Assembly: GCA_963780185.1 (NCBI GenBank)
Contig: CAWABA010000011.1
Span: 231,402-295,401, forward strand
Direction of reading: 5' to 3'
DNA length: 64,000 nucleotides
Source: Candidatus Bathyarchaeota archaeon
GTDB taxonomy: Archaea > Thermoproteota > Bathyarchaeia > Bathyarchaeales > Bathycorpusculaceae
Positions 1 to 64,000 of the stretch are shown here, in pieces; the first letter of the stretch is position 1; every line of letters starts with the position of its first letter. The position numbers were made by a program, and so were the translations under genes. The notes below the pieces were generated by a model. That model saw nothing but the letters and a program-made list of their open reading frames with translations, ran no database searches and had not been told where the DNA came from.

Positions 1-727
1 CAACGTACCCGTCAACAGGCTTCTGGTGGTGGACGGCGGAAGCACCGACGGCACCTTGGAGCTTCTCCGAAAATACCCCAACGTCAAAATCATCGAGGAT
101 TCGCCTGGCACAAGGGCAAGCGCGCGGCAAAAAGGAATTGGCGCTGTTGGAACGGAGTGGCATATCCACGTTGACTCAGACGTTATTCTCTGCGAAGACT
201 GGTTCAAGGAAGCTTGGAGAACCGTTGCCGATGATGTTGGCGCGGTTTGGGGGGTGGCGGTGCCGAACGAGAAACACTACTACAACGCAACGTACGCCAT
301 GTCTAAGTTGTATCGAATAAGCATCAAAGATTTGATGGTTAGGCAGATGCGCAGCGAACGCTGCATGATGCATGACACTCTTATCCGAACAAGCACGGTT
401 AAAGACATAGCGATCCCAGCGAACCTGCATATCTATGAAGACGACTACATCGGGCAGCACATAATCCGCAAGGGCTTTAGGTTTCTAAAAGTCACCGAAC
501 CATACTGCCTCCACAACGTCACACCTAACGAACGCACCCAAGGGTATGTCACCACAGGCTATCTGCTGAAAGTTTATCATTACGGGCGGCTTAGTCAAAT
601 TCTCCGATGGGTTCTGACGTCTATCCCCAAATCTGCGTGGATATTCATCGTGACAAGGGATTTTCAGGCGTCCAAAACCAACTTCATTAGCAACATATTG
701 ATTTTCAAAGGCTGGTTGGCTGCATAG
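1..727 (+). CDS. GT2 family glycosyltransferase (5'-truncated by the window edge)
   Basis: VDGGSTDGT and HVDSDVIL (DxD) GT-A motifs; frame open from the window start; clear paralog of the next gene. Confidence 0.9.
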   Translation, partial: NVPVNRLLVVDGGSTDGTLELLRKYPNVKIIEDSPGTRASARQKGIGAVGTEWHIHVDSDVILCEDWFKEAWRTVADDVGAVWGVAVPNEKHYYNATYAMSKLYRISIKDLMVRQMRSERCMMHDTLIRTSTVKDIAIPANLHIYEDDYIGQHIIRKGFRFLKVTEPYCLHNVTPNERTQGYVTTGYLLKVYHYGRLSQILRWVLTSIPKSAWIFIVTRDFQASKTNFISNILIFKGWLAA

Positions 728-828
728 AACCTGAAAATGCAGCTTGCGGCGCCCGATTTTGGCGGGCTGGTTTTCAGAAACCTAAATTAGTTCTCTTACT
801 GCTTTAGTGATTCAAATCTGGGGCGCTT

Positions 829-1641
829 GTGTTGAGTGAAAGAGTCGACGTTGTCTTTCTGACGAAGAACAGCATGAAGCCGTGCCTAAAGGAATGCTTG
901 GACTCTGTGTTCGCTAACGTTCCAGTCGGGCGTCTTTTGGTGATTGACGGCGGCAGCACTGACGGAACCCTCGATGTCGTCAGAACCTACGCTAACTGCG
1001 AAGTGATTGATGATTCCGGCGGGAACAGGGCAACAGCAAGGCAAAAAGGCATCGAAGCCGCAGAAACAACCTGGCACCTACATGTTGATTCTGACGTTGT
1101 TTTATGCAAAGGCTGGTTTAATGAGGCTCTGAAGCACCTTAACCCGAAAGTCGGCGGCTTGTGGGGCGTCACTGTCCCAGGTGACAAGCACATCTACAAC
1201 CAAAACAAAGCTATGGCGATACTTCACCGTAAAGACACCATTGACTATATTTTGCAGCAAAAATACCTCAAACGCTATTTGACCCATGACACGTTGCTGC
1301 GAACCGAGGCGGTTAAAGACATAAAGATACCCAGCGACCTACACCAGTGGGAAGACCATTTCATCGGACAGCACGTCGTCGCAAAGAATTATGAGTGGGT
1401 GAAAACCCGTGAACCCTGCTGCCTCCACTACTTCCATGAAGGTATGACCTGGAAAGAATTCGTGCAAAACGGCAAACTTGCAAGGGAAAGCAAATCGTAC
1501 ACTAACCGCCAAATACTGCTCAGAGTGGGCGCCGCCGTTCCCAAGTCGCTTTGGATAATCATGGCAACTGGAGACTTCACCGCCGGCAAACAACAACTCG
1601 AAAACTACATCGGCCTAGCAAAAGGCTGGTACGGGATTTAG
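829..1641 (+). CDS. GT2 family glycosyltransferase
   Basis: IDGGSTDGT and HVDSDVVL motifs; tandem paralog of the upstream gene. Confidence 0.9.
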   Translation: MLSERVDVVFLTKNSMKPCLKECLDSVFANVPVGRLLVIDGGSTDGTLDVVRTYANCEVIDDSGGNRATARQKGIEAAETTWHLHVDSDVVLCKGWFNEALKHLNPKVGGLWGVTVPGDKHIYNQNKAMAILHRKDTIDYILQQKYLKRYLTHDTLLRTEAVKDIKIPSDLHQWEDHFIGQHVVAKNYEWVKTREPCCLHYFHEGMTWKEFVQNGKLARESKSYTNRQILLRVGAAVPKSLWIIMATGDFTAGKQQLENYIGLAKGWYGI

Positions 1642-1687
1642 ACAGTATTTTCAAAGTTGTAAGCAAACCTGTCTCGCTATGCTGGTT

Positions 1688-2689
1688 TTAACTTTTTACA
1701 GATTGTATACTATTACCGAGGTGTTCCCTTTTACCCATGTAATTCTCTGCTTCTACAAAACGCTTCAAAAAGCTGAAAGAGTTTTCTTTTCCAATTTGCG
1801 AAAAAAGCGTTTTACGATCCTTCAAATAGAAAGGTACATACTTCAAGAAATCACTCCAGCCCTTCACTATATTTTTCGCATTCTTGAATCTCAAGTTGGA
1901 CACCTCTATCAAGAGCTCTGCGATCTGCGCTACCGCTAAAGGAATTGACAAGAAAACAACCTCATCGACTTTGGCGCAGACAAGCACGGTTGCGAAAACA
2001 GTACGTGCGTTAAAATAGTAGGCTCGGGGACCCTTTATGCTTGAACCCCTTTTATGCATGCAGTAAACGTCATCAAGAACCTTTACATTTTTCCCTTTAA
2101 GGTCCAACCTCCAAGCCCACTCAATATCCTCATAGAAACCTATGTTTTGGTTAAATGGTGTTTCAAGGTAGACCTGCCGCTTTACAAGGCAGCACGCAAA
2201 AATGAAATAGAATGGTTTTTTGTCGCCGACTGAAGGAAAAAGCTTCGTCAGCAAAAGACCAAATAAGTCATACTCGTGAACATGAAAAAACGGCCATCCT
2301 AAGCCAGCATTTGCGTAGTGGCCTTCCCAATCAAGGCAGACTGGAACAGCGACATCCAACGATAAAGCCCGCGTTTTTTCCACTAGATTTTTTACAGTGT
2401 TGGGGAAAACCTTCACGTCTGCGCTAATCAACAAGACATAATTGCCTTTTGCCTTGGAAACGCCATATGTGTAGGCCTCATCTGCCCCCGGGTCAGCTCT
2501 AAACTTTACAAGTTTAACCCATGGAAAATTCTTTGCAATGTAGCCAGCGCTGCCGTCCTTGCTCCCGCAATCAAGAACGATAACTTCCATGTTCTTGATG
2601 CTGCTCTTTGAGAGTTCGCTAAGAGTGGTTCCTATTATGTCAATATTGTTGAAGCTTAACATGACAGCCGAAACTAGAGGTTCAGTCAA
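1688..2689 (-). CDS. GT2 family glycosyltransferase (rhamnosyltransferase-like)
   Basis: N-terminal PLVSAVMLSFN, LDCGSKDGS, GFYEDIEWAWR motifs. Confidence 0.85.
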   Translation of the reverse strand: MTEPLVSAVMLSFNNIDIIGTTLSELSKSSIKNMEVIVLDCGSKDGSAGYIAKNFPWVKLVKFRADPGADEAYTYGVSKAKGNYVLLISADVKVFPNTVKNLVEKTRALSLDVAVPVCLDWEGHYANAGLGWPFFHVHEYDLFGLLLTKLFPSVGDKKPFYFIFACCLVKRQVYLETPFNQNIGFYEDIEWAWRLDLKGKNVKVLDDVYCMHKRGSSIKGPRAYYFNARTVFATVLVCAKVDEVVFLSIPLAVAQIAELLIEVSNLRFKNAKNIVKGWSDFLKYVPFYLKDRKTLFSQIGKENSFSFLKRFVEAENYMGKREHLGNSIQSVKS

Positions 2690-2896
2690 TAGGTAACTTC
2701 ACTTTTGTTTTATATTTTGGGTTTATGTCAGTTACCAATCGTTGAGTATATTAGCATTTTGGGAGCCGTCGATATTCCAATGCTGCTTTAGTTACGTCGA
2801 TTTTCACATCGTTATCTCAAATAAGCCGAAAATAGCTTTAATAACAAATTTCAGGTAGAATACAAAGACAAGGGCAACTCTATGGATAAAGGGTAA

Positions 2897-3745
2897 TTGA
2901 TGGTGCGCTATCTTCTATACTACACTTTTCACCGTGCCGATGCAGTGTCACTACACCGTTTGATGCGATTGAAAAATATGAATCCTGATGTGACGGTTGC
3001 CCCCGTTTTCGGGGTTGCACAAACCATCAGTTTTCCCATTCCTAAACTTCCTAAAAGATACAAGGATAACTTTGACTGGGTAGCTAGCAGGTCAAACAAG
3101 CTTTTGAAACTAACAAGAGCAATAGACACATCCGTAGAGTCCTTCCGACGCAGAAGTGAACTTCAAGCAATTGCCGCCTCGCTTCAGAAATCTGGGTTAA
3201 GCCTTTACTGTGATTTTACGCCTGTCGGAAAAATCAATCAAGACTTAGTTATTGTTAACTGGTTTGCACGGCAAGGAAAAGACTACGACTTCGATTATCT
3301 AGTCTACGTCGAATACGACGTTTTCATGACTAAAACGCTTGAAGAGTTGTATGCCCCCTACTTAGGGTTTGACGCTGGGTTCGTTGATTATCGCAAGGCT
3401 GAACCAACGTGGCTATGGTACGATTACCCACCTGGCTCTAAAAAATCAGTTCTAAAATGGCTAGAAAACCATAACGCAAGACCGATTATTTACGGTGGGT
3501 TCTTCCCCTGCCATTTCCTTTCCCGCAAAGTTCTGGAGAAACTTGTCGACCTAGAGTTTCCGTCGGCGTTTAACGAGATGCGGTTGCCTTCAGTTACTAC
3601 TGGTCTAGGCTTCTCTGTTGCTCGCCTTGACTTTCCAATGGTTCATACGCCCGGAGTTAACGGGGCTGGGATTTCAGAAGCTGAAATTAAAGCAAATGTG
3701 TCGTCTGGTGTTTTTCATCCTGTTTACGCTGACTTTGAGCTCTAA
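2897..3745 (+). CDS. hypothetical protein, possible GT-A-like glycan enzyme
   Basis: 282-aa ORF inside the glycosylation cluster; FDYLVYVEYDV resembles a DxD-equivalent strand. Confidence 0.6.
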   Translation: MMVRYLLYYTFHRADAVSLHRLMRLKNMNPDVTVAPVFGVAQTISFPIPKLPKRYKDNFDWVASRSNKLLKLTRAIDTSVESFRRRSELQAIAASLQKSGLSLYCDFTPVGKINQDLVIVNWFARQGKDYDFDYLVYVEYDVFMTKTLEELYAPYLGFDAGFVDYRKAEPTWLWYDYPPGSKKSVLKWLENHNARPIIYGGFFPCHFLSRKVLEKLVDLEFPSAFNEMRLPSVTTGLGFSVARLDFPMVHTPGVNGAGISEAEIKANVSSGVFHPVYADFEL

Positions 3746-3814
3746 ATTCTGGTCGAAAGGCTTAATCGGTCGAAGGCATATGCTGATTTAAGCAATGCAA
3801 ATACGGGTGGACGG

Positions 3815-5131
3815 TTGAGGACTGGAATCTTCGGCGGGGGGCTAACGGGATTAACGTTGAGTTACCTGTTAAACCAAAAAGGCATCGACGTCGAGATTCT
3901 GGAGAAGGAGCCTGAACTGGGAGGATTAATGAGGACCCTAAGAGAAGATGGGTTTACTTTTGATTGGGGCGGCTCCCATATTATTTTCTCGAAAAACAAA
4001 GACGCACTGAGTTTTATCTTAAACCTTCTCGGCGAAAACAAAATCTGCAAAAAACGAAACACAAAGATTCTCTACAATTGTTCGTACGTTAAATACCCGT
4101 TTGAGAATGGGTTGGCGGATTTGCCTAAGCAAGACAATTTTGATTGCCTCTTCTCTTTCATCGAAAACTTGCTTGCCAAAGAAAAGGGCGAGCTTAAAAA
4201 ACCTGAAAACATGAAAGAATGGTTCTACTACACTTTCGGCAGGGGCATCGCCGAGAAATACCTTGTTCCATATAACCTGAAGATTTGGAAGCATCCGTTA
4301 GAGGATATGACTTTGGAGTGGGTGGAACGTGTCCCGAATCCTCCTGTTGCCGACGTCGTGAAGTCTTCTCTTGGCATAGAGACGGAAGGGTACACTCATC
4401 AATCAAACTTTTACTATCCCCTCCGAGGCGGCATTCAAAGCGTAATTGAGTCGTTAGCCCGGCATGCTCAAGGAAACATAACTGCTGGTTTTGAAGTTAA
4501 AAAAGTCCGTAAAGAAGATGGCTGCTGGGTTGTCACGGACGGGAAACAGCAAAGAGTCTACGACAAAATCGTTTCCACGATGCCAATTCAAGACTTAGTT
4601 AAAGCAATGGATGCCCCAAAGCAAGTCAGAGCCGCCGCCAAAGATTTGAAGTTCAATTCCTTGGTCAGTGTGATGTTGGGATTGAATAATGCGAAGCTTA
4701 ACGATCTATCTTGGCTGTACATTCCAGAAAAAACTTCGCTGCCGCACCGCGTAAGTTTTCCTTCCAACTATAGCCCTATGGGTGACGCCTGAAGGGAAAT
4801 CCTCGGTTCTTGCCGAAATAACCTGCAAAAAAGACGATGCCACATGGAAAATGAAAGATGAGGAAATCATAAGTCAGGTAATCGAAGATTTGCATCGGCT
4901 GGGCATAGTGGATAAGAAAACCGTTTGTTTCGCCAAAGCTAAACGTTCAACCTATGCTTACGTCCTGACTGACATGGAATATGAAGAGAACCTGAAAACC
5001 ATCAAAAAATACGTTAACGAAGCGGGGATTGATCTTCTTGGAAGGTTTTCAGAGTTCAAGTATCTGAACATGGATAACTTGCGTTGAGAACGCGCATGAA
5101 TTACATGAAGGAGAAGTTCAAAGACAGTTGA
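3815..5131 (+). CDS. FAD-dependent oxidoreductase (protoporphyrinogen oxidase / UDP-galactopyranose mutase-like), frameshifted near 4780 and 5078
   Basis: GGGLTG FAD loop, EKEPELGG, FDWGGSHI; the 4782-5087 ORF supplies the C-terminal LLGRFSEFKYLNMD motif. Confidence 0.85.
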
Positions 5132-5144
5132 CGGCGATGAGGCA

Positions 5145-6710
5145 GTGACGATTAAGCTAAGGATGGATGTGGATTACCCTTACCCGTCGAGGTCCAAAAG
5201 TTTCCTTTACGTTACCTTAGGAATCAAAAACAGGAAAGGCAATGGCTACCTCAAGAACGCCCGCATCATCGCCAAAATGATTAACGAGTCGCCTAAGGAT
5301 GTTAAGGCTTACTGGTTCTTCACGCCGTACACGATTCCAGACAAGAAACTGCTTGATTTGCTCAACCCCCGAACGACATGAAGTTGCGTTGCACATTGCG
5401 ACGGACCCCTATCAGGGAATGGAAAATCCTTGAAAACGAAACCGACAGAACCGTAAAGTACTACACCATCCACGGGACTTCGCGGCTTTTTGCCCAGCTT
5501 ATTTGGGGACGAAAAATAGGCCAAAAACAAGCCACGATACCTCCTGATTTTCCCTTGAAATGTTTCCAAGACGAACAGGAATTCAAAACGTTCAGCATGG
5601 ACAGAATACGGTTTCAGGTGGGTTTTGAAAAAGGCAAAGCCGAAGTTGAGGCATGGATAAAACAGGGCTTCATCGTTTCGATGCATCCTGAGTGGCTGTT
5701 CAAGAAAGGGTCGGATAGAGGTCCCTTCTACGACGTACTTAAAGATCTTCTAGAGGCGGACAAGGACCTTGATGTTTTGCAGGTGAGAAAGAACGCCTTT
5801 GCCAATGTGGCGCGCTCCATCAAGGAGTACGAATTAGACAATGCTCCCTCCGAAGACTTCCTTGAAAAGCTCTCTGAACACGGCGTTGACGTCTTCACTT
5901 TTCTGGAGCGAAAATGGTGCTGCCCCAATCCCCAATCCGCCAGGCACCTGGGAAAAGAAACGAAGACAACGTCGCCTTGCTTGAAATAAAAGACTATGCC
6001 GGCTGGTGGAGCGACGTTGGAAAGAAAACGCGTAACATGGTTAAGAAGGCTGAGAAAAGCGGCATAAAAGTATCAGTCGCGGAGCCAAGCGAGCAGTTCG
6101 CAGAAGGCATATCAAAAATCTACAATGAAACCCCCATCAGGCAAGGGACGAGCCTTTCCGCATTTTGGCGAACCGCTGGAAACGGTTGCTGGCAACATGT
6201 ACGCAGGCGCCAAAAACTCCACCTTCATAGGAGCCTACCTCAACGAAGAACTCGTTGGCATTATCCAAATGGTGTACGGCGACAACATAGCCATCATCTC
6301 CCAGATACTCTCCATGCAGAAGCACTGGGACAAAGCAGTGAACAACGCACTTTTGGCCAAGGCGGTCGAAGTTTGCGTATCCAAAGGGCAGCGATGGCTC
6401 ATGTACGGCAGAATCGGTAATCATCCCTCGCTGGACAGGTTTAAGGAAAGCAACGGCTTCGTCAGCTATCCGATAACGCGTTTCTATGTGCCTTTAACGT
6501 GGAAAGGCAGGGTCGCCGTTCACTTAGGTTTGCACAGAGGAGCTCAAAGATGCGTTGCCTCAGTCGCTGAAGGATAGGCTTATTCCAGTTATGAATTGGA
6601 TCAGCCGCAGCAGAACCCGACTGCGAAGCAAACCCGAAGTGAAATCTGAGGAATCGGATCAGCGAGCCAAACCCGAAGCGACAGACGAAACTGCTGAAGA
6701 GAAATCTTGA
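5145..6710 (+). CDS. polysaccharide-deacetylase-like + GNAT/FemAB-like fusion protein, broken by about 4 frameshifts
   Basis: ORFs 5145, 5378, 5914 and 6125 join into one reading: LRMDVD, EVALH, TIHG, SMHPEW, then KKTRNMVKKAEKSG and SLDRFKESNGF (FemAB/GNAT-like). Confidence 0.65.
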
Positions 6711-6752
6711 TTAGGACAAAAAACCGCTGTGTAGGGTGAGAGGGACAAGCAG

Positions 6753-7904
6753 CTGGCAAAATTCCTGGTTATTCATCCGAACTTGGATATTTACGGCGGC
6801 GGAGAGCGCGTCTGCCACCACGTTTTGAAATCGTTGCTTGAACACGGCGAACATGTGGAACTGTTGACTTTCGACTTTGACCCTGTTCGTTACATGCAGA
6901 TTATGGGTGAAAAACTGCCTGAAAACGTCGTCGTGCACAGCTTAGGAAAACGAATAGATGTTAAGCCCCCGTTCACCGTTTACAAGAGACGTAGCAGAAT
7001 CATCAAGCTAACTAAAAAAATCAAAAATTTAGATTACGACGTTGCGTTTTCCACTCAGACCCTCACAGCTTTTGAGTCGGCGCTGTTTAGCGAGACAAAA
7101 CGGAACATTGCATATGTGCATTTCCCAGAAATCCATCACCGCTACCTGAACTCGGGGCGATTGAAGAAAGTTTACTATTGGCCATATCAGCGTTGGCTTG
7201 ATAAAGACATCAGCAAGCTGAACTTGATCTTCTGCAACAGCAACTACACCAAAGGCATGATTGAGAAATACTGGGGCAAAGACGGAATCCCCGAACCCAT
7301 CGTTGCCTATCCACCCGTCGACTTGGACCCCTTCTGGAACAAAAGCCCGCTTAAAGACCGTTCCAAACAGGTAATCTACGTTGGGCGTTTTATCCCGCAG
7401 AAACGGCACGAGCTAATGAAAAAGCTCGCAATTGACCTTCCCCAAGTCCAGTTCCTAAGCGTAGGCGGCTTGCGGGACACGGAGCAGGAATGGTTTGAAG
7501 CCTTCTCAAAGGATCTTCCAGCCAACTACATTCTTAAGCCGAACGTGCCAAACGAAGAATTAGCGGCGATCTACAAGGAATCTCGAGTTTACTGCCACTT
7601 GATGGAGGGCGAGCATTTCGGGATTACACCGATGGAAGCCTTGGCAAGCGGATGCGTGACGCTGCCCCACAAGAGCGGCGGAACAGGCGAGTTTATCCCC
7701 GACGATTTCAGGTGGCAAACCTACGACGACCTCAAAGAAAAAATATCCCGCTGGGTCGAACCTACGCAGCTCGACAGCGACGTCTGGGACAAGCTACGGG
7801 AAGAGTTATGGGGTAAAATCTCCGTCTTGCAGCCTAAAGTTTTTCGGGAGAAAATCTGGGCGCATGTGCAGCGGCTGATGCAGCAGACAGAAAATGATAA
7901 CTAG
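6753..7904 (+). CDS. GT4 glycosyltransferase (ALG11/ALG2-like mannosyltransferase); probable CTG start
   Basis: HPNLDIYGGGERV N-terminal motif, YVHFP, NSNYT, EHFGITPMEALASG. Confidence 0.9.
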   Translation: MAKFLVIHPNLDIYGGGERVCHHVLKSLLEHGEHVELLTFDFDPVRYMQIMGEKLPENVVVHSLGKRIDVKPPFTVYKRRSRIIKLTKKIKNLDYDVAFSTQTLTAFESALFSETKRNIAYVHFPEIHHRYLNSGRLKKVYYWPYQRWLDKDISKLNLIFCNSNYTKGMIEKYWGKDGIPEPIVAYPPVDLDPFWNKSPLKDRSKQVIYVGRFIPQKRHELMKKLAIDLPQVQFLSVGGLRDTEQEWFEAFSKDLPANYILKPNVPNEELAAIYKESRVYCHLMEGEHFGITPMEALASGCVTLPHKSGGTGEFIPDDFRWQTYDDLKEKISRWVEPTQLDSDVWDKLREELWGKISVLQPKVFREKIWAHVQRLMQQTENDN

Positions 7905-8003
7905 CCAGAACATAACAGTTAAACACGATGCTGAAACACCAGCCGACAGAGGCAACCCACAGCATGCATAAGGCTCAAAAACTCGAAGAGGCGAGGGTTT
8001 AGC

Positions 8004-9227
8004 ATGAAAGTATTGTATTTGGCGAACCCTCTTATGGGTGGAACAGGCGGGGACAGGCGAAGCTTCGAAGTTCTCAGCCGAGTTGAGCAGCACGGAGTAG
8101 ACCCTGTTATTGCAGTGGACGATTTCGTGTTGAAAAAGATGAAGAGCGAAGGAAACCCGCTTTGCCAACGCCACAAAATCTACAGCATTAAACGTCCCAA
8201 CGTTATCTATGACAAATACTTCCGAAGTGCCAGCCGAGCCGCGCTGGATTGCATTTCAATTTATGAAACCGCCAACACAATAGCCAGCATAGCGCGGGCC
8301 GAACGGGTTGAATTCATAGTTTCTCACCATGAAAAAACCGATTTCATGCTTGAAGCCTGCTTCGCCGCAAAAAAACTCCGTCTCCCTTGGACCTGCCTCT
8401 TTCAGCTTCCCCTTTTCCCGCCATACGCCTCAACCGAATGGCGAGTCGTCAGAGGTGCACGCAAACTCTACATGTACGCCCTCTACTCACGGCTGTACAC
8501 TGTAGTTGCAAAAGCATTAAAATCCACTGTGCCGTTGGCTGTCAGCCCTTCCATAGAACTTGAAACCAAAAGCTTCCTCGGCAAAAGCATCAAAATGTAT
8601 GTTCTTCGTCCCGGCGTGGGCGTGGATAACGAAAAAATGCAAAAAGTTGAGGCTGCCCAAGAGCGGGTAGATGCTTTTTTCTTTTCAAGGCTTGCTCCCG
8701 AAAAAGGAATCTATGATTTGCCGCAAATAGCTTCCGAAATGGCGAAGACTAAGCCTGACTTGAAGTTTTTGTTCGGTGGGCGGTTCGGCGCGGTTTTATT
8801 CCAGAAAAACTTTGAAAGTTTAGCAGCGAAAAATCAGCTTGGTGAACGCTTGGTGTACAAGGGGTTTCTTGGGCAAGTGGAGCTTTACGGGTTTGCGAAG
8901 GCAGCCAAAGTCTTGGTTTACCCCAGTCGGCACGATGCGTTTCCTCTGGTTGTTCTCGAAACCCTTGCGTGCGGCACACCCGTCGTCGCCTACGGCATTC
9001 CAGCAATAACGTCTAATTTTCCAGCGGATGTGGTTAAGCCAGTTCCCGTGGGAAACTTTGAGCAGATTGCTGCTGAGGCATTAAAAATCATTAACAATCC
9101 GGACCTTAGAGTGGAGCTTTCTCGAAAAGCCAAGGCTTTCACAGCGCAATATTCGTGGGCTAACGTGGCGGCGGCGGAAGTTGAAGCCTACAGCAGGGTA
9201 TTTGAAAAATTCAAGAATCCTGCCTAA
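8004..9227 (+). CDS. GT4 glycosyltransferase
   Basis: SRLAPEKG and YPSRHDAFPLVVLETLACGTPVV GT-B motifs. Confidence 0.9.
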   Translation: MKVLYLANPLMGGTGGDRRSFEVLSRVEQHGVDPVIAVDDFVLKKMKSEGNPLCQRHKIYSIKRPNVIYDKYFRSASRAALDCISIYETANTIASIARAERVEFIVSHHEKTDFMLEACFAAKKLRLPWTCLFQLPLFPPYASTEWRVVRGARKLYMYALYSRLYTVVAKALKSTVPLAVSPSIELETKSFLGKSIKMYVLRPGVGVDNEKMQKVEAAQERVDAFFFSRLAPEKGIYDLPQIASEMAKTKPDLKFLFGGRFGAVLFQKNFESLAAKNQLGERLVYKGFLGQVELYGFAKAAKVLVYPSRHDAFPLVVLETLACGTPVVAYGIPAITSNFPADVVKPVPVGNFEQIAAEALKIINNPDLRVELSRKAKAFTAQYSWANVAAAEVEAYSRVFEKFKNPA

Positions 9228-9233
9228 GCCAAA

Positions 9234-9503
9234 TCAGAGCAGCATTGCCGCGAGGACTCGGTTTAGTTCTTCTCGGTTTTTGACGCCGCGGAAGATGGCT
9301 TTTCCGCTTGTGTAAAGTCGGAAAGAAAAGTCTTCGAATGTGAGCTCAAAAATTATCCCAGCGATTTTGTTGTTTACGGTGGCTTTCTTTAGGATGTTGG
9401 CGATGGCTTCATCTTTCTTTTCGTATTTAAAGAACACGATGACGTCTTTTTCAGCGCCGCATGTTCCCTCTACCCGTGCCACATAGTCGTCAAGAGTCGC
9501 CAT
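9234..9503 (-). CDS. small protein resembling the C-terminal domain of MoeB/ThiF-like proteins (TCG ... LYTSGKAIFRG)
   Basis: 89-aa ORF overlapping the sufS stop; single Cys; similarity recognised by eye only. Confidence 0.6.
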   Translation of the reverse strand: MATLDDYVARVEGTCGAEKDVIVFFKYEKKDEAIANILKKATVNNKIAGIIFELTFEDFSFRLYTSGKAIFRGVKNREELNRVLAAMLL

Positions 9504-10734
9504 TATAGTCCCTCAATCTCCTTGAGCACCTCAACGAAACGGTCAATTTCTTCTCGTGTATTGTAAATATAGAAGCTCGCTCTCGCGGAGGAATGAAGTT
9601 TGAGGATTTCTTGGTGCAGGGGCTGGGCGCAGTGGTAGCCGCTTCTTATCATTATGCCGTAGTTGTCGCAGATGAGGGCAACATCATGTGAGGATAAGCC
9701 TTCAATGCTGAATGATATGATGCCGCATCTTTTCGTGAGGTCGCTGGAGCCATGAATCGTGACTTTTCTGCATTCCCCCATGCGTTCAAACGCGTATCTG
9801 GTTAGATCTTTCTCGTGGCTTACAACGTTATCCATCCCAACAGCTTCCAGGTACTTCACGGCTTCGCCTAAGCCGATTGCGCCGCAGATGTTAGGGGTTC
9901 CTGCTTCAAACTTCCACGGCAACTCATTTAAAGTTATGCTGCATCCGCCCTGCGGCTAAACTCCACTTCTTTAATCATTTCGCCCCCACCTTCGAACGGC
10001 GGCATCGCTTCAAGCAAAGCCTTTTTGCCGTAAAACACGCCGATTCCCGTGGGTCCAAGCATTTTGTGACCTGAAAAAGCCAGAAAATCCATATCCAAAT
10101 CCTGAACGTCAACAGTCAAGTGTGGCATAGACTGGGCACCGTCTACAAGCATTAACGAGCCGTTGTCGTGGGCTGCCTTCGTGATGCGTTTAACGTCATT
10201 GATTACTCCCGTGACGTTTGAAACTTGGCTTAAACAGGCGATTTTAGTTTTTTTGGAGAATTTAGCTTCGAAATCTTCATAGTCCAGGGTTCCGTCGGCT
10301 TTGACGTTGGCGTATTTGACGGTGAACCCTCTGAGTTTGGCGGTGATTTCCCAGGGCACAATGTTACTGTGGTGTTCCATCAGAGAAACCAGCACTTCAT
10401 CTCCTTTGCCAAGGTTGCTTAGCCCCCAAGAATATGCAACCAAGTTGATGGCTTCGGTTGTGCCTCTGACAAAAACAACCTCAGAGGATTCCTTTGCGTT
10501 TATGAATTTTGAGATTATTTCCCGCGACTTCTCGTATAGGTCAGTGGCTTCCGACGATAAGGTATGGACTGAGCGGTGGATGTTGGCGTTGTGGTTTTCG
10601 TAAAAGTCGATTTCAGCGTTTATCACTTGGCGGGGTTTCTGGGTGGTTGCGGCATTGTCAAAGTAGATCAAGGGGTAGTTGTTGACTTTGCGTTTGAGTA
10701 TCGGGAAATCCTGTCGAATCGCTTGTAAATCCAC
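9503..10734 (-). CDS. sufS: cysteine desulfurase, SufS/group II (frameshift near 9945)
   Basis: YFDNAATTQKP, MEHHSN, DGAQS, FSGHKMLGPTG, FEAGTPN, RSGYHCAQP. Confidence 0.93.
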
Positions 10735-10736
10735 GA

Positions 10737-11249
10737 TTACTTCTCTGCCTTCTCTTCTGTCTTAAGCCTTTTGGACAGCAACTTCGCCAGCTCTTCCTCT
10801 TCCAACGCCTGTTTTTCTTCAAACGTGTTTTCCGCAGGCATCCAGTTGGGAATTGCCACATTTCTCTGCTTAAAATACTGCCGTATCGCACGCTTCAATG
10901 CGCCGACGGCGAGGACTCCGCAGTGGAATTTGACGCTGGGTAAACCGCCGATTTCCTCCGTGACTCTCTTCCAAGTAACGTCTTCCCATGCCTTTTCAAG
11001 ACTTAAGCCCTTAATCATTTCCGTAACGATGCTGGATGTGGCGATGTTTGCGGCGCAGCCGTAGCTTTCAAAACTGGCTTTCTCGATGATGTCTTTGTCA
11101 GTTATTTTCAGGTAAAAGGTTATCATGTCACCGCAAGCTGGGTTCCCAGCCACGGCTACAACGGTGGCGTCATCCATTTTTCCAAGGTTCTTGGGGTTTC
11201 TAAATAAATCCATAACTTTCATGTTGTAAGGTAACGGTATACGCGACAT
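10737..11249 (-). CDS. iscU: Fe-S cluster scaffold, IscU/NifU-N type
   Basis: GNPACGD, YGCAANIA, KFHCGVLA; no SufU-type insertion. Confidence 0.92.
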   Translation of the reverse strand: MSRIPLPYNMKVMDLFRNPKNLGKMDDATVVAVAGNPACGDMITFYLKITDKDIIEKASFESYGCAANIATSSIVTEMIKGLSLEKAWEDVTWKRVTEEIGGLPSVKFHCGVLAVGALKRAIRQYFKQRNVAIPNWMPAENTFEEKQALEEEELAKLLSKRLKTEEKAEK

Positions 11250-12474
11250 CTAATCAACTCCTGTCGAGCCAACTATCCCCCGAATACGATTCACTGACGG
11301 CGGCAAAACCTTTAGGACGTAATCTATGTCTTCGGCTGATTGGTAACGCGTTGTTTTCATAAGGATGCTGCCGTGTGCTTCGCTGAATCTGCGTCCTATG
11401 GCAACGAGAACGTGGCTTGGCTGAAGCAGTCTTCGGCTGCAGGCGCTGCCGCTGGAAACGTAGACACCTTTTAAGCTTAACTCAATTGTTAGTGCTTCGC
11501 CTTCTGCACGCAGGATGCTTATGTTTGCATTGTCTGGCGCTCGTTTGTCTCCTTTTGGACCGTTGAAGCGAAGGTCGTCGAGTTCTGCGAATATGCCGTC
11601 TACAAGTTTGTCGCGGAGCATACGCATTTTGGCGACGTTTGCGTCGAAGTTTTGGAATGCCAACTCGGAAGCCTTTGTGAAGCCGACGATTAGAGGGGTG
11701 TTTTCGACTCCTGGCCAAAGTTTCTGTGTGCCGATTTGTCCTTCAAGAATGCGTTCCATGTTTATTCCTTCTCGAAGGTACATGGCTCCCATTCCGCGTG
11801 GACCCAAAATCTTGTAGCTGCTAAGTGTCGCTAAGTCAACTTTTAAGTCTTGCACATTTAATGGTATTCTGCCATAGGCGTCGGAGGCGTCTGTGTGAAA
11901 GAGGGTTTCATGGTTTTTCGCTTTAACGATGTCAACTGCTTCCTTAATTGGCTGCACCGTGCCTATCTCGTTATTTACTGCTGAAATGCTTACAAGAACG
12001 GTTTCGTTGTCAACTGCTTCTTTGAGCTTCTCAAGGTTGATGAAGCCTTCAGGGTTAACTGGGATATTCTGCATTGTGAACCCGAACTTCTGCATCATCT
12101 CCGCAACCTGCAAAACGTTGATAGGCTCTATTTCGGAGATGACTATTTTTTTGCCTATGGTTTTTCCGCGCGAAGCATGTACCCATGATTGCAAGGTTGT
12201 TTGCTTCTGTTTCGCCTGGCGTGAATGTGATGTCTTCGAGGTTTTTTGCGCCGATGGATTTGCTGATTTTCTGGAAGCAGTTCATTATGACTTCAAAGGC
12301 TTCCCAGCCTGGCTTGTGGGTAAGCGTCGGGTTACCGTAGGCTTTCTTGTTAAAGTAAGGCAACATCTCGTCAACGACTTCTTGGGGAACAATGCTTGAG
12401 TTTTCGTTGTCTAAGTAAACCTCGTGTGTTATGCCTTCATGCAACTTTAGGAGTTCCTTCACGTTTTCAACCAT
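11250..12474 (-). CDS. iscS: divergent IscS/NifS-like protein (frameshift in the T5 run at 12161-12165)
   Basis: YGNP, ETEANNLAI, VNNEIGTVQP, SSYKILGP, VSSGSACS; several PLP-site residues are substituted. Confidence 0.85.
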
Positions 12475-12622
12475 ACAGTATCCTACCAATCTAAAGGGGG
12501 TTAGATAACTCGTCACTTGCTAGTATCTAGTTCAAATAGAAAAACGTAGCTGAAAAAACATCAGCGGAGTCGCCAACACTATTAAACTAGCATATTCAAT
12601 AAACTGTTTGAATGGCGAGTTA

Positions 12623-14857
12623 ATGTTGAAGATTTCCGAGTTGCCCGTTCCAGACGAAGTAAAACAAATCCTGCAGAACATGGGAATCACTGAGCTTTTT
12701 CCGCCTCAGGAAGACACCATACGGGCAGGCGTGTTAGAAGGCCAAAACATCGTGTTAGCCAGCCCAACTGCGTCTGGAAAAACGTTGATTGCGGAACTCT
12801 GCGCACTCAAGCATGTGCTGGAAAAGAACGGAAAGGTAATCTATCTCTCGCCGCTCCGAGCCTTGGCAAGCGAGAAATTCGAGGAATTCGGAAAATACTC
12901 CTCTATAAAAAAGGCGAACGGCAGAAAAGTCTCGGTGGGAATCAGCACAGGCGACTTTGACACCGCCGACAACTGGCTTGAACGCTACGACGTAATAGTC
13001 ACCACCAACGAGAAGGCTGATTCGCTTTTGCGTCACCGCGCCAAATGGATGGATGAAATCTCCCTTGTCATAGCCGACGAAGTTCACCTCCTCAATGACG
13101 CAGGGCGTGGGCCAACCCTTGAAATCGTTTTAGCCCGGCTGCTGCAAGTTAACCCCGACATCCAAATCTTGGCACTGAGCGCCACCATAAACAACGTTGA
13201 CGAAATAGCAGGCTGGTTAAACGCCAAATTCATTGTCACGGAGTGGCGTCCAGTCAGCCTAAAGGAAGGCGTACTTCTGCATGATGAAATCCAATTCAAA
13301 GATGGCGGCTCAAGAAAAGTTGAGCACAAAACCCATATCCCAACAGTAAATCTCGTCTTAAACACGTTGAAGACTGGCGGCCAAGCCTTGGTTTTTGCTT
13401 CAACACGTAAAAACGCGGTTTCAGCCGCCAAAACAATTGCTCAGCACACGGGCGAAGTTTTGTCCAAACCCTTGAAGCGGTCGCTGGAGCATGAAGCTGA
13501 AAAAATCCTTTCTGCGGGTGAGCGAACCCAAATCAGCGACACTTTAGCCGAGCTTGTTCGATGCGGAACTGCTTTTCACCATGCAGGGTTAGCGGGCGCT
13601 CATCGCAAGATGATTGAGGATTCGTTTAAGGAAGGAAAAATCAAAGTTTTAACTGCAACTCCGACTTTGGCTTTCGGCGTAAACCTTCCCGCACGTACGG
13701 TTATCATTCAGGATTATCGTCGTTTTGAGGCAGGCTACGGCAACTACCCCATCAGCGTTTTGGAGTACAAGCAGATGGCGGGTAGGGCTGGACGACCAAA
13801 ATACGACAAGGTAGGCGAATCGGTTCTTACCGCCAAAACCTCGGATGAAGCAGACTACCTGATGGAAGGCTACGTTTTAGCTAAGACCGAACGAATTTGG
13901 AGCAGGTTGGCGGTTGAAAAAATCATGCGCGGACACGTGCTGTCAACGGTCGCGTCAGATTTCGCTCATACAGAGAACGGGATTTACGAATTCTTCGGAA
14001 AAACATTCTATGCTTACCAATACGACGTTAAATCCATTAAGAGCATCATCGGCAAAATTTTGAAGTACCTCTACGAAGAGGAAATGATCGCTGTAGACGG
14101 AGACGAAATCTACGCTACAATGTTCGGCAAACGAGTAAGCGAACTCTACATTGACCCCCTGTCAGGCGTCGTCATCCGCGAAGCCTTCAAGAAAAAACCC
14201 GAAGAACCAACCGACTTCGGCCTGCTGCACCTGATTTCTCACATGCCTGACATGGGACCCGTCATGCGCCCCTACACACGGGAAATTGACCCGTTGGCGC
14301 TTGAGTTGGAGAAGCACCGCGACGAACTCTTCACTGAAGTCCCCAACGAGTGGGATGACCGTTTCGCTTTTGAAGAGTTTTTAGGCGAAATCAAAACCGC
14401 ATTTGTGATGAAGAGTTGGGTTGAAGAAGTCAGTGAAGAAAACCTGATTCGACAATTCAACGTTCAGCCAGGCGATTTGTACCGCACGATTGAGAACGCA
14501 AAGTGGCTTCTTCACGCAACCGACGAATTAGCATCGTTGTTCGGATGCAAAGAGATTCGTCCCCTAACCAGCGAACTCGTAGAACGGGTTTCCAAAGGCA
14601 TAAAAAGAGAGCTGCTGCCGCTTGTTCGGCTTGAAGGCGTCGGCAGAGTCCGCGGACGCATAATGTTTGACGCAGGCTTCCAAACAATTGATGATGTAAA
14701 AGCTGCTTCAATGGAGGAATTAAGCAACCTGCCGCTTATGGGTCCCAGGCTTGCTAAAAAGATTAAAGAGCAGGTCGGCGGCTTCGTGAAAAAAGACACA
14801 TGGGAAAAACTCAGCAACGAACAAGATTACAAGCAGCGCGCGCTATCTGAGTTTTAG
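12623..14857 (+). CDS. hel308: Ski2-like SF2 DNA helicase Hel308/Hjm
   Basis: PTASGKT, DEVH, LSAT, FHHAGL, QMAGRAGRP, C-terminal HhH. Confidence 0.95.
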   Translation: MLKISELPVPDEVKQILQNMGITELFPPQEDTIRAGVLEGQNIVLASPTASGKTLIAELCALKHVLEKNGKVIYLSPLRALASEKFEEFGKYSSIKKANGRKVSVGISTGDFDTADNWLERYDVIVTTNEKADSLLRHRAKWMDEISLVIADEVHLLNDAGRGPTLEIVLARLLQVNPDIQILALSATINNVDEIAGWLNAKFIVTEWRPVSLKEGVLLHDEIQFKDGGSRKVEHKTHIPTVNLVLNTLKTGGQALVFASTRKNAVSAAKTIAQHTGEVLSKPLKRSLEHEAEKILSAGERTQISDTLAELVRCGTAFHHAGLAGAHRKMIEDSFKEGKIKVLTATPTLAFGVNLPARTVIIQDYRRFEAGYGNYPISVLEYKQMAGRAGRPKYDKVGESVLTAKTSDEADYLMEGYVLAKTERIWSRLAVEKIMRGHVLSTVASDFAHTENGIYEFFGKTFYAYQYDVKSIKSIIGKILKYLYEEEMIAVDGDEIYATMFGKRVSELYIDPLSGVVIREAFKKKPEEPTDFGLLHLISHMPDMGPVMRPYTREIDPLALELEKHRDELFTEVPNEWDDRFAFEEFLGEIKTAFVMKSWVEEVSEENLIRQFNVQPGDLYRTIENAKWLLHATDELASLFGCKEIRPLTSELVERVSKGIKRELLPLVRLEGVGRVRGRIMFDAGFQTIDDVKAASMEELSNLPLMGPRLAKKIKEQVGGFVKKDTWEKLSNEQDYKQRALSEF

Positions 14858-16188
14858 CTTTTCGCGAACTTTTCCGCCTGTTTAACTGCTGTGCCCAAAT
14901 AGTTCTTCGGGTTTAGCGCCTCGACGATTTCTGCTTCCGAAAGTTTGCCGCTTACGAATTTATCTTGCAGCAACATCTGTTTGAAATCTTTTTTCTCAGT
15001 TGCGCTTACAATCGTGAGTTTACGAAGCATCTCGTGGGCTTCCTGTCTATCGACGCCTTTCTTTGCTAACGCCATCATCACTGACTCCGACATCGCCCGC
15101 CCCTGGGTTATGCTCAGGTTCTGCAGCATCCGTTGCGGGTCAACTCGCAGGTTCGCGACGACATCACACATCAAACTAAGCATGTAGTCGAGCAGAATGT
15201 TTGTTTCTGGAAAAATGAACCGTTCAGCCGACGACTGCGTCAAATCTCTCTCATGCCACGTCACCATGTTTTCGAATGACGGGACAGTGAGGCTTCTGAC
15301 GATTCGCGCTAAACCGCAGATGCGTTCGCATGTTTCAGGGTTTTGCTTATGAGGCATAGTGGAGCTCCCAACCTGCTTGCTTGCTTCAAACGCCTCAGAA
15401 AGCTCGCCGATTTCGGGTCTTTGGAGCTCGCGGATTTCATTTGCAAAATTCTCAAGCGAAGAAGCAACGATCGCGTAGATGCATATTAGTTCAGCGTAGC
15501 GGTCTCTTTGAACAATCTGGGTTGAAATCTCAGCGGGGCGAAGACTTACCCGTTTCATGACGAGGTCTTGGATTTGCTCTGCATGTTCGCCTAAACCTGC
15601 TTGGGTGCCGACGGCGCCGCTTATTTTGCCGACTAAAACGCGGCTTTTGCACTCGCTTAATCGTTCGATGTGCCTGTCGACTTCGTAGCCCCAAACCGCA
15701 AACTTGAAACCCAAAGTAATCGGCAAAGCATGTTGCCCGTGGGTTCTGCCAATCATCACCGTTTCCTTATATTGACCAGCCTGTTTCTGCAGGGTCAACT
15801 TCAAATCCAAAAGCCGCTTCTCGATAAGAACCATCGCATCTTTTAGTTGCAACGCGTTAGCCGTGTCAACTATGTCGTAGCTTGTCGCTCCCAAATGCAC
15901 GTAGCCGCCGCTTGACCCGCAAACCTCCGCTAGAGCCCGAACCAGCGCGGCGACATCATGTTTAATTTCCTTTTCAATAGCCTTCACGCGATCAACTTTA
16001 ACGTATTTTGTGGAAGCCATGGCAGCGATTTTTTCCGCGTCTTTCCTTGGAATATTGCCTACTTCAGCGTGCGCCAAAGCCAAAGCGGCTTCAACGTCAA
16101 GAAGCTTCTGGACACGGGTTTCTTCTTGGAATATTTTAAGCATTTCTGGCGTGCCGTAGCGGCCAGTGTCTATGGGTAGGATTGGCAA
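14854..16188 (-). CDS. purB: adenylosuccinate lyase
   Basis: GSSTMPHKQNP signature, HLGATSYD, GRTHGQHA. Confidence 0.96.
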   Translation of the reverse strand: MPILPIDTGRYGTPEMLKIFQEETRVQKLLDVEAALALAHAEVGNIPRKDAEKIAAMASTKYVKVDRVKAIEKEIKHDVAALVRALAEVCGSSGGYVHLGATSYDIVDTANALQLKDAMVLIEKRLLDLKLTLQKQAGQYKETVMIGRTHGQHALPITLGFKFAVWGYEVDRHIERLSECKSRVLVGKISGAVGTQAGLGEHAEQIQDLVMKRVSLRPAEISTQIVQRDRYAELICIYAIVASSLENFANEIRELQRPEIGELSEAFEASKQVGSSTMPHKQNPETCERICGLARIVRSLTVPSFENMVTWHERDLTQSSAERFIFPETNILLDYMLSLMCDVVANLRVDPQRMLQNLSITQGRAMSESVMMALAKKGVDRQEAHEMLRKLTIVSATEKKDFKQMLLQDKFVSGKLSEAEIVEALNPKNYLGTAVKQAEKFAKS

Positions 16189-16285
16189 GTTAGTGTTCCT
16201 CAGGGTGAAGGATATGCCAGATTGAAGATTAATGTTTTGTCAGTTAAAACTGCCGTTTGACGCATATTTTGGCTGGGTCGCTTTT

Positions 16286-17020
16286 CTATTTCCATTTTGT
16301 CAGGATTTCTTCTCGGCGGAAAGTGGAGACGCTGAAGTAGAATAATGCCAAGTCAACAATCATGAATGCGCCTGAAATGATCAGCAGGTTTTCTGTGTTG
16401 AGCGTTATCACCCCGATTTCGCCCGCGAGGTAAATAACCATGAAAGGTATGAACATAAGACTCCCGACTTGGTTAGCGGACCGCACGTCACTCACTCTTG
16501 ATGAGGTGATTACACTCAACTCTATGCTTAGTACTGCTGCGATAGGGATAAGGAGGAAGATAACGCCGATGCTCCAATTCGGATAGAGCAGGTAACCTAA
16601 GGAGCTAGAGGTTAATTTGTCCATGAGCACCATGTAGATGGAAAGCCCTGCCCACGATGCCGCGACAGGCGGTATGAATGCTGCGATGCTCTTTCCCAGC
16701 AGTATCTCCCCGTCAGTTGTAGGCGTGGCAAGAAGAGGCTCAAGACTCTTCTCAACTTTTTCGCCAACTATGGCATAAGAAGCAATCGCACTGGGAAGCG
16801 TAGCTGCCGCAATCACGAAGAAGAAAGCGAATGCGTTCAGCAATCCTGGAAGAACAGGCGCTGGTATTCCTCCAGACTTCCTTTGTTCGTAAAGAATAAC
16901 CGCAGGAAATAGAACGTCGAGAAGCAGAGGGAAAAATATGGTTCCTATTATGATGCTTCTCTTTCTCTTGAATGTCTTGAGTTCTTTTGCGGCGATAATC
17001 CATGATGAACTCAGATTCAT
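16286..17020 (-). CDS. ABC-2 type exporter permease
   Basis: about 6 TM helices; GEKVEKSLEPLLATP motif; overlaps the ATPase gene. Confidence 0.9.
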   Translation of the reverse strand: MNLSSSWIIAAKELKTFKRKRSIIIGTIFFPLLLDVLFPAVILYEQRKSGGIPAPVLPGLLNAFAFFFVIAAATLPSAIASYAIVGEKVEKSLEPLLATPTTDGEILLGKSIAAFIPPVAASWAGLSIYMVLMDKLTSSSLGYLLYPNWSIGVIFLLIPIAAVLSIELSVITSSRVSDVRSANQVGSLMFIPFMVIYLAGEIGVITLNTENLLIISGAFMIVDLALFYFSVSTFRREEILTKWK

Positions 17021-17937
17021 TCTTTCTCCCTCACAAGCTTAAGGTAAGTGTCTTCCAGGCTGCTGCTGGACACAAAAACCGTTTGAATGTTGCCGCCAGC
17101 CTCAACGATCGTGCGGATAACGGCGGGGTTTTCCCTGAATGGATTCGCAAGTTCAATTGTCAACTTGTTATCATCTCGGGTTACGTTTCCAAGCGACAGT
17201 TTCTTCACTGAATTTAGGATTGCATCGTTTATTTGCTCCAGTTGAATCACAGTTCTCCTTGCGCCAACGGAGCGTTCAAGTTCTTCAGGAGTGCCAACCG
17301 CCATCAGCTTCGTGTTTAATATACCGATTCTGTCGCAGATTCTTTGCGCCTCGTCAAGGTTGTGTGTGTTTAGAAAAATGGTTTTCTTCTGCTTTTTCAA
17401 ATCAAGAATAAACTCTCTAACCGTCTTCGCCGATTCTGGGTCCAAGTTCGCTGTCGGCTCATCCATGAACAGAACTTCGGGATTATGAATTAAGGCGCGT
17501 GCGATTGCGAGTTTTTGCTTCATTCCCTTGGAAAATGTCCCAGCCATGATGTCTCTTTTTTCCCACAATCCCATCATTTCGAGAAAATGCTTGATGTTTT
17601 CCTTCTTCTCAGGTTCAGTGCATTTGTAAAGTTTCGCGTAAAACTCCAGGTTCTCATACGCGGTCAAATCTTCGTAGAGGCCAACGTTATCTGGGACCAA
17701 ACCGATGATTTTTCTTATTTTTAAGGCGTCAGCCTCGTTTTCAACATCGTAATCCGCAATCCTTGCCGAACCGCTCGTTTTCGAAATCAAGCAGCTGAGC
17801 ATCCTCACAGTCGTCGTCTTTCCAGCGCCGTTGGGTCCAAGAAAACCGAAAACTTCGCCGTCATCAACGTGCAGAGTAAGGTTGTCTACGGCTGTTAGGT
17901 CCCCGAATTTTTTTGTTAGGTTTTCTGTGTCAATCAT
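17017..17937 (-). CDS. ABC transporter ATP-binding protein
   Basis: GPNGAGKTT, FSKGMKQK, FMDEPT. Confidence 0.95.
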   Translation of the reverse strand: MIDTENLTKKFGDLTAVDNLTLHVDDGEVFGFLGPNGAGKTTTVRMLSCLISKTSGSARIADYDVENEADALKIRKIIGLVPDNVGLYEDLTAYENLEFYAKLYKCTEPEKKENIKHFLEMMGLWEKRDIMAGTFSKGMKQKLAIARALIHNPEVLFMDEPTANLDPESAKTVREFILDLKKQKKTIFLNTHNLDEAQRICDRIGILNTKLMAVGTPEELERSVGARRTVIQLEQINDAILNSVKKLSLGNVTRDDNKLTIELANPFRENPAVIRTIVEAGGNIQTVFVSSSSLEDTYLKLVREKE

Positions 17938-18013
17938 TAGATATCACGGTGGTGGGCGGCTGTTTATATCCCTGTGCTGAGTTCCCATATTTAAACCTAA
18001 ATTCAAGAAGAGT

Positions 18014-18031
18014 TATATCTTAGAAGATATA
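18014..18031. promoter_or_regulatory. palindromic operator candidate TATATCTT-AG-AAGATATA
   Basis: perfect 8-bp inverted repeat about 20 bp upstream of a minus-strand TTTAAATA box (17988-17995) of the ABC operon and next to the PadR gene. Confidence 0.5.
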
Positions 18032-18037
18032 GGTCGA

Positions 18038-18568
18038 TTACATCTCCATTAACTTTTTGTACATTTCCATGTTTGCCTTTAGTAACGGTATCCCAGATTC
18101 TAAGAGCGCAAGTGCAAATCGGTCCAATTGCTCCTTATATTTTTCCATTTTTGCAATTGCATCGTCATACCGTTCTTTTGTATACTTGAAAAATGGCTCG
18201 ACAATTGTTCGCCTCTCCTCCTTAGTGATAAAACTGAAAAAGAGTGCGTGGACTATAAGATCTTCCATATCGGTATTTCTAACTTTTCTGAACTGGACTG
18301 GCGTCGCAACAAGTCGCTTTATTTTTTCCATCCCGTTTTCCGTAAGTTGATACACTTTCTTGTTTGGTGCATTGTACTGCATTTCGATTTTGCTTTTGAT
18401 GAAGCCTTCCTTCTCAAATCGTAATAGCCTAGGGTAGATTGCGCTGTCGCTTAAGTTTGGGTATTGGGCTCCAAAAGAGATCGCTATTCGTTTCTTTATG
18501 TAATAGCCATGAGCTGGACCTGCCAGTAGGACGCCCAGAACCATTAAGTCGATTTCGTTCTTACCCAT
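18038..18568 (-). CDS. PadR family transcriptional regulator
   Basis: VLGVLLAGPAHGYYI, SAIYPRLLRFEKEGFI, PNKKVYQLTENG; start set at ATG 18568. Confidence 0.9.
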   Translation of the reverse strand: MGKNEIDLMVLGVLLAGPAHGYYIKKRIAISFGAQYPNLSDSAIYPRLLRFEKEGFIKSKIEMQYNAPNKKVYQLTENGMEKIKRLVATPVQFRKVRNTDMEDLIVHALFFSFITKEERRTIVEPFFKYTKERYDDAIAKMEKYKEQLDRFALALLESGIPLLKANMEMYKKLMEM

Positions 18569-18772
18569 TTTCCTTCTTTCCCCCACCGCTTTAGACACTG
18601 TTTTTCCAGTGAGCTCGGTTGGATTAGGGAACTGCAAATTTGAGTATATAGTTTTTTGCACAAATAGACACGTACGGCTGCTGATATTTTGACGCTGACT
18701 TTCGGCTAAGTGCAGGGAGAAAATTAATATCGGACGCTTGCCCATGAACTCTGGAAACGTTGGTGTAGAATC

Positions 18773-18988
18773 ATGAGTTTTGGTACCTCTAAAGTGTTCG
18801 GCGGCATTACGGAAGCCTTCATCTTGGCGTTGATGCTTGTGTCTGTTATTGCAGTTTTGGAAATTAACATGGCCATCATGTACAAGGTAAGCATCGTAGC
18901 CATTGTTTTCTCGATGATTTTCTTGATGACCATTGCCTCTCAAATTCTGCGGGAACAAAAAGAAGCACGCAAGCAACAGCAAGCCTAA
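18773..18988 (+). CDS. small two-TM membrane protein
   Basis: 71 aa, two hydrophobic segments and a basic tail. Confidence 0.6.
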   Translation: MSFGTSKVFGGITEAFILALMLVSVIAVLEINMAIMYKVSIVAIVFSMIFLMTIASQILREQKEARKQQQA

Positions 18989-19111
18989 ACCGCACGTTTT
19001 TCCATTTTCACTTTCACTCTACCCTCCCCTGTGTCCAAATGTCGTTTGGACGATGCTTTAAAAAGGGTTAACCGCCGTATTGCCCTCCATGGACAGGAGT
19101 GCAGAAGCGGA

Positions 19112-19870
19112 ATGACTCAAAATTTAATGGCTAAGCCTCTGATGGCGCAGCCGCTGTTTTCTTTAAACATGCCCAGCGTAGACGAGCTTTTCCCAGGATT
19201 TGCCCCAGGTGACTTCGCGGTTCTCTACGGGTCACCTTCAGTTATTTCACTAACCTCTCTGCTTTGCATCCGTGCACAGTTGCCAGCGCAGCTTGGCGGC
19301 TTAGGAAGCAACGTAGTCTTCATCGACGGCGGAAACACATTTAGGCTCTACAAGATTTCCCGTTTAGCCCAGCTTCACCAGCTGAACCCCTCTGAAGTGC
19401 TTGAACGCATCTTTATTTCAAGAGCATTCACCGCTTACCAGCTAACTTCCCTTATACTTGACAAACTTGAAGAAACCGTAAAGCAATACGACGCTAAACT
19501 TGTAGTGATTTCCGATATAGCCGGGTTCTTCTTAGACAACGATGTCCCGCATGAAGAAGCACAGAGAGTCTACAGCCAAATCGTTAGTTACCTTTCAAGC
19601 TTTGCCAAAAAACACCAAATAGTCGTCGTCGCAACTTACCTTCCCTACTCTGACAGCCGAAGAAACATGCTGCTTCAAGAAATGACATGCACCAAAGCAA
19701 ACACCGTTTTATCCGTCAGCAAAACCATGTACACGAGGGAAGTAACATTGGAGAAACACCCATCTTTCATGTTAGGCACCGCTGAGCTTCCATCCGAAAA
19801 CTTGACGTTAACCGACTTCATGGGCGATGCAAACAAAAATCTTCAAGCTTACACGTTAGGTTGCGGTTAG
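19112..19870 (+). CDS. RadA/Rad51-like RecA-fold protein with a degenerate Walker A
   Basis: QLPAQLGGLGSNVVFIDGGNTF, ERIFISRAFTAYQL; Walker A position reads GSPSVISLT. Confidence 0.85.
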   Translation: MTQNLMAKPLMAQPLFSLNMPSVDELFPGFAPGDFAVLYGSPSVISLTSLLCIRAQLPAQLGGLGSNVVFIDGGNTFRLYKISRLAQLHQLNPSEVLERIFISRAFTAYQLTSLILDKLEETVKQYDAKLVVISDIAGFFLDNDVPHEEAQRVYSQIVSYLSSFAKKHQIVVVATYLPYSDSRRNMLLQEMTCTKANTVLSVSKTMYTREVTLEKHPSFMLGTAELPSENLTLTDFMGDANKNLQAYTLGCG

Positions 19871-20001
19871 CTTAGGTTGTTGAACATGTTTTGAGTGGCT
19901 GACTCTGGCAATTTAAGCTCTAACTTTACAACTTGGGAGAACAGAAAAGTGTAGAATTCATTAGCCATCTCCATTTTGGTTCTTGCTTCTTTCGGCTTCA
20001 T
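19867..20001 (-). CDS. putative 44-aa protein (MKPKEARTKMEMANEFYTFLFSQVVKLELKLPESATQNMFNNLS)
   Basis: ATG preceded by GGGTGGGA; stop overlaps the convergent radA-like stop; below the ORF-track cutoff. Confidence 0.35.
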   Translation of the reverse strand: MKPKEARTKMEMANEFYTFLFSQVVKLELKLPESATQNMFNNLS

Positions 20002-20254
20002 CGGTTTCCCACCCTTCTCTGTTCAGCTTTTGGGTTTAAGAATTTTATGTTCAGGGATGAGGTAGGTCTGGTGGAGCCGCTTGCTTGCGTGTCGGGTGCT
20101 GTTGCCCTCCAAAGGCTGTTTCGCAGAAAAAAAGTGGTGGCACAAATTGTTTTGAATTATCCGTTGCTTGCGGATATTTATTTCAAATTCATTATGGATT
20201 TAAACCAAAACGTCAATTATAGAAAAACAATGCTGTGAGGAAACGATTTACCAG

Positions 20255-21949
20255 ATGAAGATACGAACAAAAACAGTTGTTACCATTGCCGTCGTTGCAT
20301 TTGTCTTTTTCATAGGATTATCAACGGTTGCGACCCTGGTCATTCAGCCCAGTTTCAACAATATAGAAAAACAGGAAAGCAACCAGGGTATGACTCAGAC
20401 GCTGAACGCAATCAACTATTCACTTAATCAGATTAGGGGGGATCTGCGGGATTATTCAGACTGGGATGACACCTACAACTTCGCCGAAGACGGAAACCAA
20501 AACTACATTCAGGACAACATGGTTGACTCGACCTTTGAGCAGTTAAACCTTAACCTCATCGTGGTTGCGGATGTTAATGGCTGCTTAGAATATTGCCAAT
20601 CGTTTGACCTTAACAATTCAGTCAAAGTTCAAACTACAGACCAGACTAAACAAACCTTAGAATCCGACAAATCGATTTGGGAGTTCTCTTCCACAGAGGC
20701 AACCGTCTCAGGCATCATGCTGCTGGACAATCAATCAATGCTAGTCGTTAGCGCGCCTGTATTGACAACGACAAATCAGGGACCCATCAACGCAGGAATG
20801 CTTTTTGGAAGATATCTGGATGCAAAAGAAACCAGCAAACTACAGACAATAACTGACCTAAATTTCTCGATTGATACATTAGCCGATTTTAAACTCAATA
20901 ATAGCCGAATGGCCGATTCATTATTTTCTAATCCGCAGGGTAACCTCTTGAAAGAGAACGGGCGTAGCACCCTGTCAGATTACATGTTAATAGACGACGT
21001 TAACTCGGAGCCGACGTTTGTGCTGCAGGTTACCCAATCCAGAACCGCTTATCAGCAGGAAGTATGGGCAGGAAACATCTTTTTGGTTGCTGCCGTCTTG
21101 CTTACCATTGCTTTCGGCGTGTCCATTTTGATTTTGTTGGAAACAAGCATTATCAAACCCATGATTAAGCTGGCGTCTCAAATTGAAAACATGCCCCTGA
21201 ACCCAGATGTGCCTAAGAATAAATCTAAATTCGAAACTGACGAAATAAGCATAATTGCCAACTCAGCGAGCAGTAATCTTAACAAGAAACTTGAAGCAAT
21301 AACTGAAGTCTCGAGGATGGTGGGTCACGACCTTCGGAACCCATTGTCGGGAATCAAGAATGCGGTGTACATTCTGAAGAAAAACTACGGTTCGCAGCTG
21401 GAGGAGAAGGGAAACGCGCAGCTTAAGACAATCGATGACTGCGTTGAATACTCGGACAAAATCGTGCGGGACCTGCTTGAATACTCCACCGTGGCAAGGC
21501 TTGGTCTCACTAAAACGAACCTCAAAAAGCTGATTGACGATTCCTTGTCAACGTTTACTGTACCCAGCAACGTTCAACTAGCAAACGATGTTAAAGACGA
21601 CCAAAACGTGTTGCTCGTAGATAATGGGCAAATCCAACGGGTCTTTAGCAACCTGATAAAAAACGCTTTTGACGCGATGCCTAACGGCGGAAAACTTCAG
21701 ATATCCAGCGGCAGAAAGATGACTGGGAAAGTAGCTGTTGCTTTTTCTGATTCAGGCGTCGGCATGTCGGAGGAAACTTTGAAGAAGCTGTGGACGCCGT
21801 TTTTCACTACAAAAGCCAAGGGGTTAGGCGTCGGCTTGTCTATTTGCAAGAAGGTAATTGAAGCGCATGGCGGTACCATCAAAGCCGAAAGCACGTTGGG
21901 TAAAGGAACCACATTCACAGTTCATCTACCAACACACAGCCCAAACTGA
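20255..21949 (+). CDS. membrane sensor histidine kinase (CHASE4-like sensor)
   Basis: two TMs, DYSDWDDTY sensor motif, HDLRNPL H-box, NLIKNA, DSGVG, FFTTKAKGLGVGL. Confidence 0.93.
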   Translation: MKIRTKTVVTIAVVAFVFFIGLSTVATLVIQPSFNNIEKQESNQGMTQTLNAINYSLNQIRGDLRDYSDWDDTYNFAEDGNQNYIQDNMVDSTFEQLNLNLIVVADVNGCLEYCQSFDLNNSVKVQTTDQTKQTLESDKSIWEFSSTEATVSGIMLLDNQSMLVVSAPVLTTTNQGPINAGMLFGRYLDAKETSKLQTITDLNFSIDTLADFKLNNSRMADSLFSNPQGNLLKENGRSTLSDYMLIDDVNSEPTFVLQVTQSRTAYQQEVWAGNIFLVAAVLLTIAFGVSILILLETSIIKPMIKLASQIENMPLNPDVPKNKSKFETDEISIIANSASSNLNKKLEAITEVSRMVGHDLRNPLSGIKNAVYILKKNYGSQLEEKGNAQLKTIDDCVEYSDKIVRDLLEYSTVARLGLTKTNLKKLIDDSLSTFTVPSNVQLANDVKDDQNVLLVDNGQIQRVFSNLIKNAFDAMPNGGKLQISSGRKMTGKVAVAFSDSGVGMSEETLKKLWTPFFTTKAKGLGVGLSICKKVIEAHGGTIKAESTLGKGTTFTVHLPTHSPN

Positions 21950-22044
21950 TTTCGCCAAACTCCGCTCGGAGAAGCCAAGGAGTCACCTTCTATGTTGTCA
22001 GCGTTCAAATACTGCTTCTGCATATTGAGAAGAGAGGCATCTAA

Positions 22045-22587
22045 ATGGCTTCATGGATGGAGTACTTCGGCTGGACCCTGTTTCGGTTAATGAGAAAGCT
22101 GCGGATTACGAGGATACTGCGTTTAGGCGTTTCATCTGGGCGGTTTCTGGATTATTTTAAGGGTTTCGAGAAGTCTAAGGCTGTGCGCGGCATCTTCGGC
22201 GACGCAACCGAGGAGGTCCTCAGGAACCTCAGAGTCCAGTTCACTTGGTTTGGGTACATGGGTGTCGACGACAACGACGGGCACTTAATGGTTAACAAGA
22301 GCTACCTCAACAGCGGCGACAAAACCGACATCTACCTCGACGTAGTCCACGAGCTCTGCCACGTCAAGCAGCATCTGGACGGCAAAGAACTGTTCAAGAT
22401 GGGATACGATTACGTCGACCGACCCACCGAAGTTGAAGCTTACCGTTACACGGTGATTGAAGCCAAGCGGCTTGGGTTAAGCGACGAGCGGATCCTTGGT
22501 TACTTGCAGACTGAATGGATGAGCAAAGAGGATGTGGCGCGGCTTGTCAAGAACATAGGAATCGACCTTCACGTCGCCGAGAACTAG
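22045..22587 (+). CDS. hypothetical protein with HExxH (zincin-like)
   Basis: VVHELCHVKQH with a downstream EVEAY. Confidence 0.7.
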   Translation: MASWMEYFGWTLFRLMRKLRITRILRLGVSSGRFLDYFKGFEKSKAVRGIFGDATEEVLRNLRVQFTWFGYMGVDDNDGHLMVNKSYLNSGDKTDIYLDVVHELCHVKQHLDGKELFKMGYDYVDRPTEVEAYRYTVIEAKRLGLSDERILGYLQTEWMSKEDVARLVKNIGIDLHVAEN

Positions 22588-22645
22588 GAAAACAAGAAAG
22601 AAATTAAAAAGAAAAAAATTTGTTGCTAATATTTTGGGAAAAGAT

Positions 22646-23446
22646 TTAGTGCGAGAATAGTTTCTCGTAGGGTCTCTTTGAGACGGGTAGTATCTTTTTG
22701 AATTTGTGCGCCATGATTTGGTTTGGGTCAGCGCCGAAGTGGCTGCAGTATTCTTTGACGAGGGCTTCAATGGTTTTGAGGTCCCGTTTTCCAGCATCTA
22801 ACGTTTTGGTTCCTTTGACTGGCTCGAGGATTTCGCCGCGTTCATAGATGACTCCGCCATGCATTCCTGTGCCAACGAATCTTGCTTTGCATTTTTCGCC
22901 TTCTTTCAGGTTTAAGCCGAGGATAATCATTACTCCGCCCGCCATGTATTCTGCGAGGAAGTCACCTGCGGTTTGCCCGATGACGATCTGTGGGATTTTA
23001 CGTTGGTACTGCTTCATATGTATGCCGACGCGGTAGCCGACGTAGTCGCGGACAAAGATTTTCCCGCCACGCATCGAGTTACCTGTGACGTCGCCTGCGT
23101 GTCCATGGATGATGATTTGGCCTTCGTTCATGGTGTTGCCGCAGCCGTCCTGCGCGTTACCGTGGATTACCAGTTTGGGTCCGTTCATGAATGCGCCGAG
23201 GTCGTTTCCTGGGGTGCCGTAAACGTCGATTTGGGCGGTTGTTTCCAGGTCGGTGCCGATGTAGCGTTGCCCGCAGACGTTTTTGATTTCGATTCGCTCG
23301 ATGCCGTCTGAGCCTATTGCCTGCCGCAAAAGAGCGTTCAGGTCTCGGTAGTAAAGTCCTTCTGCGTCCACTTGGAATACTTTGTCTTCCATCTTGATTC
23401 TGCCAAGGTATTTTTGGTCTATCTGCTGGGTTTTCTGTTCAAGCAT
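22646..23446 (-). CDS. gltB3: glutamate synthase alpha-subunit domain 3 (GXGXG beta-helix)
   Basis: GTPGNDLGAFMNG, AGDFLAEYMAGG, VGTGMHGG. Confidence 0.9.
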   Translation of the reverse strand: MLEQKTQQIDQKYLGRIKMEDKVFQVDAEGLYYRDLNALLRQAIGSDGIERIEIKNVCGQRYIGTDLETTAQIDVYGTPGNDLGAFMNGPKLVIHGNAQDGCGNTMNEGQIIIHGHAGDVTGNSMRGGKIFVRDYVGYRVGIHMKQYQRKIPQIVIGQTAGDFLAEYMAGGVMIILGLNLKEGEKCKARFVGTGMHGGVIYERGEILEPVKGTKTLDAGKRDLKTIEALVKEYCSHFGADPNQIMAHKFKKILPVSKRPYEKLFSH

Positions 23447-23453
23447 GCTAACA

Positions 23454-24965
23454 TTACTCTCCTGCCAATTTCACTCCGAGGATTTTTGATTCAGCCCTCG
23501 ATAACCCGACGCCTCTGAGCGCTAAACGGTTGCCCCGTAAGCTTTCGATGGCGTTTATGCCCATGCCGCCCATCATGTCTTTGATTTCGACGCTCCAACT
23601 GTTAAGGAGGTTGACGAGGCGTTTGGATGCGATGTCGGGGTTGATGCGTTTGCTGATCCACGGGTCGCTAGTCGCGATTCCCCATGGACATTTGCCCGTG
23701 TAGCATTTCTGGCAGACCGTGCAGCCCATGGCGATGAGAGCAGCGGTTCCGATGTAGACCGCGTCAGCGCCTAACGCGATCGCTTTGAATACGTCCGCGC
23801 TGCCTCTTATGCCGCCTGCGATGACTACGGAGGCTTGGTTGCGAATGCCTTCTTCGCGGAGGCGTTGATCGACCTGTGCAAGAGCCAACTCGATGGGTAT
23901 GCCTACATTGTCACGGATCGTTTTCGGTGCAGCTCCTGTTGCACCTCGGACGCCGTCAAGCGCAATTATGTCTGCGCCTGCTCTGACCATGCCGCTTGCG
24001 ATAGCCGCAGCGTTATGGACCGCCGCGATCTTCACGGAGATTGGTTTGGTGTAGTTGGTTGCTTCTTTGAGCGCGTAGATGAGTTGGCGTAGGTCTTCGA
24101 TTGAGTAGATGTCGTGTTGCGGATACGGTGAAAGCGCGTCGGTGCCTTCGGGTATCATGCGCGTTTTAGCGACGTTGGCGGTAACTTTTTCGCCTGGTAA
24201 GTGTCCGCCGATGCCGGGTTTTGCGCCTTGTCCGATCTTAATTTCGACGGCTGCCGCAATGTCCAGGTATTTGGGGTGGACGCCGAACCGTCCTGATGCG
24301 ACTTGGACGATGGTGTGGGCTCCGTACTTGTAGAGTGATGTGTCTAAGCCGCCTTCACCCGTATTGAAGTAGGTGCCGCATTCCGTGGCTGCCCGCGCCA
24401 ATGATTCATGAACGTTTAGGCTTATGGCGCCGTAGGACATGGCTGAGAACATGATCGGTGTGTCTAAGCGAAGCTGTGGTGTAAGCTGAGTCTTCAGAGT
24501 TGCCTCGCCGTTTTCCATCTCTATTTCAAGCTTGTCTGGTTTCGTGCCTAGGTAAGTGCGGATTTCCATCGGCTCCCGCAAGGGGTCAATCGATGGGTTG
24601 GTGACTTGGCTCGCGTTCAGCAACAGTTTATCCCAGAAGCTGTAGTCGGGTTTGTCGCAGCCCATACCTGTGAGGATGACTGCGCCGGTTTCAGCTTGTT
24701 TTTTCACTTCCCGTATCGCTTCCACTGTCCAGTTTGCGTTTTCTCGGTTGACGTTTGGGTTCTTTCTGATGGTGATGGCATGGGTTGGGCAGAATGTGAC
24801 GCATCGTTGGCAATTCACGCAGTTTTCATCTTTGCTAACGACGGTGTCTGTTTCTTCGTCATAGCAGTGTGTGTCATAAGTACATTGGTTAACGCATACT
24901 TTGCAGCGTATGCAGCGTTTCTCGTCACGTTCAACTAGGTATTCGGGTAGCACGTAGGTTTTCAT
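23454..24965 (-). CDS. gltB2: archaeal-type glutamate synthase FMN domain with N-terminal 2x[4Fe-4S]
   Basis: [65 protein letters not shown]. Confidence 0.94.
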
Positions 24966-26102
24966 TGAGTTAATCCTCCTGCTAAGACTTCAGCCGCTTT
25001 GGGGCTGTTTTTGAGTCTGCAAATCACTGGTTCTCCGCCTCTTGGCGCCCAAAACTTGTCCAGATTGGGTGAAACTAGCCGCATGGCTGATTCTTCTGAC
25101 GACAGATACGTGTAATCGCCGTTTGTGCCTGCGACCAATGGTCGAAGCTTGATTCTGTCGGTTAACCCAATCATTTCGCCATGATGCGCGACAACTATAC
25201 TGAATGGTCCGTTCATTAGTAGGCTGCCGTAGGTTTGACGCAGCGCTCCGAGAAGCTGTGCTTCTTTAAGTGGCATTTGGTCGATTTCGCTCCAGAGTGG
25301 CGCGGCAAGAATTTGGGCTACAAGTTCAATCGGCATGTTTTGTCTTCGCATAAGCAAGTCTACCGCGTACGCCAGCACTTCGGTGTCTGTTTGCATTGTG
25401 CATTTGTATCCGTACATTTCGAGGTAGCGCCGATTTATGCCGTAGGATGAGAGTTCACCGTTATGGATGACTGTCCAGTCTAAGATGTTGAATGGGTGTG
25501 CTCCGCCCCACCAGCCCGGAGTGTTCGTGGGGAATCGGCTGTGGCAAGCTCCAAAGGTACCCTTGGTAGTCTTCGAGGCAGAAGAACTTCGCGACATCTT
25601 CAGGGAAGCCTACTCCTTTGAATACACCCATGTCTTTGCCGCTTGAGAACACAAACGCTTTCCCCGTTTCTGTGTTGATCCGCATGACGGCGTCTATGAC
25701 GTAGTCCTGTTCGCTTTGTCCCTCGGGGCGGTTCTTTTTGGGTTGAACAAAGTAGCGCCACACCAACGGTGGATTATGCACGTTAGCTGGCTTTGTCTGC
25801 ATTTCCTCGTCGTAAATTTGATCGAATTTTGAGGCAAGTATGCGGTCGGTTTTTTCTTTGGCGTCCTTGCTTAGGTACATTATGTGGAGTGCGTAGTAGT
25901 CTTTGAAGTCTGGGTAGATGCCGTAAACTGCGAAGCCGCCGCCTAAGCCGTTGCCGCGGTCATGCATGTTTGTTATGGCGCGCACGGGGTCTTTTGAGCT
26001 GAAACGTTTGCCTTCGGTGTTCATCATGGCGAAGATGGCGCATCCTGAGAAGTCTTTGTCGTCGCCGAAGGGATTGATTATTTTTTGGTCATGCTGGTTC
26101 AT
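24962..26102 (-). CDS. gltB1: glutamate synthase class II glutamine amidotransferase domain (frameshift near 25549)
   Basis: [44 protein letters not shown] spread over two ORFs. Confidence 0.9.
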
Positions 26103-26103
26103 T

Positions 26104-27384
26104 TTATTGCACCACACTCATTTTTCTCTGCATTGCAACTGGGAGCGTTGCCCAGCTGAAGTCATCTGCCAAAAGTTGCTGCTTGAACTTTTTCACGTTA
26201 ACAACATTCTTCATAAGATAGAACAGTAATCCTGCGCGTTCGATAGAGTTAACAAGAGTCATGCCTACGATGACGTTGTTTCTGAGAACCACCTTCTTGT
26301 ACAGGTTGTGTTCAGGGTCAAATTTGACAAGTACTTCCAACGTTGGGTCTTCTTTCGGGTTAGCTAACCCCACGGAAACGACTGGAATGCCGAAGTACTT
26401 GAGGCTGCTCATGTTGGTCCCGCCTGGATACGTCGCTTTTTTGCCAGCCATGTTGTAGCCTGCAACCTTTCCCTCCATGACAGCCAATGGCCAAAGAGGC
26501 AAAGTGCGGTTCTGGTTAATGATGAAGTCATAAGCCTCGGCAACATCGCCGCTGGCAAACACATCGGGAACGTTTGTCTGCATCATGTTATCAACGATGA
26601 TTCCCCTGTTTATCTTCACTGCGCTCCCAACAACCAGTTCAGTGCGTGGAACAACACCGATAGCCATTATGACAAGGTCACACGGTACCTGTTCTCCTTT
26701 AGTTAAGAGAACTGCGCCGACTACACTATCGTTGTCTGGTTTGCCCAGTATTTTCTGGACCGATTGACCAGTGACAACGTTAACGCCTGCTTTTCGAACC
26801 GCGCCTTCCATAATGTCTGAACCCTTAGCATCCAAGAGTAAGCTGAGAATCTTGTCTTGCAACTCAACCATCGTAACCTTCAAACCACGTTTAACAAGCG
26901 CTTCAGTAATGCTTATACCGATGAGACCTCCGCCTATGACAACTGCCGCCTTAGCGTTTATCGCCTGAATCTTGGCTGCGATTCGTTGGGCGTCCCCTAT
27001 AGTTGTAAAGGTGAAAACGCCGTCTTTCTCTGAACCTTCCGTCTTTGGAACGAAGGGTTTGCCGCCTGTTGCAAGGAGCAGCTTTTCAAATTGAATTTTT
27101 TCGCCGCTTTCAAGCTGGACGGTTTTCTCAGCAAGGTTTAGAGCCGTTGCTTTCTTGCCTGTTAAGGCTTCCACGTTCTTTTCTTTCCAGAAATCTTCGT
27201 TTCGGCAATCCACTTTTTTAAGGTCTGCTTTGCCGCTAACGAAGTCGCTGATCATCGGGCGGCTGTAGTGAGAGCAGGTTTCATCCGAAATCACAACGAT
27301 GGTTCCGACGGGGTCTATTTCGCGTATGGCTTCAACCGCGCCTATGCCTGCTGCAGATGCGCCTAAAATCACGTACTTCGCCAT
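26104..27384 (-). CDS. NAD(P)/FAD-dependent oxidoreductase (electron donor subunit of the glt operon)
   Basis: GASAAG, LLLATGG, GGGLIG, TNVPDVFASGDV. Confidence 0.9.
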   Translation of the reverse strand: MAKYVILGASAAGIGAVEAIREIDPVGTIVVISDETCSHYSRPMISDFVSGKADLKKVDCRNEDFWKEKNVEALTGKKATALNLAEKTVQLESGEKIQFEKLLLATGGKPFVPKTEGSEKDGVFTFTTIGDAQRIAAKIQAINAKAAVVIGGGLIGISITEALVKRGLKVTMVELQDKILSLLLDAKGSDIMEGAVRKAGVNVVTGQSVQKILGKPDNDSVVGAVLLTKGEQVPCDLVIMAIGVVPRTELVVGSAVKINRGIIVDNMMQTNVPDVFASGDVAEAYDFIINQNRTLPLWPLAVMEGKVAGYNMAGKKATYPGGTNMSSLKYFGIPVVSVGLANPKEDPTLEVLVKFDPEHNLYKKVVLRNNVIVGMTLVNSIERAGLLFYLMKNVVNVKKFKQQLLADDFSWATLPVAMQRKMSVVQ

Positions 27385-27831
27385 TTAGGATTTCGCCTCT
27401 TTGAAAACTAATGCTTCGTTGGGGCAGTTGGCGACGCATGCGGGCTCATCGAAGCCTTGGCATAGATCGCACTTCGCGACTACGTGGCCTTCCTTATCCA
27501 TTATTATGGCGCCGTATGGGCAAACCATTACGCAAGTCCAGCAACCCATGCATTTTTGGGGGTCATGGGTGACTTGGCCTGTTTTGGGGTCTTTGCGCAT
27601 TGCGCCTGATAGGCAAGCGGTTACGCAAGGCGCGTCTTCGCAGTGTCGGCACTGGATGGCGAATGAAACTGGCTTGTTTCGCTCGACCCTTACTCTGCTG
27701 ATTGGTTTGGGGCGTTCGCTGTTGTAGGCTTTGACTACGTCTTTTGATTTTGAATGTTGGACTGTGCAGTGGACTTCGCAGAGTCCGCAGCCCATGCAGT
27801 TTTCTTGTTTGGCAACTATTCTTTTAACCAT
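27385..27831 (-). CDS. 4Fe-4S dicluster protein (CooF/HydN-like)
   Basis: CMGCGLCEVHC, CRHCEDAPCVTAC, CMGCWTCVMVCP, KCDLC. Confidence 0.92.
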   Translation of the reverse strand: MVKRIVAKQENCMGCGLCEVHCTVQHSKSKDVVKAYNSERPKPISRVRVERNKPVSFAIQCRHCEDAPCVTACLSGAMRKDPKTGQVTHDPQKCMGCWTCVMVCPYGAIIMDKEGHVVAKCDLCQGFDEPACVANCPNEALVFKEAKS

Positions 27832-28102
27832 AACTTAAACCTCGAATTTTCATGTTTAGCGTGGACAAGTGAGCATTAAAATGTGCAGTTCAACATCGCT
27901 TGTACATAGAACATCATTGATTGTATTTATTTGTTTAATGCGTTCCATGTTTGTTTTGCAGGTGTCTGCTGCCATTTTTACCACTTTTCGTTAAGAGTTA
28001 GCCCATCAAATGGCACATATTCTATATAACTTTACCGCTAATCATTTATATGGTACTTCATGAACTATGTTATGTAAACGAAACATATATCAGGTGAGCG
28101 AT

Positions 28103-29206
28103 TTGGCTGAAAAAGACCTAGGTTACAGACGAGTCCAATGCACTGGAAGAGGCTCATATATAATATCCCTGCCCAAAGAATGGGTACAAGACCTCGAATT
28201 AAAACGAGGCAGCGAAATAGCATTCAACATAGAACCAGACTCAACCTTAATGCTGGTTCCAAGAAAAATCCAGGAAAAAGAAGGTCGAGGCAACGCAGCC
28301 AAACCCAAAGAATACTACATAAGCATTGACCAAAAGGAAACCATACAGTCTGCTCAAAGAATGATAAAAGCCTTGTACGCGATAGGCGCGGACATAATCA
28401 GAGTCCACATCAAAACCCCGCAAGACGCGGCCAAATACAAAAACGAAATAAAAAGTCTAGCGCGGGACAGCTTTCTGGGTTCAGAAATAATCGATGAAAC
28501 ATCAGATGAAATCACCCTTCAAATTCTGATAAAGCACTCCGAGTTTCCAATTGAAAAGGCAGTCAGAAGAATGGCGATTGTTGCTCTCTCTGCAAACAGA
28601 GATGCGATTGCCGCCCTTAAAGACCGCAACACGGCTTTGTTCGAAGGCGTAATCAGCGCCCACAACGACGTGAATCGGCTGGGGCTTTACGTTGTTCGCC
28701 AACTCAAATACGGCATCGAACGAAACTTGTATAGAGAGCTCGGTTTCAAAACCCCAAAAGAGTTCCTTCTTTACCGCATAGCTGTGAATGACGTGGAAAG
28801 TATCGCCCAAAACGCAATGAACATCATAAACAGTGTAGGTGCACTTCAAAAATTAATTGACGGTGAAATAGTTTTCTTGAAAGACCCAATAGACGAAGAG
28901 GTGTATAATCAGTTGGTGGATTACAGTTCGCGGTCGCAGCAGCTCTATGATGATGCTATTAAAGCGCTTTTTAAGAGAGAATACAAAGAAGCAGAAAAAC
29001 TCATTTCAAAACGTGACTCCTACATCCCGTTTGAAAACGAATTAGTTATGCTGATGTCAAGCAAAAAACTAGACCCCAACATTGCATCAGTGCTGCGCTT
29101 GATTTTCGACAGTTCCAGACGCATAATGGATTACAGCCGAAACATGGCGGAGCTCACGCTTAACCGCACTGTAGAGGAACAATGCCAAAACTTAGCAACA
29201 AAATAA
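28103..29206 (+). CDS. AbrB-PhoU family transcriptional regulator
   Basis: YRRVQCTGRGSYIISLPKEW AbrB-like N-terminus plus PhoU helical repeats; TTG start after AGGTGA. Confidence 0.85.
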   Translation: MAEKDLGYRRVQCTGRGSYIISLPKEWVQDLELKRGSEIAFNIEPDSTLMLVPRKIQEKEGRGNAAKPKEYYISIDQKETIQSAQRMIKALYAIGADIIRVHIKTPQDAAKYKNEIKSLARDSFLGSEIIDETSDEITLQILIKHSEFPIEKAVRRMAIVALSANRDAIAALKDRNTALFEGVISAHNDVNRLGLYVVRQLKYGIERNLYRELGFKTPKEFLLYRIAVNDVESIAQNAMNIINSVGALQKLIDGEIVFLKDPIDEEVYNQLVDYSSRSQQLYDDAIKALFKREYKEAEKLISKRDSYIPFENELVMLMSSKKLDPNIASVLRLIFDSSRRIMDYSRNMAELTLNRTVEEQCQNLATK

Positions 29207-29211
29207 CCCTT

Positions 29212-29868
29212 CTAGCTCTCTTTGAAAACTCGCGACAACAAGCGCTGCTCCGCTTTTCTCCTATGCTCGACCAGCGTGGAGCTTTTTAGTTTCAGTTTCT
29301 TAGCAAGTTCTTGACTACTTATTCTTCTGGGTGTCTCGTAGTATCCATGTTCAAAGGCTGAAACAAGGACACTTCGCTGCTTCTCGGTCAAATCATTAAG
29401 CGGCGACTCAAGCGAAAACTTGGCGTCAGTCAATGAAGCCACTTTGAATCGGATTTTTAACCCTTCGAAAGCTTCAAGCAAACTTTTCAACTGTTTTTCG
29501 TCACCGAGAAACGCAATTTTGATTCTGCCGTCTCTGACCTCAAACGGCGAGGAAAAGTAGCCGCCAAACGAAATGACTTTTTCTTCGTAGCTGTTACGGA
29601 CCATTTTTCCCGACATGAAAAATATTTTTGCGCCGTTTTTGTCCTGTTCCAGCAGCTGGATTTTAGGTTTGACAAAATCTCCTTCTGCGAGAAGTTCTTC
29701 TATTTTTGTTGAGGAGTCTTTGGGTTCGATTCTTATTATGGCGGCGAACTCTTCGTGGTCAAACCTCAGAAGATGAATTATTTCGTACAGCTTCACTTTT
29801 TCCAAGAGTTTGTTTTCTTCGTATTTCTTGAATTCTTCCTCAGCGATTTCTATGATTAGTCTGCGCAT
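29212..29868 (-). CDS. Bat-like HTH-10 transcriptional regulator
   Basis: LTEKQRSVLVSAFEHGYYETPRRIS...TLVEHRRKAE. Confidence 0.88.
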   Translation of the reverse strand: MRRLIIEIAEEEFKKYEENKLLEKVKLYEIIHLLRFDHEEFAAIIRIEPKDSSTKIEELLAEGDFVKPKIQLLEQDKNGAKIFFMSGKMVRNSYEEKVISFGGYFSSPFEVRDGRIKIAFLGDEKQLKSLLEAFEGLKIRFKVASLTDAKFSLESPLNDLTEKQRSVLVSAFEHGYYETPRRISSQELAKKLKLKSSTLVEHRRKAEQRLLSRVFKES

Positions 29869-30006
29869 GGGTTGGCTTTTGCCTGATGGGTGGGATAAGG
29901 TTTTTGCCGATGAAAGCCACAAAAAGATGGCTTAGTGCCTAGCATATACGGTATAAGGCATATCCGAGGCGGTGACTCTCACGCTTGAAAAAACGAGGAA
30001 CAAAGC

Positions 30007-31500
30007 ATGAGCACACTAAAACAGCTAACAAACAAATTAACGCGAAGCCAGTCGGGAACCAACCTGACGACGAAAGCCGACGGGTACCCTCTTCGGGTGC
30101 TCATAGCGTTAACCGCCACGGTTCTGCTGGTCAGCTACGTGGAAACCATGATTCTGCCAGGAATCCCGATAATCGAAAAAGACCTGTCAACAACGGCAAC
30201 CATCGGCTCCTGGATAACCGCCATAGTTCTACTGGTCGGCGCCGTGGTTTCGCCCATCTTTGGCAAGCTCGGCGACCTCTATGGAAAGAAAAGACTCATC
30301 GTTGTAACCTTGGTGTTCTACACAGTTGGCGTCAGCATCGCGGGTTTCTCGACATCCATTTACTTCTTGATTTTCGCGAGAGCCATTCAAGGGGTAGGGT
30401 TAGCCACAATCCCGTTGTCCTTCGCGTTGCTTACGGACGTTTTTCCAAAGGAGAAATTGGCTATGGCCCAGGGCGCGATTGCCGGTTCAGCAGCCGTCAG
30501 CACAGCGTTGGGATTGGTTGTCGGCGCGTATGTGGTTCAGGATTTAAGCTGGCAATATGCTTTTCACACTGCGGCAATTATCAGCGTAGTCCTATTTGTC
30601 GTGGTAGTTGCGGTTCTGCGGCGAGACGTTTCCTGCACAAAATGTAAAATTGATTACATAGGCGCTTTTCTTTTGTCGCTTGGAATATCGCTTGTGCTGC
30701 TGTACACGACCGAGGGGTCAACGCTGGGTTGGCTTTCACTTGAAGAACTCGCATTCCTTCTCCCCGGGCTAGCGCTTATCGTATCGTTCTTTGTCTTCGA
30801 AAGCAAAATCGCTGAGCCATTAATTCGGCTTGAACTGCTAAAGATAAAAAACGTGCTTATCGTCAACATAGTGACTATCATCTCAGGTTTAGCTAACTTC
30901 TTGCTGTTCTTTGCCATAGTGACCTACGCTGAGGTGCCGACCCCCTACGGATTGGGCTTTGACGTCATCAAAACAGGCTTGACGTTGGCGCCCGGCACAA
31001 TTGTCATGTTCATCGTTGGGCCGATAACTGGAAAACTCGTCACCAAAGTGGGGCCAAAGCCAATTCTGGTCACGGGGGGCGTTGTGGTCATCCTTAGTTA
31101 CCTGCTGTTCATCTTCAACCGCGGAAGCGCCCTTGACGTCACAATAAACGTTATGGTTGCTTTTTCGGGTCTTATCGCCCTCATGGTGCCCATAGTCAAC
31201 ATGATATCTGTGTCACTGCCAAAAGAAAGTGTCACCGTCGGCCAAGGATTGAACTCCACCCTGAAACAAATCGGAAGCGCAATCGGACCGGTACTTACAA
31301 CTTCAATCTTAGCTTCGTACACTGACCCAATATTCAAAACCATCAACGGACACAACGTCGCTGTAGGCAAAGTTCCTTCAGCCACCGCTTTCAACATCGT
31401 CTTCGCCCTAGGCATCGCGTTGGCAGCGGTCAGCATCATCCTGAGCTTGGCAATCAACAACACCGGATTCAAAAAAGGAAACAGCAAAAACGACACTTAG
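30007..31500 (+). CDS. MFS transporter (14-TM, EmrB/QacA-like)
   Basis: GKLGDLYGKKR motif A, ARAIQGVG. Confidence 0.92.
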   Translation: MSTLKQLTNKLTRSQSGTNLTTKADGYPLRVLIALTATVLLVSYVETMILPGIPIIEKDLSTTATIGSWITAIVLLVGAVVSPIFGKLGDLYGKKRLIVVTLVFYTVGVSIAGFSTSIYFLIFARAIQGVGLATIPLSFALLTDVFPKEKLAMAQGAIAGSAAVSTALGLVVGAYVVQDLSWQYAFHTAAIISVVLFVVVVAVLRRDVSCTKCKIDYIGAFLLSLGISLVLLYTTEGSTLGWLSLEELAFLLPGLALIVSFFVFESKIAEPLIRLELLKIKNVLIVNIVTIISGLANFLLFFAIVTYAEVPTPYGLGFDVIKTGLTLAPGTIVMFIVGPITGKLVTKVGPKPILVTGGVVVILSYLLFIFNRGSALDVTINVMVAFSGLIALMVPIVNMISVSLPKESVTVGQGLNSTLKQIGSAIGPVLTTSILASYTDPIFKTINGHNVAVGKVPSATAFNIVFALGIALAAVSIILSLAINNTGFKKGNSKNDT

Positions 31501-31555
31501 CAGCCAACAACAATTTCTCTTTTATTCAGAACCCGCTGTTCTTGTGTGGGAATTG

Positions 31556-31664
31556 TGGTGCTCCGGCCGGGATTTGGACCCGGGTCCGCGACTCGAGAGG
31601 CCGCTATACTTAGTCCCTTAGTAAGAAATCTTAGTAAGGTTTGACCGGACTATACTACCGGAGC
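31556..31664 (-). tRNA. tRNA-Glu(CUC) with a 31-nt D-loop intron (31610-31640), CCA encoded
   Basis: GCTCCGG/CCGGAGC acceptor stem, GCGGC-CTCTCGA-GTCGC anticodon arm, CCGGG/CCCGG T-arm; BHB-like helix GGTC/GACT. Confidence 0.93.
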
Positions 31665-31746
31665 ATTCGAACGGAAAGGGTGTTCTCTAAGAAATAAATA
31701 TGTTTTTATGGCTTCGACCAGCAAACAACCCGGTTTTTCTGGAGCC

Positions 31747-32100
31747 CTATGTTTCCTCATCCACGTTTAGGAAACTTTTGATTTTTGTCATCATCTCAGC
31801 CAACCCTTTCGCTGTTATAGGCGGTTGATAACGTATTCGCAGGACTTCCCAGCCTTTGGCTTCTAGCAACTCATCAATTTGGCTGTCTTTATCCTGTTGT
31901 TTGTCGCTTGAATGTACAGGTATGCCGTCTAAGTAGACGATTTTGCGTTTGTTCATCCAGCAGAAGTCTGGGACAGTTGATTTGAGGATGATTGGTTGTT
32001 GGGTTACCATGCCCGTGGTTAACCCGGCTTTGCTCAGTTCGTTGAATAACGCCATTTCTGCCTGGCTGACTTTAGGATGCATATTCTCTCTGTAGCTCAC
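31747..32100 (-). CDS. small DUF559/Vsr-like PD-(D/E)xK endonuclease
   Basis: SQAE, VPDF, IVYLDGIPVH, D..L...GWEVLRI pattern. Confidence 0.75.
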   Translation of the reverse strand: MSYRENMHPKVSQAEMALFNELSKAGLTTGMVTQQPIILKSTVPDFCWMNKRKIVYLDGIPVHSSDKQQDKDSQIDELLEAKGWEVLRIRYQPPITAKGLAEMMTKIKSFLNVDEET

Positions 32101-32160
32101 GATGTTTCCCGAAAGGTAGCATTATATGTTACCCTTAATAAAGGGTATACAGTAAAACGG

Positions 32161-32335
32161 CTAGTCCTTGCGCCGTTGGCAACTAAAAGTAGGCTTGACG
32201 GATCGCTCTCATCGACCCAAGACGCGAATCAGAAGAAGCACCTGTTTGTCAGGGTTTGGCAATCCGCGCCTCGTTCAACCGTGACCCGCCAAGCAATGGG
32301 TGTACCTCTTGGATGGCTATTTCTCGCAAGATAAC
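32161..32335 (-). ncRNA. candidate rod-shaped structured RNA (about 170 nt)
   Basis: nested helices whose mismatches resolve as G-U only on the minus strand; TTTATA at 32355-32350 upstream; U-run just downstream. Confidence 0.6.
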
Positions 32336-32456
32336 AATCCCTTGCGCGGTATAAATGGACTTGTGGTTGTACAATTGCAACAACAGCATGCAAGCTTCGC
32401 TAACAAAACTTGTTTTTCAGGTTGCAAACCTTGGAGATCAACGTTTGCTTGCTTAA

Positions 32457-32669
32457 TTATGCAACTATCATTTGCTCTGTTTCTTCTAAAATAGCAGGCA
32501 AAAGTGTCACGTTGTCTTTCTTCGGTGCGGTTCGTTTTGCGAGCTCCGGCTTTTTCTGGTTACCTATCCAGTACATGCTCCAGCCCATGAAGAAAATGAA
32601 AATCAACGCTGGAAGAAGCAGAAGTGCCATTTTGTTGCTGCGTTTGCGATTGCGTTTTTTAAATGTCAA
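32457..32669 (-). CDS. small single-TM protein
   Basis: basic N-terminus, one TM, 70 aa. Confidence 0.55.
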   Translation of the reverse strand: MTFKKRNRKRSNKMALLLLPALIFIFFMGWSMYWIGNQKKPELAKRTAPKKDNVTLLPAILEETEQMIVA

Positions 32670-32890
32670 GTTCGCACCTGTTCACCATTTCTGCCGTTTG
32701 CAAGATAAGCTTTGATAACTTGAAATAATGATTCAAAATCAACAAGCAGAAAAAACAGTGAGACATTTTTTTGATGATAAGAAAAAAAGAGGTTAACTTT
32801 TGTTTGTTTAGGGTTTCAGGTAAGTTTGGGTGAGTGATTAGACGGGAAACGGAAAAGGAAGTGTTTAGGCTTCCTTAAGAGAAATTCGGT

Positions 32891-35314
32891 TTAGCTTTCG
32901 GGGTTTTTCTTAGCTTCAATCGATGGGTACTCTTTTAGTTTATCAGCCATTTCCGCGAGTTGTTTGTTTACGAGGTAGTTGATTGTTCCTTCTTCGAAGG
33001 TTCCGTCCGCGCGTTTTTCGCCGGCTTTTGTTCCTGTGAGAAATTCGATGCCTTCATCGATTGTTTTGGCTGAGTAAATGTTGAATTTGCCTGTTTTCAC
33101 GGCTTCAAGAACTTCTTCTTTAAGCATCAGGTTCTGTACGTTGCTTTCGGGTATCATGACGCCCTGCTGCCCTGTGAGTCCTTGGAGCTTGCAGACTTCG
33201 AAGAAGCCTTCGATTTTTTCGTTTACGCCGCCGATGGCTTGAACTTCCCCTTTCTGGTTAACGGAGCCTGTGACCGCTATGTTCTGCTTTATCGGTCGCC
33301 CAGAGAGCGCTGACAGAATACAGTACAGTTCGGTGCTGGATGCGCTGTCGCCTTCGACGCCTTCGTAGTTCTGCTCAAAAACCAATCTTGCCGAGAGGCT
33401 CAAAGGCTTGTCTCTGATGTACTTGTCGTTCAGGTAGCCGCTGAGGATTAGGACGCCTTTTGTGTGTATGGGTCCGCCCATTTTGGCTTCTCTTTCAATG
33501 TCGATGACTCCTTCTCTGCCAAGGCCTATGCTTGCCGTTACGCGTGACGGGTTTCCGAAGGCGAAGTCGCCTAGCCCCATGACAGATAAGCCGTTGATTT
33601 GCCCCACTTTTTCCTGAACCGTGTCTATTAGGAAGAATCCGCGTTGGATCATTTCCTGGATTTTTTCTTGGATAAGTTTTGAGCGGTAAACTTTTTCTTC
33701 TATCGCTTTCTTTATTTGGTCTCCCGTTATGAAGTCTGAGTTTTCTTGTGTGGCGTAGTAGTTGGCTTCCCGAATTATGTCAGCGACATGGGCGAATTGG
33801 GTTGACAGTTTGTATTGGTCCTCGGCTATTCTTGAGCTGTACTCGACTAGTTTTGCGACGCCTGTTCCGTCGAGGTGTTTGAGGTTTTCTTTTTCGCAAA
33901 GCGTGCATACCCAAGCGGCGTACTGCATCACTTTGTCTTCGGTTCTGTTCATCACCGTGTCGAATTCAGCTTTGATTTTGAACAGGTCCCTAAAGTCAGG
34001 ATCCAACTCAAACATCATCTGGTACAGGTAGGGTGTTCCAATGAGGATAACTTTAGCTGTCAGCGGGATAGGCTGCGGTTTGAGGGTTTTAACGCTGAGG
34101 AATCCGTAGCGTTCTTCGGGCTCCGCGATGGTCATGTTTCCGTCTCTTAGGTCTCTTTTGAGGCCATCGTAAGATAGCGGGTTTCGAAGCAGCTCTTCGA
34201 CCGGGATGATTAGGTATCCTCTGGTGGCTTTGTGGATTGAACCTGCACGGATCATGCTGAAGTCGGTGGTTAATGCGCCGAACTGCGCTTCTTTCTCTGT
34301 TTTGCCTAAAAGGTTGGGGTACGTCGGGTTGGTTTCCACAATTACGGGCGCGCCTTTGGTTTCGGAGTTGTCGATTACAACGTTTACCTCGTATTTCTTG
34401 TAGGGGTCTTCCCTCATCCAAGGCATCTGGAAGGGGAACTGCTCCTGCTGCTCGCCTGCGCCTCCTCCTCTTCTTATGAATTGCTGAAGGTTATCCAGCA
34501 TGTCGTTTTCTACGGCTTTGAGGTAGGTTGTCACTTCGGTGAGGCCGTGGTATTTCTCTGTTATGCGTTCCACTAGGTTGCCGATGGAGTAGAGGGCAAC
34601 TTCTTTGTTGAGTTTCTTTAAGGCATCGTGAATTTGCCTCTCCATATCGATAAGCTGCCGCATCGTGTTACGGAACTCAGTCTCCAGTAACTCCCTTTTC
34701 TCCTGCAGTTTATCCTTGGTTTTCTGGGGCAGCGCCAGCATTTCTTCTTCGCTCAGTGGTTTGCCGTCTAAGACTGGGATAAGCAGCAATCCAATTGGGG
34801 TGGTTTGGATGACGAAGCCTTCGCGTTGAGCTTTGACGTTTAACTCTTCAATTAGCTGTTTCCTCTTTTCTTCTAGCCCTCGGATGGTGGCTTCTCTTTT
34901 TGCCGCGTAATCTTCGCTTTCAAAGGCTTTGGGAAGCGCGGTTTTGATGTTTTCAATAAAGTTTTTCATGTCGTCTCGAAATTCTTTGCCGTTTCCCGCT
35001 GACAATCGGATGGCTTTGGGTTCGTATTGATTTTCAAAATTGTTGACGTAGCACCAGTCAGGGGGGACAGGCTGGGTTTTGGCTTGTGCTTCAACGAAGT
35101 TTTTCACGGTGGTTTTTCTGCCTGTTCCAGGGTAGCCTGCCACATATATGTTGAAGCCGTTGTCTTTTATTCCGAGTCCGAATTTTAAGGCGCGGACGGC
35201 TCGCTCTTGCCCGATGATTTCGTCCAGCGGGGCAAGTTGCTTTGTTGATTCACATCGCATAAGGTCAGGGGGACATATGTTTCTGAGTTTTTCAAGAGGT
35301 AACTTGTTTACCAT
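32891..35314 (-). CDS. soluble Lon-like (LonC-type) protease
   Basis: GYPGTGRKT Walker A-like, long coiled insert, EGDSASS / NEKIEG Ser-Lys dyad; no TM segment. Confidence 0.9.
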   Translation of the reverse strand: MVNKLPLEKLRNICPPDLMRCESTKQLAPLDEIIGQERAVRALKFGLGIKDNGFNIYVAGYPGTGRKTTVKNFVEAQAKTQPVPPDWCYVNNFENQYEPKAIRLSAGNGKEFRDDMKNFIENIKTALPKAFESEDYAAKREATIRGLEEKRKQLIEELNVKAQREGFVIQTTPIGLLLIPVLDGKPLSEEEMLALPQKTKDKLQEKRELLETEFRNTMRQLIDMERQIHDALKKLNKEVALYSIGNLVERITEKYHGLTEVTTYLKAVENDMLDNLQQFIRRGGGAGEQQEQFPFQMPWMREDPYKKYEVNVVIDNSETKGAPVIVETNPTYPNLLGKTEKEAQFGALTTDFSMIRAGSIHKATRGYLIIPVEELLRNPLSYDGLKRDLRDGNMTIAEPEERYGFLSVKTLKPQPIPLTAKVILIGTPYLYQMMFELDPDFRDLFKIKAEFDTVMNRTEDKVMQYAAWVCTLCEKENLKHLDGTGVAKLVEYSSRIAEDQYKLSTQFAHVADIIREANYYATQENSDFITGDQIKKAIEEKVYRSKLIQEKIQEMIQRGFFLIDTVQEKVGQINGLSVMGLGDFAFGNPSRVTASIGLGREGVIDIEREAKMGGPIHTKGVLILSGYLNDKYIRDKPLSLSARLVFEQNYEGVEGDSASSTELYCILSALSGRPIKQNIAVTGSVNQKGEVQAIGGVNEKIEGFFEVCKLQGLTGQQGVMIPESNVQNLMLKEEVLEAVKTGKFNIYSAKTIDEGIEFLTGTKAGEKRADGTFEEGTINYLVNKQLAEMADKLKEYPSIEAKKNPES

Positions 35315-35479
35315 GTCAAAGTCACTTCGTTAAACAGACAAAATCAGTTGCAGTTTTAATGAGGTCTAGTCGGTAATTAAGTTTCTGCTGTTCGACAACT
35401 CCGCGTCTTAGCGCTTGATTGACAAGAATTAAATAGGCTCGCTCGCTAACAACTGGATAACTAAAAAGCAAGTTTAAGT

Positions 35480-36418
35480 GTGGCGCAAAAAGAAATGTTT
35501 AGCAAAATTAAAGCTGCTTCTCCAGACACAGTCACCCCAGCGGAACCAGCACCGAACCCGCAGGGTCCAAAACGGTTTAGCAAAAAACATTTAGTCATGA
35601 TTGCGGCGGTCGCTATCATCGTGGTAGTTGCGGTAGCTTTGTTGATTCCTCAGGGCGCAGCTTCGATTCCGTTGACCGTGAATTATGCAGTCGGTGAAAA
35701 AATGGTTTATGATACTTCGATATCTGTGGGCTTAAACTTTGGGAATTCCTCTTCGGTTCTGTCGGGGCTTTTGGGCAGCAACAATAACAACAGTAACCTA
35801 ACGTCAACTGGACAGGAAATTCTTCAGGTACTCAGCTACAACGACCCATATTACACCATCAACCAAACCATAAGTATGAATTTACCTGGTTACAGCAACA
35901 GTCCCTTAAGCGTCTCCAACGTGGAAACGATGGATAACACGGGTTGCACAACGTTTCTTGCGAATTTCGGTGGCGGCTCAGATGCAAGCAACCCAGCAAG
36001 CGAATACTACCTTGCCCAGCTTCTGGATAAATCAGAGGTGAAAGTCGGCGACAGCTTAACCGTACCGTACCCCGCAATGTCCAGCAACCTATCATCCCTG
36101 TTCCAGATTTCAGGCAGCTTAACATTGACGTTCAAAGGCTTCCAAGACCTCACCGTGCCAGCGGGAACCTTCAAAGTGTTCAGAGTGGACATCTCAAGCA
36201 ACGACCTCACTATGACTATGAATTCGCCTTCGCTGCAGTCTATAGGTAGCAGCATCGGTATTACAGCGAACTTGAACTTCCAATTATACTACGAATACGG
36301 AACCATGCGGCTAATTCAATCCACAATGGCAGAAAAAGCCCAGTTGCAGTCATCAATCTTGAACTACAGCATCGGATACAACCTCGGCATGACCCTCAAC
36401 CAAGACATCAAACCCTAA
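35480..36418 (+). CDS. membrane-anchored secreted protein
   Basis: N-terminal TM, Ser/Asn-rich beta domain, TVPAGTF motif. Confidence 0.75.
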   Translation: MAQKEMFSKIKAASPDTVTPAEPAPNPQGPKRFSKKHLVMIAAVAIIVVVAVALLIPQGAASIPLTVNYAVGEKMVYDTSISVGLNFGNSSSVLSGLLGSNNNNSNLTSTGQEILQVLSYNDPYYTINQTISMNLPGYSNSPLSVSNVETMDNTGCTTFLANFGGGSDASNPASEYYLAQLLDKSEVKVGDSLTVPYPAMSSNLSSLFQISGSLTLTFKGFQDLTVPAGTFKVFRVDISSNDLTMTMNSPSLQSIGSSIGITANLNFQLYYEYGTMRLIQSTMAEKAQLQSSILNYSIGYNLGMTLNQDIKP

Positions 36419-36454
36419 AACCATCGCGAACCAAATCCGCCCTCTTTTTCTTTT

Positions 36455-37006
36455 TTAGACCCCTGCGGCTCGAACGAAGTTTCTGAGGATTTCTTGGTTT
36501 CTAACTTCAGGGTGAAACAGGGTTCCGTAGATGTTTTTGCTCTTGTGCTTTATCACTTGAACGCACAGTGGGGATTTTGCCCAGACTTCAAAATCAGCCG
36601 TCGGTTCTACACAGACGCTGTGAAGTGAATAGGCTTTGAAGTCGCCTAAGAAAAGTGGGTTCACCTGCCGAGTGTTTACGTTCGTCATCCCTATCTCCAA
36701 ACAACTCTTCAAAGCCATACCGTAAACCACCCCGATAGTCTCCATACCTGCACAAATCCCGAGCACGGGGGTGTCTGTTTTTTTGAGCCACTGGAATTTT
36801 TCTGGTTGGTCTAAGGTGGCGGTGTCTTTGAGCGGTGTTCCCGAAAGGACAACGGCGTTGTATCGGTCAAGGTCTTCGCTGGTTACTTCAAGATAATGCT
36901 TCACCGTCCATACGTCGAGGGATTTGACGACTTCGATTATAGGCAACACAAACTCGCAGTAGCCAAGCGAATCCTTCCTACAGTTCATGTCAACAATCAA
37001 AATCAT
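36455..37006 (-). CDS. class I glutamine amidotransferase (stand-alone)
   Basis: VLSGTP, PVLGICAG (catalytic Cys), FHPE (His-Glu). Confidence 0.88.
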   Translation of the reverse strand: MILIVDMNCRKDSLGYCEFVLPIIEVVKSLDVWTVKHYLEVTSEDLDRYNAVVLSGTPLKDTATLDQPEKFQWLKKTDTPVLGICAGMETIGVVYGMALKSCLEIGMTNVNTRQVNPLFLGDFKAYSLHSVCVEPTADFEVWAKSPLCVQVIKHKSKNIYGTLFHPEVRNQEILRNFVRAAGV

Positions 37007-37683
37007 TTTTCCGCCAGCCGAGCCTTGTTAATCGTGAATACCCAAGAATTTCCCTTGCCGTCAACGGCGAAATCAAGAATTTCTATTCTCTTTTTGAATT
37101 CGGGCGCATCTAAAACTGTGGTTTCAATTTCGCCGCCTTCCCCAGAAGGGCTTATGCCGTATTTCTGCTGGAGTTCGACTAGCCTGCTAATCATTGGGGC
37201 ATCGATTTGTTTCCCGAGCCATTTTTCGTCAAGGGGATAAGCGAAAACTCCCGAAATAATCGTTTTGAAGCGTTTTTCAATAAGCTCCTCTAAGAGGGCT
37301 TTTTGGTCATGTTTCCACAGCGGGTTAAAACACCAAAGACCCTGCTTGTTGCAGATGCGCTGGACGCGTTCGGCTTGATAGACCGATTCTACTGCGCCTG
37401 TCACGACGCCTTGAATCTGAAATTTGTTTGCTGCCTCGGCGATGGCTTCTTCGAGGTCTAAGAGCTCCTTTTCTTTTTCGCCCCGAGTTATCTTCGCGAC
37501 TTGCGGTAGCGATAGGGCTTCGGCTTGGAGGGCTGTGATGTCGATGTTTGGCGTGTGGAACATGTAGCTCTCTTTGTTCTCAGACAGCAACGTGATGAGG
37601 CAAGCCACTTCCTCCTTCTCTCGGGCATAGTGAAGGGCAAGCGTGGAATCTTTGCCGCCTGAAAACAAAACTCCCAGTCGCAT
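37003..37683 (-). CDS. dph6: diphthine--ammonia ligase (PP-loop ATPase)
   Basis: LFSGGKDS, ESYMFH, GAVESVYQ, PLW, GEGGEIET. Confidence 0.9.
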   Translation of the reverse strand: MRLGVLFSGGKDSTLALHYAREKEEVACLITLLSENKESYMFHTPNIDITALQAEALSLPQVAKITRGEKEKELLDLEEAIAEAANKFQIQGVVTGAVESVYQAERVQRICNKQGLWCFNPLWKHDQKALLEELIEKRFKTIISGVFAYPLDEKWLGKQIDAPMISRLVELQQKYGISPSGEGGEIETTVLDAPEFKKRIEILDFAVDGKGNSWVFTINKARLAEK

Positions 37684-37735
37684 GGCTACCTTAAAAAAGA
37701 AAACGGGTTAATATGGCTGTTTGAAACCTTTTCGA

Positions 37736-38932
37736 TTAGACTTTTACGTTGCAGATGTTCGGGATATCCTTGAGTTTCTTGATGATGTCTGCGTTGACTT
37801 TTTTGTGGAGTACGTATACTGAGATGGCGAAGCCGCTGTTTCCTATTTGCCTCGAATAGTTGGCTCTTATGTTTATGTCGCTTTCAGCCAAAACCTTGTC
37901 GATGTTGGCGAAGACCCCTGGCACGTCTCGGTGATGAATGAACAGGGTGTAAACTGGTTTTTCCTCAAGTTCAATGCTTTCACCCGCGTTTACAGCGTTT
38001 AGGAAGTCGCCGCCCAGCAGGAAACCTGAAACCACGCGGGCTATCTCCGTTGACGTTTCCCTTTGAGCTTCAACAGTTGACGCTCCAAGATGACTGCTTA
38101 AAACCACGTTATCCAGCTCTTTGAGCTTGGTTTTGAATTCGGCGCCTTCAGCTTTGGGTTCATCAATGAAGACGTCGAGGGCGGCGCCAGCGATTTTCCC
38201 CTCTTTTAACGCCTTGTACAGGGCCTGCTCGTCGATGTTGCTGCCTCTAGAAGTGTTAACCAAGTAAGCCGTCGGCTTCATCATGCCGAGTTCTCTCTCG
38301 CCGATGACCGTTTCTTTTCCGCCTGGAGTGTGAACGCTGACGTAGTCGGCTTTTGCAAGAACCTCGTCTTTTGTCATGAATTTTATGCCTGACTCGTAGC
38401 ATGGCTTAATGTCGAAGCCGATGACTTCCATGTCAAAGCCACGATGCGCAATAGCCGCGAGCTTTTGCCCGATTCTTCCGCAGCCCAAAATGCCCAAAGT
38501 TTTGTACGAAAGCTCATTGCCTTTCAGCTTGGCTTTTTCCCACTTGCCGCTTTTCAGTGATTGGTGGGCTTGGGGCGTTTTTCTTGAGATGGCAAGCATT
38601 AAGCCGATGGTTAACTCTGCTACTGCGTTGGTGCTGCCGTAGGGCGCGGATTTTACAACGATTCCGTTTTCGGAGGCTGCTGCCACATCTATGTTGTCGT
38701 AGCCTACTCCTGCCCTTCCGATAATTTTGAGTTTGCCTCTTGCGCCAGCTTCCACGACTTCCCTTGTAACTTTGGTGGCGCTTCTCACGATTAAGGCGTC
38801 AAAACTGCCGATGTCGGCGACAAGCCTCTCCCCATCTCGTTTCTGAGTATCAGTTTCTATGCCTGCGTTTTGAAGCAGCTGCAAGCCTTCTTTTTCTAAA
38901 CCATCGTTCAATAACACTTTCATTTTAGCCAA
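37736..38932 (-). CDS. serA: D-3-phosphoglycerate dehydrogenase with ACT domain
   Basis: VRSATKV, GRAGVGYDNID, GCGRIG, HLGASTVEAQ, C-terminal HRDVPG ACT. Confidence 0.88.
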   Translation of the reverse strand: MAKMKVLLNDGLEKEGLQLLQNAGIETDTQKRDGERLVADIGSFDALIVRSATKVTREVVEAGARGKLKIIGRAGVGYDNIDVAAASENGIVVKSAPYGSTNAVAELTIGLMLAISRKTPQAHQSLKSGKWEKAKLKGNELSYKTLGILGCGRIGQKLAAIAHRGFDMEVIGFDIKPCYESGIKFMTKDEVLAKADYVSVHTPGGKETVIGERELGMMKPTAYLVNTSRGSNIDEQALYKALKEGKIAGAALDVFIDEPKAEGAEFKTKLKELDNVVLSSHLGASTVEAQRETSTEIARVVSGFLLGGDFLNAVNAGESIELEEKPVYTLFIHHRDVPGVFANIDKVLAESDINIRANYSRQIGNSGFAISVYVLHKKVNADIIKKLKDIPNICNVKV

Positions 38933-39029
38933 CTCCCCCTATGCTTAGCAAGTTGGTGATTTAAGCTGATTGGCAACCAACAATATTAAATATTCTCAAT
39001 AGGAAACGGTTTTGTCTTCGTCCTCTACT

Positions 39030-39314
39030 CTAAGCCTTCTTCTTGAGGGCGGCTACTTGCTGCTTGCTCATCCGTGTCATTGCAATATTGAACGTTGATT
39101 TTTCATGGCAGTAGGGACAGCGTAGCCGACGCGTATTTCCGCGGTACAGCGAGATGAAGCTGGCTCCGGGAACCCAATGATAATTGAACTGTTTTTTGCA
39201 TTCTGGGCACGTTAGCCTTGAAACGGCATGTGGACCGTACCTTGGAAGCAGCATGAAAACTGCTATGAAAACAACGGCGGTAACTACGATGTAGATTATG
39301 AGAAGATCTGCCAA
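39030..39314 (-). CDS. membrane-anchored zinc-ribbon protein
   Basis: N-terminal TM, CPEC...CPYC. Confidence 0.7.
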   Translation of the reverse strand: MADLLIIYIVVTAVVFIAVFMLLPRYGPHAVSRLTCPECKKQFNYHWVPGASFISLYRGNTRRLRCPYCHEKSTFNIAMTRMSKQQVAALKKKA

Positions 39315-39424
39315 GGCTCTTCAGTCTTCAAAAGGCGGTCGATTTGCTTATTAATATTTAGCATTGCTTTTCCGCTTTTGCATTTGAATTTGCACGGTTT
39401 CGTATTCTTGAAAAGAAAAGGAGG

Positions 39425-40762
39425 CTAAGGCTTTTTGATGTAGCTTAAGGCTTCTTCGATGTTTTGGAAGCCGTATTTTATTCCGCTGAATTCTTTCCTC
39501 AGAGACTGCACGTCTTGCTTAACCTGCGCTGGTGTCCGTTTGCCCTTTATGACATCGATTATGAGGTCGCATAGGTGTTTGATGTCGCCTTCTCCGAAGC
39601 CCCTTCGGGTAACGTCTTGGAAGCCGATTCTTAACCCTGAAGGATCCTCCTTGCTACTCTGGTTATCGTAAGGCAAGAGATTTTTGTTGAGGATAATGTT
39701 TGCGTCTTCGAGGTCCTGAGCAATCTTGTTGCCGCCGCCGAAACTGCGGATGTCAACTGCGATTTGATGAGACTTAGTGAAGCCTTTTTTCTCAGCGAGA
39801 ACTTTGACGCCGTTCTCAAACAGGTATTGCCCAGCGGTCTGAGCGTTTTTCACTATCTGCTTTGCAAAATCTGCGCCGAAAAGCTTCATCTCTAAAGATG
39901 CAACACCGAGAGCAGGTAGCCTGCCCAGATGCGTGTTTGAAGCTGTAAGCGGGAAAATGGCGAACTGGATCTTTTTGACGGCTTTTTCCAAGGCGGGGTT
40001 GTTTTGGTTTCCCATTATGACGCCGCCTTGTGGGCCTGGGAAGGTTTTGTGCGTTGAAGAAGTGATAAAGTCTGCTCCTTCCCGTAATGGGTCTTGGAAT
40101 TGGCCGCCAGCTATTAAGCCCAGTACGTGTGATGCGTCGTAGGCTACGTATGCGCCGACTTCGTCGCAGACGGCTTTTAGCTCTTTAAGTGGGTGAGGAA
40201 ACAGGAAGAGGCTGCCGCCGAATGTGACTATTCCTGGTTTTGCGGCTCGTATGACGTAGGCTGATTTTTCTGCGTCAATGTTGAATTCGTCGGTGTTGTA
40301 AACATGATTGATGTTGTCTAAGCCCAGTATGTTGCCTGCTAAACCCGTGTAGTCATGTGAAATGTGGGCACCGCAGCTCAGCGGCGTGACAACCATCTTG
40401 TTGTTTTTTGAAGCTAAAGACAAGCCTTTGAAAGTTGCCAAGTTCGCGTGGGTACCGGAAACCAAGCGTACATCTGCCCAGTCGGCTTTAAAGAGGCTCT
40501 TCATAAGGTCAGTCGCGTAATCCTCAATTTGGGACATGTACTTCTGTCCCTGATAGTAACGCTTCTTGACATGGCCGTCTCTGTCGTTGTCTCCTTCAGC
40601 GTACCTTTGTGCCAAATCATGCGAAAAGCACAACATCTGGTTAACCGCGGGAGACTTCAGCCCTTCGCTGGCAATCATGTTTATGCATTCTTTTTCGCGG
40701 TACTGCTCGTGTTTGCGGCTTGCCGAAATCAAGTTTTCGAATAGGTCCGAGAAGTTATCCAT
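39425..40762 (-). CDS. glyA: serine hydroxymethyltransferase
   Basis: NMIASE, RYAEG, YDASH, SSTHKTFPGPQGG, PSGLRIG. Confidence 0.95.
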   Translation of the reverse strand: MDNFSDLFENLISASRKHEQYREKECINMIASEGLKSPAVNQMLCFSHDLAQRYAEGDNDRDGHVKKRYYQGQKYMSQIEDYATDLMKSLFKADWADVRLVSGTHANLATFKGLSLASKNNKMVVTPLSCGAHISHDYTGLAGNILGLDNINHVYNTDEFNIDAEKSAYVIRAAKPGIVTFGGSLFLFPHPLKELKAVCDEVGAYVAYDASHVLGLIAGGQFQDPLREGADFITSSTHKTFPGPQGGVIMGNQNNPALEKAVKKIQFAIFPLTASNTHLGRLPALGVASLEMKLFGADFAKQIVKNAQTAGQYLFENGVKVLAEKKGFTKSHQIAVDIRSFGGGNKIAQDLEDANIILNKNLLPYDNQSSKEDPSGLRIGFQDVTRRGFGEGDIKHLCDLIIDVIKGKRTPAQVKQDVQSLRKEFSGIKYGFQNIEEALSYIKKP

Positions 40763-41116
40763 TTTATGTTCTTCCCACGCGTGAATAATCAACGGAATTG
40801 CTCTTTGCACTATTTAGCCGTTACTAGAAGCAGCGGGGGATTCTAATCTAACCCGCTGAAGCCTCAGCCCCGCATAGAAGAAGCATCATGCCGACTGTAG
40901 GATGCATGAACGCAAAAAGAACACTATGTTCTAAAAAGTAGCCTTAAGTAGCGCCGAGCACTCGGTTGCATCTCCGTCGCTAAAAGCAATCTGCGATGAC
41001 CACGAAAACACGTAAGAGCAAAGCTGGTGGTTTGGAGTCAATTTGGAAAAAACCATTTAACGGTTGGAACCAATGCCTGAAGACAGAGCGATGAGTAGCC
41101 ACGGAAGCTGATTAAG

Positions 41117-42739
41117 ATGAAGAGAGGGTTAATTGTAACTTTAGCAGTAATCGTCATCGTTATCGTCGCGGTCTCGGCTTTCGCAGCTATGGGCGACTTC
41201 GAGTTGTTGTCACCGTCGGCGCAGGTGGCTGCTAAAAAACCGTTTTATGTGGGCGTGACCTACTGCGGCGATAACGTTACAGAAGCTTATCAGTTAGTTG
41301 ACAAGGTGAAGGGTTACACTAACCTGTTTGTCGTGCAGTCTGGTCCCTTGATGAATAACCTTACCGATATGGAGCAGATATGCGACTACGCCGTAAACGC
41401 GGGGTTATACATCATCGTGTACTACTCTCATAATAGTGGCTTAGGGGGTTCATGCGACGCCTTCCTCGCAAACGCAACTGCCCGATACGGCAGCCACTTC
41501 CTCGGAGTGTACTTTGACGATGAACCCGGCGGGAAAATGATCGACGACTCAGTAAACCTCTATGACAACGAGACTGGAGCGTCGATTTACAAAGAAACAG
41601 GCGGAACAATGTCTGTCACCTACGGTTTAGGTCCTTGTTATTTGTCTTTTCGGCCCTCAGGTCAAATCGACGTTTCGAACTCATCATATTTGAATGAAAA
41701 CGTAGGTGGAGTAAGCAACGTTAGCGTCTCGACGAACAAAAACGTCAGCTACTACCCAAATGGTACCATCACAGCTCAAACGTTCGTCTCCTTATCATTC
41801 AGTAATGGGACCTGGGTAAATACCAGTGAAGACCCAATAGTCTATGAGCCAAACGGCACCGTAATCTGCGGAAACGAAACAACAAAGACTGGCGAAGGGA
41901 TTTTGCTGTGGAGCCCCATGGGTGATGAAGACCAAAACATAACAACAACCCAACAACCCATAACTAACCCGGGTACCATCGCTCAGTTTGAAGTGTATCA
42001 GCAACTGTGGGATTCGCGTCCGCTCCAAACATCCGCTGAAGCAGCGCGGGCTTATTTGGACACTGAACGCAGTATCTTGGGCTCCATAGGCAACCAATCA
42101 AATGTGCAGCTTTTCACTGCTGACTATGCGCTGGATTGGTACGATTACCATGCAGGCTACGACGTGGTTTTGGGGGAACTCGGATGGAACCAATCCTTCA
42201 CGCAAAGTATCGATCAGGTCCGAGGCGCAGCGGACATGGCGGGAAAGAACTGGGGTACAATGATTGCTTGGGCAAGCATTGCTCCGCCGAGTCTGCTGAC
42301 AGGAGACCAAATGTACACTGCCCTGCAGCAATCCTATGAATCCGGCGCAAAATACGCCGTCGTCTTCAACTATATCGGTGACCAGCAAGGGCACGGCGGC
42401 ATCAGCAACTCATCCATTCCAAGCTGTCTCTTGCAGGACACGCAGTTCGCCGCAATCCAGAAGTTCTGGACAAAGATCGTGCAGAACCCCAAAGAAACCA
42501 ACAACGTCAAAGCACAGGATGCACTGGTTTTACCCGCAAATTTCGGCGGATCCATGCGCAATCAAGGCGAAGGCACATGGGGCATCTGGCATTCAGGCTC
42601 CACCTCACTGCAGGTTTGGAACACGCTGCAGACGTCCCTTCACAAGTACGGGTCGAAACTAGACATAGTCTACGACGACCCAGCATACCCCACGGCTGGA
42701 GAGTACCGACACGTTACCTACTGGAACCAAACCGCCTGA
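41117..42739 (+). CDS. secreted/surface hypothetical protein
   Basis: signal or anchor helix; YFDDEPGG; many N-x-S/T sequons. Confidence 0.75.
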   Translation: MKRGLIVTLAVIVIVIVAVSAFAAMGDFELLSPSAQVAAKKPFYVGVTYCGDNVTEAYQLVDKVKGYTNLFVVQSGPLMNNLTDMEQICDYAVNAGLYIIVYYSHNSGLGGSCDAFLANATARYGSHFLGVYFDDEPGGKMIDDSVNLYDNETGASIYKETGGTMSVTYGLGPCYLSFRPSGQIDVSNSSYLNENVGGVSNVSVSTNKNVSYYPNGTITAQTFVSLSFSNGTWVNTSEDPIVYEPNGTVICGNETTKTGEGILLWSPMGDEDQNITTTQQPITNPGTIAQFEVYQQLWDSRPLQTSAEAARAYLDTERSILGSIGNQSNVQLFTADYALDWYDYHAGYDVVLGELGWNQSFTQSIDQVRGAADMAGKNWGTMIAWASIAPPSLLTGDQMYTALQQSYESGAKYAVVFNYIGDQQGHGGISNSSIPSCLLQDTQFAAIQKFWTKIVQNPKETNNVKAQDALVLPANFGGSMRNQGEGTWGIWHSGSTSLQVWNTLQTSLHKYGSKLDIVYDDPAYPTAGEYRHVTYWNQTA

Positions 42740-42840
42740 GACAGAAAGCCAAAAAGTTCATGTTTTACCTGATTGCGTGCGCCTTTTGTGAAGTCTTTTT
42801 TGCTGATGACCGACAATTTTAAGGGATGCCGTAGACATAT

Positions 42841-43053
42841 ATGTTTATGGTGATGCTTACGTCTAAGAAGACCACTGTTATCTTGCGCGATGATGTGTAC
42901 CAAACCCTGAAAGAAAAAGCAGGAGCCAGAAACATATCAAACGAGATAAACAGGATATTGATTGAACATTTCGCTAAGACAGAGAGCATGTTCGGGACGA
43001 TGAAGAAAACCAGCACCTCAGACCTTAGAGACCACAGGGATCGCTGTCTATGA
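42841..43053 (+). CDS. vapB: VapB-like antitoxin (RHH-type)
   Basis: 70 aa, KTTVILRDDVY; overlaps the PIN gene (ATGA). Confidence 0.8.
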   Translation: MFMVMLTSKKTTVILRDDVYQTLKEKAGARNISNEINRILIEHFAKTESMFGTMKKTSTSDLRDHRDRCL

Positions 43054-43439
43054 GGTACGTAATAGACTCCTATGCTTGGATCGAATACTTCATGGGGACG
43101 GAAGCCGGAGAAAATGCTAGGTCGATAATTGAAAATTCTGAAGAGAAAATAACCCCTACCATTTGCCTTTCAGAAGTTTACGCTAAGACCCTTAAGACTA
43201 AAGGGCTGGAACTTGCCGAGGGACAGAAAGCCTACATCAAAGAAAAAAGTGCACTTGCACAACTGGACGAGCCGATTGCAGTGGAGGCCGCCAAAACAGA
43301 CGTCCGCATGAAAAAAGAAATCGACGGCTGGGGACTGGCAGACTCGATTGTGTACGCAACTGCACTGGTTAAGAAAGCAGAGGTTGTGACTGGAGACCAA
43401 CATTTTCGAAACCTCAAAAATGTTGTTTTCATAAAATAA
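43050..43439 (+). CDS. vapC: VapC PIN-domain toxin
   Basis: VIDSYAWIEY, SEV, LADSIVYATA, TGDQHF. Confidence 0.92.
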   Translation: MRYVIDSYAWIEYFMGTEAGENARSIIENSEEKITPTICLSEVYAKTLKTKGLELAEGQKAYIKEKSALAQLDEPIAVEAAKTDVRMKKEIDGWGLADSIVYATALVKKAEVVTGDQHFRNLKNVVFIK

Positions 43440-43473
43440 TCAAGTATGCTGAAACTTAAGTTCAGACTTTATT

Positions 43474-43902
43474 CTACAACATGTACATGATTATGTAGAA
43501 TATTTCTCCTGAGAGGAACGCGAACCACCAGATGTAGAAAAGAGGCGACGTCAAGATATGGTGAATACGATTCAGCTTCTTTGTTTTAAGCGCCCAAAAA
43601 CCGGTGACGAGCACAATGATTTCTAGTGACATAACAACAATTGCTACGGGCACATGCACTACCATGAAATAAATGTTCAGAAGCGGCGTCATTTTCAGAG
43701 TTTCGCCGTTCACTGCTCCGCCAAATGTTCGATAAACCATGTAGCCGATTGAAACCGAAAGATCCCAAACGACAGCAGCGAACCCGGTGATAGGATGAAA
43801 ACGCTTCTTGCTTCTTCCGCTTAAGTACGCGTGGACAAAGAGGAATGCCACGGGAATCAAGGCGACTGCGACAAATGTGCTTGCAAACGGGGTAGCGGTC
43901 AT
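43474..43902 (-). CDS. four-TM membrane protein (DUF420-like)
   Basis: 4 TMs with spaced His residues. Confidence 0.65.
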   Translation of the reverse strand: MTATPFASTFVAVALIPVAFLFVHAYLSGRSKKRFHPITGFAAVVWDLSVSIGYMVYRTFGGAVNGETLKMTPLLNIYFMVVHVPVAIVVMSLEIIVLVTGFWALKTKKLNRIHHILTSPLFYIWWFAFLSGEIFYIIMYML

Positions 43903-43945
43903 TATGCTTCACCAATGTTTCATTGGGGTACGCTGGGCTTGCTAA

Positions 43946-44764
43946 TTAAGAATTTGGCTTTGTAGTTTGTGTTTGGCTTGGCGGCTGAGTTATTTTTGCG
44001 ATGACCACTCCGCCAGATAGGATGCTGTTGTTTAGGAAGGTTATTTCTTTTCCAGAATCCAAGAGAATAACCGTGTTCAAAGGGGTTATTTCTTTGATTG
44101 CGCCTTGCTCGTTCATGAATGAAGTTACCACTCGGTCACCCACAACGTAATGCAGCCTCCCTTCTTTTAGAAATTCATTTTCATGAACCGCCGTTATAAT
44201 AACTCCACCTGACGCGATTGCACTGTTTGGAATTGTGACGTGACCAACATCCGTTTGAATTCTCATGACAAGGGCGCTCATTTCGATGACTTTTCCAGGT
44301 ATATTGTTGACCATCACGCTGTCGCCTACCTTGAACCTGTAATTCGCGAAAACCAGAAACCCTGATAGGAGGCTGCCGACAAACGTGGAGATGACTAAGC
44401 CTGCGGTGATTGAAATTATTCCCGCGCCTGTCAAAAGGTCTGTTGAGCGTACACCGATGGTTTCTAAGATTCCAAAAGCAGCGAATAACAATGCAATTAG
44501 AATCATCACGTAGTAGAGTATTGTTGACACTTGGGTTCCCATTCGCTGAGCTATAAAGCGTCTAAACCGCAGGATGATTCCTACGGCAGCCAACGCAAAA
44601 CCAATAATTATGATTATGTTCACGGCTTCGCCAAAAATCTGCGAAAAGCTAATGGGTTGAGGCTCAATGAACTGGTTAAAGAGGTAGAGGACGGCAACCG
44701 TCAAAACCAAAGTTACGACTAGGTAAAAGATGAGTCTTCTCAATGAGGGAATGACGCTAGCCAT
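43946..44764 (-). CDS. mscS: MscS-family mechanosensitive channel
   Basis: TMs then FKVGDSV...G.V..M..L...IPNS; duplicated beta domain. Confidence 0.85.
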   Translation of the reverse strand: MASVIPSLRRLIFYLVVTLVLTVAVLYLFNQFIEPQPISFSQIFGEAVNIIIIIGFALAAVGIILRFRRFIAQRMGTQVSTILYYVMILIALLFAAFGILETIGVRSTDLLTGAGIISITAGLVISTFVGSLLSGFLVFANYRFKVGDSVMVNNIPGKVIEMSALVMRIQTDVGHVTIPNSAIASGGVIITAVHENEFLKEGRLHYVVGDRVVTSFMNEQGAIKEITPLNTVILLDSGKEITFLNNSILSGGVVIAKITQPPSQTQTTKPNS

Positions 44765-44942
44765 CTTGATTCTACATAGCCATAAGTTGCAAGCATATTT
44801 CTATAGTTTTCTTAATTGACCAATAGTTCCGATGTCTGCATCTGACTAGAAACATATATGAGCACAGGAAAAAGAGCAGTTCTCTTAATTTTTTAGACAA
44901 TTAAAGACATTTTCGTACGAGCCATTTATATCCGAGCGCTAT

Positions 44943-46763
44943 GTGCTGTGGCTATTCGAGAAGGACAAGAACAAAGTGAAGTCTCCAAGAGCTTCTCGCG
45001 AGTTAGGTTATCTTCGAAAATGGGTTCCGATTGCTCTTTTGATAGGCATAGTCAGCGGAGTGGGAAGTATTGTTTTCTATGAAGCAATTAGATTCGTAAG
45101 TACTGAATTGCTCGGCGGCGTCGCTGGTTTCTTTGCGCCTTCACCAGTCGGAGAAGGCGGAAGCTTAGGATTAATTTCTTCCCGTCTTTACTTGATTCCG
45201 ATAGTAACCACCGTTGGAGGACTCTTAAGCGGTATTCTCGTCTACGGCTTAGCACCAGAAGCTGAGGGACATGGAACTGACGCGGCAATCGATGCTTTTC
45301 ACAATAAAAAAGGTGAGATTCGATCCAGAACACCTTTAGTTAAGCTTGCAGCCTCGGCAATAACGATCGGTTCTGGAGGAAGTGCGGGCAGAGAAGGTCC
45401 GACAGCGCAGATAGGCGCAGGGTTCGGTTCTTTTCTAGGAAGGAGACTTCATCTTAGTTCAAAAGACAGAAGAATCGCACTTGCGGTTGGCATAGGCGCA
45501 GGAATCGGCTCCATCTTCAAGGCCCCCTTTGGTGGAGCCATACTTAGCACCGAGATTCTTTACATAGGAGATTTTGAGGTGGAGACGTTGCTGCCTGCTT
45601 TCATAGCTTCAACTGTGGGCTACAGCATATTTGCCTCCTACACGGGATGGACGCCGATATTCGGTTACCTGAATCTAGGTGCTTTCAATGACCCGCTTAA
45701 TCTGCCCTTTTACGCCGTTTTGGGTATTGTCTGCGGTTTAGTGGGAATCGTATATGTCAAAGGATTCTACGGCATACGGGCTTATTTTCAAAGTTTAAGA
45801 ATGCCACGTTTTCTGAAGCCCGCTCTGGGCGGATTGCTAGTGGGTATTATTGGAATGTTTCTTCCGCAAGTTCTTGGCATGGGTTATGGTTGGCTTCAGA
45901 TAGCGATGAGCGGCAACTTTGTCTTGCTCCCTATAATTTTGATTCCGGTAATCATCGTGGCCAAGATAGTTGCTACTTCTCTTACTGTTGGTTCAGGAGG
46001 AAGCGGAGGAGTCTTCGCACCTGCCCTGATGATAGGCGGCTTACTGGGCGCGTCACTCTGGATACTACTGAACGGGCTTTTGCCGAATTTCAGTCCCGTC
46101 ATTGCCGCATTTGTTATTGTGGGGATGATGGCTTTTTTCGGTGGGGTGGGTAAAGTGCCAGTTGCTGTGATACTTATGGTTAGCGAAATGACTGGCGGAT
46201 TCACCCTGCTGGTTCCCTCAATGATAGCCACCACCATTGCATACGTAATTACCGGGAAGATCACGATCTATAGAAGTCAGGTTCAATCAAGGACTGAGTC
46301 ACCAGCCCACCGAGGTGAATACTCCATTCCTCTGCTGCAGAAGCTTTTCGTCAAAGATGGGATGACAAAAAAAGTCATCACAACTACACCTAACACACCG
46401 ATTTCAGAAATCGCTGAGCTATTGGCGAAGAACGGAATAAAAGGTATGCCCGTCGTGGATGATGCTGGCAGACTTGTAGGTATGGTGACTCTTACAGATG
46501 TGCTCCAGATCGATCCAGACCAGAGAGCTACGACCAAGGTGGGCTCCGTTATGACGCGAGAGTTGATAACGACCATTCCGGACGAGAGTCTTTACACAGC
46601 CTTTGATAAAATGACAAGCAACCAGATTGGACGCCTGCCGGTTGTTGAGCCGGGAGACAGCACAAAGCTGATTGGCATAATAGCGAGAGAGGACGTTTGG
46701 CGAGTCTACAACATAGAAATTATGTCAAAACTCGAAGAGGTTAAACTTTCAGGAAGCGTCTAA
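44943..46763 (+). CDS. ClC Cl-/H+ transporter with CBS pair
   Basis: GREGP, GGVFAP, SEMTG, C-terminal CBS domains. Confidence 0.93.
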   Translation: MLWLFEKDKNKVKSPRASRELGYLRKWVPIALLIGIVSGVGSIVFYEAIRFVSTELLGGVAGFFAPSPVGEGGSLGLISSRLYLIPIVTTVGGLLSGILVYGLAPEAEGHGTDAAIDAFHNKKGEIRSRTPLVKLAASAITIGSGGSAGREGPTAQIGAGFGSFLGRRLHLSSKDRRIALAVGIGAGIGSIFKAPFGGAILSTEILYIGDFEVETLLPAFIASTVGYSIFASYTGWTPIFGYLNLGAFNDPLNLPFYAVLGIVCGLVGIVYVKGFYGIRAYFQSLRMPRFLKPALGGLLVGIIGMFLPQVLGMGYGWLQIAMSGNFVLLPIILIPVIIVAKIVATSLTVGSGGSGGVFAPALMIGGLLGASLWILLNGLLPNFSPVIAAFVIVGMMAFFGGVGKVPVAVILMVSEMTGGFTLLVPSMIATTIAYVITGKITIYRSQVQSRTESPAHRGEYSIPLLQKLFVKDGMTKKVITTTPNTPISEIAELLAKNGIKGMPVVDDAGRLVGMVTLTDVLQIDPDQRATTKVGSVMTRELITTIPDESLYTAFDKMTSNQIGRLPVVEPGDSTKLIGIIAREDVWRVYNIEIMSKLEEVKLSGSV

Positions 46764-46874
46764 GAAAACAGTATACCGCACTCTTGAAAAAACATCCGTA
46801 AATGCTATTTCGAAATTGTTAATCGTAAAAAATAGGTACTACCTTCTTGTTTCGCTCGTAACATAGATAGACCT

Positions 46875-49412
46875 TTAATTCTCGTTGTTTTTAGGGCTGA
46901 AAGATTTTTTTAGGTTCTTGAAAAAGGATGAGGCGACATGTGGAAATGTCCATGAACCAAAGATGGACTGTTGTCCGTTAGACAAAGCTTCTTCGTGCCC
47001 CATTAGTCTGAAGAAGTGTATTTTTATTTGGTCGGTTATGAGGAAACTGAGCAATGCATAACCCCAGACGAAAGCGGCAAATCCCCATCCGATAGGATTC
47101 ATAAATACACCGAAAACAGCGAACAACGTGCCAACAACTTGAGTCACCTCAGTGGCTAAAAAGAGAATACTTGCTGGCAGAGGGCGCTTCCAGAAATGCC
47201 GTACTCCAGTTCGCGCCAAATAAATAGTCAGGTGTCCCGCAACAGCCATTTTAAGGAAAATCAGCGTCTGCAATGTACCGGCGCTTACGTGGAATACATA
47301 TAAACCAACTAATAAGAGCCCGAAGCTTGAAACGACACCGGTTGCACCAAGTAGAGACGCCACAAGCAACACGCCACGCATATTCCAGCGAACCGGTTTC
47401 TCCTGCACCCTCACATTATCATATGCAATGGTCATGATTGGTACATCGTTAAGCAATGCAAGAATGACGATCATAACTGCCGTCAACGGATAGAAGTTAA
47501 AAACAAGAATTGCGAGGCTGATGAAAATCAATACTCGAGACGTCTCGGCGATACGGTAGACAGCGTAGTTGGTCATGCGTTCGAAAATCTTACGACTTTC
47601 TTTTATCGCATCGATGATTACCGAAAGCCCCGGCTTGGTTAATACCACATCCGCCGCGGATTTGGCAGCGTCAGTGGCTCCAGCAACGGCAACGCCTGCA
47701 TCTGCTTTCTTTAATGCGGGTGCATCGTTAACTCCATCTCCGGTCATGCCTACGATATGTCCTTTTTCCTGAAGTAACTCAACAATTCGGTACTTGTGTT
47801 CAGGAAAAACTTGCGCAAACCCATCTGCAGATTCAATGATTCCTTCAGCTTCACTGTCTGGCCTATCTGTAAAGGATGATGCAAGCACTATGTTTGTGCC
47901 GAGATTAACTTCTTGAGCGATCTGTTTAGCTATGGCAATATGATCGCCCGTTACCATTTTCACTTGCAGACCCATTTTTTGCGCTGTCTTTATTGTCTCT
48001 GCGGAGTCTTCGCGGGGAGGGTCGTAAATTGCAAGAAGACCAACATATTGCCAGTTGCCCTTTTCATCTCCTTCTATTACACCTAACGATCGATATCCTT
48101 TGCTTGCGAAGGTGCTTACAATTTCGTTAACTCTGTCTTCGATTTCTGTCTTGTTTGAAACAAGCGACAAAACAACCTGCGGCGCACCCTTAGCCACTTT
48201 GAAGCGCCCGCCATCACGACTCTCAACCGTGGCTTCAGTCCTTTTAGAAACAGGGTCAAACGGCTTAAAATCAACTACACTGTATCGACTGAGAACGTCG
48301 GCAACTGTATGGATTGACTTGGCTTTGGCTATGACGGCATCATCGATAGGATCATGATTTTCTTCTCTGGACGCCAATGTTCCATACAAAAGAGAGTCGT
48401 CAACTTCGAATTTGCCTAAAGCTTGAGCATCTGCTATAGTAAGTTCATTCTTCGTTATCGTTCCTGTTTTGTCTGAGCATAACACGTCAACTCCAGCCAT
48501 TTCTTCAATCGAAACAAGCTTGCTAACAATAGCTTCTTTTTTGGCAAGGACAATTGCCCCAACAGCCATAGTTACTGTCAAAACAGCAGGCAATGCTACA
48601 GGAATTGAAGCTACAACGAGTACCAGCGCAAACTGCAGAATAACTAATGGATTGACATGTCGAAATAACGCTGCGATGGCAACTGCAGAAACCATTATCG
48701 CCGCAAGAATAATCAAGTAGTTGCCTATCCGTATGACCGCTTTTTGAAAGTGACTTATGGTTCTGGCTTCTGACACCAGTTTGGCGGTTTTGCCAAAGAA
48801 ACTGCTGATGCCCGTAGCTACAACGTAAGCATCCATTTCGCCTTGTCTAACAATAGCTCCTGCGTAAGCAACATCAGAAACATGTTTCTCTACGGGCAGA
48901 GATTCACCAGTTAATGCGGATTCATCTGCCAGTAGGTAGGTTCCTTTCATAAGTTTAACATCGGCAGGAATAATGTCGCCCAAGCGGACACGCACGATAT
49001 CTCCTGGGACAAGTTCCCTTGAAGGTATCTCATGCCACGAGCTATCTCTGAGCACCCGAGCTTTCGGAGCAAGCCGCTTTTTCAACAATTCTATAGCGTT
49101 ATCAGCTTTCCGTTCTTGCCAAAATCCCACCACTGCATTTACTATAAGCAACGTGAAAATAATCGCGAAATCGTCATAGTGCTGTATGATTATTGAAAGT
49201 ATTGAGGCAATTTCGATCATCCATGGAATGGGCCCCCAGAAATAGCCTAAGAACTTACGAAAGGGACTATTTTTCTTTTCAGGAATCTCGTTAGGGCCAT
49301 ACTTCTGAAGTTTTCGGGTTACCTCTTCGGAAGATAGCCCAGTCTTGGCATATTCTAAAAATGGAGTTTCTTCTTCAGATGGTTTTTTTGACTCTTCGGA
49401 GCTCACTAACAA
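46875..49412 (-). CDS. P-type (IIIA) proton-efflux ATPase
   Basis: FWGPIPWMIE, TGES, SIPVALP, CSDKTGT, GDGVNDAPALKKA, ALLND. Confidence 0.93.
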   Translation of the reverse strand: MLVSSEESKKPSEEETPFLEYAKTGLSSEEVTRKLQKYGPNEIPEKKNSPFRKFLGYFWGPIPWMIEIASILSIIIQHYDDFAIIFTLLIVNAVVGFWQERKADNAIELLKKRLAPKARVLRDSSWHEIPSRELVPGDIVRVRLGDIIPADVKLMKGTYLLADESALTGESLPVEKHVSDVAYAGAIVRQGEMDAYVVATGISSFFGKTAKLVSEARTISHFQKAVIRIGNYLIILAAIMVSAVAIAALFRHVNPLVILQFALVLVVASIPVALPAVLTVTMAVGAIVLAKKEAIVSKLVSIEEMAGVDVLCSDKTGTITKNELTIADAQALGKFEVDDSLLYGTLASREENHDPIDDAVIAKAKSIHTVADVLSRYSVVDFKPFDPVSKRTEATVESRDGGRFKVAKGAPQVVLSLVSNKTEIEDRVNEIVSTFASKGYRSLGVIEGDEKGNWQYVGLLAIYDPPREDSAETIKTAQKMGLQVKMVTGDHIAIAKQIAQEVNLGTNIVLASSFTDRPDSEAEGIIESADGFAQVFPEHKYRIVELLQEKGHIVGMTGDGVNDAPALKKADAGVAVAGATDAAKSAADVVLTKPGLSVIIDAIKESRKIFERMTNYAVYRIAETSRVLIFISLAILVFNFYPLTAVMIVILALLNDVPIMTIAYDNVRVQEKPVRWNMRGVLLVASLLGATGVVSSFGLLLVGLYVFHVSAGTLQTLIFLKMAVAGHLTIYLARTGVRHFWKRPLPASILFLATEVTQVVGTLFAVFGVFMNPIGWGFAAFVWGYALLSFLITDQIKIHFFRLMGHEEALSNGQQSIFGSWTFPHVASSFFKNLKKSFSPKNNEN

Positions 49413-49611
49413 GCCTTCGGTTCTACTAGTCGAATAACTGGTATACTGGCAGAATAGACGAATTCATAACATCTGTGCTTTTTAATGTTTACGGGTGTTC
49501 ACTATTGTTTTAACTCAGTCGGCAACTGACGGGTTTTAAGTAGTTTGGTTGGCATAGGGTGAGAAGGCAAGTATAAAATGTTCAATGTTCATCTGTTAGC
49601 ACACTTAATAG

Positions 49612-50133
49612 GTGGGACATAAAATGCCTAAAACACTTGCAGTTCTAGAACTTGAGGATCCCCATTTTACAATCAGCCTCTCCAATAGTCTGCTCAAAAT
49701 AGACTTGAAAGGGAGTTTCAAGAATGAACTCGAGGAAGCGATAGAAAATAAACCTGTTCTCAAAGAAACGATCGGCAGGGTGCTTAGCATATTTGTTCCG
49801 TTGCACATTCGCGTAAGCGACATACATACGGTGCATATGGACGAGAACGGAAAAATCAACTTACGCCTCTCTCATAAACGAAACATAATCATTCCGCTTG
49901 AACGCAAAGAAGACGCTGAAAAACTCTTTAAAAAACTGGACGAGTTGACGTCAAAAACGTTGGATGCGAAAATCAAAGAAGATAATGAGGAAAGGCACGC
50001 TAAAAGAAAACTAAAAAATAAATCTAAAGGAGTCTCCCCGAGTTCCTATGGTACGGTGCCCTACTACTTTCCCACTGAACAAATCGACATCGTTGACAAG
50101 TTCAAACGGAAGAGAAAGAAACAGCAAAAGTAG
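49612..50133 (+). CDS. hypothetical protein
   Basis: 173-aa ORF with a basic C-terminus. Confidence 0.65.
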   Translation: MGHKMPKTLAVLELEDPHFTISLSNSLLKIDLKGSFKNELEEAIENKPVLKETIGRVLSIFVPLHIRVSDIHTVHMDENGKINLRLSHKRNIIIPLERKEDAEKLFKKLDELTSKTLDAKIKEDNEERHAKRKLKNKSKGVSPSSYGTVPYYFPTEQIDIVDKFKRKRKKQQK

Positions 50134-50260
50134 ATTGGTTCTTTGATCCCCCAATTTTGACGCAAGTTCAGCCAAATTCGCGTCTTTTTCGAGTTAAGCA
50201 ATTACTCGATTCCTTTAACATTAGCAACAGTTATATGAAAAGTTCAAGCTTCTCTTTGTT

Positions 50261-50374
50261 ATGTCTGCTCCTAATTGTCCTTGCCCCAAGAAAGATTGCC
50301 CTCGCCACAGCAACTGTCAAGAATGTGTAGATTATCATAAGGCGAAGAATGAACTGCCGTTTTGCGCAAGGTAA
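50261..50374 (+). CDS. 37-aa Cys/His-rich metal-binding protein (MSAPNCPCPKKDCPRHSNCQECVDYHKAKNELPFCAR)
   Basis: CxCx4CxxHxxCxxCx3Hx6PxC pattern (DUF6485-like); TTATAT box 30 bp upstream of ATG; absent from the ORF track. Confidence 0.75.
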   Translation: MSAPNCPCPKKDCPRHSNCQECVDYHKAKNELPFCAR

Positions 50375-50381
50375 GCCGCCG

Positions 50382-50624
50382 ATGACCAAAGAATCAGAAA
50401 TTGAAGCCCGAAAGAAAAGGATTAAGATTCAGGCGAGGTTTTGGAGCCAAGTTGGTGCGGTTGAGCACATTAACTTGCCTAAGCTGCAGGATGCGATAAG
50501 ACGGGAATTTAAAATCTCGGATGACAGGTTTGTTGAGGCGCAGGTTCGGTTGATGCAGACGGAGGGGCGCGTTCGGGTGTAGGATAAAGTGAAGGTTTGG
50601 ATCAAGCCGCCTGAGCAGGCTTAA
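50382..50624 (+). pseudogene. small winged-helix-like protein with an in-frame TAG at 50580-50582
   Basis: reading continues past TAG as DKVKVWIKPPEQA, completing a wing-like beta hairpin. Confidence 0.5.
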
Positions 50625-50835
50625 ACCCGCCATTATTCTTTTATTTGGCTTCTATTGATGTTGCCAAATATGCAGTTTAGACGAAATTGCCTTTTCATCA
50701 ATCCTTTAGATTTTTGTAATATTACAAAACTTCAAGCGGAAACAATGGTTTTCCCTGTTTCTTTAGCTCTCAAAATCTTAAAGGATTTAAGCCTAAACCC
50801 AAAAAGCAACCCGAAGACGACGCCTCACAAAATCT

Positions 50836-50890
50836 GCCGACAGGGGAGGGGGTCTACTATTTACATCAAAATCCCATTGTAAAAATGGGT
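50836..50890 (-). repeat. copy of the dispersed TAGACCCCCTCCC element
   Basis: reverse complement ACCCATTTTTACAATGGGATTTTGATGTAAATAGTAGACCCCCTCCCCTGTCGGC matches modules at 59236-59298. Confidence 0.65.
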
Positions 50891-50898
50891 TTGAGCGC

Positions 50899-52116
50899 CT
50901 ATTCTTTTTCAAGCCAGTTCCGTGAGTGCATCACCGTTTGCCCAGCCACTTTCAAAGCCAACGCGTCCTCATAGGGGCAGGCTTCAACGCATCGTGCGCA
51001 CAGGATGCATCTTGACTCGGTCACGTCGCCGCCTTTCTTCTCATAAACGTCAGTGGCTTGGGTTGGGCATACACGTTTGCAAACCCCGCATTTCGTGCAT
51101 TTCTTCTCATCCTTCATCAATTTGGTAATCGCTATCTGCTTAAACGGCGTGTAGCTGCTAAAAGCGGCGGTGAGGGCGCCCAGCGGGCAGATTCTGCAGA
51201 AGAACCGTCTATAAGCCAGGGCTAAAGCGGTGATTAGGATTAGGACGGCGATGTTTATGGATGAGATGTAGCCGCCTCGAATAGCGAATGGTCCATAAAT
51301 GATGTCCTGCACATAAGAAAACTTCATGGAACCCACGGCACACTCAACCAGCACGCAAAGCGGACGCATCGGACAAACCAAGCAGAAAGGCTCGTTGAGG
51401 AACCCGACGTTGCCTGCCTCAGTCCCTTCAGGTCCGCCCGGCGTCGTGCCTGGAATAAGTTGGTGACCGAAAATCTCGTAAGAAGCAAAGATGACGCTCA
51501 GAATCAGGAAAATAGCTATTATGACCCACCGTGATTGCGCCAGCGCCTTGTTAGTCTTCTCGGAGAAGGTTAGGTGCCGTCGCCTCGTTAGCTTGCGCAC
51601 CCGAGTCAGCAAGTCTTGGTAGAGACCGAAGGGACAGAGCCAACCACAGAAGAACCTGCCCAAGATGATGGCTGCAACCGCGACTAGACCTATGACTATG
51701 CCGATTTTCTCAAGACCCGACGTTGAGTAAATAACGTCGTAACCTCGCGCATAGTTCCAGAACGGGAAAATGTAAGCTTGAATCTGCCAAATTGGACACG
51801 TAACCGTTCGTCCGTTGGGGTAATAACAAGCCAAGACTGGGAACGAGATGCCGTCCGGGAACTGATTGCCCAACAGGTTGCCTCCGACTAGAAGGCTGCG
51901 AGGCGCAGCTCCCAAGGGCGCGTACAACGGAACATCGAATGGACCCAAAATCAGCCCCATGAAAAGCGCGAAGACGGCGGCAACTTGGATGAAAAGCCTA
52001 AGCGAACTCACGTTCCTCGTCTTATCTTTAGTTAATTTGTAGATTAGCAAGATTCCGATTACCACGACGGCAACGAAAATAGGCAGCACTATGAAGGCCG
52101 GGATCTGCCACGTCAC
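50899..52116 (-). CDS. membrane 4Fe-4S binding protein (NapH/MauN/YccM-like)
   Basis: GRFFCGWLCPFG, RRFFCRICPLG, CTKCGVCKRVCP, CILCARCVEACP. Confidence 0.9.
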   Translation of the reverse strand: MTWQIPAFIVLPIFVAVVVIGILLIYKLTKDKTRNVSSLRLFIQVAAVFALFMGLILGPFDVPLYAPLGAAPRSLLVGGNLLGNQFPDGISFPVLACYYPNGRTVTCPIWQIQAYIFPFWNYARGYDVIYSTSGLEKIGIVIGLVAVAAIILGRFFCGWLCPFGLYQDLLTRVRKLTRRRHLTFSEKTNKALAQSRWVIIAIFLILSVIFASYEIFGHQLIPGTTPGGPEGTEAGNVGFLNEPFCLVCPMRPLCVLVECAVGSMKFSYVQDIIYGPFAIRGGYISSINIAVLILITALALAYRRFFCRICPLGALTAAFSSYTPFKQIAITKLMKDEKKCTKCGVCKRVCPTQATDVYEKKGGDVTESRCILCARCVEACPYEDALALKVAGQTVMHSRNWLEKE

Positions 52117-52853
52117 AGCCACGCACCCCTCAACCACAAAGAATCCACAACTGGCAAGCGCCGCCTAAGCATTTCGCTCAACTCCCTTCCCTCACGCCTC
52201 CTAACCTCAACCTTAACAACCACAGCAACGCCAACTGTCACTGCAACCGCTATTGTTACCGCAATTGCGACTGAATGTTGTTCGTAAAAAGGCTGGTTGG
52301 ATTTTGCTAGCTGATTTGTGAAGCCAAAGTAGACGATACTTATGTTTCCAGTTAAGCCAGTCACAGTCACGGTTCCATTATGCGAAACGCTCCAGCCGTT
52401 GCTTACGAATGTGCCGTTGGTCGAGACAATCCAGTCGACGTTGCTTCCTCCGTGGAGGCCTACGCCCATGTTTATGACCTGTTCGCCTTTGCCTTGAGCT
52501 AAATAGGTTAGGCGTTCGTTCGGAAAATAAACGGTTGTAACGTAATGCGAGTAGACCGTAACGTTAGAGTCTTCAGCCGAAATTACAAGACTTCCCAGCG
52601 GCTGCGACCTGTTAAGGAGCAGATTTGCAAAAACCCACTTGTTATCTTCAAACACGGCTGACGTATAGGTTCCGTTTGAAGCAAAGCTGATGACGCCGTT
52701 GTATGCGGGAACCCTGAATTTTGTGGTATGCCCAAAGGCTGTTCTAGTTTGCGCCAACGTATTTGGGCAAGTCAACGTCGTCGTGAGGATAATAACGATT
52801 ATGGCAACTGCACTTGCATAGCCCTTTCTATTAATGCCGCTTAGCCCTCCCAC
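52113..52853 (-). CDS. cell-surface protein with signal peptide and C-terminal TM anchor
   Basis: hydrophobic ends, beta-rich N-glycosylation-prone core. Confidence 0.7.
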   Translation of the reverse strand: MGGLSGINRKGYASAVAIIVIILTTTLTCPNTLAQTRTAFGHTTKFRVPAYNGVISFASNGTYTSAVFEDNKWVFANLLLNRSQPLGSLVISAEDSNVTVYSHYVTTVYFPNERLTYLAQGKGEQVINMGVGLHGGSNVDWIVSTNGTFVSNGWSVSHNGTVTVTGLTGNISIVYFGFTNQLAKSNQPFYEQHSVAIAVTIAVAVTVGVAVVVKVEVRRREGRELSEMLRRRLPVVDSLWLRGAWL

Positions 52854-53021
52854 AATTCAATACAATAATTTCTTTTAGCTATAAGCCTTTTCAGACTCCA
52901 TAGTTTACCATCAGAATTCTTCGACGGACAGGCTTTAGTAATAGAAGTTTATTGTTTCCTACTTCGTTGCAGAAACGCACGGGACTGCGGGTCTGAAATT
53001 AGAACAGGAAGCGAATTTGAA

Positions 53022-54083
53022 ATGAACCGCAAAGGAGTGAGTTATGATGTTGGGCGAGTGATGGGTTTCAATTGGCGCCCCGATTTCGACGCAAAGACAG
53101 TTCGTCGAGAATTCTTGATTATCAAGGACGATTTGCACTGTAACGCCGTGAGGATTTGCGGACTCAACATCAAACGATTAATGTTCGCTGCCGAAAACGC
53201 GCTGGAGCAGGGCTTGGAGGTCTGGCTTTCTCCTGAGATGTGGGAAAAAAACCCAGAAAAGACACTAAAATACCTGGCAAAAGCTGCCGCGGAAGCAGAG
53301 AAGCTAAACCAGCGCTATCCAGAGCTGGTGGTGTTCAGCGTCGGTTCCGAATTGACTCTTTTTATGCAGGGTATAGTGCCTGGCAGAAACATTACTGCTC
53401 GAATTAGGAATCCCAATTTTAGGTCTTTGATCAAGGTTGGAGAACATAATAAGCTGCTCAACGAATTCCTCGCCAAAGCAAATGGCTCAGTAAGAGAAGT
53501 GTTTCATGGAAAATTAACGTACGCGTCGCTTGTCTGGGAAGAGGTAGATTGGAACCTTTTCGACTTCGTGGGCGTTGACCATTACAGAATCAACCGCATT
53601 GAAGACAAATATGTCGAAATGCTCAAGCCATCTTTAAATCACCATAAGCCAGTCGTGGTAACCGAGTTCGGCTACGGCACCTACCAAGGTGGTCTCGGCT
53701 CAGAAGGATTCCTAAGTTCATCAGGTCTCAACCCCGGCATCATAGATCTCAAGTCACAGTTCCTACATCAGCTTCCGCTTCTAGGCAGACTCGTACACCC
53801 ACGCACCAAAGGCAATCATGTTCGCGACGAAGAGTGGCAAGCGCGTAAGCTGACGGAAAACCTCGGTGTTCTCGACGATGCAGGCGTTGAGGGAGCCTTC
53901 GTGTTCCAGTTCATTTCACAAATCACTCCCTACGACGATAACCCCCGATTTGACCTTGATATGGCGAGTTCCAGCCTTGTAAAATACTACGATAACGGGA
54001 AACACGGCGAAACTTACCCCGATATGCCATGGGAACCGAAGGAGTCGTTTAGAGCTGTGGCGGATTACTACGGAAAACATTAA
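53022..54083 (+). CDS. glycoside-hydrolase-like TIM-barrel protein (clan GH-A-like)
   Basis: LHCNAVRI, FSVGSEL (acid/base-like), GVDHY, KPVVVTEFG (nucleophile-like). Confidence 0.7.
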   Translation: MNRKGVSYDVGRVMGFNWRPDFDAKTVRREFLIIKDDLHCNAVRICGLNIKRLMFAAENALEQGLEVWLSPEMWEKNPEKTLKYLAKAAAEAEKLNQRYPELVVFSVGSELTLFMQGIVPGRNITARIRNPNFRSLIKVGEHNKLLNEFLAKANGSVREVFHGKLTYASLVWEEVDWNLFDFVGVDHYRINRIEDKYVEMLKPSLNHHKPVVVTEFGYGTYQGGLGSEGFLSSSGLNPGIIDLKSQFLHQLPLLGRLVHPRTKGNHVRDEEWQARKLTENLGVLDDAGVEGAFVFQFISQITPYDDNPRFDLDMASSSLVKYYDNGKHGETYPDMPWEPKESFRAVADYYGKH

Positions 54084-54151
54084 CCCTTCGAAGTTGCTTT
54101 TGGACTTGTTTATAACTTTGAAGCTTTCAGTTTAAGGACAGGCATCATCCC

Positions 54152-54409
54152 ATGGCGACGAGAGCAAACGCTAAAATCCGTTTAAAACTTGGATCTGAAG
54201 AACAATTGACCACGCTTCTTCAGGCTCTCGACCCCGAAGCCAAAGCGACCGTAACAAGACGCGCCACGGTAAAACTTGAAAAAGACGGCTTGTTCCTCGT
54301 GTTGACGGTTGATGCAGAGGATACGATTGCGTTGCGGGCGACTCTGAATGCTTATTTGAGGTGGATAGGCGCGGCGATCAACGTTATCGACGTGGTTGGG
54401 GAAGCCTAA
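54152..54409 (+). CDS. pcc1: KEOPS complex subunit Pcc1
   Basis: ALDPE ... LTVDAEDTIALRATLNAYLRW. Confidence 0.88.
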   Translation: MATRANAKIRLKLGSEEQLTTLLQALDPEAKATVTRRATVKLEKDGLFLVLTVDAEDTIALRATLNAYLRWIGAAINVIDVVGEA

Positions 54410-54421
54410 CTTAGGTAGCCT

Positions 54422-54676
54422 TTACTTGTATTTTGCTTTGAACATCAAGATTGCAAGCGCTTGGACGAAGGCTAAGGAATTCGCAAGTATGATGGGCAAG
54501 TCGTTGATGTAGAGTCCGTAGACAAACCACAAAAATAAGCCGCCGCAGTAGAGCGTGAACATCCCTGTTGAGATGTCTTTGGTTGACTTGGTTTTCCAGA
54601 CTTTCATCAGCTGCGGAAGAAGTGCGACCGTTGTGAAGGCTGCGGCGATTAAGCCGATGACTGTTATTGTATCCAT
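54422..54676 (-). CDS. SemiSWEET / PQ-loop transporter
   Basis: LLPQLMKVWKTKSTKDIS, W.VYG, PIILAN. Confidence 0.9.
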   Translation of the reverse strand: MDTITVIGLIAAAFTTVALLPQLMKVWKTKSTKDISTGMFTLYCGGLFLWFVYGLYINDLPIILANSLAFVQALAILMFKAKYK

Positions 54677-55228
54677 TATGCTCTTCCGTCTATAGCTTGC
54701 ATTTGATTAGTATTTAGGTTTCGCAAAAGAAACAATTAATCCACATTGACGCCATGGTTGTTGGCGTCACTGCACAACCAAAAATGTTCTTAAAACAAAA
54801 CGGTTCTCTCAAACTTGAGCGGCCCGCCTGAATCAAAATCTCAGTTTTCTCGCTCAAACGGAAAGATTGAGCAATCGAAGTTTTCAATCCAAAAAAGACA
54901 CAGCCAACGAGCCAGCAGGTTTAGACTCTGAAGGCAAACCGCTCCCAACTCCATCAACTGGGGCAGCTGTCTTGTCCGTAGCGTACTATTATCAGCGGAG
55001 ACGAAAAAAGAATGCGACAGTCAGTGAAGGCGCTGATCAGCCAGCCCGTTCTTTGAGCGATCAAAAGATGGTGGAACAGGAAGAAATAACTGATGAAAAA
55101 GAAAATTATTAGTATAAACAGTATTCTCTTACCTAAGCCTCAGTAAAGTTTTCCCTGTCAAAAAGGTTTAAATAAACACTGTCTCATTTCGTATATGCTT
55201 TCAATGTAAAAACGGATGAAAATTTAGC

Positions 55229-55720
55229 ATGTCACAGGAATATCGTCATATACTTCGTATTATGGGCACCGACGTTCCAGGTACCCTTAAGACTTCTTAC
55301 GCTATCGCACAAATAAAAGGTGTTAGCTTTAGCCTCTCAAATGCAATTTTGAAGAAGGCGGAAGTAAATCCTGACCTGCGAGTAGGCTTCCTAACAGAGT
55401 CAGATTTGTCAAAGATTGAAAACGTAATTAGGGAGCTTTCAAAGAGCAGCGTTCCAACTTGGCTTTTTAATAGGCGAAAAGACTCGGACTCAGGAAAAGA
55501 CATGCATCTTCTAAGTGCTGACTTAGTTTTAAGGACAAAAACTGATATTGACGAGGCCAAAAATATCAGATCTTGGCGTGGATACCGTCATGCATACAGC
55601 CTCAAAGTCCGTGGTCAACACACGAAAACCACTGGAAGAGCAGGCAAGGCTTTAGGTGTCAAGAAGAAGACTCTACTGCAGAAACCTGGCGCGCCAGCAG
55701 CTGCTGAAGGAGGCAAATAA
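55229..55720 (+). CDS. rps13: 30S ribosomal protein S13
   Basis: WLFNRRKD, SWRGYRH..LKVRGQHTKTTGR. Confidence 0.96.
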   Translation: MSQEYRHILRIMGTDVPGTLKTSYAIAQIKGVSFSLSNAILKKAEVNPDLRVGFLTESDLSKIENVIRELSKSSVPTWLFNRRKDSDSGKDMHLLSADLVLRTKTDIDEAKNIRSWRGYRHAYSLKVRGQHTKTTGRAGKALGVKKKTLLQKPGAPAAAEGGK

Positions 55721-55722
55721 AC

Positions 55723-56313
55723 ATGGGGGATCCGAAGAAGCAACGTAAAAAGTTTGATACGCCAAGGTTCCGTTGGCGCAAAGACATCCTTCAAGAAGAG
55801 CTCAAACTTCTGGGTCAATATGGCTTGCGCAACAAACATGAACTTTGGCGCCACAAGACAAGTCTGTCTAAGACCAGAGGCATCGCCCGTTCACTAATCA
55901 GCAAGACTCCTGAAGAACGAGCACGAATGGAAAATGAGCAGTTGACAAAACTCAAGAAAGTCGGTATTCTGCAGGAAACTGCCGTTTTAGATAACGTTTT
56001 AGACTTAACCATTGAAGACATTTTGGAGCGTAGGCTTCAAACAATCGTTTTCCGCAAGGGCTTAGCAAGAACAGTGTTCCAATCCCGCCAACTAATCACT
56101 CACGGACACATAAGCATAGACAACCGCCGAATAACCGTTCCAGGATACATGGTGGCAAAAGCTGATGAAGCCAAAGTTGTCTACTCACCTGAAAGCGCTG
56201 TCGCAAACCAAGCCCACCCATTACGCGCCGGTTTATCTGTTGTGGCTAAACAGCCTGAAATTAGGCCACCTAGCCGAGGTAGACGAGGCGGAAGAGGAGG
56301 CGGCAGATTCTGA
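55723..56313 (+). CDS. rps4: 30S ribosomal protein S4
   Basis: [27 protein letters not shown]. Confidence 0.96.
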
Positions 56314-56714
56314 GCGCCAACAGCAAAAGAAACGATAAATGGGCAATCGTGCACATCTTCAGCTCTTACAACAACACCTTGATCCACATCACTGACATCT
56401 CAGGCGCGGAAACAATCGCCCGAACAAGCGGCGGTATGTTCGTTAAAGCAGACCGTATGGAGTCCTCTCCGTACGCTGCGATGCGTGCAGCAACCGGGGC
56501 GGCAGAAGTAGCCCGAGACAAGGGAATCACAGCCATCCACATTAAAGTTAGAGCCCCCGGCGGTAGTGGTCCAAGAACTCCAGGTCCAGGCGCCCAAGCA
56601 GCCATCCGTGCATTGGCAAGGTTTGGGTTCCGTATTGAACGCATTGAAGAAGTAACCCCAATTCCTCATGATGGCACAAGAAGGCCTGGCGGCAGAAGAG
56701 GAAGAAGAGTCTAA
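56310..56714 (+). CDS. rps11: 30S ribosomal protein S11 (probable CTG start at 56310)
   Basis: [41 protein letters not shown]. Confidence 0.95.
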
Positions 56715-56815
56715 ACTCAGTTTCCCTTCTTTATTGACAGAAAAATTGAAATAATGCACCTATATCTCTATTGAACCAAAACCTGTACAGTAATCTTATT
56801 GGAGTGTCTCAGCAA

Positions 56816-57631
56816 GTGAAAATGGAAATCCTTGAAAAAAACGATAGCAACCTCCGCGTAATCATCAGGGACGCGGATGTTCCGTTAATGAACGCTCTGC
56901 GCCGCATAGCGCTTGCTGAAGTGCCGACCATGGCAATCGAAGAAGTTGTCATGATTGAGAACAGCTCCATACTGCAAGACGAAATAATCGCTCACAGGCT
57001 GGGACTTACCCCGCTGAAAACCGATTTAGACGCGTATAACCTTCCTGAAGAATGCGAATGCCAAAGTGAATTCGGCTGTCCACAATGCCGAGTAACCCTC
57101 ACCATCGACGCTGAAGCGAAGGAAGGAACAAGAACGGTTTATTCAGGAGAAATCGTTTCTGAAAACCCTGAAATTATTCCAGTGTCAGATAAGATCCCGA
57201 TAATTAAGCTTGCCAAGAACCAGAAGCTGAAGCTTGAGGCTTATGCTCGTTTGGGCAGAGGCAAGGTCCATGCGAAATGGCAGCCCGTTTCAATGTGCGT
57301 TTACAAATATTACCCGAAAATCACAGTTCCATTGGAGAAATGCGAAGAGTGCTCAAAATGCGTTGATAACTGCCCCAAAAAAGTGCTGGCAGTTAAAGAT
57401 GAAAAAGTCGATGTTCGAGACCTCTTGGCATGCAACCTCTGCATGGACTGCGTTGAAGCTTGCCCAAAGAAGCCTTCACCGCTCACAGTTGAATGGGAAA
57501 AGAACGCTTTCATAATGAACATCGAATCAACAGGTGCACTTCCTCCGGGACGTATTCTCCAAGAAGCCACCAAAACATTAGGTAAACAACTAAACGAAAT
57601 TGAAGAATTGTTAAAGGCTGAATCGCAATGA
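56816..57631 (+). CDS. rpoD: RNA polymerase subunit D (Rpo3) with Fe-S domain
   Basis: NALRRIALAEVPTMAI, DEIIAHRLGL, HAKWQP, CEECSKCVDNCP/CNLCMDCVEACP. Confidence 0.95.
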   Translation: MKMEILEKNDSNLRVIIRDADVPLMNALRRIALAEVPTMAIEEVVMIENSSILQDEIIAHRLGLTPLKTDLDAYNLPEECECQSEFGCPQCRVTLTIDAEAKEGTRTVYSGEIVSENPEIIPVSDKIPIIKLAKNQKLKLEAYARLGRGKVHAKWQPVSMCVYKYYPKITVPLEKCEECSKCVDNCPKKVLAVKDEKVDVRDLLACNLCMDCVEACPKKPSPLTVEWEKNAFIMNIESTGALPPGRILQEATKTLGKQLNEIEELLKAESQ

Positions 57632-57990
57632 AAGAGTCAAAATCAACAAATCCCGAATTAACCCAGCTTATCGATATGCTCAAGAAGGAGAGCAAAGAAA
57701 AACAAGCAGCCATATGGCTGGATATTGCAGAGTATCTTTCTAAGACACGTAGCCAACGCATCTCCGTTAACCTGAGCACAATAAACAGGAACACAAAACG
57801 CGCTGAAACAGTGGTTGTTCCAGGCAAAATCTTAGGGTCAGGCAGCATAAACCATGCTTTGACTATCGCGGCGTTTGGTGCTTCTGAGAAAGCCAAGGCG
57901 AAACTTTTGGCTGCAAAAGGAAAATATATTTCTATTCCCGAGCTCATGGAGAAGAATCCTAAGGGCTCAAACATCAGGATTATTCGGTGA
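57628..57990 (+). CDS. rpl18e: 50S ribosomal protein L18e
   Basis: TNPEL, VNLSTINR, VVVPGKILGSG. Confidence 0.94.
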   Translation: MKESKSTNPELTQLIDMLKKESKEKQAAIWLDIAEYLSKTRSQRISVNLSTINRNTKRAETVVVPGKILGSGSINHALTIAAFGASEKAKAKLLAAKGKYISIPELMEKNPKGSNIRIIR

Positions 57991-58439
57991 AAAACATGCA
58001 AACCCCAAAAGCTCCAGTTACCCTCGTTAATGCTGAAGGATTGATAGTTGGCAGACTTTGCAGTAAAGTTGCTAAGCGGCTTCTAAACGGGGAAGAAGTA
58101 ATCATTCTTAACGCTGAAAAAGCCGTGTTCTCAGGCAAAAAGAAAAGCAAAGTCGCAGAAGCCAAACAGTTTCTCGAAGTAGGCGCACCAGAACGCGGTC
58201 CATTCCATTACCGCAGACCAGACAAGTATCTGCGCAAAACCGTGCGAGGCATGGTTCCATTCAAGCAACCTAGAGGCAAAACAGCCTATAAACGTCTCAA
58301 GGTCTTCATGGGTGTACCCTTGGAGCTTAAAGGCAAAGAAATGATTACGTTCACAGAAGCCTCATCTGCCAACCTGAAAGGGCCACATTTCACCCTTCTG
58401 GAACTGGCCAAAGAGATAGGCTGGAGTAAAGGTGACTAA
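57987..58439 (+). CDS. rpl13: 50S ribosomal protein L13
   Basis: GRLCSKVAKRLL, GPFHYRRPD, VRGMVP. Confidence 0.95.
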   Translation: MKNMQTPKAPVTLVNAEGLIVGRLCSKVAKRLLNGEEVIILNAEKAVFSGKKKSKVAEAKQFLEVGAPERGPFHYRRPDKYLRKTVRGMVPFKQPRGKTAYKRLKVFMGVPLELKGKEMITFTEASSANLKGPHFTLLELAKEIGWSKGD

Positions 58440-58441
58440 TT

Positions 58442-58852
58442 ATGCCCGCGAAGAAAGTTTTAGTTGTCAGTGGAAAACGAAAAACCGCTGTAGCCCGCGC
58501 CGTAGTTAAACAAGGCGTTGGACGAGTGCGGATAAACAGGACTCCTGTTGAAATTTACGAACCCGATATTGCGAAAGCAAAAATCATGGAGCCGCTACTG
58601 CAGGCAGGTACAGAGGTCTGGGAGCAACTAGACATGGATGTCCAAACCAGCGGCGGAGGCTACATGGGTCAGGCGGAAGCAGCCCGGGTGTCAATTGCAA
58701 ACGCGCTTTTGAAATGGACGAAGAGTACTCATCTGCGTACCGTTTTCAGCGAATACGATCGAACCATGATTGTCGGTGACAGTCGAGCTAAAGAAACCAA
58801 AAAAGTCGGTGGAGCAGGCGCACGGTCTAAGGAACAGAAGAGTTACAGGTAA
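58442..58852 (+). CDS. rps9: 30S ribosomal protein S9
   Basis: GKRKTAVARA, GGGYMGQAEA, QKSYR. Confidence 0.96.
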   Translation: MPAKKVLVVSGKRKTAVARAVVKQGVGRVRINRTPVEIYEPDIAKAKIMEPLLQAGTEVWEQLDMDVQTSGGGYMGQAEAARVSIANALLKWTKSTHLRTVFSEYDRTMIVGDSRAKETKKVGGAGARSKEQKSYR

Positions 58853-58864
58853 GGAGAGAAAAAC

Positions 58865-59095
58865 ATGATCATTCCAGTAAGATGTTTCACCTGCGGCAAA
58901 CTCGTCGGCGACCAATGGGATGAATTCACACGTCGAATCAAAACAGGCGAAAACGCAAGCGACATCCTTGACAGCCTCGGCATAAAACGTTACTGCTGCA
59001 GACGCATGCTTCTCTCAAACGTCGAAATAATCGATGAAGTCCTGCGGTTCTACGAAGAAGCAGAAAAAAGAAAAGAAGCACGCAACTTCTACTAA
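58865..59095 (+). CDS. rpoN: RNA polymerase subunit N (Rpo10)
   Basis: [21 protein letters not shown]. Confidence 0.97.
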
Positions 59096-59208
59096 ACCGC
59101 CTTTTTAGTCCTAGTTTTTCAGTTAGTTAGCTTCGGCTTTATTCTTCGTTTACCATTGATTGTTCATGCCGGTAGAACGATGTATGGTCAGCCGTTGTTT
59201 TTTACTAG

Positions 59209-59528
59209 TTTTTGTGGTTGGTTTTGGTCACAAATACTAGACCCCCTCCCTCGGGTCGGCTTTTGGGAATCCATTTTTACCTTGGTTTTTTGATGTAAAA
59301 ATGGGGTACCCTCTTTGGTAACAAGTCATTTTTGTGTTGGTTTCTGCTTACAAGTACTAGACCCTCTCCCGTCGGTTTTTCTTTTTTTGTCCCGGCTACC
59401 CTACGGTTTTCTAGATGATCCAAATAGAAGCATCTAGAGGAGGAGCCAAATAGACATAAAAAAGTCTTCTGAGCACCCGTTGTGTGCATGCAACGTCTAC
59501 CCTCCCGGTCTACTAGATGATCCAAATA
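59209..59528 (+). repeat. cluster of imperfect direct repeats downstream of rpoN
   Basis: 59209-59259 resembles 59329-59375 (TACTAGACCCYCTCCC..GTCGG, 120-bp spacing); 59396-59426 resembles 59497-59528 (CTACCCT...CTAGATGATCCAAATA). Confidence 0.75.
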
Positions 59529-59644
59529 TGCCCCAAATATGAAACAACATACTTCAACATAGGGTGAAATCCCGAGGTTTTGACCATGAAAAGACGCTTA
59601 TCAACATCGAAATAGAATGCTGTTTGCCGCCGCTCACGTTGCTT

Positions 59645-60344
59645 TTACAGTTGAATTACCGCGTTTACCAGCGCCACTATCCCAAGCAGAATCAGTATCG
59701 CGGCGCCGCCAATTGAAATCCATTTCCTCAACAGGGGTGCCTTGTTAAGAAGCCAGCCTGTGACGCCTCCTAGGTAGAAGCATCGGTGACAGGGCGGTTC
59801 CTAAACCAAACAGGACGGCTAACCCGACACTGCCAAGCGGCGTTGAAAAAGGCAGTGAGTAAACCAGAAGAGCGATCAAAGGTGGACAGATGATTAACCC
59901 TCTGCCCAAACCCAACGTAAACGCCTTAAAATCAAAGCCGAACCTACCCGCTTTCACAGGTATAGCGAGTTTTTCTCCGTTCGACGCGTTAAATTCGCAT
60001 GGAGACCTTGATTTCAGGACGATGCTTACGCCAATGACCATGGCTAAAATGCCGAAGGCGATGGCAGAGTAAGTTTGGAAAGGCGAAATTGCGGAGTTAG
60101 GGACAACCATTCGGAACAGACCGCTAAACAAACCCACCAAGCACCCTATCAAAGCATAAGCCACTATTCGTCCGCCGTTGAAAATCACCGTTATCGTTAT
60201 GCCTTTGCGGAAGCCGGCGCCGACGCCTGCGATGTAGCTTGCCAAGTAAGGCAGACATGAAGCAGTGCAGACAGCTAATCCGTAGAGCAATCCGCCAGCA
60301 AACGCCGCCAGAAACGGGTTGGAAACTTCAGGTATCAAAGACAT
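59645..60344 (-). CDS. DsbD_2/CcdA-like membrane protein (frameshift near 59775)
   Basis: CTASCLP, GRIVAY, LIICPP, FGLGT; the shifted frame gives a final TM ending in TAA at 59645. Confidence 0.8.
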
Positions 60345-60677
60345 GGAAAGCGCTCAGCAACTTTTAATGAAGCAAGTATTGGGGAGAAGGATTCTTAAAC
60401 CTTACATTGAATCGCCTCAGTATCCGAAACTAAGCTAATGTGCAGTTTTTGAGCATGCGAGGCTTGGAATCGTAAATGCGCGAATACTTACGTTTCCTCC
60501 TTTTTCTGAAAGAATTGCGCTCTTCATGTCAAATTGCGTATTTCATGTTAAAAGCTTAGTGTTTCATTTTTCGGACGGTTGAAGCACCTTTCAATCAGCG
60601 GGATAAATAGGGTAAGAAACAACGCTTTCGCAAGGCAAAACATGGAGTCTATTGCCATGAGATTGTTTAAAACATGT

Positions 60678-60685
60678 TTTATAAA
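60678..60685 (+). promoter_or_regulatory. TATA box (TTTATAAA) of the candidate ncRNA
   Basis: about 25 nt upstream of the 5' strand of the closing stem at 60706. Confidence 0.55.
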
Positions 60686-60705
60686 ACCTACGCCTATTAT
60701 AATTT

Positions 60706-60933
60706 GCGGGTTGGGGAGCACGCTTTAAATGCAAATGCATTGAAGCAAAGAGTGTGTCAATTAAAACAGCGGAAAATTGGCATGCGAAAAAGACTTTGCT
60801 TTAATGGGCTGGGCGTAGCAATGTAGCACTGGAGCTATGAGCGACGTGGTCAAAACGGTGAAAGACCATGAAACGTCAAAGACATGGCTTCAATGGGCCG
60901 TGAAACATTCCTTAAGGCTTAGACCCAACCTGC
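60706..60933 (+). ncRNA. candidate 228-nt multi-helix structured RNA
   Basis: GCGGGTTGGG/CCCAACCTGC closing stem plus four internal hairpins rich in plus-strand G-U pairs; TATA box upstream. Confidence 0.65.
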
Positions 60934-61010
60934 TTAACTCTACTTAAGCAACGTTTTCTGATCCTCCAATAGCCATGCCAATTCATTTCTCGCGTGAGGA
61001 ATTGAACCTA

Positions 61011-61220
61011 TCATATTCTGTTGAAGTATTCCAGAGGCGCATACCAGTAAATGCTAATTGTCTTCCCGCATTCTGGATTTTTGCATTTAACCTTGGCCTT
61101 CACAACATCACCGTGAAAACTGCTCCGTATCGGCTTGTCTGAGGAAAATGCTGTGTGAAGATTGTCAGGCGGGTCAACTTCAAAAGGTTTGTAGCAAAAG
61201 GGACATTCGAGAACGGCCAT
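61011..61220 (-). CDS. small zinc-finger protein
   Basis: CPFC ... CKNPECG. Confidence 0.7.
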   Translation of the reverse strand: MAVLECPFCYKPFEVDPPDNLHTAFSSDKPIRSSFHGDVVKAKVKCKNPECGKTISIYWYAPLEYFNRI

Positions 61221-61301
61221 AAACCACCCTCAGCTAATAATACTGCAAGCAATGCTAAAAACTTGGCGATTCAACAAAGCAGGAGTTTTTTAGTTTTGGA
61301 T

Positions 61302-61964
61302 TCATTTTTGGGTTATCGCTTTATAGACCTCTGACGCGATAAGTGCCGCTCCTTGACTGTTAGGGTGTACGCCGTCCACGAAATACTCTGAATGATTGTC
61401 GAACGCTGTGTACACGTCGATTATTGGTAAATTCATTTTGTTCGCCAACTCTTCGATTTTGGGAACAACTGTTCCACCAAAATAGGGAATGCTCAAGTCT
61501 GAGCTGTTGCTGAAAATCGGCGGAGGCGTCACAATCCAGATTCGCGGTTTACTCTGCAGTTGTTGGAATGCGTTGATGAGTTTTATGTAGTCTCCTTCGA
61601 AGGTTGCGTTGGACGGGCGAAGCATCTGGAGATCGTCGTTGGTTCCAAGCATAATAATAACGATATTTGGCTTGAAATTCAAGGCGTTTTGGAATTCAGA
61701 CTGGTTCATGTACGGTTCCCATGAATCAAGTTGCACGGTTGATCCGTTGACGCCGAAGTTGCCCACTAAGTAGTGCGAGTCAAGCATCGCTTGAAGATCA
61801 GACGGGTACTCAGTTGAAGCAGTGATACTATCGCCGACGCACGCCACACGAATTGGTCTCGCGGCGTGTGTGATATGGAGACCTAAAGGTTGAAAACTGA
61901 CGATTAAAGTCGCCGAAACAATTATTGCAATCACGATTGCCACCAACTTTACTTTGTTTTCCAT
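61302..61964 (-). CDS. GDSL/SGNH esterase, membrane-anchored
   Basis: CVGDSIT, NFGVNG, MLGTND, DGVHP. Confidence 0.92.
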   Translation of the reverse strand: MENKVKLVAIVIAIIVSATLIVSFQPLGLHITHAARPIRVACVGDSITASTEYPSDLQAMLDSHYLVGNFGVNGSTVQLDSWEPYMNQSEFQNALNFKPNIVIIMLGTNDDLQMLRPSNATFEGDYIKLINAFQQLQSKPRIWIVTPPPIFSNSSDLSIPYFGGTVVPKIEELANKMNLPIIDVYTAFDNHSEYFVDGVHPNSQGAALIASEVYKAITQK

Positions 61965-62129
61965 TCGCTGCTTATCAACCGAATCCTATTTTTACTCCCT
62001 TTTGCCGATATCGTTCGCCTTTCATTCGCCAGCTGATAATGAGTCAATAAAACTGATGCCGTCTCCTTTAAAGGATGTTGCAGTCCAGGGCAAGTCCGAA
62101 TTAGGCGATTTTATCCAGATGAGTAATTT

Positions 62130-62420
62130 CTAAAACTTGTTTTTTAGGTCTGCAATGGTTCTAAAACAGACCGCATGGGTTAACTTAAGCCCCTTTGCTA
62201 TTGGCCTTTTGTTTGGTTGGGTTTCTTCAGGTGTATTTTTCTCAAAAAACGTGATTACAAATAAGCCCATTCCGATGAGCAGGAAAATCCCGCCGAAAGC
62301 AAACAAAACAGCCTCATACTGCTGGTAGTCGCCTGCCAAAGCCGCTATTCCCCCAACTAAGAAGATGGTCCCTAAAATTGCCAATGCCGCTCCCAGCAGT
62401 CTCCAGCCTGACTCAGCCAT
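62130..62420 (-). CDS. two-TM membrane protein
   Basis: two hydrophobic helices. Confidence 0.6.
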   Translation of the reverse strand: MAESGWRLLGAALAILGTIFLVGGIAALAGDYQQYEAVLFAFGGIFLLIGMGLFVITFFEKNTPEETQPNKRPIAKGLKLTHAVCFRTIADLKNKF

Positions 62421-62506
62421 TTTCATCATGTTAAAGATTAGAGGTTGTGTCATGGATAAAAAATTATCGAGCAACTGAAATCAAGGGAGGGATTGCATCA
62501 AAGGAG

Positions 62507-62971
62507 TTAAAGCATGAGTCTCATTTCGGTCGTCTGTTTGAAGCCGAACTTCTCATACACCGGAATCCCGGCATCTGAAGCGTGAAGGCTCATCGTCTTG
62601 TAGCCATGCTCACGGGACCAATCGATAGCACACTGGATAATCATGCTTGCAACCCCTGCCCGCCTAAAACCTTCTTCCGTGTACATTGAAAGAAGGTAGG
62701 GCGCCTCCAAACGTGGGTTGATGGGTCGCGGCGCATCTTCTCGAAGCCAAATGCATCCGCTTCCAGCCACGATTCCAGTCTGCGTTTTGGCTATGAACCC
62801 AATGAGTTTGCCTTCAGAGAGTTTAGTTTTGATCCACTGGCGCGTCAAATCTTCCATTTCCTTTGCTTTTTCAGCAAATTCGGGACGTATATCTTTCCAC
62901 ATGCCTACCCTATGCTTTACCAAAAGCTCGATGTCTCCGGCTTTGGCAAGGGAGATTTCAAATTTAGTCAT
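62507..62971 (-). CDS. GNAT acetyltransferase
   Basis: MYTEEGFRRAGVA, LHAS..G..VYEKFGF. Confidence 0.92.
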   Translation of the reverse strand: MTKFEISLAKAGDIELLVKHRVGMWKDIRPEFAEKAKEMEDLTRQWIKTKLSEGKLIGFIAKTQTGIVAGSGCIWLREDAPRPINPRLEAPYLLSMYTEEGFRRAGVASMIIQCAIDWSREHGYKTMSLHASDAGIPVYEKFGFKQTTEMRLML

Positions 62972-62974
62972 TTC

Positions 62975-64000
62975 TTACGCTCCTGTCAATTGATTTTTTT
63001 CTTCAGGCATTTTCGTTTTTCGGAAATAATACCAGAATAAGCCGATGGAGATTAGGTAAAGTAATGCTGCTAGGAAGAACGGGGCGGCTAAGAGTCCCAG
63101 GCCTATTAGCCAGGCGCCGACGAATGAGCTTAACGCGTTTGGCAATCTCCAAAGGGCAGCGCTTATGCCTGAGGCTGCGCCGCGTTCATCTTCAGGGACG
63201 AGCCCCATAATCATCGACTGCGCGAGCGGGCTTGACATGTTCATGAGAAATGCTCTTGACGTGTAAACCACGCTGGCGAAGATGTAGTTTGGAGACAGCG
63301 GTGTTGCGAACATGAATATTGTTGAGGCGGCTTCGGTTATGACGATGGAGTTGACGATTCCAAATCTTTTTGCAAGTGAAGGAGCAGCCAGAGTGGATAT
63401 GCCCACTATAATGCTTGAAACTCCCAGGATGGGACCGCTCAAAGAGTCAGGTATGCCGTATTGAGCTTTCATCCAAGCCGTCATCAATGGAACGATCATG
63501 CCTGCGCCGACGGCGATTATGGCGCCTGTTATGACGTATTTCACTAAAACGTTTTTTGATTTTCTCGGAAGCAGTTCCCTCAATGTTGCTTTGGCTTTGC
63601 TGGTTTTTGTCTCACTGATTTTTAACATTATCAATGTTGAAGATAGGCTAAGAGCAGCAAGCACAACGTAGAGGAGAACGTGGCTTTCTTTATTGGAGAA
63701 CCCGCCCATCGATGATGTAGCCAAGATTGCGACGGCGCCTACCCCGAAAGCCGTGCTGTTGGCAAAGCCGAACATGGAGAAGACGCTGTTCCTCTTTGTG
63801 TCATCGGCTTTTGCCGCAAGCAACGCGCTCACTGACGCAGATGAGGCTGCTTCTGAGATGCCTTCGAAAACAGCCGCGGCAATCAGCAACGCTGGGTTTG
63901 TGGTTAAGGCGAAAACTGCGATGATGAGGCTGGCTATAACGTTGCTAAGTATCAGGATTCGTTTTCTGCCGTATTTGTCGGCTGCGATTCCCATGGGAAT
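62975..64000 (-). CDS. MFS transporter (5' end outside the window)
   Basis: GIAADKYGRKR motif A; multiple TMs. Confidence 0.9.
   Translation of the reverse strand: MPMGIAADKYGRKRILILSNVIASLIIAVFALTTNPALLIAAAVFEGISEAASSASVSALLAAKADDTKRNSVFSMFGFANSTAFGVGAVAILATSSMGGFSNKESHVLLYVVLAALSLSSTLIMLKISETKTSKAKATLRELLPRKSKNVLVKYVITGAIIAVGAGMIVPLMTAWMKAQYGIPDSLSGPILGVSSIIVGISTLAAPSLAKRFGIVNSIVITEAASTIFMFATPLSPNYIFASVVYTSRAFLMNMSSPLAQSMIMGLVPEDERGAASGISAALWRLPNALSSFVGAWLIGLGLLAAPFFLAALLYLISIGLFWYYFRKTKMPEEKNQLTGA

Follow-up and report, generated by a model that had tools for sequence, protein, structure and literature searches.

Does the short intergenic region between a Lon-like protease gene and a small nuclease gene in a Bathyarchaeota genome encode an RNA, and would such an RNA act by itself or together with the nuclease beside it? 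Bathyarchaeia are abundant uncultured archaea of sediment and soil. The window analysed here, a 64,000-nucleotide stretch of DNA from a Candidatus Bathyarchaeota archaeon, had been predicted from its sequence to carry a rod-shaped RNA of about 170 nt, recalling bacterial 6S RNA and serving either as a stand-alone regulator or as the RNA partner of the nuclease. Every motif and coordinate of this original prediction was found on the minus strand: TTTATA at 32355-32350, the helix arms, the U-run at 32157-32154, the DUF559 ORF and the tRNA.

Genomic setting and homologs

The window represents ordinary chromosomal DNA, as indicated by a cluster encoding S13, S4, S11, an RpoD/Rpb3-like protein with Fe-S motifs, L13 and S9 at 55229-58852 (plus strand). 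Elsewhere, two neighbouring minus-strand ORFs, 9503-9922 and 9934-10734, together make up a class-V aminotransferase (cysteine desulfurase-like) and cover profile positions 1-238 and 245-371; a frameshift, an assembly error or an in-frame stop could account for this split. The genes around the candidate RNA are:

32891-35314, minus strand: Lon-like protease with LonC-helical, LonB-like AAA and Lon_C domains (Pfam)
32457-32669, minus strand: 70-aa ORF containing a single hydrophobic segment, located between the RNA and Lon
31747..32100, minus strand: 117-aa DUF559/Vsr-fold endonuclease gene (PF04480, fold match)
31556..31664, minus strand: tRNA-Glu(CUC) whose D-loop region carries an insert of ~31 nt and whose CCA end is encoded (ARAGORN after excision)

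Homologs were sought with the Lon-like protease gene just upstream as the seed, and 80 genome loci (L numbers below) were retained. Eleven of these were Bathyarchaeia/Bathyarchaeota MAG contigs with Lon identities of 60-85%, and the others were bacterial apart from one Methanolinea. The RNA was present in four of the 11 Bathyarchaeia loci, the same four being recovered by blastn and nhmmer across the 80 loci and by covariance model R1 across 14 sources:

L025 8888-9071, Lon strand: RNA homolog (blastn, nhmmer, R1)
L003 8906-9095, Lon strand: RNA homolog (blastn, nhmmer, R1)
L002 8891-9073, Lon strand: RNA homolog (blastn, nhmmer, R1)
L015 8761-8950, Lon strand: RNA homolog (blastn, nhmmer, R1)

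All four homologs are syntenic, lying directly downstream of Lon and, where it is present, the small membrane-protein ORF. Among loci with a Lon identity of at least 80%, four out of five carry the RNA, the exception being L001, which has a VapBC-like pair at the RNA position; at 60-77% identity the count was 0 of 6. With filters off, R1 searches of L001, L004, L005 and L007 gave no hit below E 0.79; in L007 the contig continues for just ~1 kb after Lon. In genomes whose locus lacks the RNA, it could lie elsewhere. A check for MITE-like behaviour, covering the window and the loci, found a single copy in the window (blastn of 32101-32460 against the whole) and one in each of the four loci, always at the same syntenic site, and the phage and plasmid collections contained no similar DNA.

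Several of the neighbouring genes are shared among these loci. The 70-aa ORF, which had no Pfam or NCBIfam match, has tblastn relatives at the same place in L002, L003 and L025 (39-45% identity), and a similar ORF of 68 aa occurs in L001. Full-length relatives of the Lon-like protease (40-56% identity) were found in many bacterial phyla and one Methanolinea (loci L010-L080), and these distant relatives suggest that the family may have spread by horizontal transfer. The tRNA-Glu that had been noted beyond the nuclease proved real, since ARAGORN reported tRNA-Glu(CUC) after in-silico removal of 29-37 nt, with excisions beginning at 31646-31635. The intact gene was missed by ARAGORN (0 tRNAs in the whole window) and by Rfam at the gathering score. 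Its insert can form a hairpin of its own, and copies of the tRNA with 97% identity follow DUF559 in L002 and L025.

Two of the loci have to be read with care. Every compared gene of L025 was recovered in several tblastn pieces in differing frames, and two genes of L003 (3922-4600 and 8271-8393) were split likewise. These splits are probably long-read indel errors, which makes apparent pseudogenes there untrustworthy, and 1-nt alignment indels contributed by L025, and partly by L003, are therefore unreliable.

A strand-specific hairpin with compensatory changes

The center of the element is a long hairpin:

32193..32294, minus strand: rod, an imperfect hairpin recognised from its MFE and z-score, the z-scores of its homologs, 38 conserved core pairs and its G-U:A-C ratio

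This 102-nt core pairs as originally drawn, and the three inner helices and the apical stem held in both RNAalifold and a count of pairs. Folded from the minus strand, the core reached an MFE of -44.0 kcal/mol (z -3.65), a stability equalled by one dinucleotide shuffle in 200, compared with -27.5 kcal/mol (z -0.18) for the plus strand. In the window, the fold runs from a 12-bp basal helix through a small asymmetric loop, a 5-bp helix, a 13-bp helix and a ~6x9-nt internal loop to an apical stem-loop. Over all sequences the rod helices measure 12+2, 5 and 13-14 bp, and the hairpin has ~33 bp overall across 102-110 nt. In the MFE and consensus folds the mid-rod loops are small (1x4 and 1x2) and the largest loop, ~6x9 nt and U-rich on its 3' side, sits beside the apex, preceded by ~30 bp of lower helices in the RNAalifold consensus; the apical stem-loop itself is short and variable.

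The strand preference recurred in every sequence. Sense-strand MFEs ranged from -44 to -50.9 kcal/mol and z-scores from -3.65 to -6.2 across all five sequences (-5.36, -4.24, -6.20 and -4.94 for the four homolog cores), and the antisense strand was weaker by 5.8-16.5 kcal/mol in all five and by 5.8-10.2 kcal/mol in the homologs. Among the 38 core pairs, the window has 9 G-U and 0 A-C; over the five sequences these pairs comprise 151 Watson-Crick, 26 G-U, 4 A-C, 7 other combinations and 2 gaps. The proposed asymmetry, with G-U mismatches on the minus strand appearing as A-C on the plus strand, is therefore real, as seen from the z-scores of the two strands and the 26:4 ratio.

To quantify the covariation, we used RNAalifold on the five-sequence alignment A2, which recovered this rod as 41 pairs, of which 6 show compensatory double changes, and we counted pairs in a 45-pair structure composed of the rod plus the originally proposed AGAGGTA/TACTTTT helix. 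Homologs and covariation, the check that had been suggested for this RNA, were both found: beside the four syntenic homologs, standard pairs filled 94.6% of 223 cells and 7 of the 45 pairs changed on both sides, values that none of 500 shuffles reached, in five related sequences and with shuffles that ignore phylogeny. The covariation score was 0.253 versus 0.199 and was reached by 2 of 500 shuffles under the same phylogeny-blind control, and control structures slid by 1-3 columns paired in 28-45% of cells. The measure "further pair types" was no higher than in the shuffles (287/500). Covariation is modest because there are just five related sequences from one narrow clade.

Nested pairing over the whole ~170-nt length, as first proposed, did not hold up. 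The full 207-nt interval gave z -1.18, with 28 of 200 shuffles as good, and the stretch 32160-32340 was no better than chance (z -0.78). The outermost helix of the original prediction, TCTTGCG/CGCAAGG, has its 3' arm in a segment of 37% identity and its 5' arm at or before the probable RNA start, and is not supported. The next helix inward, AGAGGTA/TACTTTT, is possible. Its positions pair in 97% of cells, but with a 5' arm that never varies no pair shows a double change, and a register shifted by one base, preferred in some MFE folds, is equally possible. Changes on its 3' side comprise two compatible ones, G-U to G-C and U-A to U-G, and one that breaks a pair.

Two further interactions were considered and rejected. 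A pseudoknot between CACCCA and a UGGGU bulge is broken without compensation in L002 (UGGAU) and L015 (UAGGU). An extension of the rod through GAAAUAGC and the U-rich 3' region takes registers that differ between genomes in MFE folds, with none in the window.

A putative transcription unit

Conservation is patchy in a gene-like manner, and it divides the remainder of the locus into the following elements:

32360..32396, minus strand: conserved block with GCTTGCATGC
32350..32355, minus strand: TTTATA, archaeal TATA-box-like; CCATTTATA is invariant in 5/5 sequences
32295..32325, minus strand: 5' arm, with a probable start near 32325; contains an invariant 26-mer
32181..32192, minus strand: 3' flank CUACUUUUAGUU, block identity 0.81
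32154..32180, minus strand: variable 3' region, ending in a T-run at 32157-32154 that is an alternative 3' end

In alignment A1, mean pairwise identity is 0.33 in the outer 24 nt, 0.77 in the 37-nt block that precedes the TATA-like box, 0.93 in the TATA block CCATTTATA, 0.92 in the 5' arm, 0.69 in the rod and 0.81 in CTACTTTTAGTTGC; it is 0.37 in the next 28 columns and 0.73 in the DUF559 promoter. With flanks at 33-37% identity, unconstrained intergenic DNA has diverged here to near randomness while the arm has stayed unchanged. Within the rod, the base is conserved in sequence and the middle and apex in shape alone, with a 6-nt insertion in L003 and L015.

TTTATA probably serves as a promoter element, judging from its location upstream of the conserved RNA, at a distance of ~25-30 nt, and a start near 32325 is likewise suggested by the onset of strong RNA conservation and the spacing from TTTATA. 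The block at 32360-32396 includes the palindrome GCATGC, and TTGTTGTTG N8 CAACCACAA forms an imperfect inverted repeat within it. This block is a candidate site for a regulator or transcription factor, or alternatively it may be transcribed. A search for a second copy of this motif found none in the window at up to 3 mismatches, ungapped, using a pattern one base longer than the window's own sequence, which itself went unmatched.

The 5' arm is the best-preserved part of the unit. Its 26-mer AAATAGCCATCCAAGAGGTACACCCA (32322-32297), which contains the SD-like AAGAGGT, is identical in 5/5 sequences, and a 23-mer inside it occurs exactly once each in L002, L003, L015 and L025 and in 0 of the 76 other loci. 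In the short form of the RNA, AUAGCCAUCCA and CACCC are predicted to be mostly single-stranded, with mean unpaired probabilities of 0.71-0.74 and 0.84-0.97, respectively. In the long form, part of the arm pairs with the U-rich 3' region in four of five sequences, in differing registers, so that the arm may not be free.

At the 3' side, the tract that follows the rod reads TTTT, TTTT, TTCT, TTTTT and TTTT in the five sequences, and the UUUU at 32188-32185 may be the 3' end or an Sm-type site. As an alternative, the flank CUACUUUUAGUU might form pairs with the AGAGGUA in the 5' arm. Further downstream, a run of 3-6 T stands at the 32157-32154 site in 5/5 sequences, and hairpins within 32154-32180 are weak and unconserved. 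The two possible ends would give an RNA of ~140 or ~172 nt. We infer the start, the end and the independence from the transcript of Lon and the small ORF from these features.

Coding potential and known RNA families

No frame on either strand was open in all five sequences when six frames were compared, and an antisense frame of 77 residues in the window corresponds to 22-43 residues in the others. Seven nucleotides after the SD-like AAGAGGT stands TTG in the window, ATG in L025 and L002, and ACG in L003 and L015. A small-ORF reading was rejected on this variation of the start codon, on frames and lengths that differ and on following peptides that are unrelated.

Rfam 15 returned no family at the gathering score for the window, and none at E<=10 for the window region, L015 or L025. 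A literature search outside subscription journals and bioRxiv supplements turned up no description of such an RNA or of Bathyarchaeia ncRNAs. The RNA family is absent from Rfam 15 and previously uncatalogued.

The suggested likeness to bacterial 6S RNA (RF00013) extends to a length of ~150-190 nt, an elongated and largely double-stranded shape and an independent small gene, and fails on structure. The biggest loop here is apical and ~6x9 nt rather than a large central bubble, ~30 nt of invariant 5' arm lie outside the rod, and no 6S model matched at E<=10; archaeal RNA polymerase, moreover, has no sigma-70 holoenzyme to mimic. Y RNAs and Ro-associated RNAs share a basal stem conserved in sequence and a more variable distal part. 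Unlike them, this RNA has 5' and 3' ends without clear mutual pairing and no Rfam match, and neither a TROVE/Ro nor an RtcB gene was present in the Pfam annotation of the window.

Archaeal H/ACA and C/D guide sRNAs resemble it as hairpin-based small RNAs with internal loops. Reading by eye revealed no convincing BHB, K-turn, C/D or H/ACA motif: no ACA follows the hairpin (3' flank CCUACUUUU, CCUCCUUCU or UCUGCUUUU), and there is no terminal RUGAUGA/CUGA box pair and no K-turn. Rfam gave no H/ACA or C/D match at the locus.

A trans-acting small RNA as the preferred explanation

We consider it highly probable that the locus is a genuine gene for a structured RNA. What the analysis shows directly is the fold, its strand, its conservation, the absence of coding potential and the presence of one copy at each locus, and compensatory changes, strand specificity and the absence of a shared ORF are the general marks of structured ncRNAs, seen here in just five related sequences. 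The stand-alone alternative of the original prediction gains from the strand-specific conserved structure, the compensatory changes and the promoter-like box of the RNA's own. Our best reading is an RNA specific to a sub-clade of Bathyarchaeia, independently transcribed and ~140-175 nt long.

For its function, we tentatively propose a trans-acting mechanism via the 5' arm and the hairpin. With a TATA-like box of its own, preceded by the conserved upstream block, the RNA would be independently transcribed and would act in trans. Its invariant single-stranded 5' arm may recognise a conserved partner, most simply an RNA by base pairing, and the long hairpin with the U-tract would provide stability and a platform for protein, as in base-pairing regulatory sRNAs. 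Such sRNAs, for example in Methanosarcina and Haloferax, combine a 5' single-stranded seed with a stable hairpin and a U-tract. The RNA described here is like them in its size class, its own intergenic promoter, an unpaired 5' stretch that is the best-conserved part and a hairpin followed by a U-run; it is unlike them in having an unusually long hairpin, and neither a target within the window nor a relationship to a catalogued family was found. Scored by ungapped pairing, the best non-self site for the arm in the 64 kb reached 31, compared with shuffled maxima with a mean of 33 and a largest value of 43; for a genome of perhaps 1.5-2 Mb, this negative result carries little weight.

Invariance of the arm would be expected of a protein-binding site just as much as of an RNA-pairing seed, and a protein-docking or decoy role of the arm is the main rival to the pairing mechanism. 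Here the RNA would be a protein-binding scaffold following 6S-, Y- or 7SK-like logic, with the arm, basal helix and 3' flank docking a protein and the remaining rod acting as a spacer. In one variant, the SD-like AAGAGGU and the start-codon-like position at the helix base could form a decoy initiation site. The positions conserved in sequence lie mainly at the base, where the 5' arm, the 12-bp basal helix and CUACUUUU.GUU meet, and the middle and apex vary in sequence and length, including the 6-nt insertion noted above, as expected of a docking site and a spacer. U residues are abundant on the 3' side of the apical internal loop and in the 3' flank, as they are in Sm-type sites, and the search for an RNA target in the window was negative. 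We nevertheless rate a scaffold as rather unlikely: by eye the RNA has no K-turn, C/D or H/ACA protein-binding motif, it belongs to no Rfam family and lacks the large central bubble of the 6S type, and no candidate for a partner gene lies nearby, Pfam showing ordinary housekeeping genes in the window.

The hairpin might instead work in cis, either as a 3' UTR, terminator or stabiliser of the transcript of Lon and the small ORF or as a 5' leader or attenuator of DUF559. Both neighbours are on the same strand, the strong hairpin with CUACUUUU behind it looks like an intrinsic terminator, and conservation extends ~40 nt upstream of the TATA-like box, so that transcription could begin further upstream. 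Set against this are the ~60 nt of unconserved sequence (33% identity) between the small-ORF stop and the conserved block, and the invariant TTTATA with the right spacing for a start at the conserved arm. Furthermore, DUF559 has a promoter box of its own, as originally claimed:

32135..32142, minus strand: TATA-like box TTTATTAA of the DUF559 gene; ATTTATTA is conserved in 5/5 sequences and in L004

This TTTATTA box is retained in L004, a locus that contained no RNA with filters off and has an opposite-strand coiled-coil ORF instead, with DUF559 and the homologous promoter kept beside Lon. In L002, an insertion of ~470 nt (9075-9540) has the RNA and the old DUF559 TATA box on one side and the DUF559 start on the other. 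A mere terminator would also have no need for an invariant 26-mer. We regard a cis element as unlikely, and continue to prefer an independent, trans-acting RNA.

The adjacent nuclease

The neighbouring protein was described correctly in the original prediction, as DUF559 by PF04480 (E 1.4e-9, 38.3 bits against a cut-off of 20.6) and as Vsr-like by fold, with its gene starting 54 nt after the U-run. An AlphaFold model of the 117-aa protein, made with 26 sequences, had a pLDDT of 75.5, and its best PDB match by Foldseek was E. coli Vsr (1cw0_A; E 5.4e-4, TMq 0.68). The catalytic domain of I-Bth0305I (3r3p) was also a fold match (E 2e-3). Identity to E. coli Vsr and I-Bth0305I is 14-18%, and there was no PDB sequence match and no NCBIfam model. 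D45, D58, H63, D66 and K67 are invariant in the 26 DUF559 sequences. To our knowledge, neither Vsr nor I-Bth0305I uses RNA.

A threshold of E<=1e-5 gave 464 clusters of relatives; the 120 that were listed have 68-97% identity and, where named, are annotated as DUF559 or very-short-patch-repair endonucleases, mostly from Bathyarchaeia. The DUF559 family thus looks far wider than the RNA, with 464 clusters against an RNA in 4 of 11 Bathyarchaeia loci. DUF559 lies downstream of Lon in six of 12 Bathyarchaeia sequences (the window, L002, L003, L004, L015 and L025), five of which carry the RNA.

In a bolder proposal, the RNA would be the nucleic-acid subunit of a hitherto unknown archaeal RNP, acting as a global decoy or sequestering RNA or as a guide or regulator with the adjacent Vsr-fold nuclease. 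We see this as quite improbable. If true, the decoy version would be a 6S- or Y-like role for an archaeal machine, for example through the invariant SD-like mimic at the helix foot, and the nuclease version would be the first RNA-associated member of the Vsr-fold family.

The specific suggestion that the RNA is a guide, antitoxin or inhibitor of the nuclease fares worse and appears very improbable. The RNA stands immediately upstream of DUF559 in 5/5 RNA-bearing genomes, and the protein is a credible nuclease by Pfam and fold. These five genomes are close relatives, however, and share their wider gene order, so that adjacency counts as one observation, not five, and weighs little. It is also broken twice, by L004, which has DUF559 in the same place without the RNA, and by the insertion that separates the two in L002. 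These breaks do not refute a partnership, since a genome whose Lon locus lacks the RNA could carry it elsewhere. The breadth of the DUF559 family and the 68-97% identity of the listed relatives are housekeeping-like rather than toxin-like, and we know of no RNA-guided enzyme in the Vsr family. Complementarity between the arm and the DUF559 5' region (GCUACCUUUCGG) was considered and set aside: it is partial in the window and unconserved, the relatives reading GCUAAUUCUUGUG, GCUUCCUUUCGUG and GCUUCUUUUCGUG. We also dropped the argument that in L025 DUF559 is a pseudogene beside an intact RNA, since the frameshifts in every compared gene of that locus point to assembly errors.

Finally, an element with no RNA function, whether a DNA palindrome (a protein site or MITE remnant) or a decaying small ORF, fits the narrow distribution (4 of 11 Bathyarchaeia loci) and the short ORFs that begin at the rod base in three of five sequences, but is scarcely credible given the 26:4 ratio of G-U to A-C and a consistent strand bias unexpected for a DNA palindrome, the compensatory changes, a single-copy syntenic position with no repeat in the window or loci and no phage or plasmid match, ORF frames and lengths that differ, and ACG at the start position in two sequences.

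Implications

At present the element is one more orphan sRNA family with a narrow distribution. The locus yields a concrete RNA gene and a covariance model, R1, for the Bathyarchaeia, and the 26-nt invariant arm offers a ready probe for metatranscriptomes, for pull-downs and for predicting targets. Interest in the RNA would widen if the arm proved to dock a protein machine or the neighbouring nuclease.

Follow-up and report, generated by a model that had tools for sequence, protein, structure and literature searches.

A Bathyarchaeia RNA gene with bulge-helix-bulge precursor ends and, most likely, a circular product

The window analysed here is a 64,000-nt stretch of a Candidatus Bathyarchaeota genome (contig CAWABA010000011.1, positions 231,402 to 295,401), and all coordinates below count from its first base. 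The neighboring genes in the window encode a DsbD-like protein, a GDSL lipase and a zinc-ribbon ORF, and give no hint to the function of the element described below; ARAGORN detects zero tRNAs in the window.

A small, tightly folded RNA is encoded in a gap among these genes, and the RNA gene itself is real. The 228-nt precursor unit, bounded at both ends by the outer helix, occupies 60706-60933 of the + strand, where conservation starts and stops sharply, and the covariance model R1 aligns over 1-225 with 231 bits. A TATA-box-like promoter element, TTTATAAA, lies at 60678-60685 (+ strand), about 25 nt upstream of the GCGG that begins at 60706, the first conserved base, as the earlier note had pointed out, and the position of this A/T-rich box is kept across 12 aligned homologues whose flanks are otherwise unalignable. 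Downstream, a T run at 60954-60957 (+ strand) is a candidate archaeal terminator of the primary transcript from sequence only, and its position is not conserved. The + strand folds with a minimum free energy of -77.7 kcal/mol (z -4.13, with 1 of 200 shuffles equally stable) versus a z of -1.41 for the minus strand (21 of 200 shuffles), in agreement with the earlier claim of RNA-level selection on the + strand. The genome carries a single copy of the gene. We consider it probable that 60706-60933 forms a gene that stands by itself under an archaeal promoter of its own, that the ends of its precursor pair into a motif of the bulge-helix-bulge (BHB) type and that its product is a 201-nt circular RNA; the earlier note overlooked the BHB precursor ends, the most likely circular product and the tandem modules of the interior.

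The terminal helix and internal loop of the precursor together form a canonical BHB, with GAGC/GCUU between the bulges ACG and AGA. The excerpt of PMC7714728 defines the BHB as a helix of 4 bp that has a 3-nt bulge on either side, one in each strand, with helices flanking the whole (hBHBh'), and the RNA motif fits the definition given there. The outer helix had been recognized in the earlier note and covaries: its 5' strand GCGGGTTGGG (60706-60715) pairs over 10 bp with its 3' strand CCCAACCTGC (60924-60933), with both-side changes at 10 of 10 pairs among 32 short-form sequences, and both strands are removed from the inferred mature RNA. The central 4-bp helix is formed by GAGC at 60716-60719 and GCUU at 60917-60920 and is paired in 128/128 cells of alignment A4, whereas the inner helix CUU/AAG, a short one, shows 88.5% pairing. 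The two bulges are ACG at 60720-60722 and AGA at 60921-60923 (all on the + strand), and two 3-nt bulges are found with a 10-bp outer helix and a 4-bp helix in at least 80 of 89 unique homologues. Because the BHB core and the adjoining helix P2 are almost invariant, they contribute little covariation.

In the proposed mechanism, the tRNA-splicing endonuclease would cleave 3' of the second base in each 3-nt bulge (60721|60722 and 60922|60923), which we take to be the canonical BHB cleavage position, and the RNA ligase RtcB would join the resulting ends to give a 201-nt covalently closed RNA. The junction is observed, as described below, and the enzymes are named from the motif. The genome encodes two EndA-type subunits (tRNA_int_endo genes, 98.6 and 81.6 bits; C6:75058-75297 and C6:673031-673285), and RtcB is also encoded, but its match in the assembly consists of three frame-shifted pieces with two stops. 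A scan of the genome for BHB motifs returned 13 candidates, of which only the window RNA belongs to the family; the best of the others, C3:62144-62359, was rejected as lying inside an ORF.

Within this frame the first element is helix P2, in which 60722-60728 pairs with 60912-60918 over 7 bp; it is near-invariant, with 98.8% of cells paired on alignment A1, and would be capped by the loop UUAG once the ends were ligated. Module 1 (60738-60811, + strand) comprises stem a (60738-60747 with 60797-60806) and stem b (60752-60762 with 60775-60785), the long hairpin of the earlier note, which is present and covaries. Its internal loop has GAG opposite AAAGAC, and its apical loop (60763-60774) places CAGC at 60767-60770 in a pseudoknot with GCUG at 60808-60811, for which relatives carry the variants CGGC/GCCG and CAAC/GUUG; on A4 the module pseudoknot has 97.7% of its cells paired and compensatory changes at 2 of 4 pairs. 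Module 2 (60830-60901, + strand) is a diverged duplicate with stem a at 60830-60839/60883-60892 and stem b at 60845-60851/60864-60870, the latter being the third hairpin of the earlier note, likewise present and covarying. From its apical loop (60852-60863), ACGGU at 60855-60859 forms a pseudoknot with GCCGU at 60897-60901, and relatives show GCAGC/GCUGC, AGGC/GCCU, AGAC/GUCU and GCGAC/GUCGU, giving five pair variants in all. The one-module model R2 matches each half of the RNA (E 1.5e-13 and 1.4e-12), and nhmmer also matches both, so that the interior consists of a single pseudoknotted module duplicated in tandem.

Each module is a hairpin of about 21 bp broken by a conserved purine-rich internal loop. 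The GAG/AAAGAC loop probably kinks the hairpin, which would allow the apical loop to reach the 4-5 bases immediately 3' of that hairpin; covariation shows that the two do pair. A kink-turn consists of a canonical stem, a 3-nt bulge, tandem sheared G-A pairs and then a non-canonical stem; in the modules a GA precedes stem b and, on the other strand, the GA of AAAGAC precedes the 3' strand of stem a, both being near-invariant, though the bulge would be 6 nt. In the SAM-I riboswitch, the P2 arm is a hairpin bent by a kink-turn, which lets a pseudoknot form between its loop and a junction strand, and the module is like this arm in having tandem G-A candidates within an internal loop and in pairing its apical loop at the hairpin base. 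This is a resemblance only, as the module bulge measures 6 nt against the usual 3, and the RNA, most likely a circle, has no expression platform.

The RNA occurs in 74 of 151 genomes at the level of the order, with strong covariation, and at the level of the class matches were found in 26 of 151 genomes. On A1 (12 sequences) the fold has 95.7% of cells paired and 19 pairs with both-side changes, and 0 of 500 shuffles are equal; on A4 (32 one-module sequences) 91.8% of cells are paired and 33 of 40 pairs show both-side changes, again with 0 of 500 shuffles, versus 26-46% pairing in slid controls. Inside the same BHB frame, relatives carry a rod-like hairpin or else one module (a gene of about 133 nt), two or three. 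Members are spread over much of Bathyarchaeia, an uncultured and globally abundant class. A pattern scan of genome contigs gave 30 matches, 26 of them with Bathyarchaeia or Bathyarchaeota titles, two titled 'uncultured archaeon' and two bacterial, the last two finding no confirmation with nhmmer. The only match on a viral contig was set aside as a chance match, since it lies inside an ORF and is negative with the covariance model.

At the gathering threshold, Rfam gives zero matches in the whole window, and this agrees with the earlier reading of a promoter-led, strand-specific, structured archaeal noncoding RNA outside Rfam families. With Rfam 15 at E≤10, the unrotated sequence of 60400-61100 returns two chance-level matches, the best being SNORA27 at 17.9 bits against a gathering value of 64, and 59050-59800 returns zero. 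The SRP RNA, RNase P RNA and 5S rRNA were excluded as identities because the genome has its own copies of each elsewhere (145.9, 190.1 and 67.9 bits), in line with the absence of RNase P and SRP signatures that the earlier note had stated. An H/ACA guide sRNA, which carries an ACA (ANA) box immediately after every hairpin, was also rejected: the sequence 3' of each hairpin is a conserved GGGCUG/GGGCCG that pairs with the apical loop, and the ACA found farther downstream of hairpins is not conserved and is absent from module 1 of the window RNA.

The evidence for the mature form comes from Logan assembled contigs of relatives, in two runs from two studies (X1 and X2), which contained just 0.07 and 0.05 of the sampled words. 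In these metatranscriptome contigs 60922 is joined directly to 60722, exactly at the predicted cuts, with ...AAGGCUUAG fused to GCUUUAA... in both X1 and X2, so that the circle begins at 60722 and ends at G60922. The back-joints in contigs of both runs connect 60908 with 60722 through inserted letters that read CTTTAAGGCTTAG or a variant of it, 31 X1 contigs have ...CTTTAAGGCTTAG directly before 60722, and further junction variants read ...GCCTCAG|GCTTTAAACGCG. Several sequence variants thus share one junction at the predicted cuts, and since the contigs join 60922 to 60722 there, the mature RNA is most likely a 201-nt circle (60722-60922, + strand); an identical junction would be expected from an assembly loop or from RNA units repeated head to tail in tandem. 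Neither the junction 28-mer nor an 18-mer of it was found in the DNA of the genome itself. From one soil metatranscriptome, 4,917 contigs can be placed on the RNA family. The depth of X1/X2 is 0 in the bins 60500-60709 and 60941-61003 and 0.57-2 in 61004-61066, figures that alone are no evidence, and expression cannot be gauged from the summed word depth, which reaches about 1.6 million in X1.

Introns, rRNA intermediates and a single permuted SRP RNA are already known to be cleaved and circularized through a BHB. The excerpts of PMC7714728 and PMC12558985 list among the BHB-excised circles of archaea tRNA introns, circular pre-16S/23S rRNA intermediates and the Haloferax HVO_1309 5' UTR intron, and the RNA described here resembles these in the motif, in the inferred enzymes (a splicing endonuclease and a ligase) and in the circular form of the excised piece. 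As far as these excerpts go, it differs in that a dedicated gene has the circle as its conserved product, with a conserved and covarying fold, and in that its 'exons' are merely a 16-nt leader and a short trailer. In Thermoproteus, according to the excerpt of PMC4731332, a circularly permuted SRP RNA becomes functional through BHB cleavage and circularization, which is likewise a functional noncoding RNA whose mature form is a BHB-generated circle; that SRP RNA belongs, in permuted form, to a universal family, whereas in the present genome a normal SRP RNA is encoded elsewhere and the circle has no Rfam match. The circular tRNA-Trp intron of Euryarchaeota carries a C/D box sRNA (excerpt of PMC12558985) and so also frees a functional small RNA as a BHB circle, but in that account it lies within a tRNA gene, has about 60-100 nt and bears C/D boxes, none of which applies to the Bathyarchaeia RNA. 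The literature searches and Rfam 15 yielded no dedicated, widely conserved gene with a folded circular RNA as its sole conserved product, and within these searches the Bathyarchaeia RNA family appears to lack an earlier description; it would show how a compact scaffold of circular RNA can be built in nature from repeated pseudoknot modules.

In other lineages the RNA gene lies about 100 nt from a divergently oriented gene for a 210-aa protein. The sequence of this protein finds nothing significant in PDB, Pfam or NCBIfam, and in the ESM Atlas only unnamed archaeal clusters. Its structure model has a pLDDT of 95.7 (a model built from 5 sequences reached 49 and was discarded), and the top structural matches all have the PD-(D/E)xK fold, with Z values of 6.8-9.6; the best folds are 3dnx (Z 9.6), XisH 2okf (Z 9.1) and AF1548 (Z 8.4), values that barely exceed the 7-8 stated as background by the tool. 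The PD-(D/E)xK core is an alpha-beta-beta-beta-alpha-beta arrangement with conserved acidic residues and a lysine, and E71, D81, E94 and K119 are invariant across 51 sequences of the protein. On the basis of the model, the neighboring protein is a putative nuclease of PD-(D/E)xK fold. It shares the same core over 102-111 residues with SPO1766 (3dnx), XisH (2okf) and AF1548 (1y88), which we take to be PD-(D/E)xK nucleases of unknown function, and it differs from them in its low identity (12-14%), in an extra N-terminal helical hairpin and in having no Pfam or NCBIfam match.

The divergent nuclease gene is found at most 600 nt upstream in 28 of 93 unique RNA copies with enough flank, in families of several orders; diverged BHB-framed RNAs adjoin it in 8 of 20 further loci, and a BHB-framed RNA stands beside it in 4/4 loci of one family outside the class. 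At the level of the order, the nuclease occurs in 70 of 74 RNA-positive versus 19 of 77 RNA-negative genomes, counts that overstate independence because of the kinship among the genomes. In the present genome and genus the nuclease gene is on another contig (C1, at C1:228552-229232 in the genome), and it was undetected in 4 RNA-positive genomes of the order. The RNA was undetected in 19 nuclease-positive genomes of the order and in 27/27 genomes of family f24, where it adjoins the nuclease gene in none of 5 loci; a degenerate BHB pattern gave 16 matches in five f24 genomes versus 9 in the reversed control, all of them coding-like, and these were discarded. A sequence-specific scan of nuclease loci in other classes, except those of f42, found no BHB-framed RNA, and among 16 such loci outside f42 the sole match was a poor one (L173), with none in the 4 f51 loci.

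We tentatively suggest, from the pairing of the two genes, that the stable circle may be an RNA partner (cofactor, guide or inhibitor) of the putative nuclease, a reading to which we give somewhat less than even weight. A more specific proposal, which we hold doubtful as it stands, is that the circle would be the RNA subunit of an unrecognized ribonucleoprotein, binding the conserved Thermoproteota nuclease and programming or restraining it, with the one to three modules or the rod-like arm as docking sites, and that the pair would be ancestral to Bathyarchaeia and at least one neighboring class. In type III toxin-antitoxin systems (ToxIN), antitoxin repeats of about 36 nt lie upstream of the toxin on the same strand and are cut by it, and the present pair resembles these in having a pseudoknotted, repeat-built RNA beside a nuclease that it might restrain. 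Membership in this class was rejected on the divergent genes and the BHB frame; beyond the divergent orientation and BHB processing, the pair differs in its 1-3 modules of about 75 nt and in that both genes look vertically inherited. The recurrence of the RNA-nuclease pairing makes it a concrete, testable entry to the functions of both genes.

The alternative that survives best, although we regard it as rather unlikely, is that the stable circle has a role unrelated to the nuclease, for example serving L7Ae or some other RNA-binding protein as sponge or scaffold, or acting as a 6S- or Y-RNA-like regulator, and that the adjacency is an inherited gene order at a shared divergent promoter region. 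Consistent with this, the RNA is unlinked from the nuclease gene in its own genus and in genus g16, the protein occurs without a detectable RNA in f24 and other classes, and on inspection the conserved GA-rich internal loops look like kink-turn-like protein sites. Against it stands the co-occurrence given above, and families from several orders, as well as one family that does not belong to the class, retain the divergent pair although its neighbor on the opposite side varies.

A linear 228-nt switch RNA, in which the terminal helix would merely close the molecule and alternative partners of CAUUGAAGC would toggle the fold, is improbable, even though alternative pairings do exist in the sequence itself and a covarying terminal helix would be equally expected of a linear RNA. 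The earlier note had suggested such a switch as a possibility, with hairpins 2 (60814-60819/60834-60839) and 4 (60883-60890/60895-60902) and an AAUGU/ACAUU pseudoknot; all of these can pair in the sequence of the window, but they are not conserved, as over 12 homologues only 63% of their cells are paired and 348 of 500 shuffles do as well, and 60830-60839 pairs instead with 60883-60892. Nor do the alternative pairings covary. That CATTGAAGC has three possible partners goes back to the duplicated module, which accounts for the similar segments, and demonstrates no switch, and CATGCCAATT (60974-60983), while indeed the exact complement of 60775-60784, lies outside the conserved block, where the flanks of homologues cannot be aligned. 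Moreover, the RNA contigs fuse 60922 to 60722 and omit the terminal helix, and at least 80 of 89 homologues have an exact BHB where their terminal stem opens into its internal loop, both of which speak against the linear reading.

Two further readings have very little probability. A cis-regulatory RNA, in the manner of a tandem aptamer like those of riboswitches, or else an intron belonging to some larger gene would be suggested by the tandem or single pseudoknotted modules and purine-rich loops, which resemble single and tandem aptamers; however, the window has no co-directional downstream gene, the arrangement being convergent here and in 22 f11/f5 loci, the promoter is immediately upstream of the RNA, and conservation ends at the outer helix with no flanking tRNA or other exon. 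The 10-bp terminal inverted repeats, the presence of 2-4 copies in some genomes, the tandem genes at locus L014 and the three-module variant could instead point to a MITE-like mobile or repetitive DNA, or to a tandem DNA duplication mimicking the junction. Such an element is at odds with the one copy in the genome and the synteny that is stable across families, with a fold made strand-specific by G-U pairs and compensatory changes throughout the interior, and with the junction missing from the DNA of the genome and the chance nature of the sole viral-contig match.

The weakest reading, a dual-function RNA whose 36-codon ORF at 60837-60947 (+ strand) is translated into a small protein, is scarcely credible: the ORF does open with an ATG at 60837 that has a GGAG upstream, as the earlier note had it, and close relatives retain MS.VVKTVKDH, but 26 of 61 homologues have the ATG and 19 of 61 have a start followed by at least 28 open codons, close relatives differ by a frame shift after about 25 codons, stops occur in diverged lineages, one-module forms lack the region altogether, and the ORF is not conserved and is judged not to be a gene. 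Its stop codon falls beyond the circle, none of whose three frames is free of stops, and the conserved 'peptide' overlaps the conserved loop and stem of module 2.

The RNA sits in a 660-bp gap with no credible ORF, bordered by a DsbD-like membrane protein gene (59745–60344, minus strand) and a zinc-ribbon ORF of 69 codons (61011–61220, minus strand; CPxC...CxxxxC). The RNA gene is conserved and promoter-led: the promoter claimed by the earlier note is a TATA-box-like TTTATAAA (60678–85, plus strand) about 25 nt ahead of the GCGG at 60706, and when homologues are aligned with their flanks the conserved block starts exactly at 60706 and stops at 60933, the A/T-rich box about 25 nt upstream holding its position and the remaining flanks being unalignable. 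The 228 nt of 60706–60933 fold on the plus strand with −77.7 kcal/mol and a z of −4.13 (1 of 200 shuffles equal) versus a z of −1.41 on the minus strand (21 of 200 equal), in line with the strand that had been read from the sequence. It had also been proposed that this RNA belongs to no Rfam family and is neither RNase P nor SRP RNA, and both statements hold: Rfam 15 gave no match at gathering level over the whole window and two chance-level rows only at E ≤ 10 over 60400–61100, and the genome's own SRP RNA, RNase P RNA, and 5S rRNA sit on other contigs. ARAGORN found no tRNA in the window. Full-text literature searches turned up no earlier description of such an RNA. The 69-aa zinc-ribbon-like product has no Pfam match; close relatives have homologues of its ORF at 10 loci, 300–700 nt downstream of the RNA and in both orientations. 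Past the S9 and RpoN genes there is another ORF-free gap of 650 bp (59100–59745) with internal direct repeats (an ACAARTACTAGACCC-like stretch and CTAGATGATCCAAATA, each twice) and no Rfam match.

The window's own genome carries one copy of the RNA, and 19 of 40 relatives match by BLAST. Homologues are present across Bathyarchaeia: the covariance model R1, built from 12 full-length homologues, finds the RNA in 74 of the 151 genomes of the order sample, including 33/34 in family f11, 19/19 in genus g16, 20/20 in genus g30, and 2/25 in family f6. In the class sample, 25 of 151 genomes match R1 and 26 match R2, a model built from one-module forms; R2 gave no match in the approximately 131 phylum-sample genomes that belong to other classes. 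A pattern scan of named genomes returned 30 contigs, 26 titled Bathyarchaeia or Bathyarchaeota, two "uncultured archaeon," and two bacterial, the last two being unconfirmed as homologues by nhmmer.

The fold covaries and contains a duplicated pseudoknot module. On the 12 close homologues the fold model has 95.7% of cells paired and 19 pairs changed on both sides (0/500 shuffles equal; slid controls 28–39% paired), and 32 one-module forms, which come from several orders, have 91.8% of cells paired and 33 of 40 pairs compensated (0/500 shuffles equal; slid controls 26–46%). The long hairpin and hairpin 3 of the earlier note are pairs of this covarying model; its hairpins 2 and 4, together with an AAUGU/ACAUU pseudoknot, are paired in 63% of cells with 348/500 shuffles equal and had to be given up, the actual partner of 60830–39 being 60883–92. 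The 5′ half of the RNA is repeated, in diverged form, as the 3′ half: nhmmer matches one profile region twice in two-module relatives, and R2 matches the window at 60706–60838 (E 1.5e-13) and 60804–60933 (E 1.4e-12). Each module consists of stem a, an internal loop with near-invariant GAG on one strand and ..AAAGAC on the other, stem b, an apical loop AAA-[4–5 nt]-..GAAA, and, just past the hairpin on its 3′ side, GGG-[4–5 nt]. The bracketed bases of the loop and of the 3′ strand are complementary, and they covary as a pseudoknot (CAGC/GCUG, CGGC/GCCG, CAAC/GUUG, ACGG/CCGU, GCAGC/GCUGC, AGGC/GCCU, AGAC/GUCU, and GCGAC/GUCGU across homologues), and this helix reaches 97.7% pairing in the 32-sequence alignment A4, where two of its pairs are compensated. 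Because about 21 bp part the apical loop from the hairpin base, the hairpin has to be bent back at the internal loop, suggesting a kink-turn-like geometry that its sequence fits only in part.

The RNA is framed by a bulge-helix-bulge (BHB). Following the motif definition in PMC7714728, its terminal stem refolds on the plus strand into a 10-bp outer helix (60706–15/60924–33), a central 4-bp helix GAGC/GCUU (60716–19/60917–20; 128/128 cells paired), 3-nt bulges ACG (60720–22) and AGA (60921–23), and an inner helix inward of the bulges, and the motif recurs in 80 or more of the 89 unique homologues. RNA contigs carry the predicted back-joint. The RNA was found in two runs only, from two studies and labelled soil and freshwater metatranscriptome. 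Among their contigs are some that pass from 60908 back to 60722, with CTTTAAGGCTTAG or variants of it inserted; in the run X1, 31 contigs have ...CTTTAAGGCTTAG directly ahead of 60722, and other variants join ...GCCTCAG to GCTTTAAACGCG and ...CTTAAGGCTTAG to GCTTTAAATGCG. The junction is unambiguous because the DNA base ahead of 60722 is C; G60922 is joined to G60722, which puts each cut between the second and third bases of its bulge. The genome's own DNA does not contain the junction string. The RNA is probably a BHB-made circle. The contigs of the two runs are assembled and stem from relatives (273 match at 99% or above, 1,420 at 95–99%, the others lower), and both runs contain a small share of the query words; such contigs suggest covalent closure and fall short of proving it. 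The splicing endonuclease would make the cuts and RtcB the joint; the genome has genes for two subunits of the former and for RtcB. The Pfam match of its RtcB gene (G000:C7:221374–222687, minus strand; loci L187–L189) is broken into three segments that lie in different frames, and the gene contains one TGA and one TAA; possible causes are a frameshift, an intervening element, or an assembly error.

A coding gene within the RNA, the embedded micro-ORF of the earlier note, is rejected for the poor conservation of ATG and frame and for the stops in the circle: 26 of 61 homologues retain the ATG, and 19 of 61 a start with at least 28 open codons, the frame shifts past about 25 codons in close relatives, the region is missing from one-module forms, and stops interrupt every frame of the circle, whose length is divisible by three in 25 of 60 homologues.

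Genes of approximately 133 nt have one module, those of approximately 222–235 nt two, and one of 316 nt (G013:C12, loci L008/L036) three; some g16 genomes have one long gene and up to three short, and one locus (L014, G015:C18) holds two complete genes on the same strand approximately 860 nt apart. At 22 loci of families f11 and f5 the RNA is flanked on one side by a gene for an ATP-dependent DNA ligase, in convergent orientation, and on the other by a divergent gene for a protein of approximately 210 aa; this divergent gene is again beside the RNA in other orders, the gene on the opposite side varying. Of the unique RNA copies, 93 had 900 nt or more of 5′ flank, and 28 of these have the gene in divergent orientation no farther than 600 nt away; the gap is typically 83–116 nt for one-module genes. 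More diverged RNAs of approximately 140–165 nt adjoin it at 8 of 20 further loci, with BHB ends as in the window RNA and a single long rod-like hairpin inside, and a diverged BHB-framed RNA stands beside it at 4/4 loci of f42, a family outside the class; in family f24 no RNA was beside it at 5/5 loci. These rod-like RNAs may be the ancestral form of the family. At their loci (L136–L139, L148, L149, L152, L154, L163, and L182–L184) the interior of the RNA is one long imperfect hairpin, and in f42 the apical loop reads ..AUCAAACAGC...

The protein has no Pfam or NCBIfam match and is related to 222 representative clusters; E71, D81, E94, and K119 are invariant in 51 aligned sequences, and H50, G65, E96, T97, R115, Y123, and F130 near-invariant. 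In the AlphaFold2 model (pLDDT 95.7, pTM 0.91) residues 1–45 form a helical hairpin. Foldseek returned weak rows only, mostly PD-(D/E)xK nucleases, and VIA-align matched residues 46–202 to 3dnx (Z 9.6), XisH 2okf (9.1), and AF1548 (8.4), followed by Can2 and NucS domains, with Z barely above the tool's stated background. The genome's own copy (C1 228552–229232) is unlinked to the RNA; 4 nt past its stop lies an 84-aa ORF resembling a GIY-YIG nuclease domain (L135:2673–2927, plus strand). Each of the three copies of the PD-(D/E)xK-fold gene in family f21 (G182, G230, and G250) has one in-frame TGA, and in f21 the RNA is not beside it.

Since the genomes are related, the co-occurrence counts are descriptive and carry no test: the protein is in 89/151 genomes of the order sample (70 of 74 RNA-positive, 19 of 77 RNA-negative), in 74/151 of the class sample (24 of 26 and 50 of 125), and in 59/151 of the phylum sample, where it also occurs in other classes. 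The two RNA-positive genomes of the class sample that lack it are 85% and 68% complete. We infer any function of the RNA: if it is circular, we tentatively favor that it partners or regulates the PD-(D/E)xK nuclease, though at somewhat under even chances, and rank only a little below this a circular RNA with a protein-binding role unrelated to the nuclease. In the order sample, the four RNA-positive genomes with no nuclease match are G106, G070, G149, and G092 (f6, a single contig), which has a two-module RNA near the window's (224.9 bits), the rest of f6 being generally without both genes.
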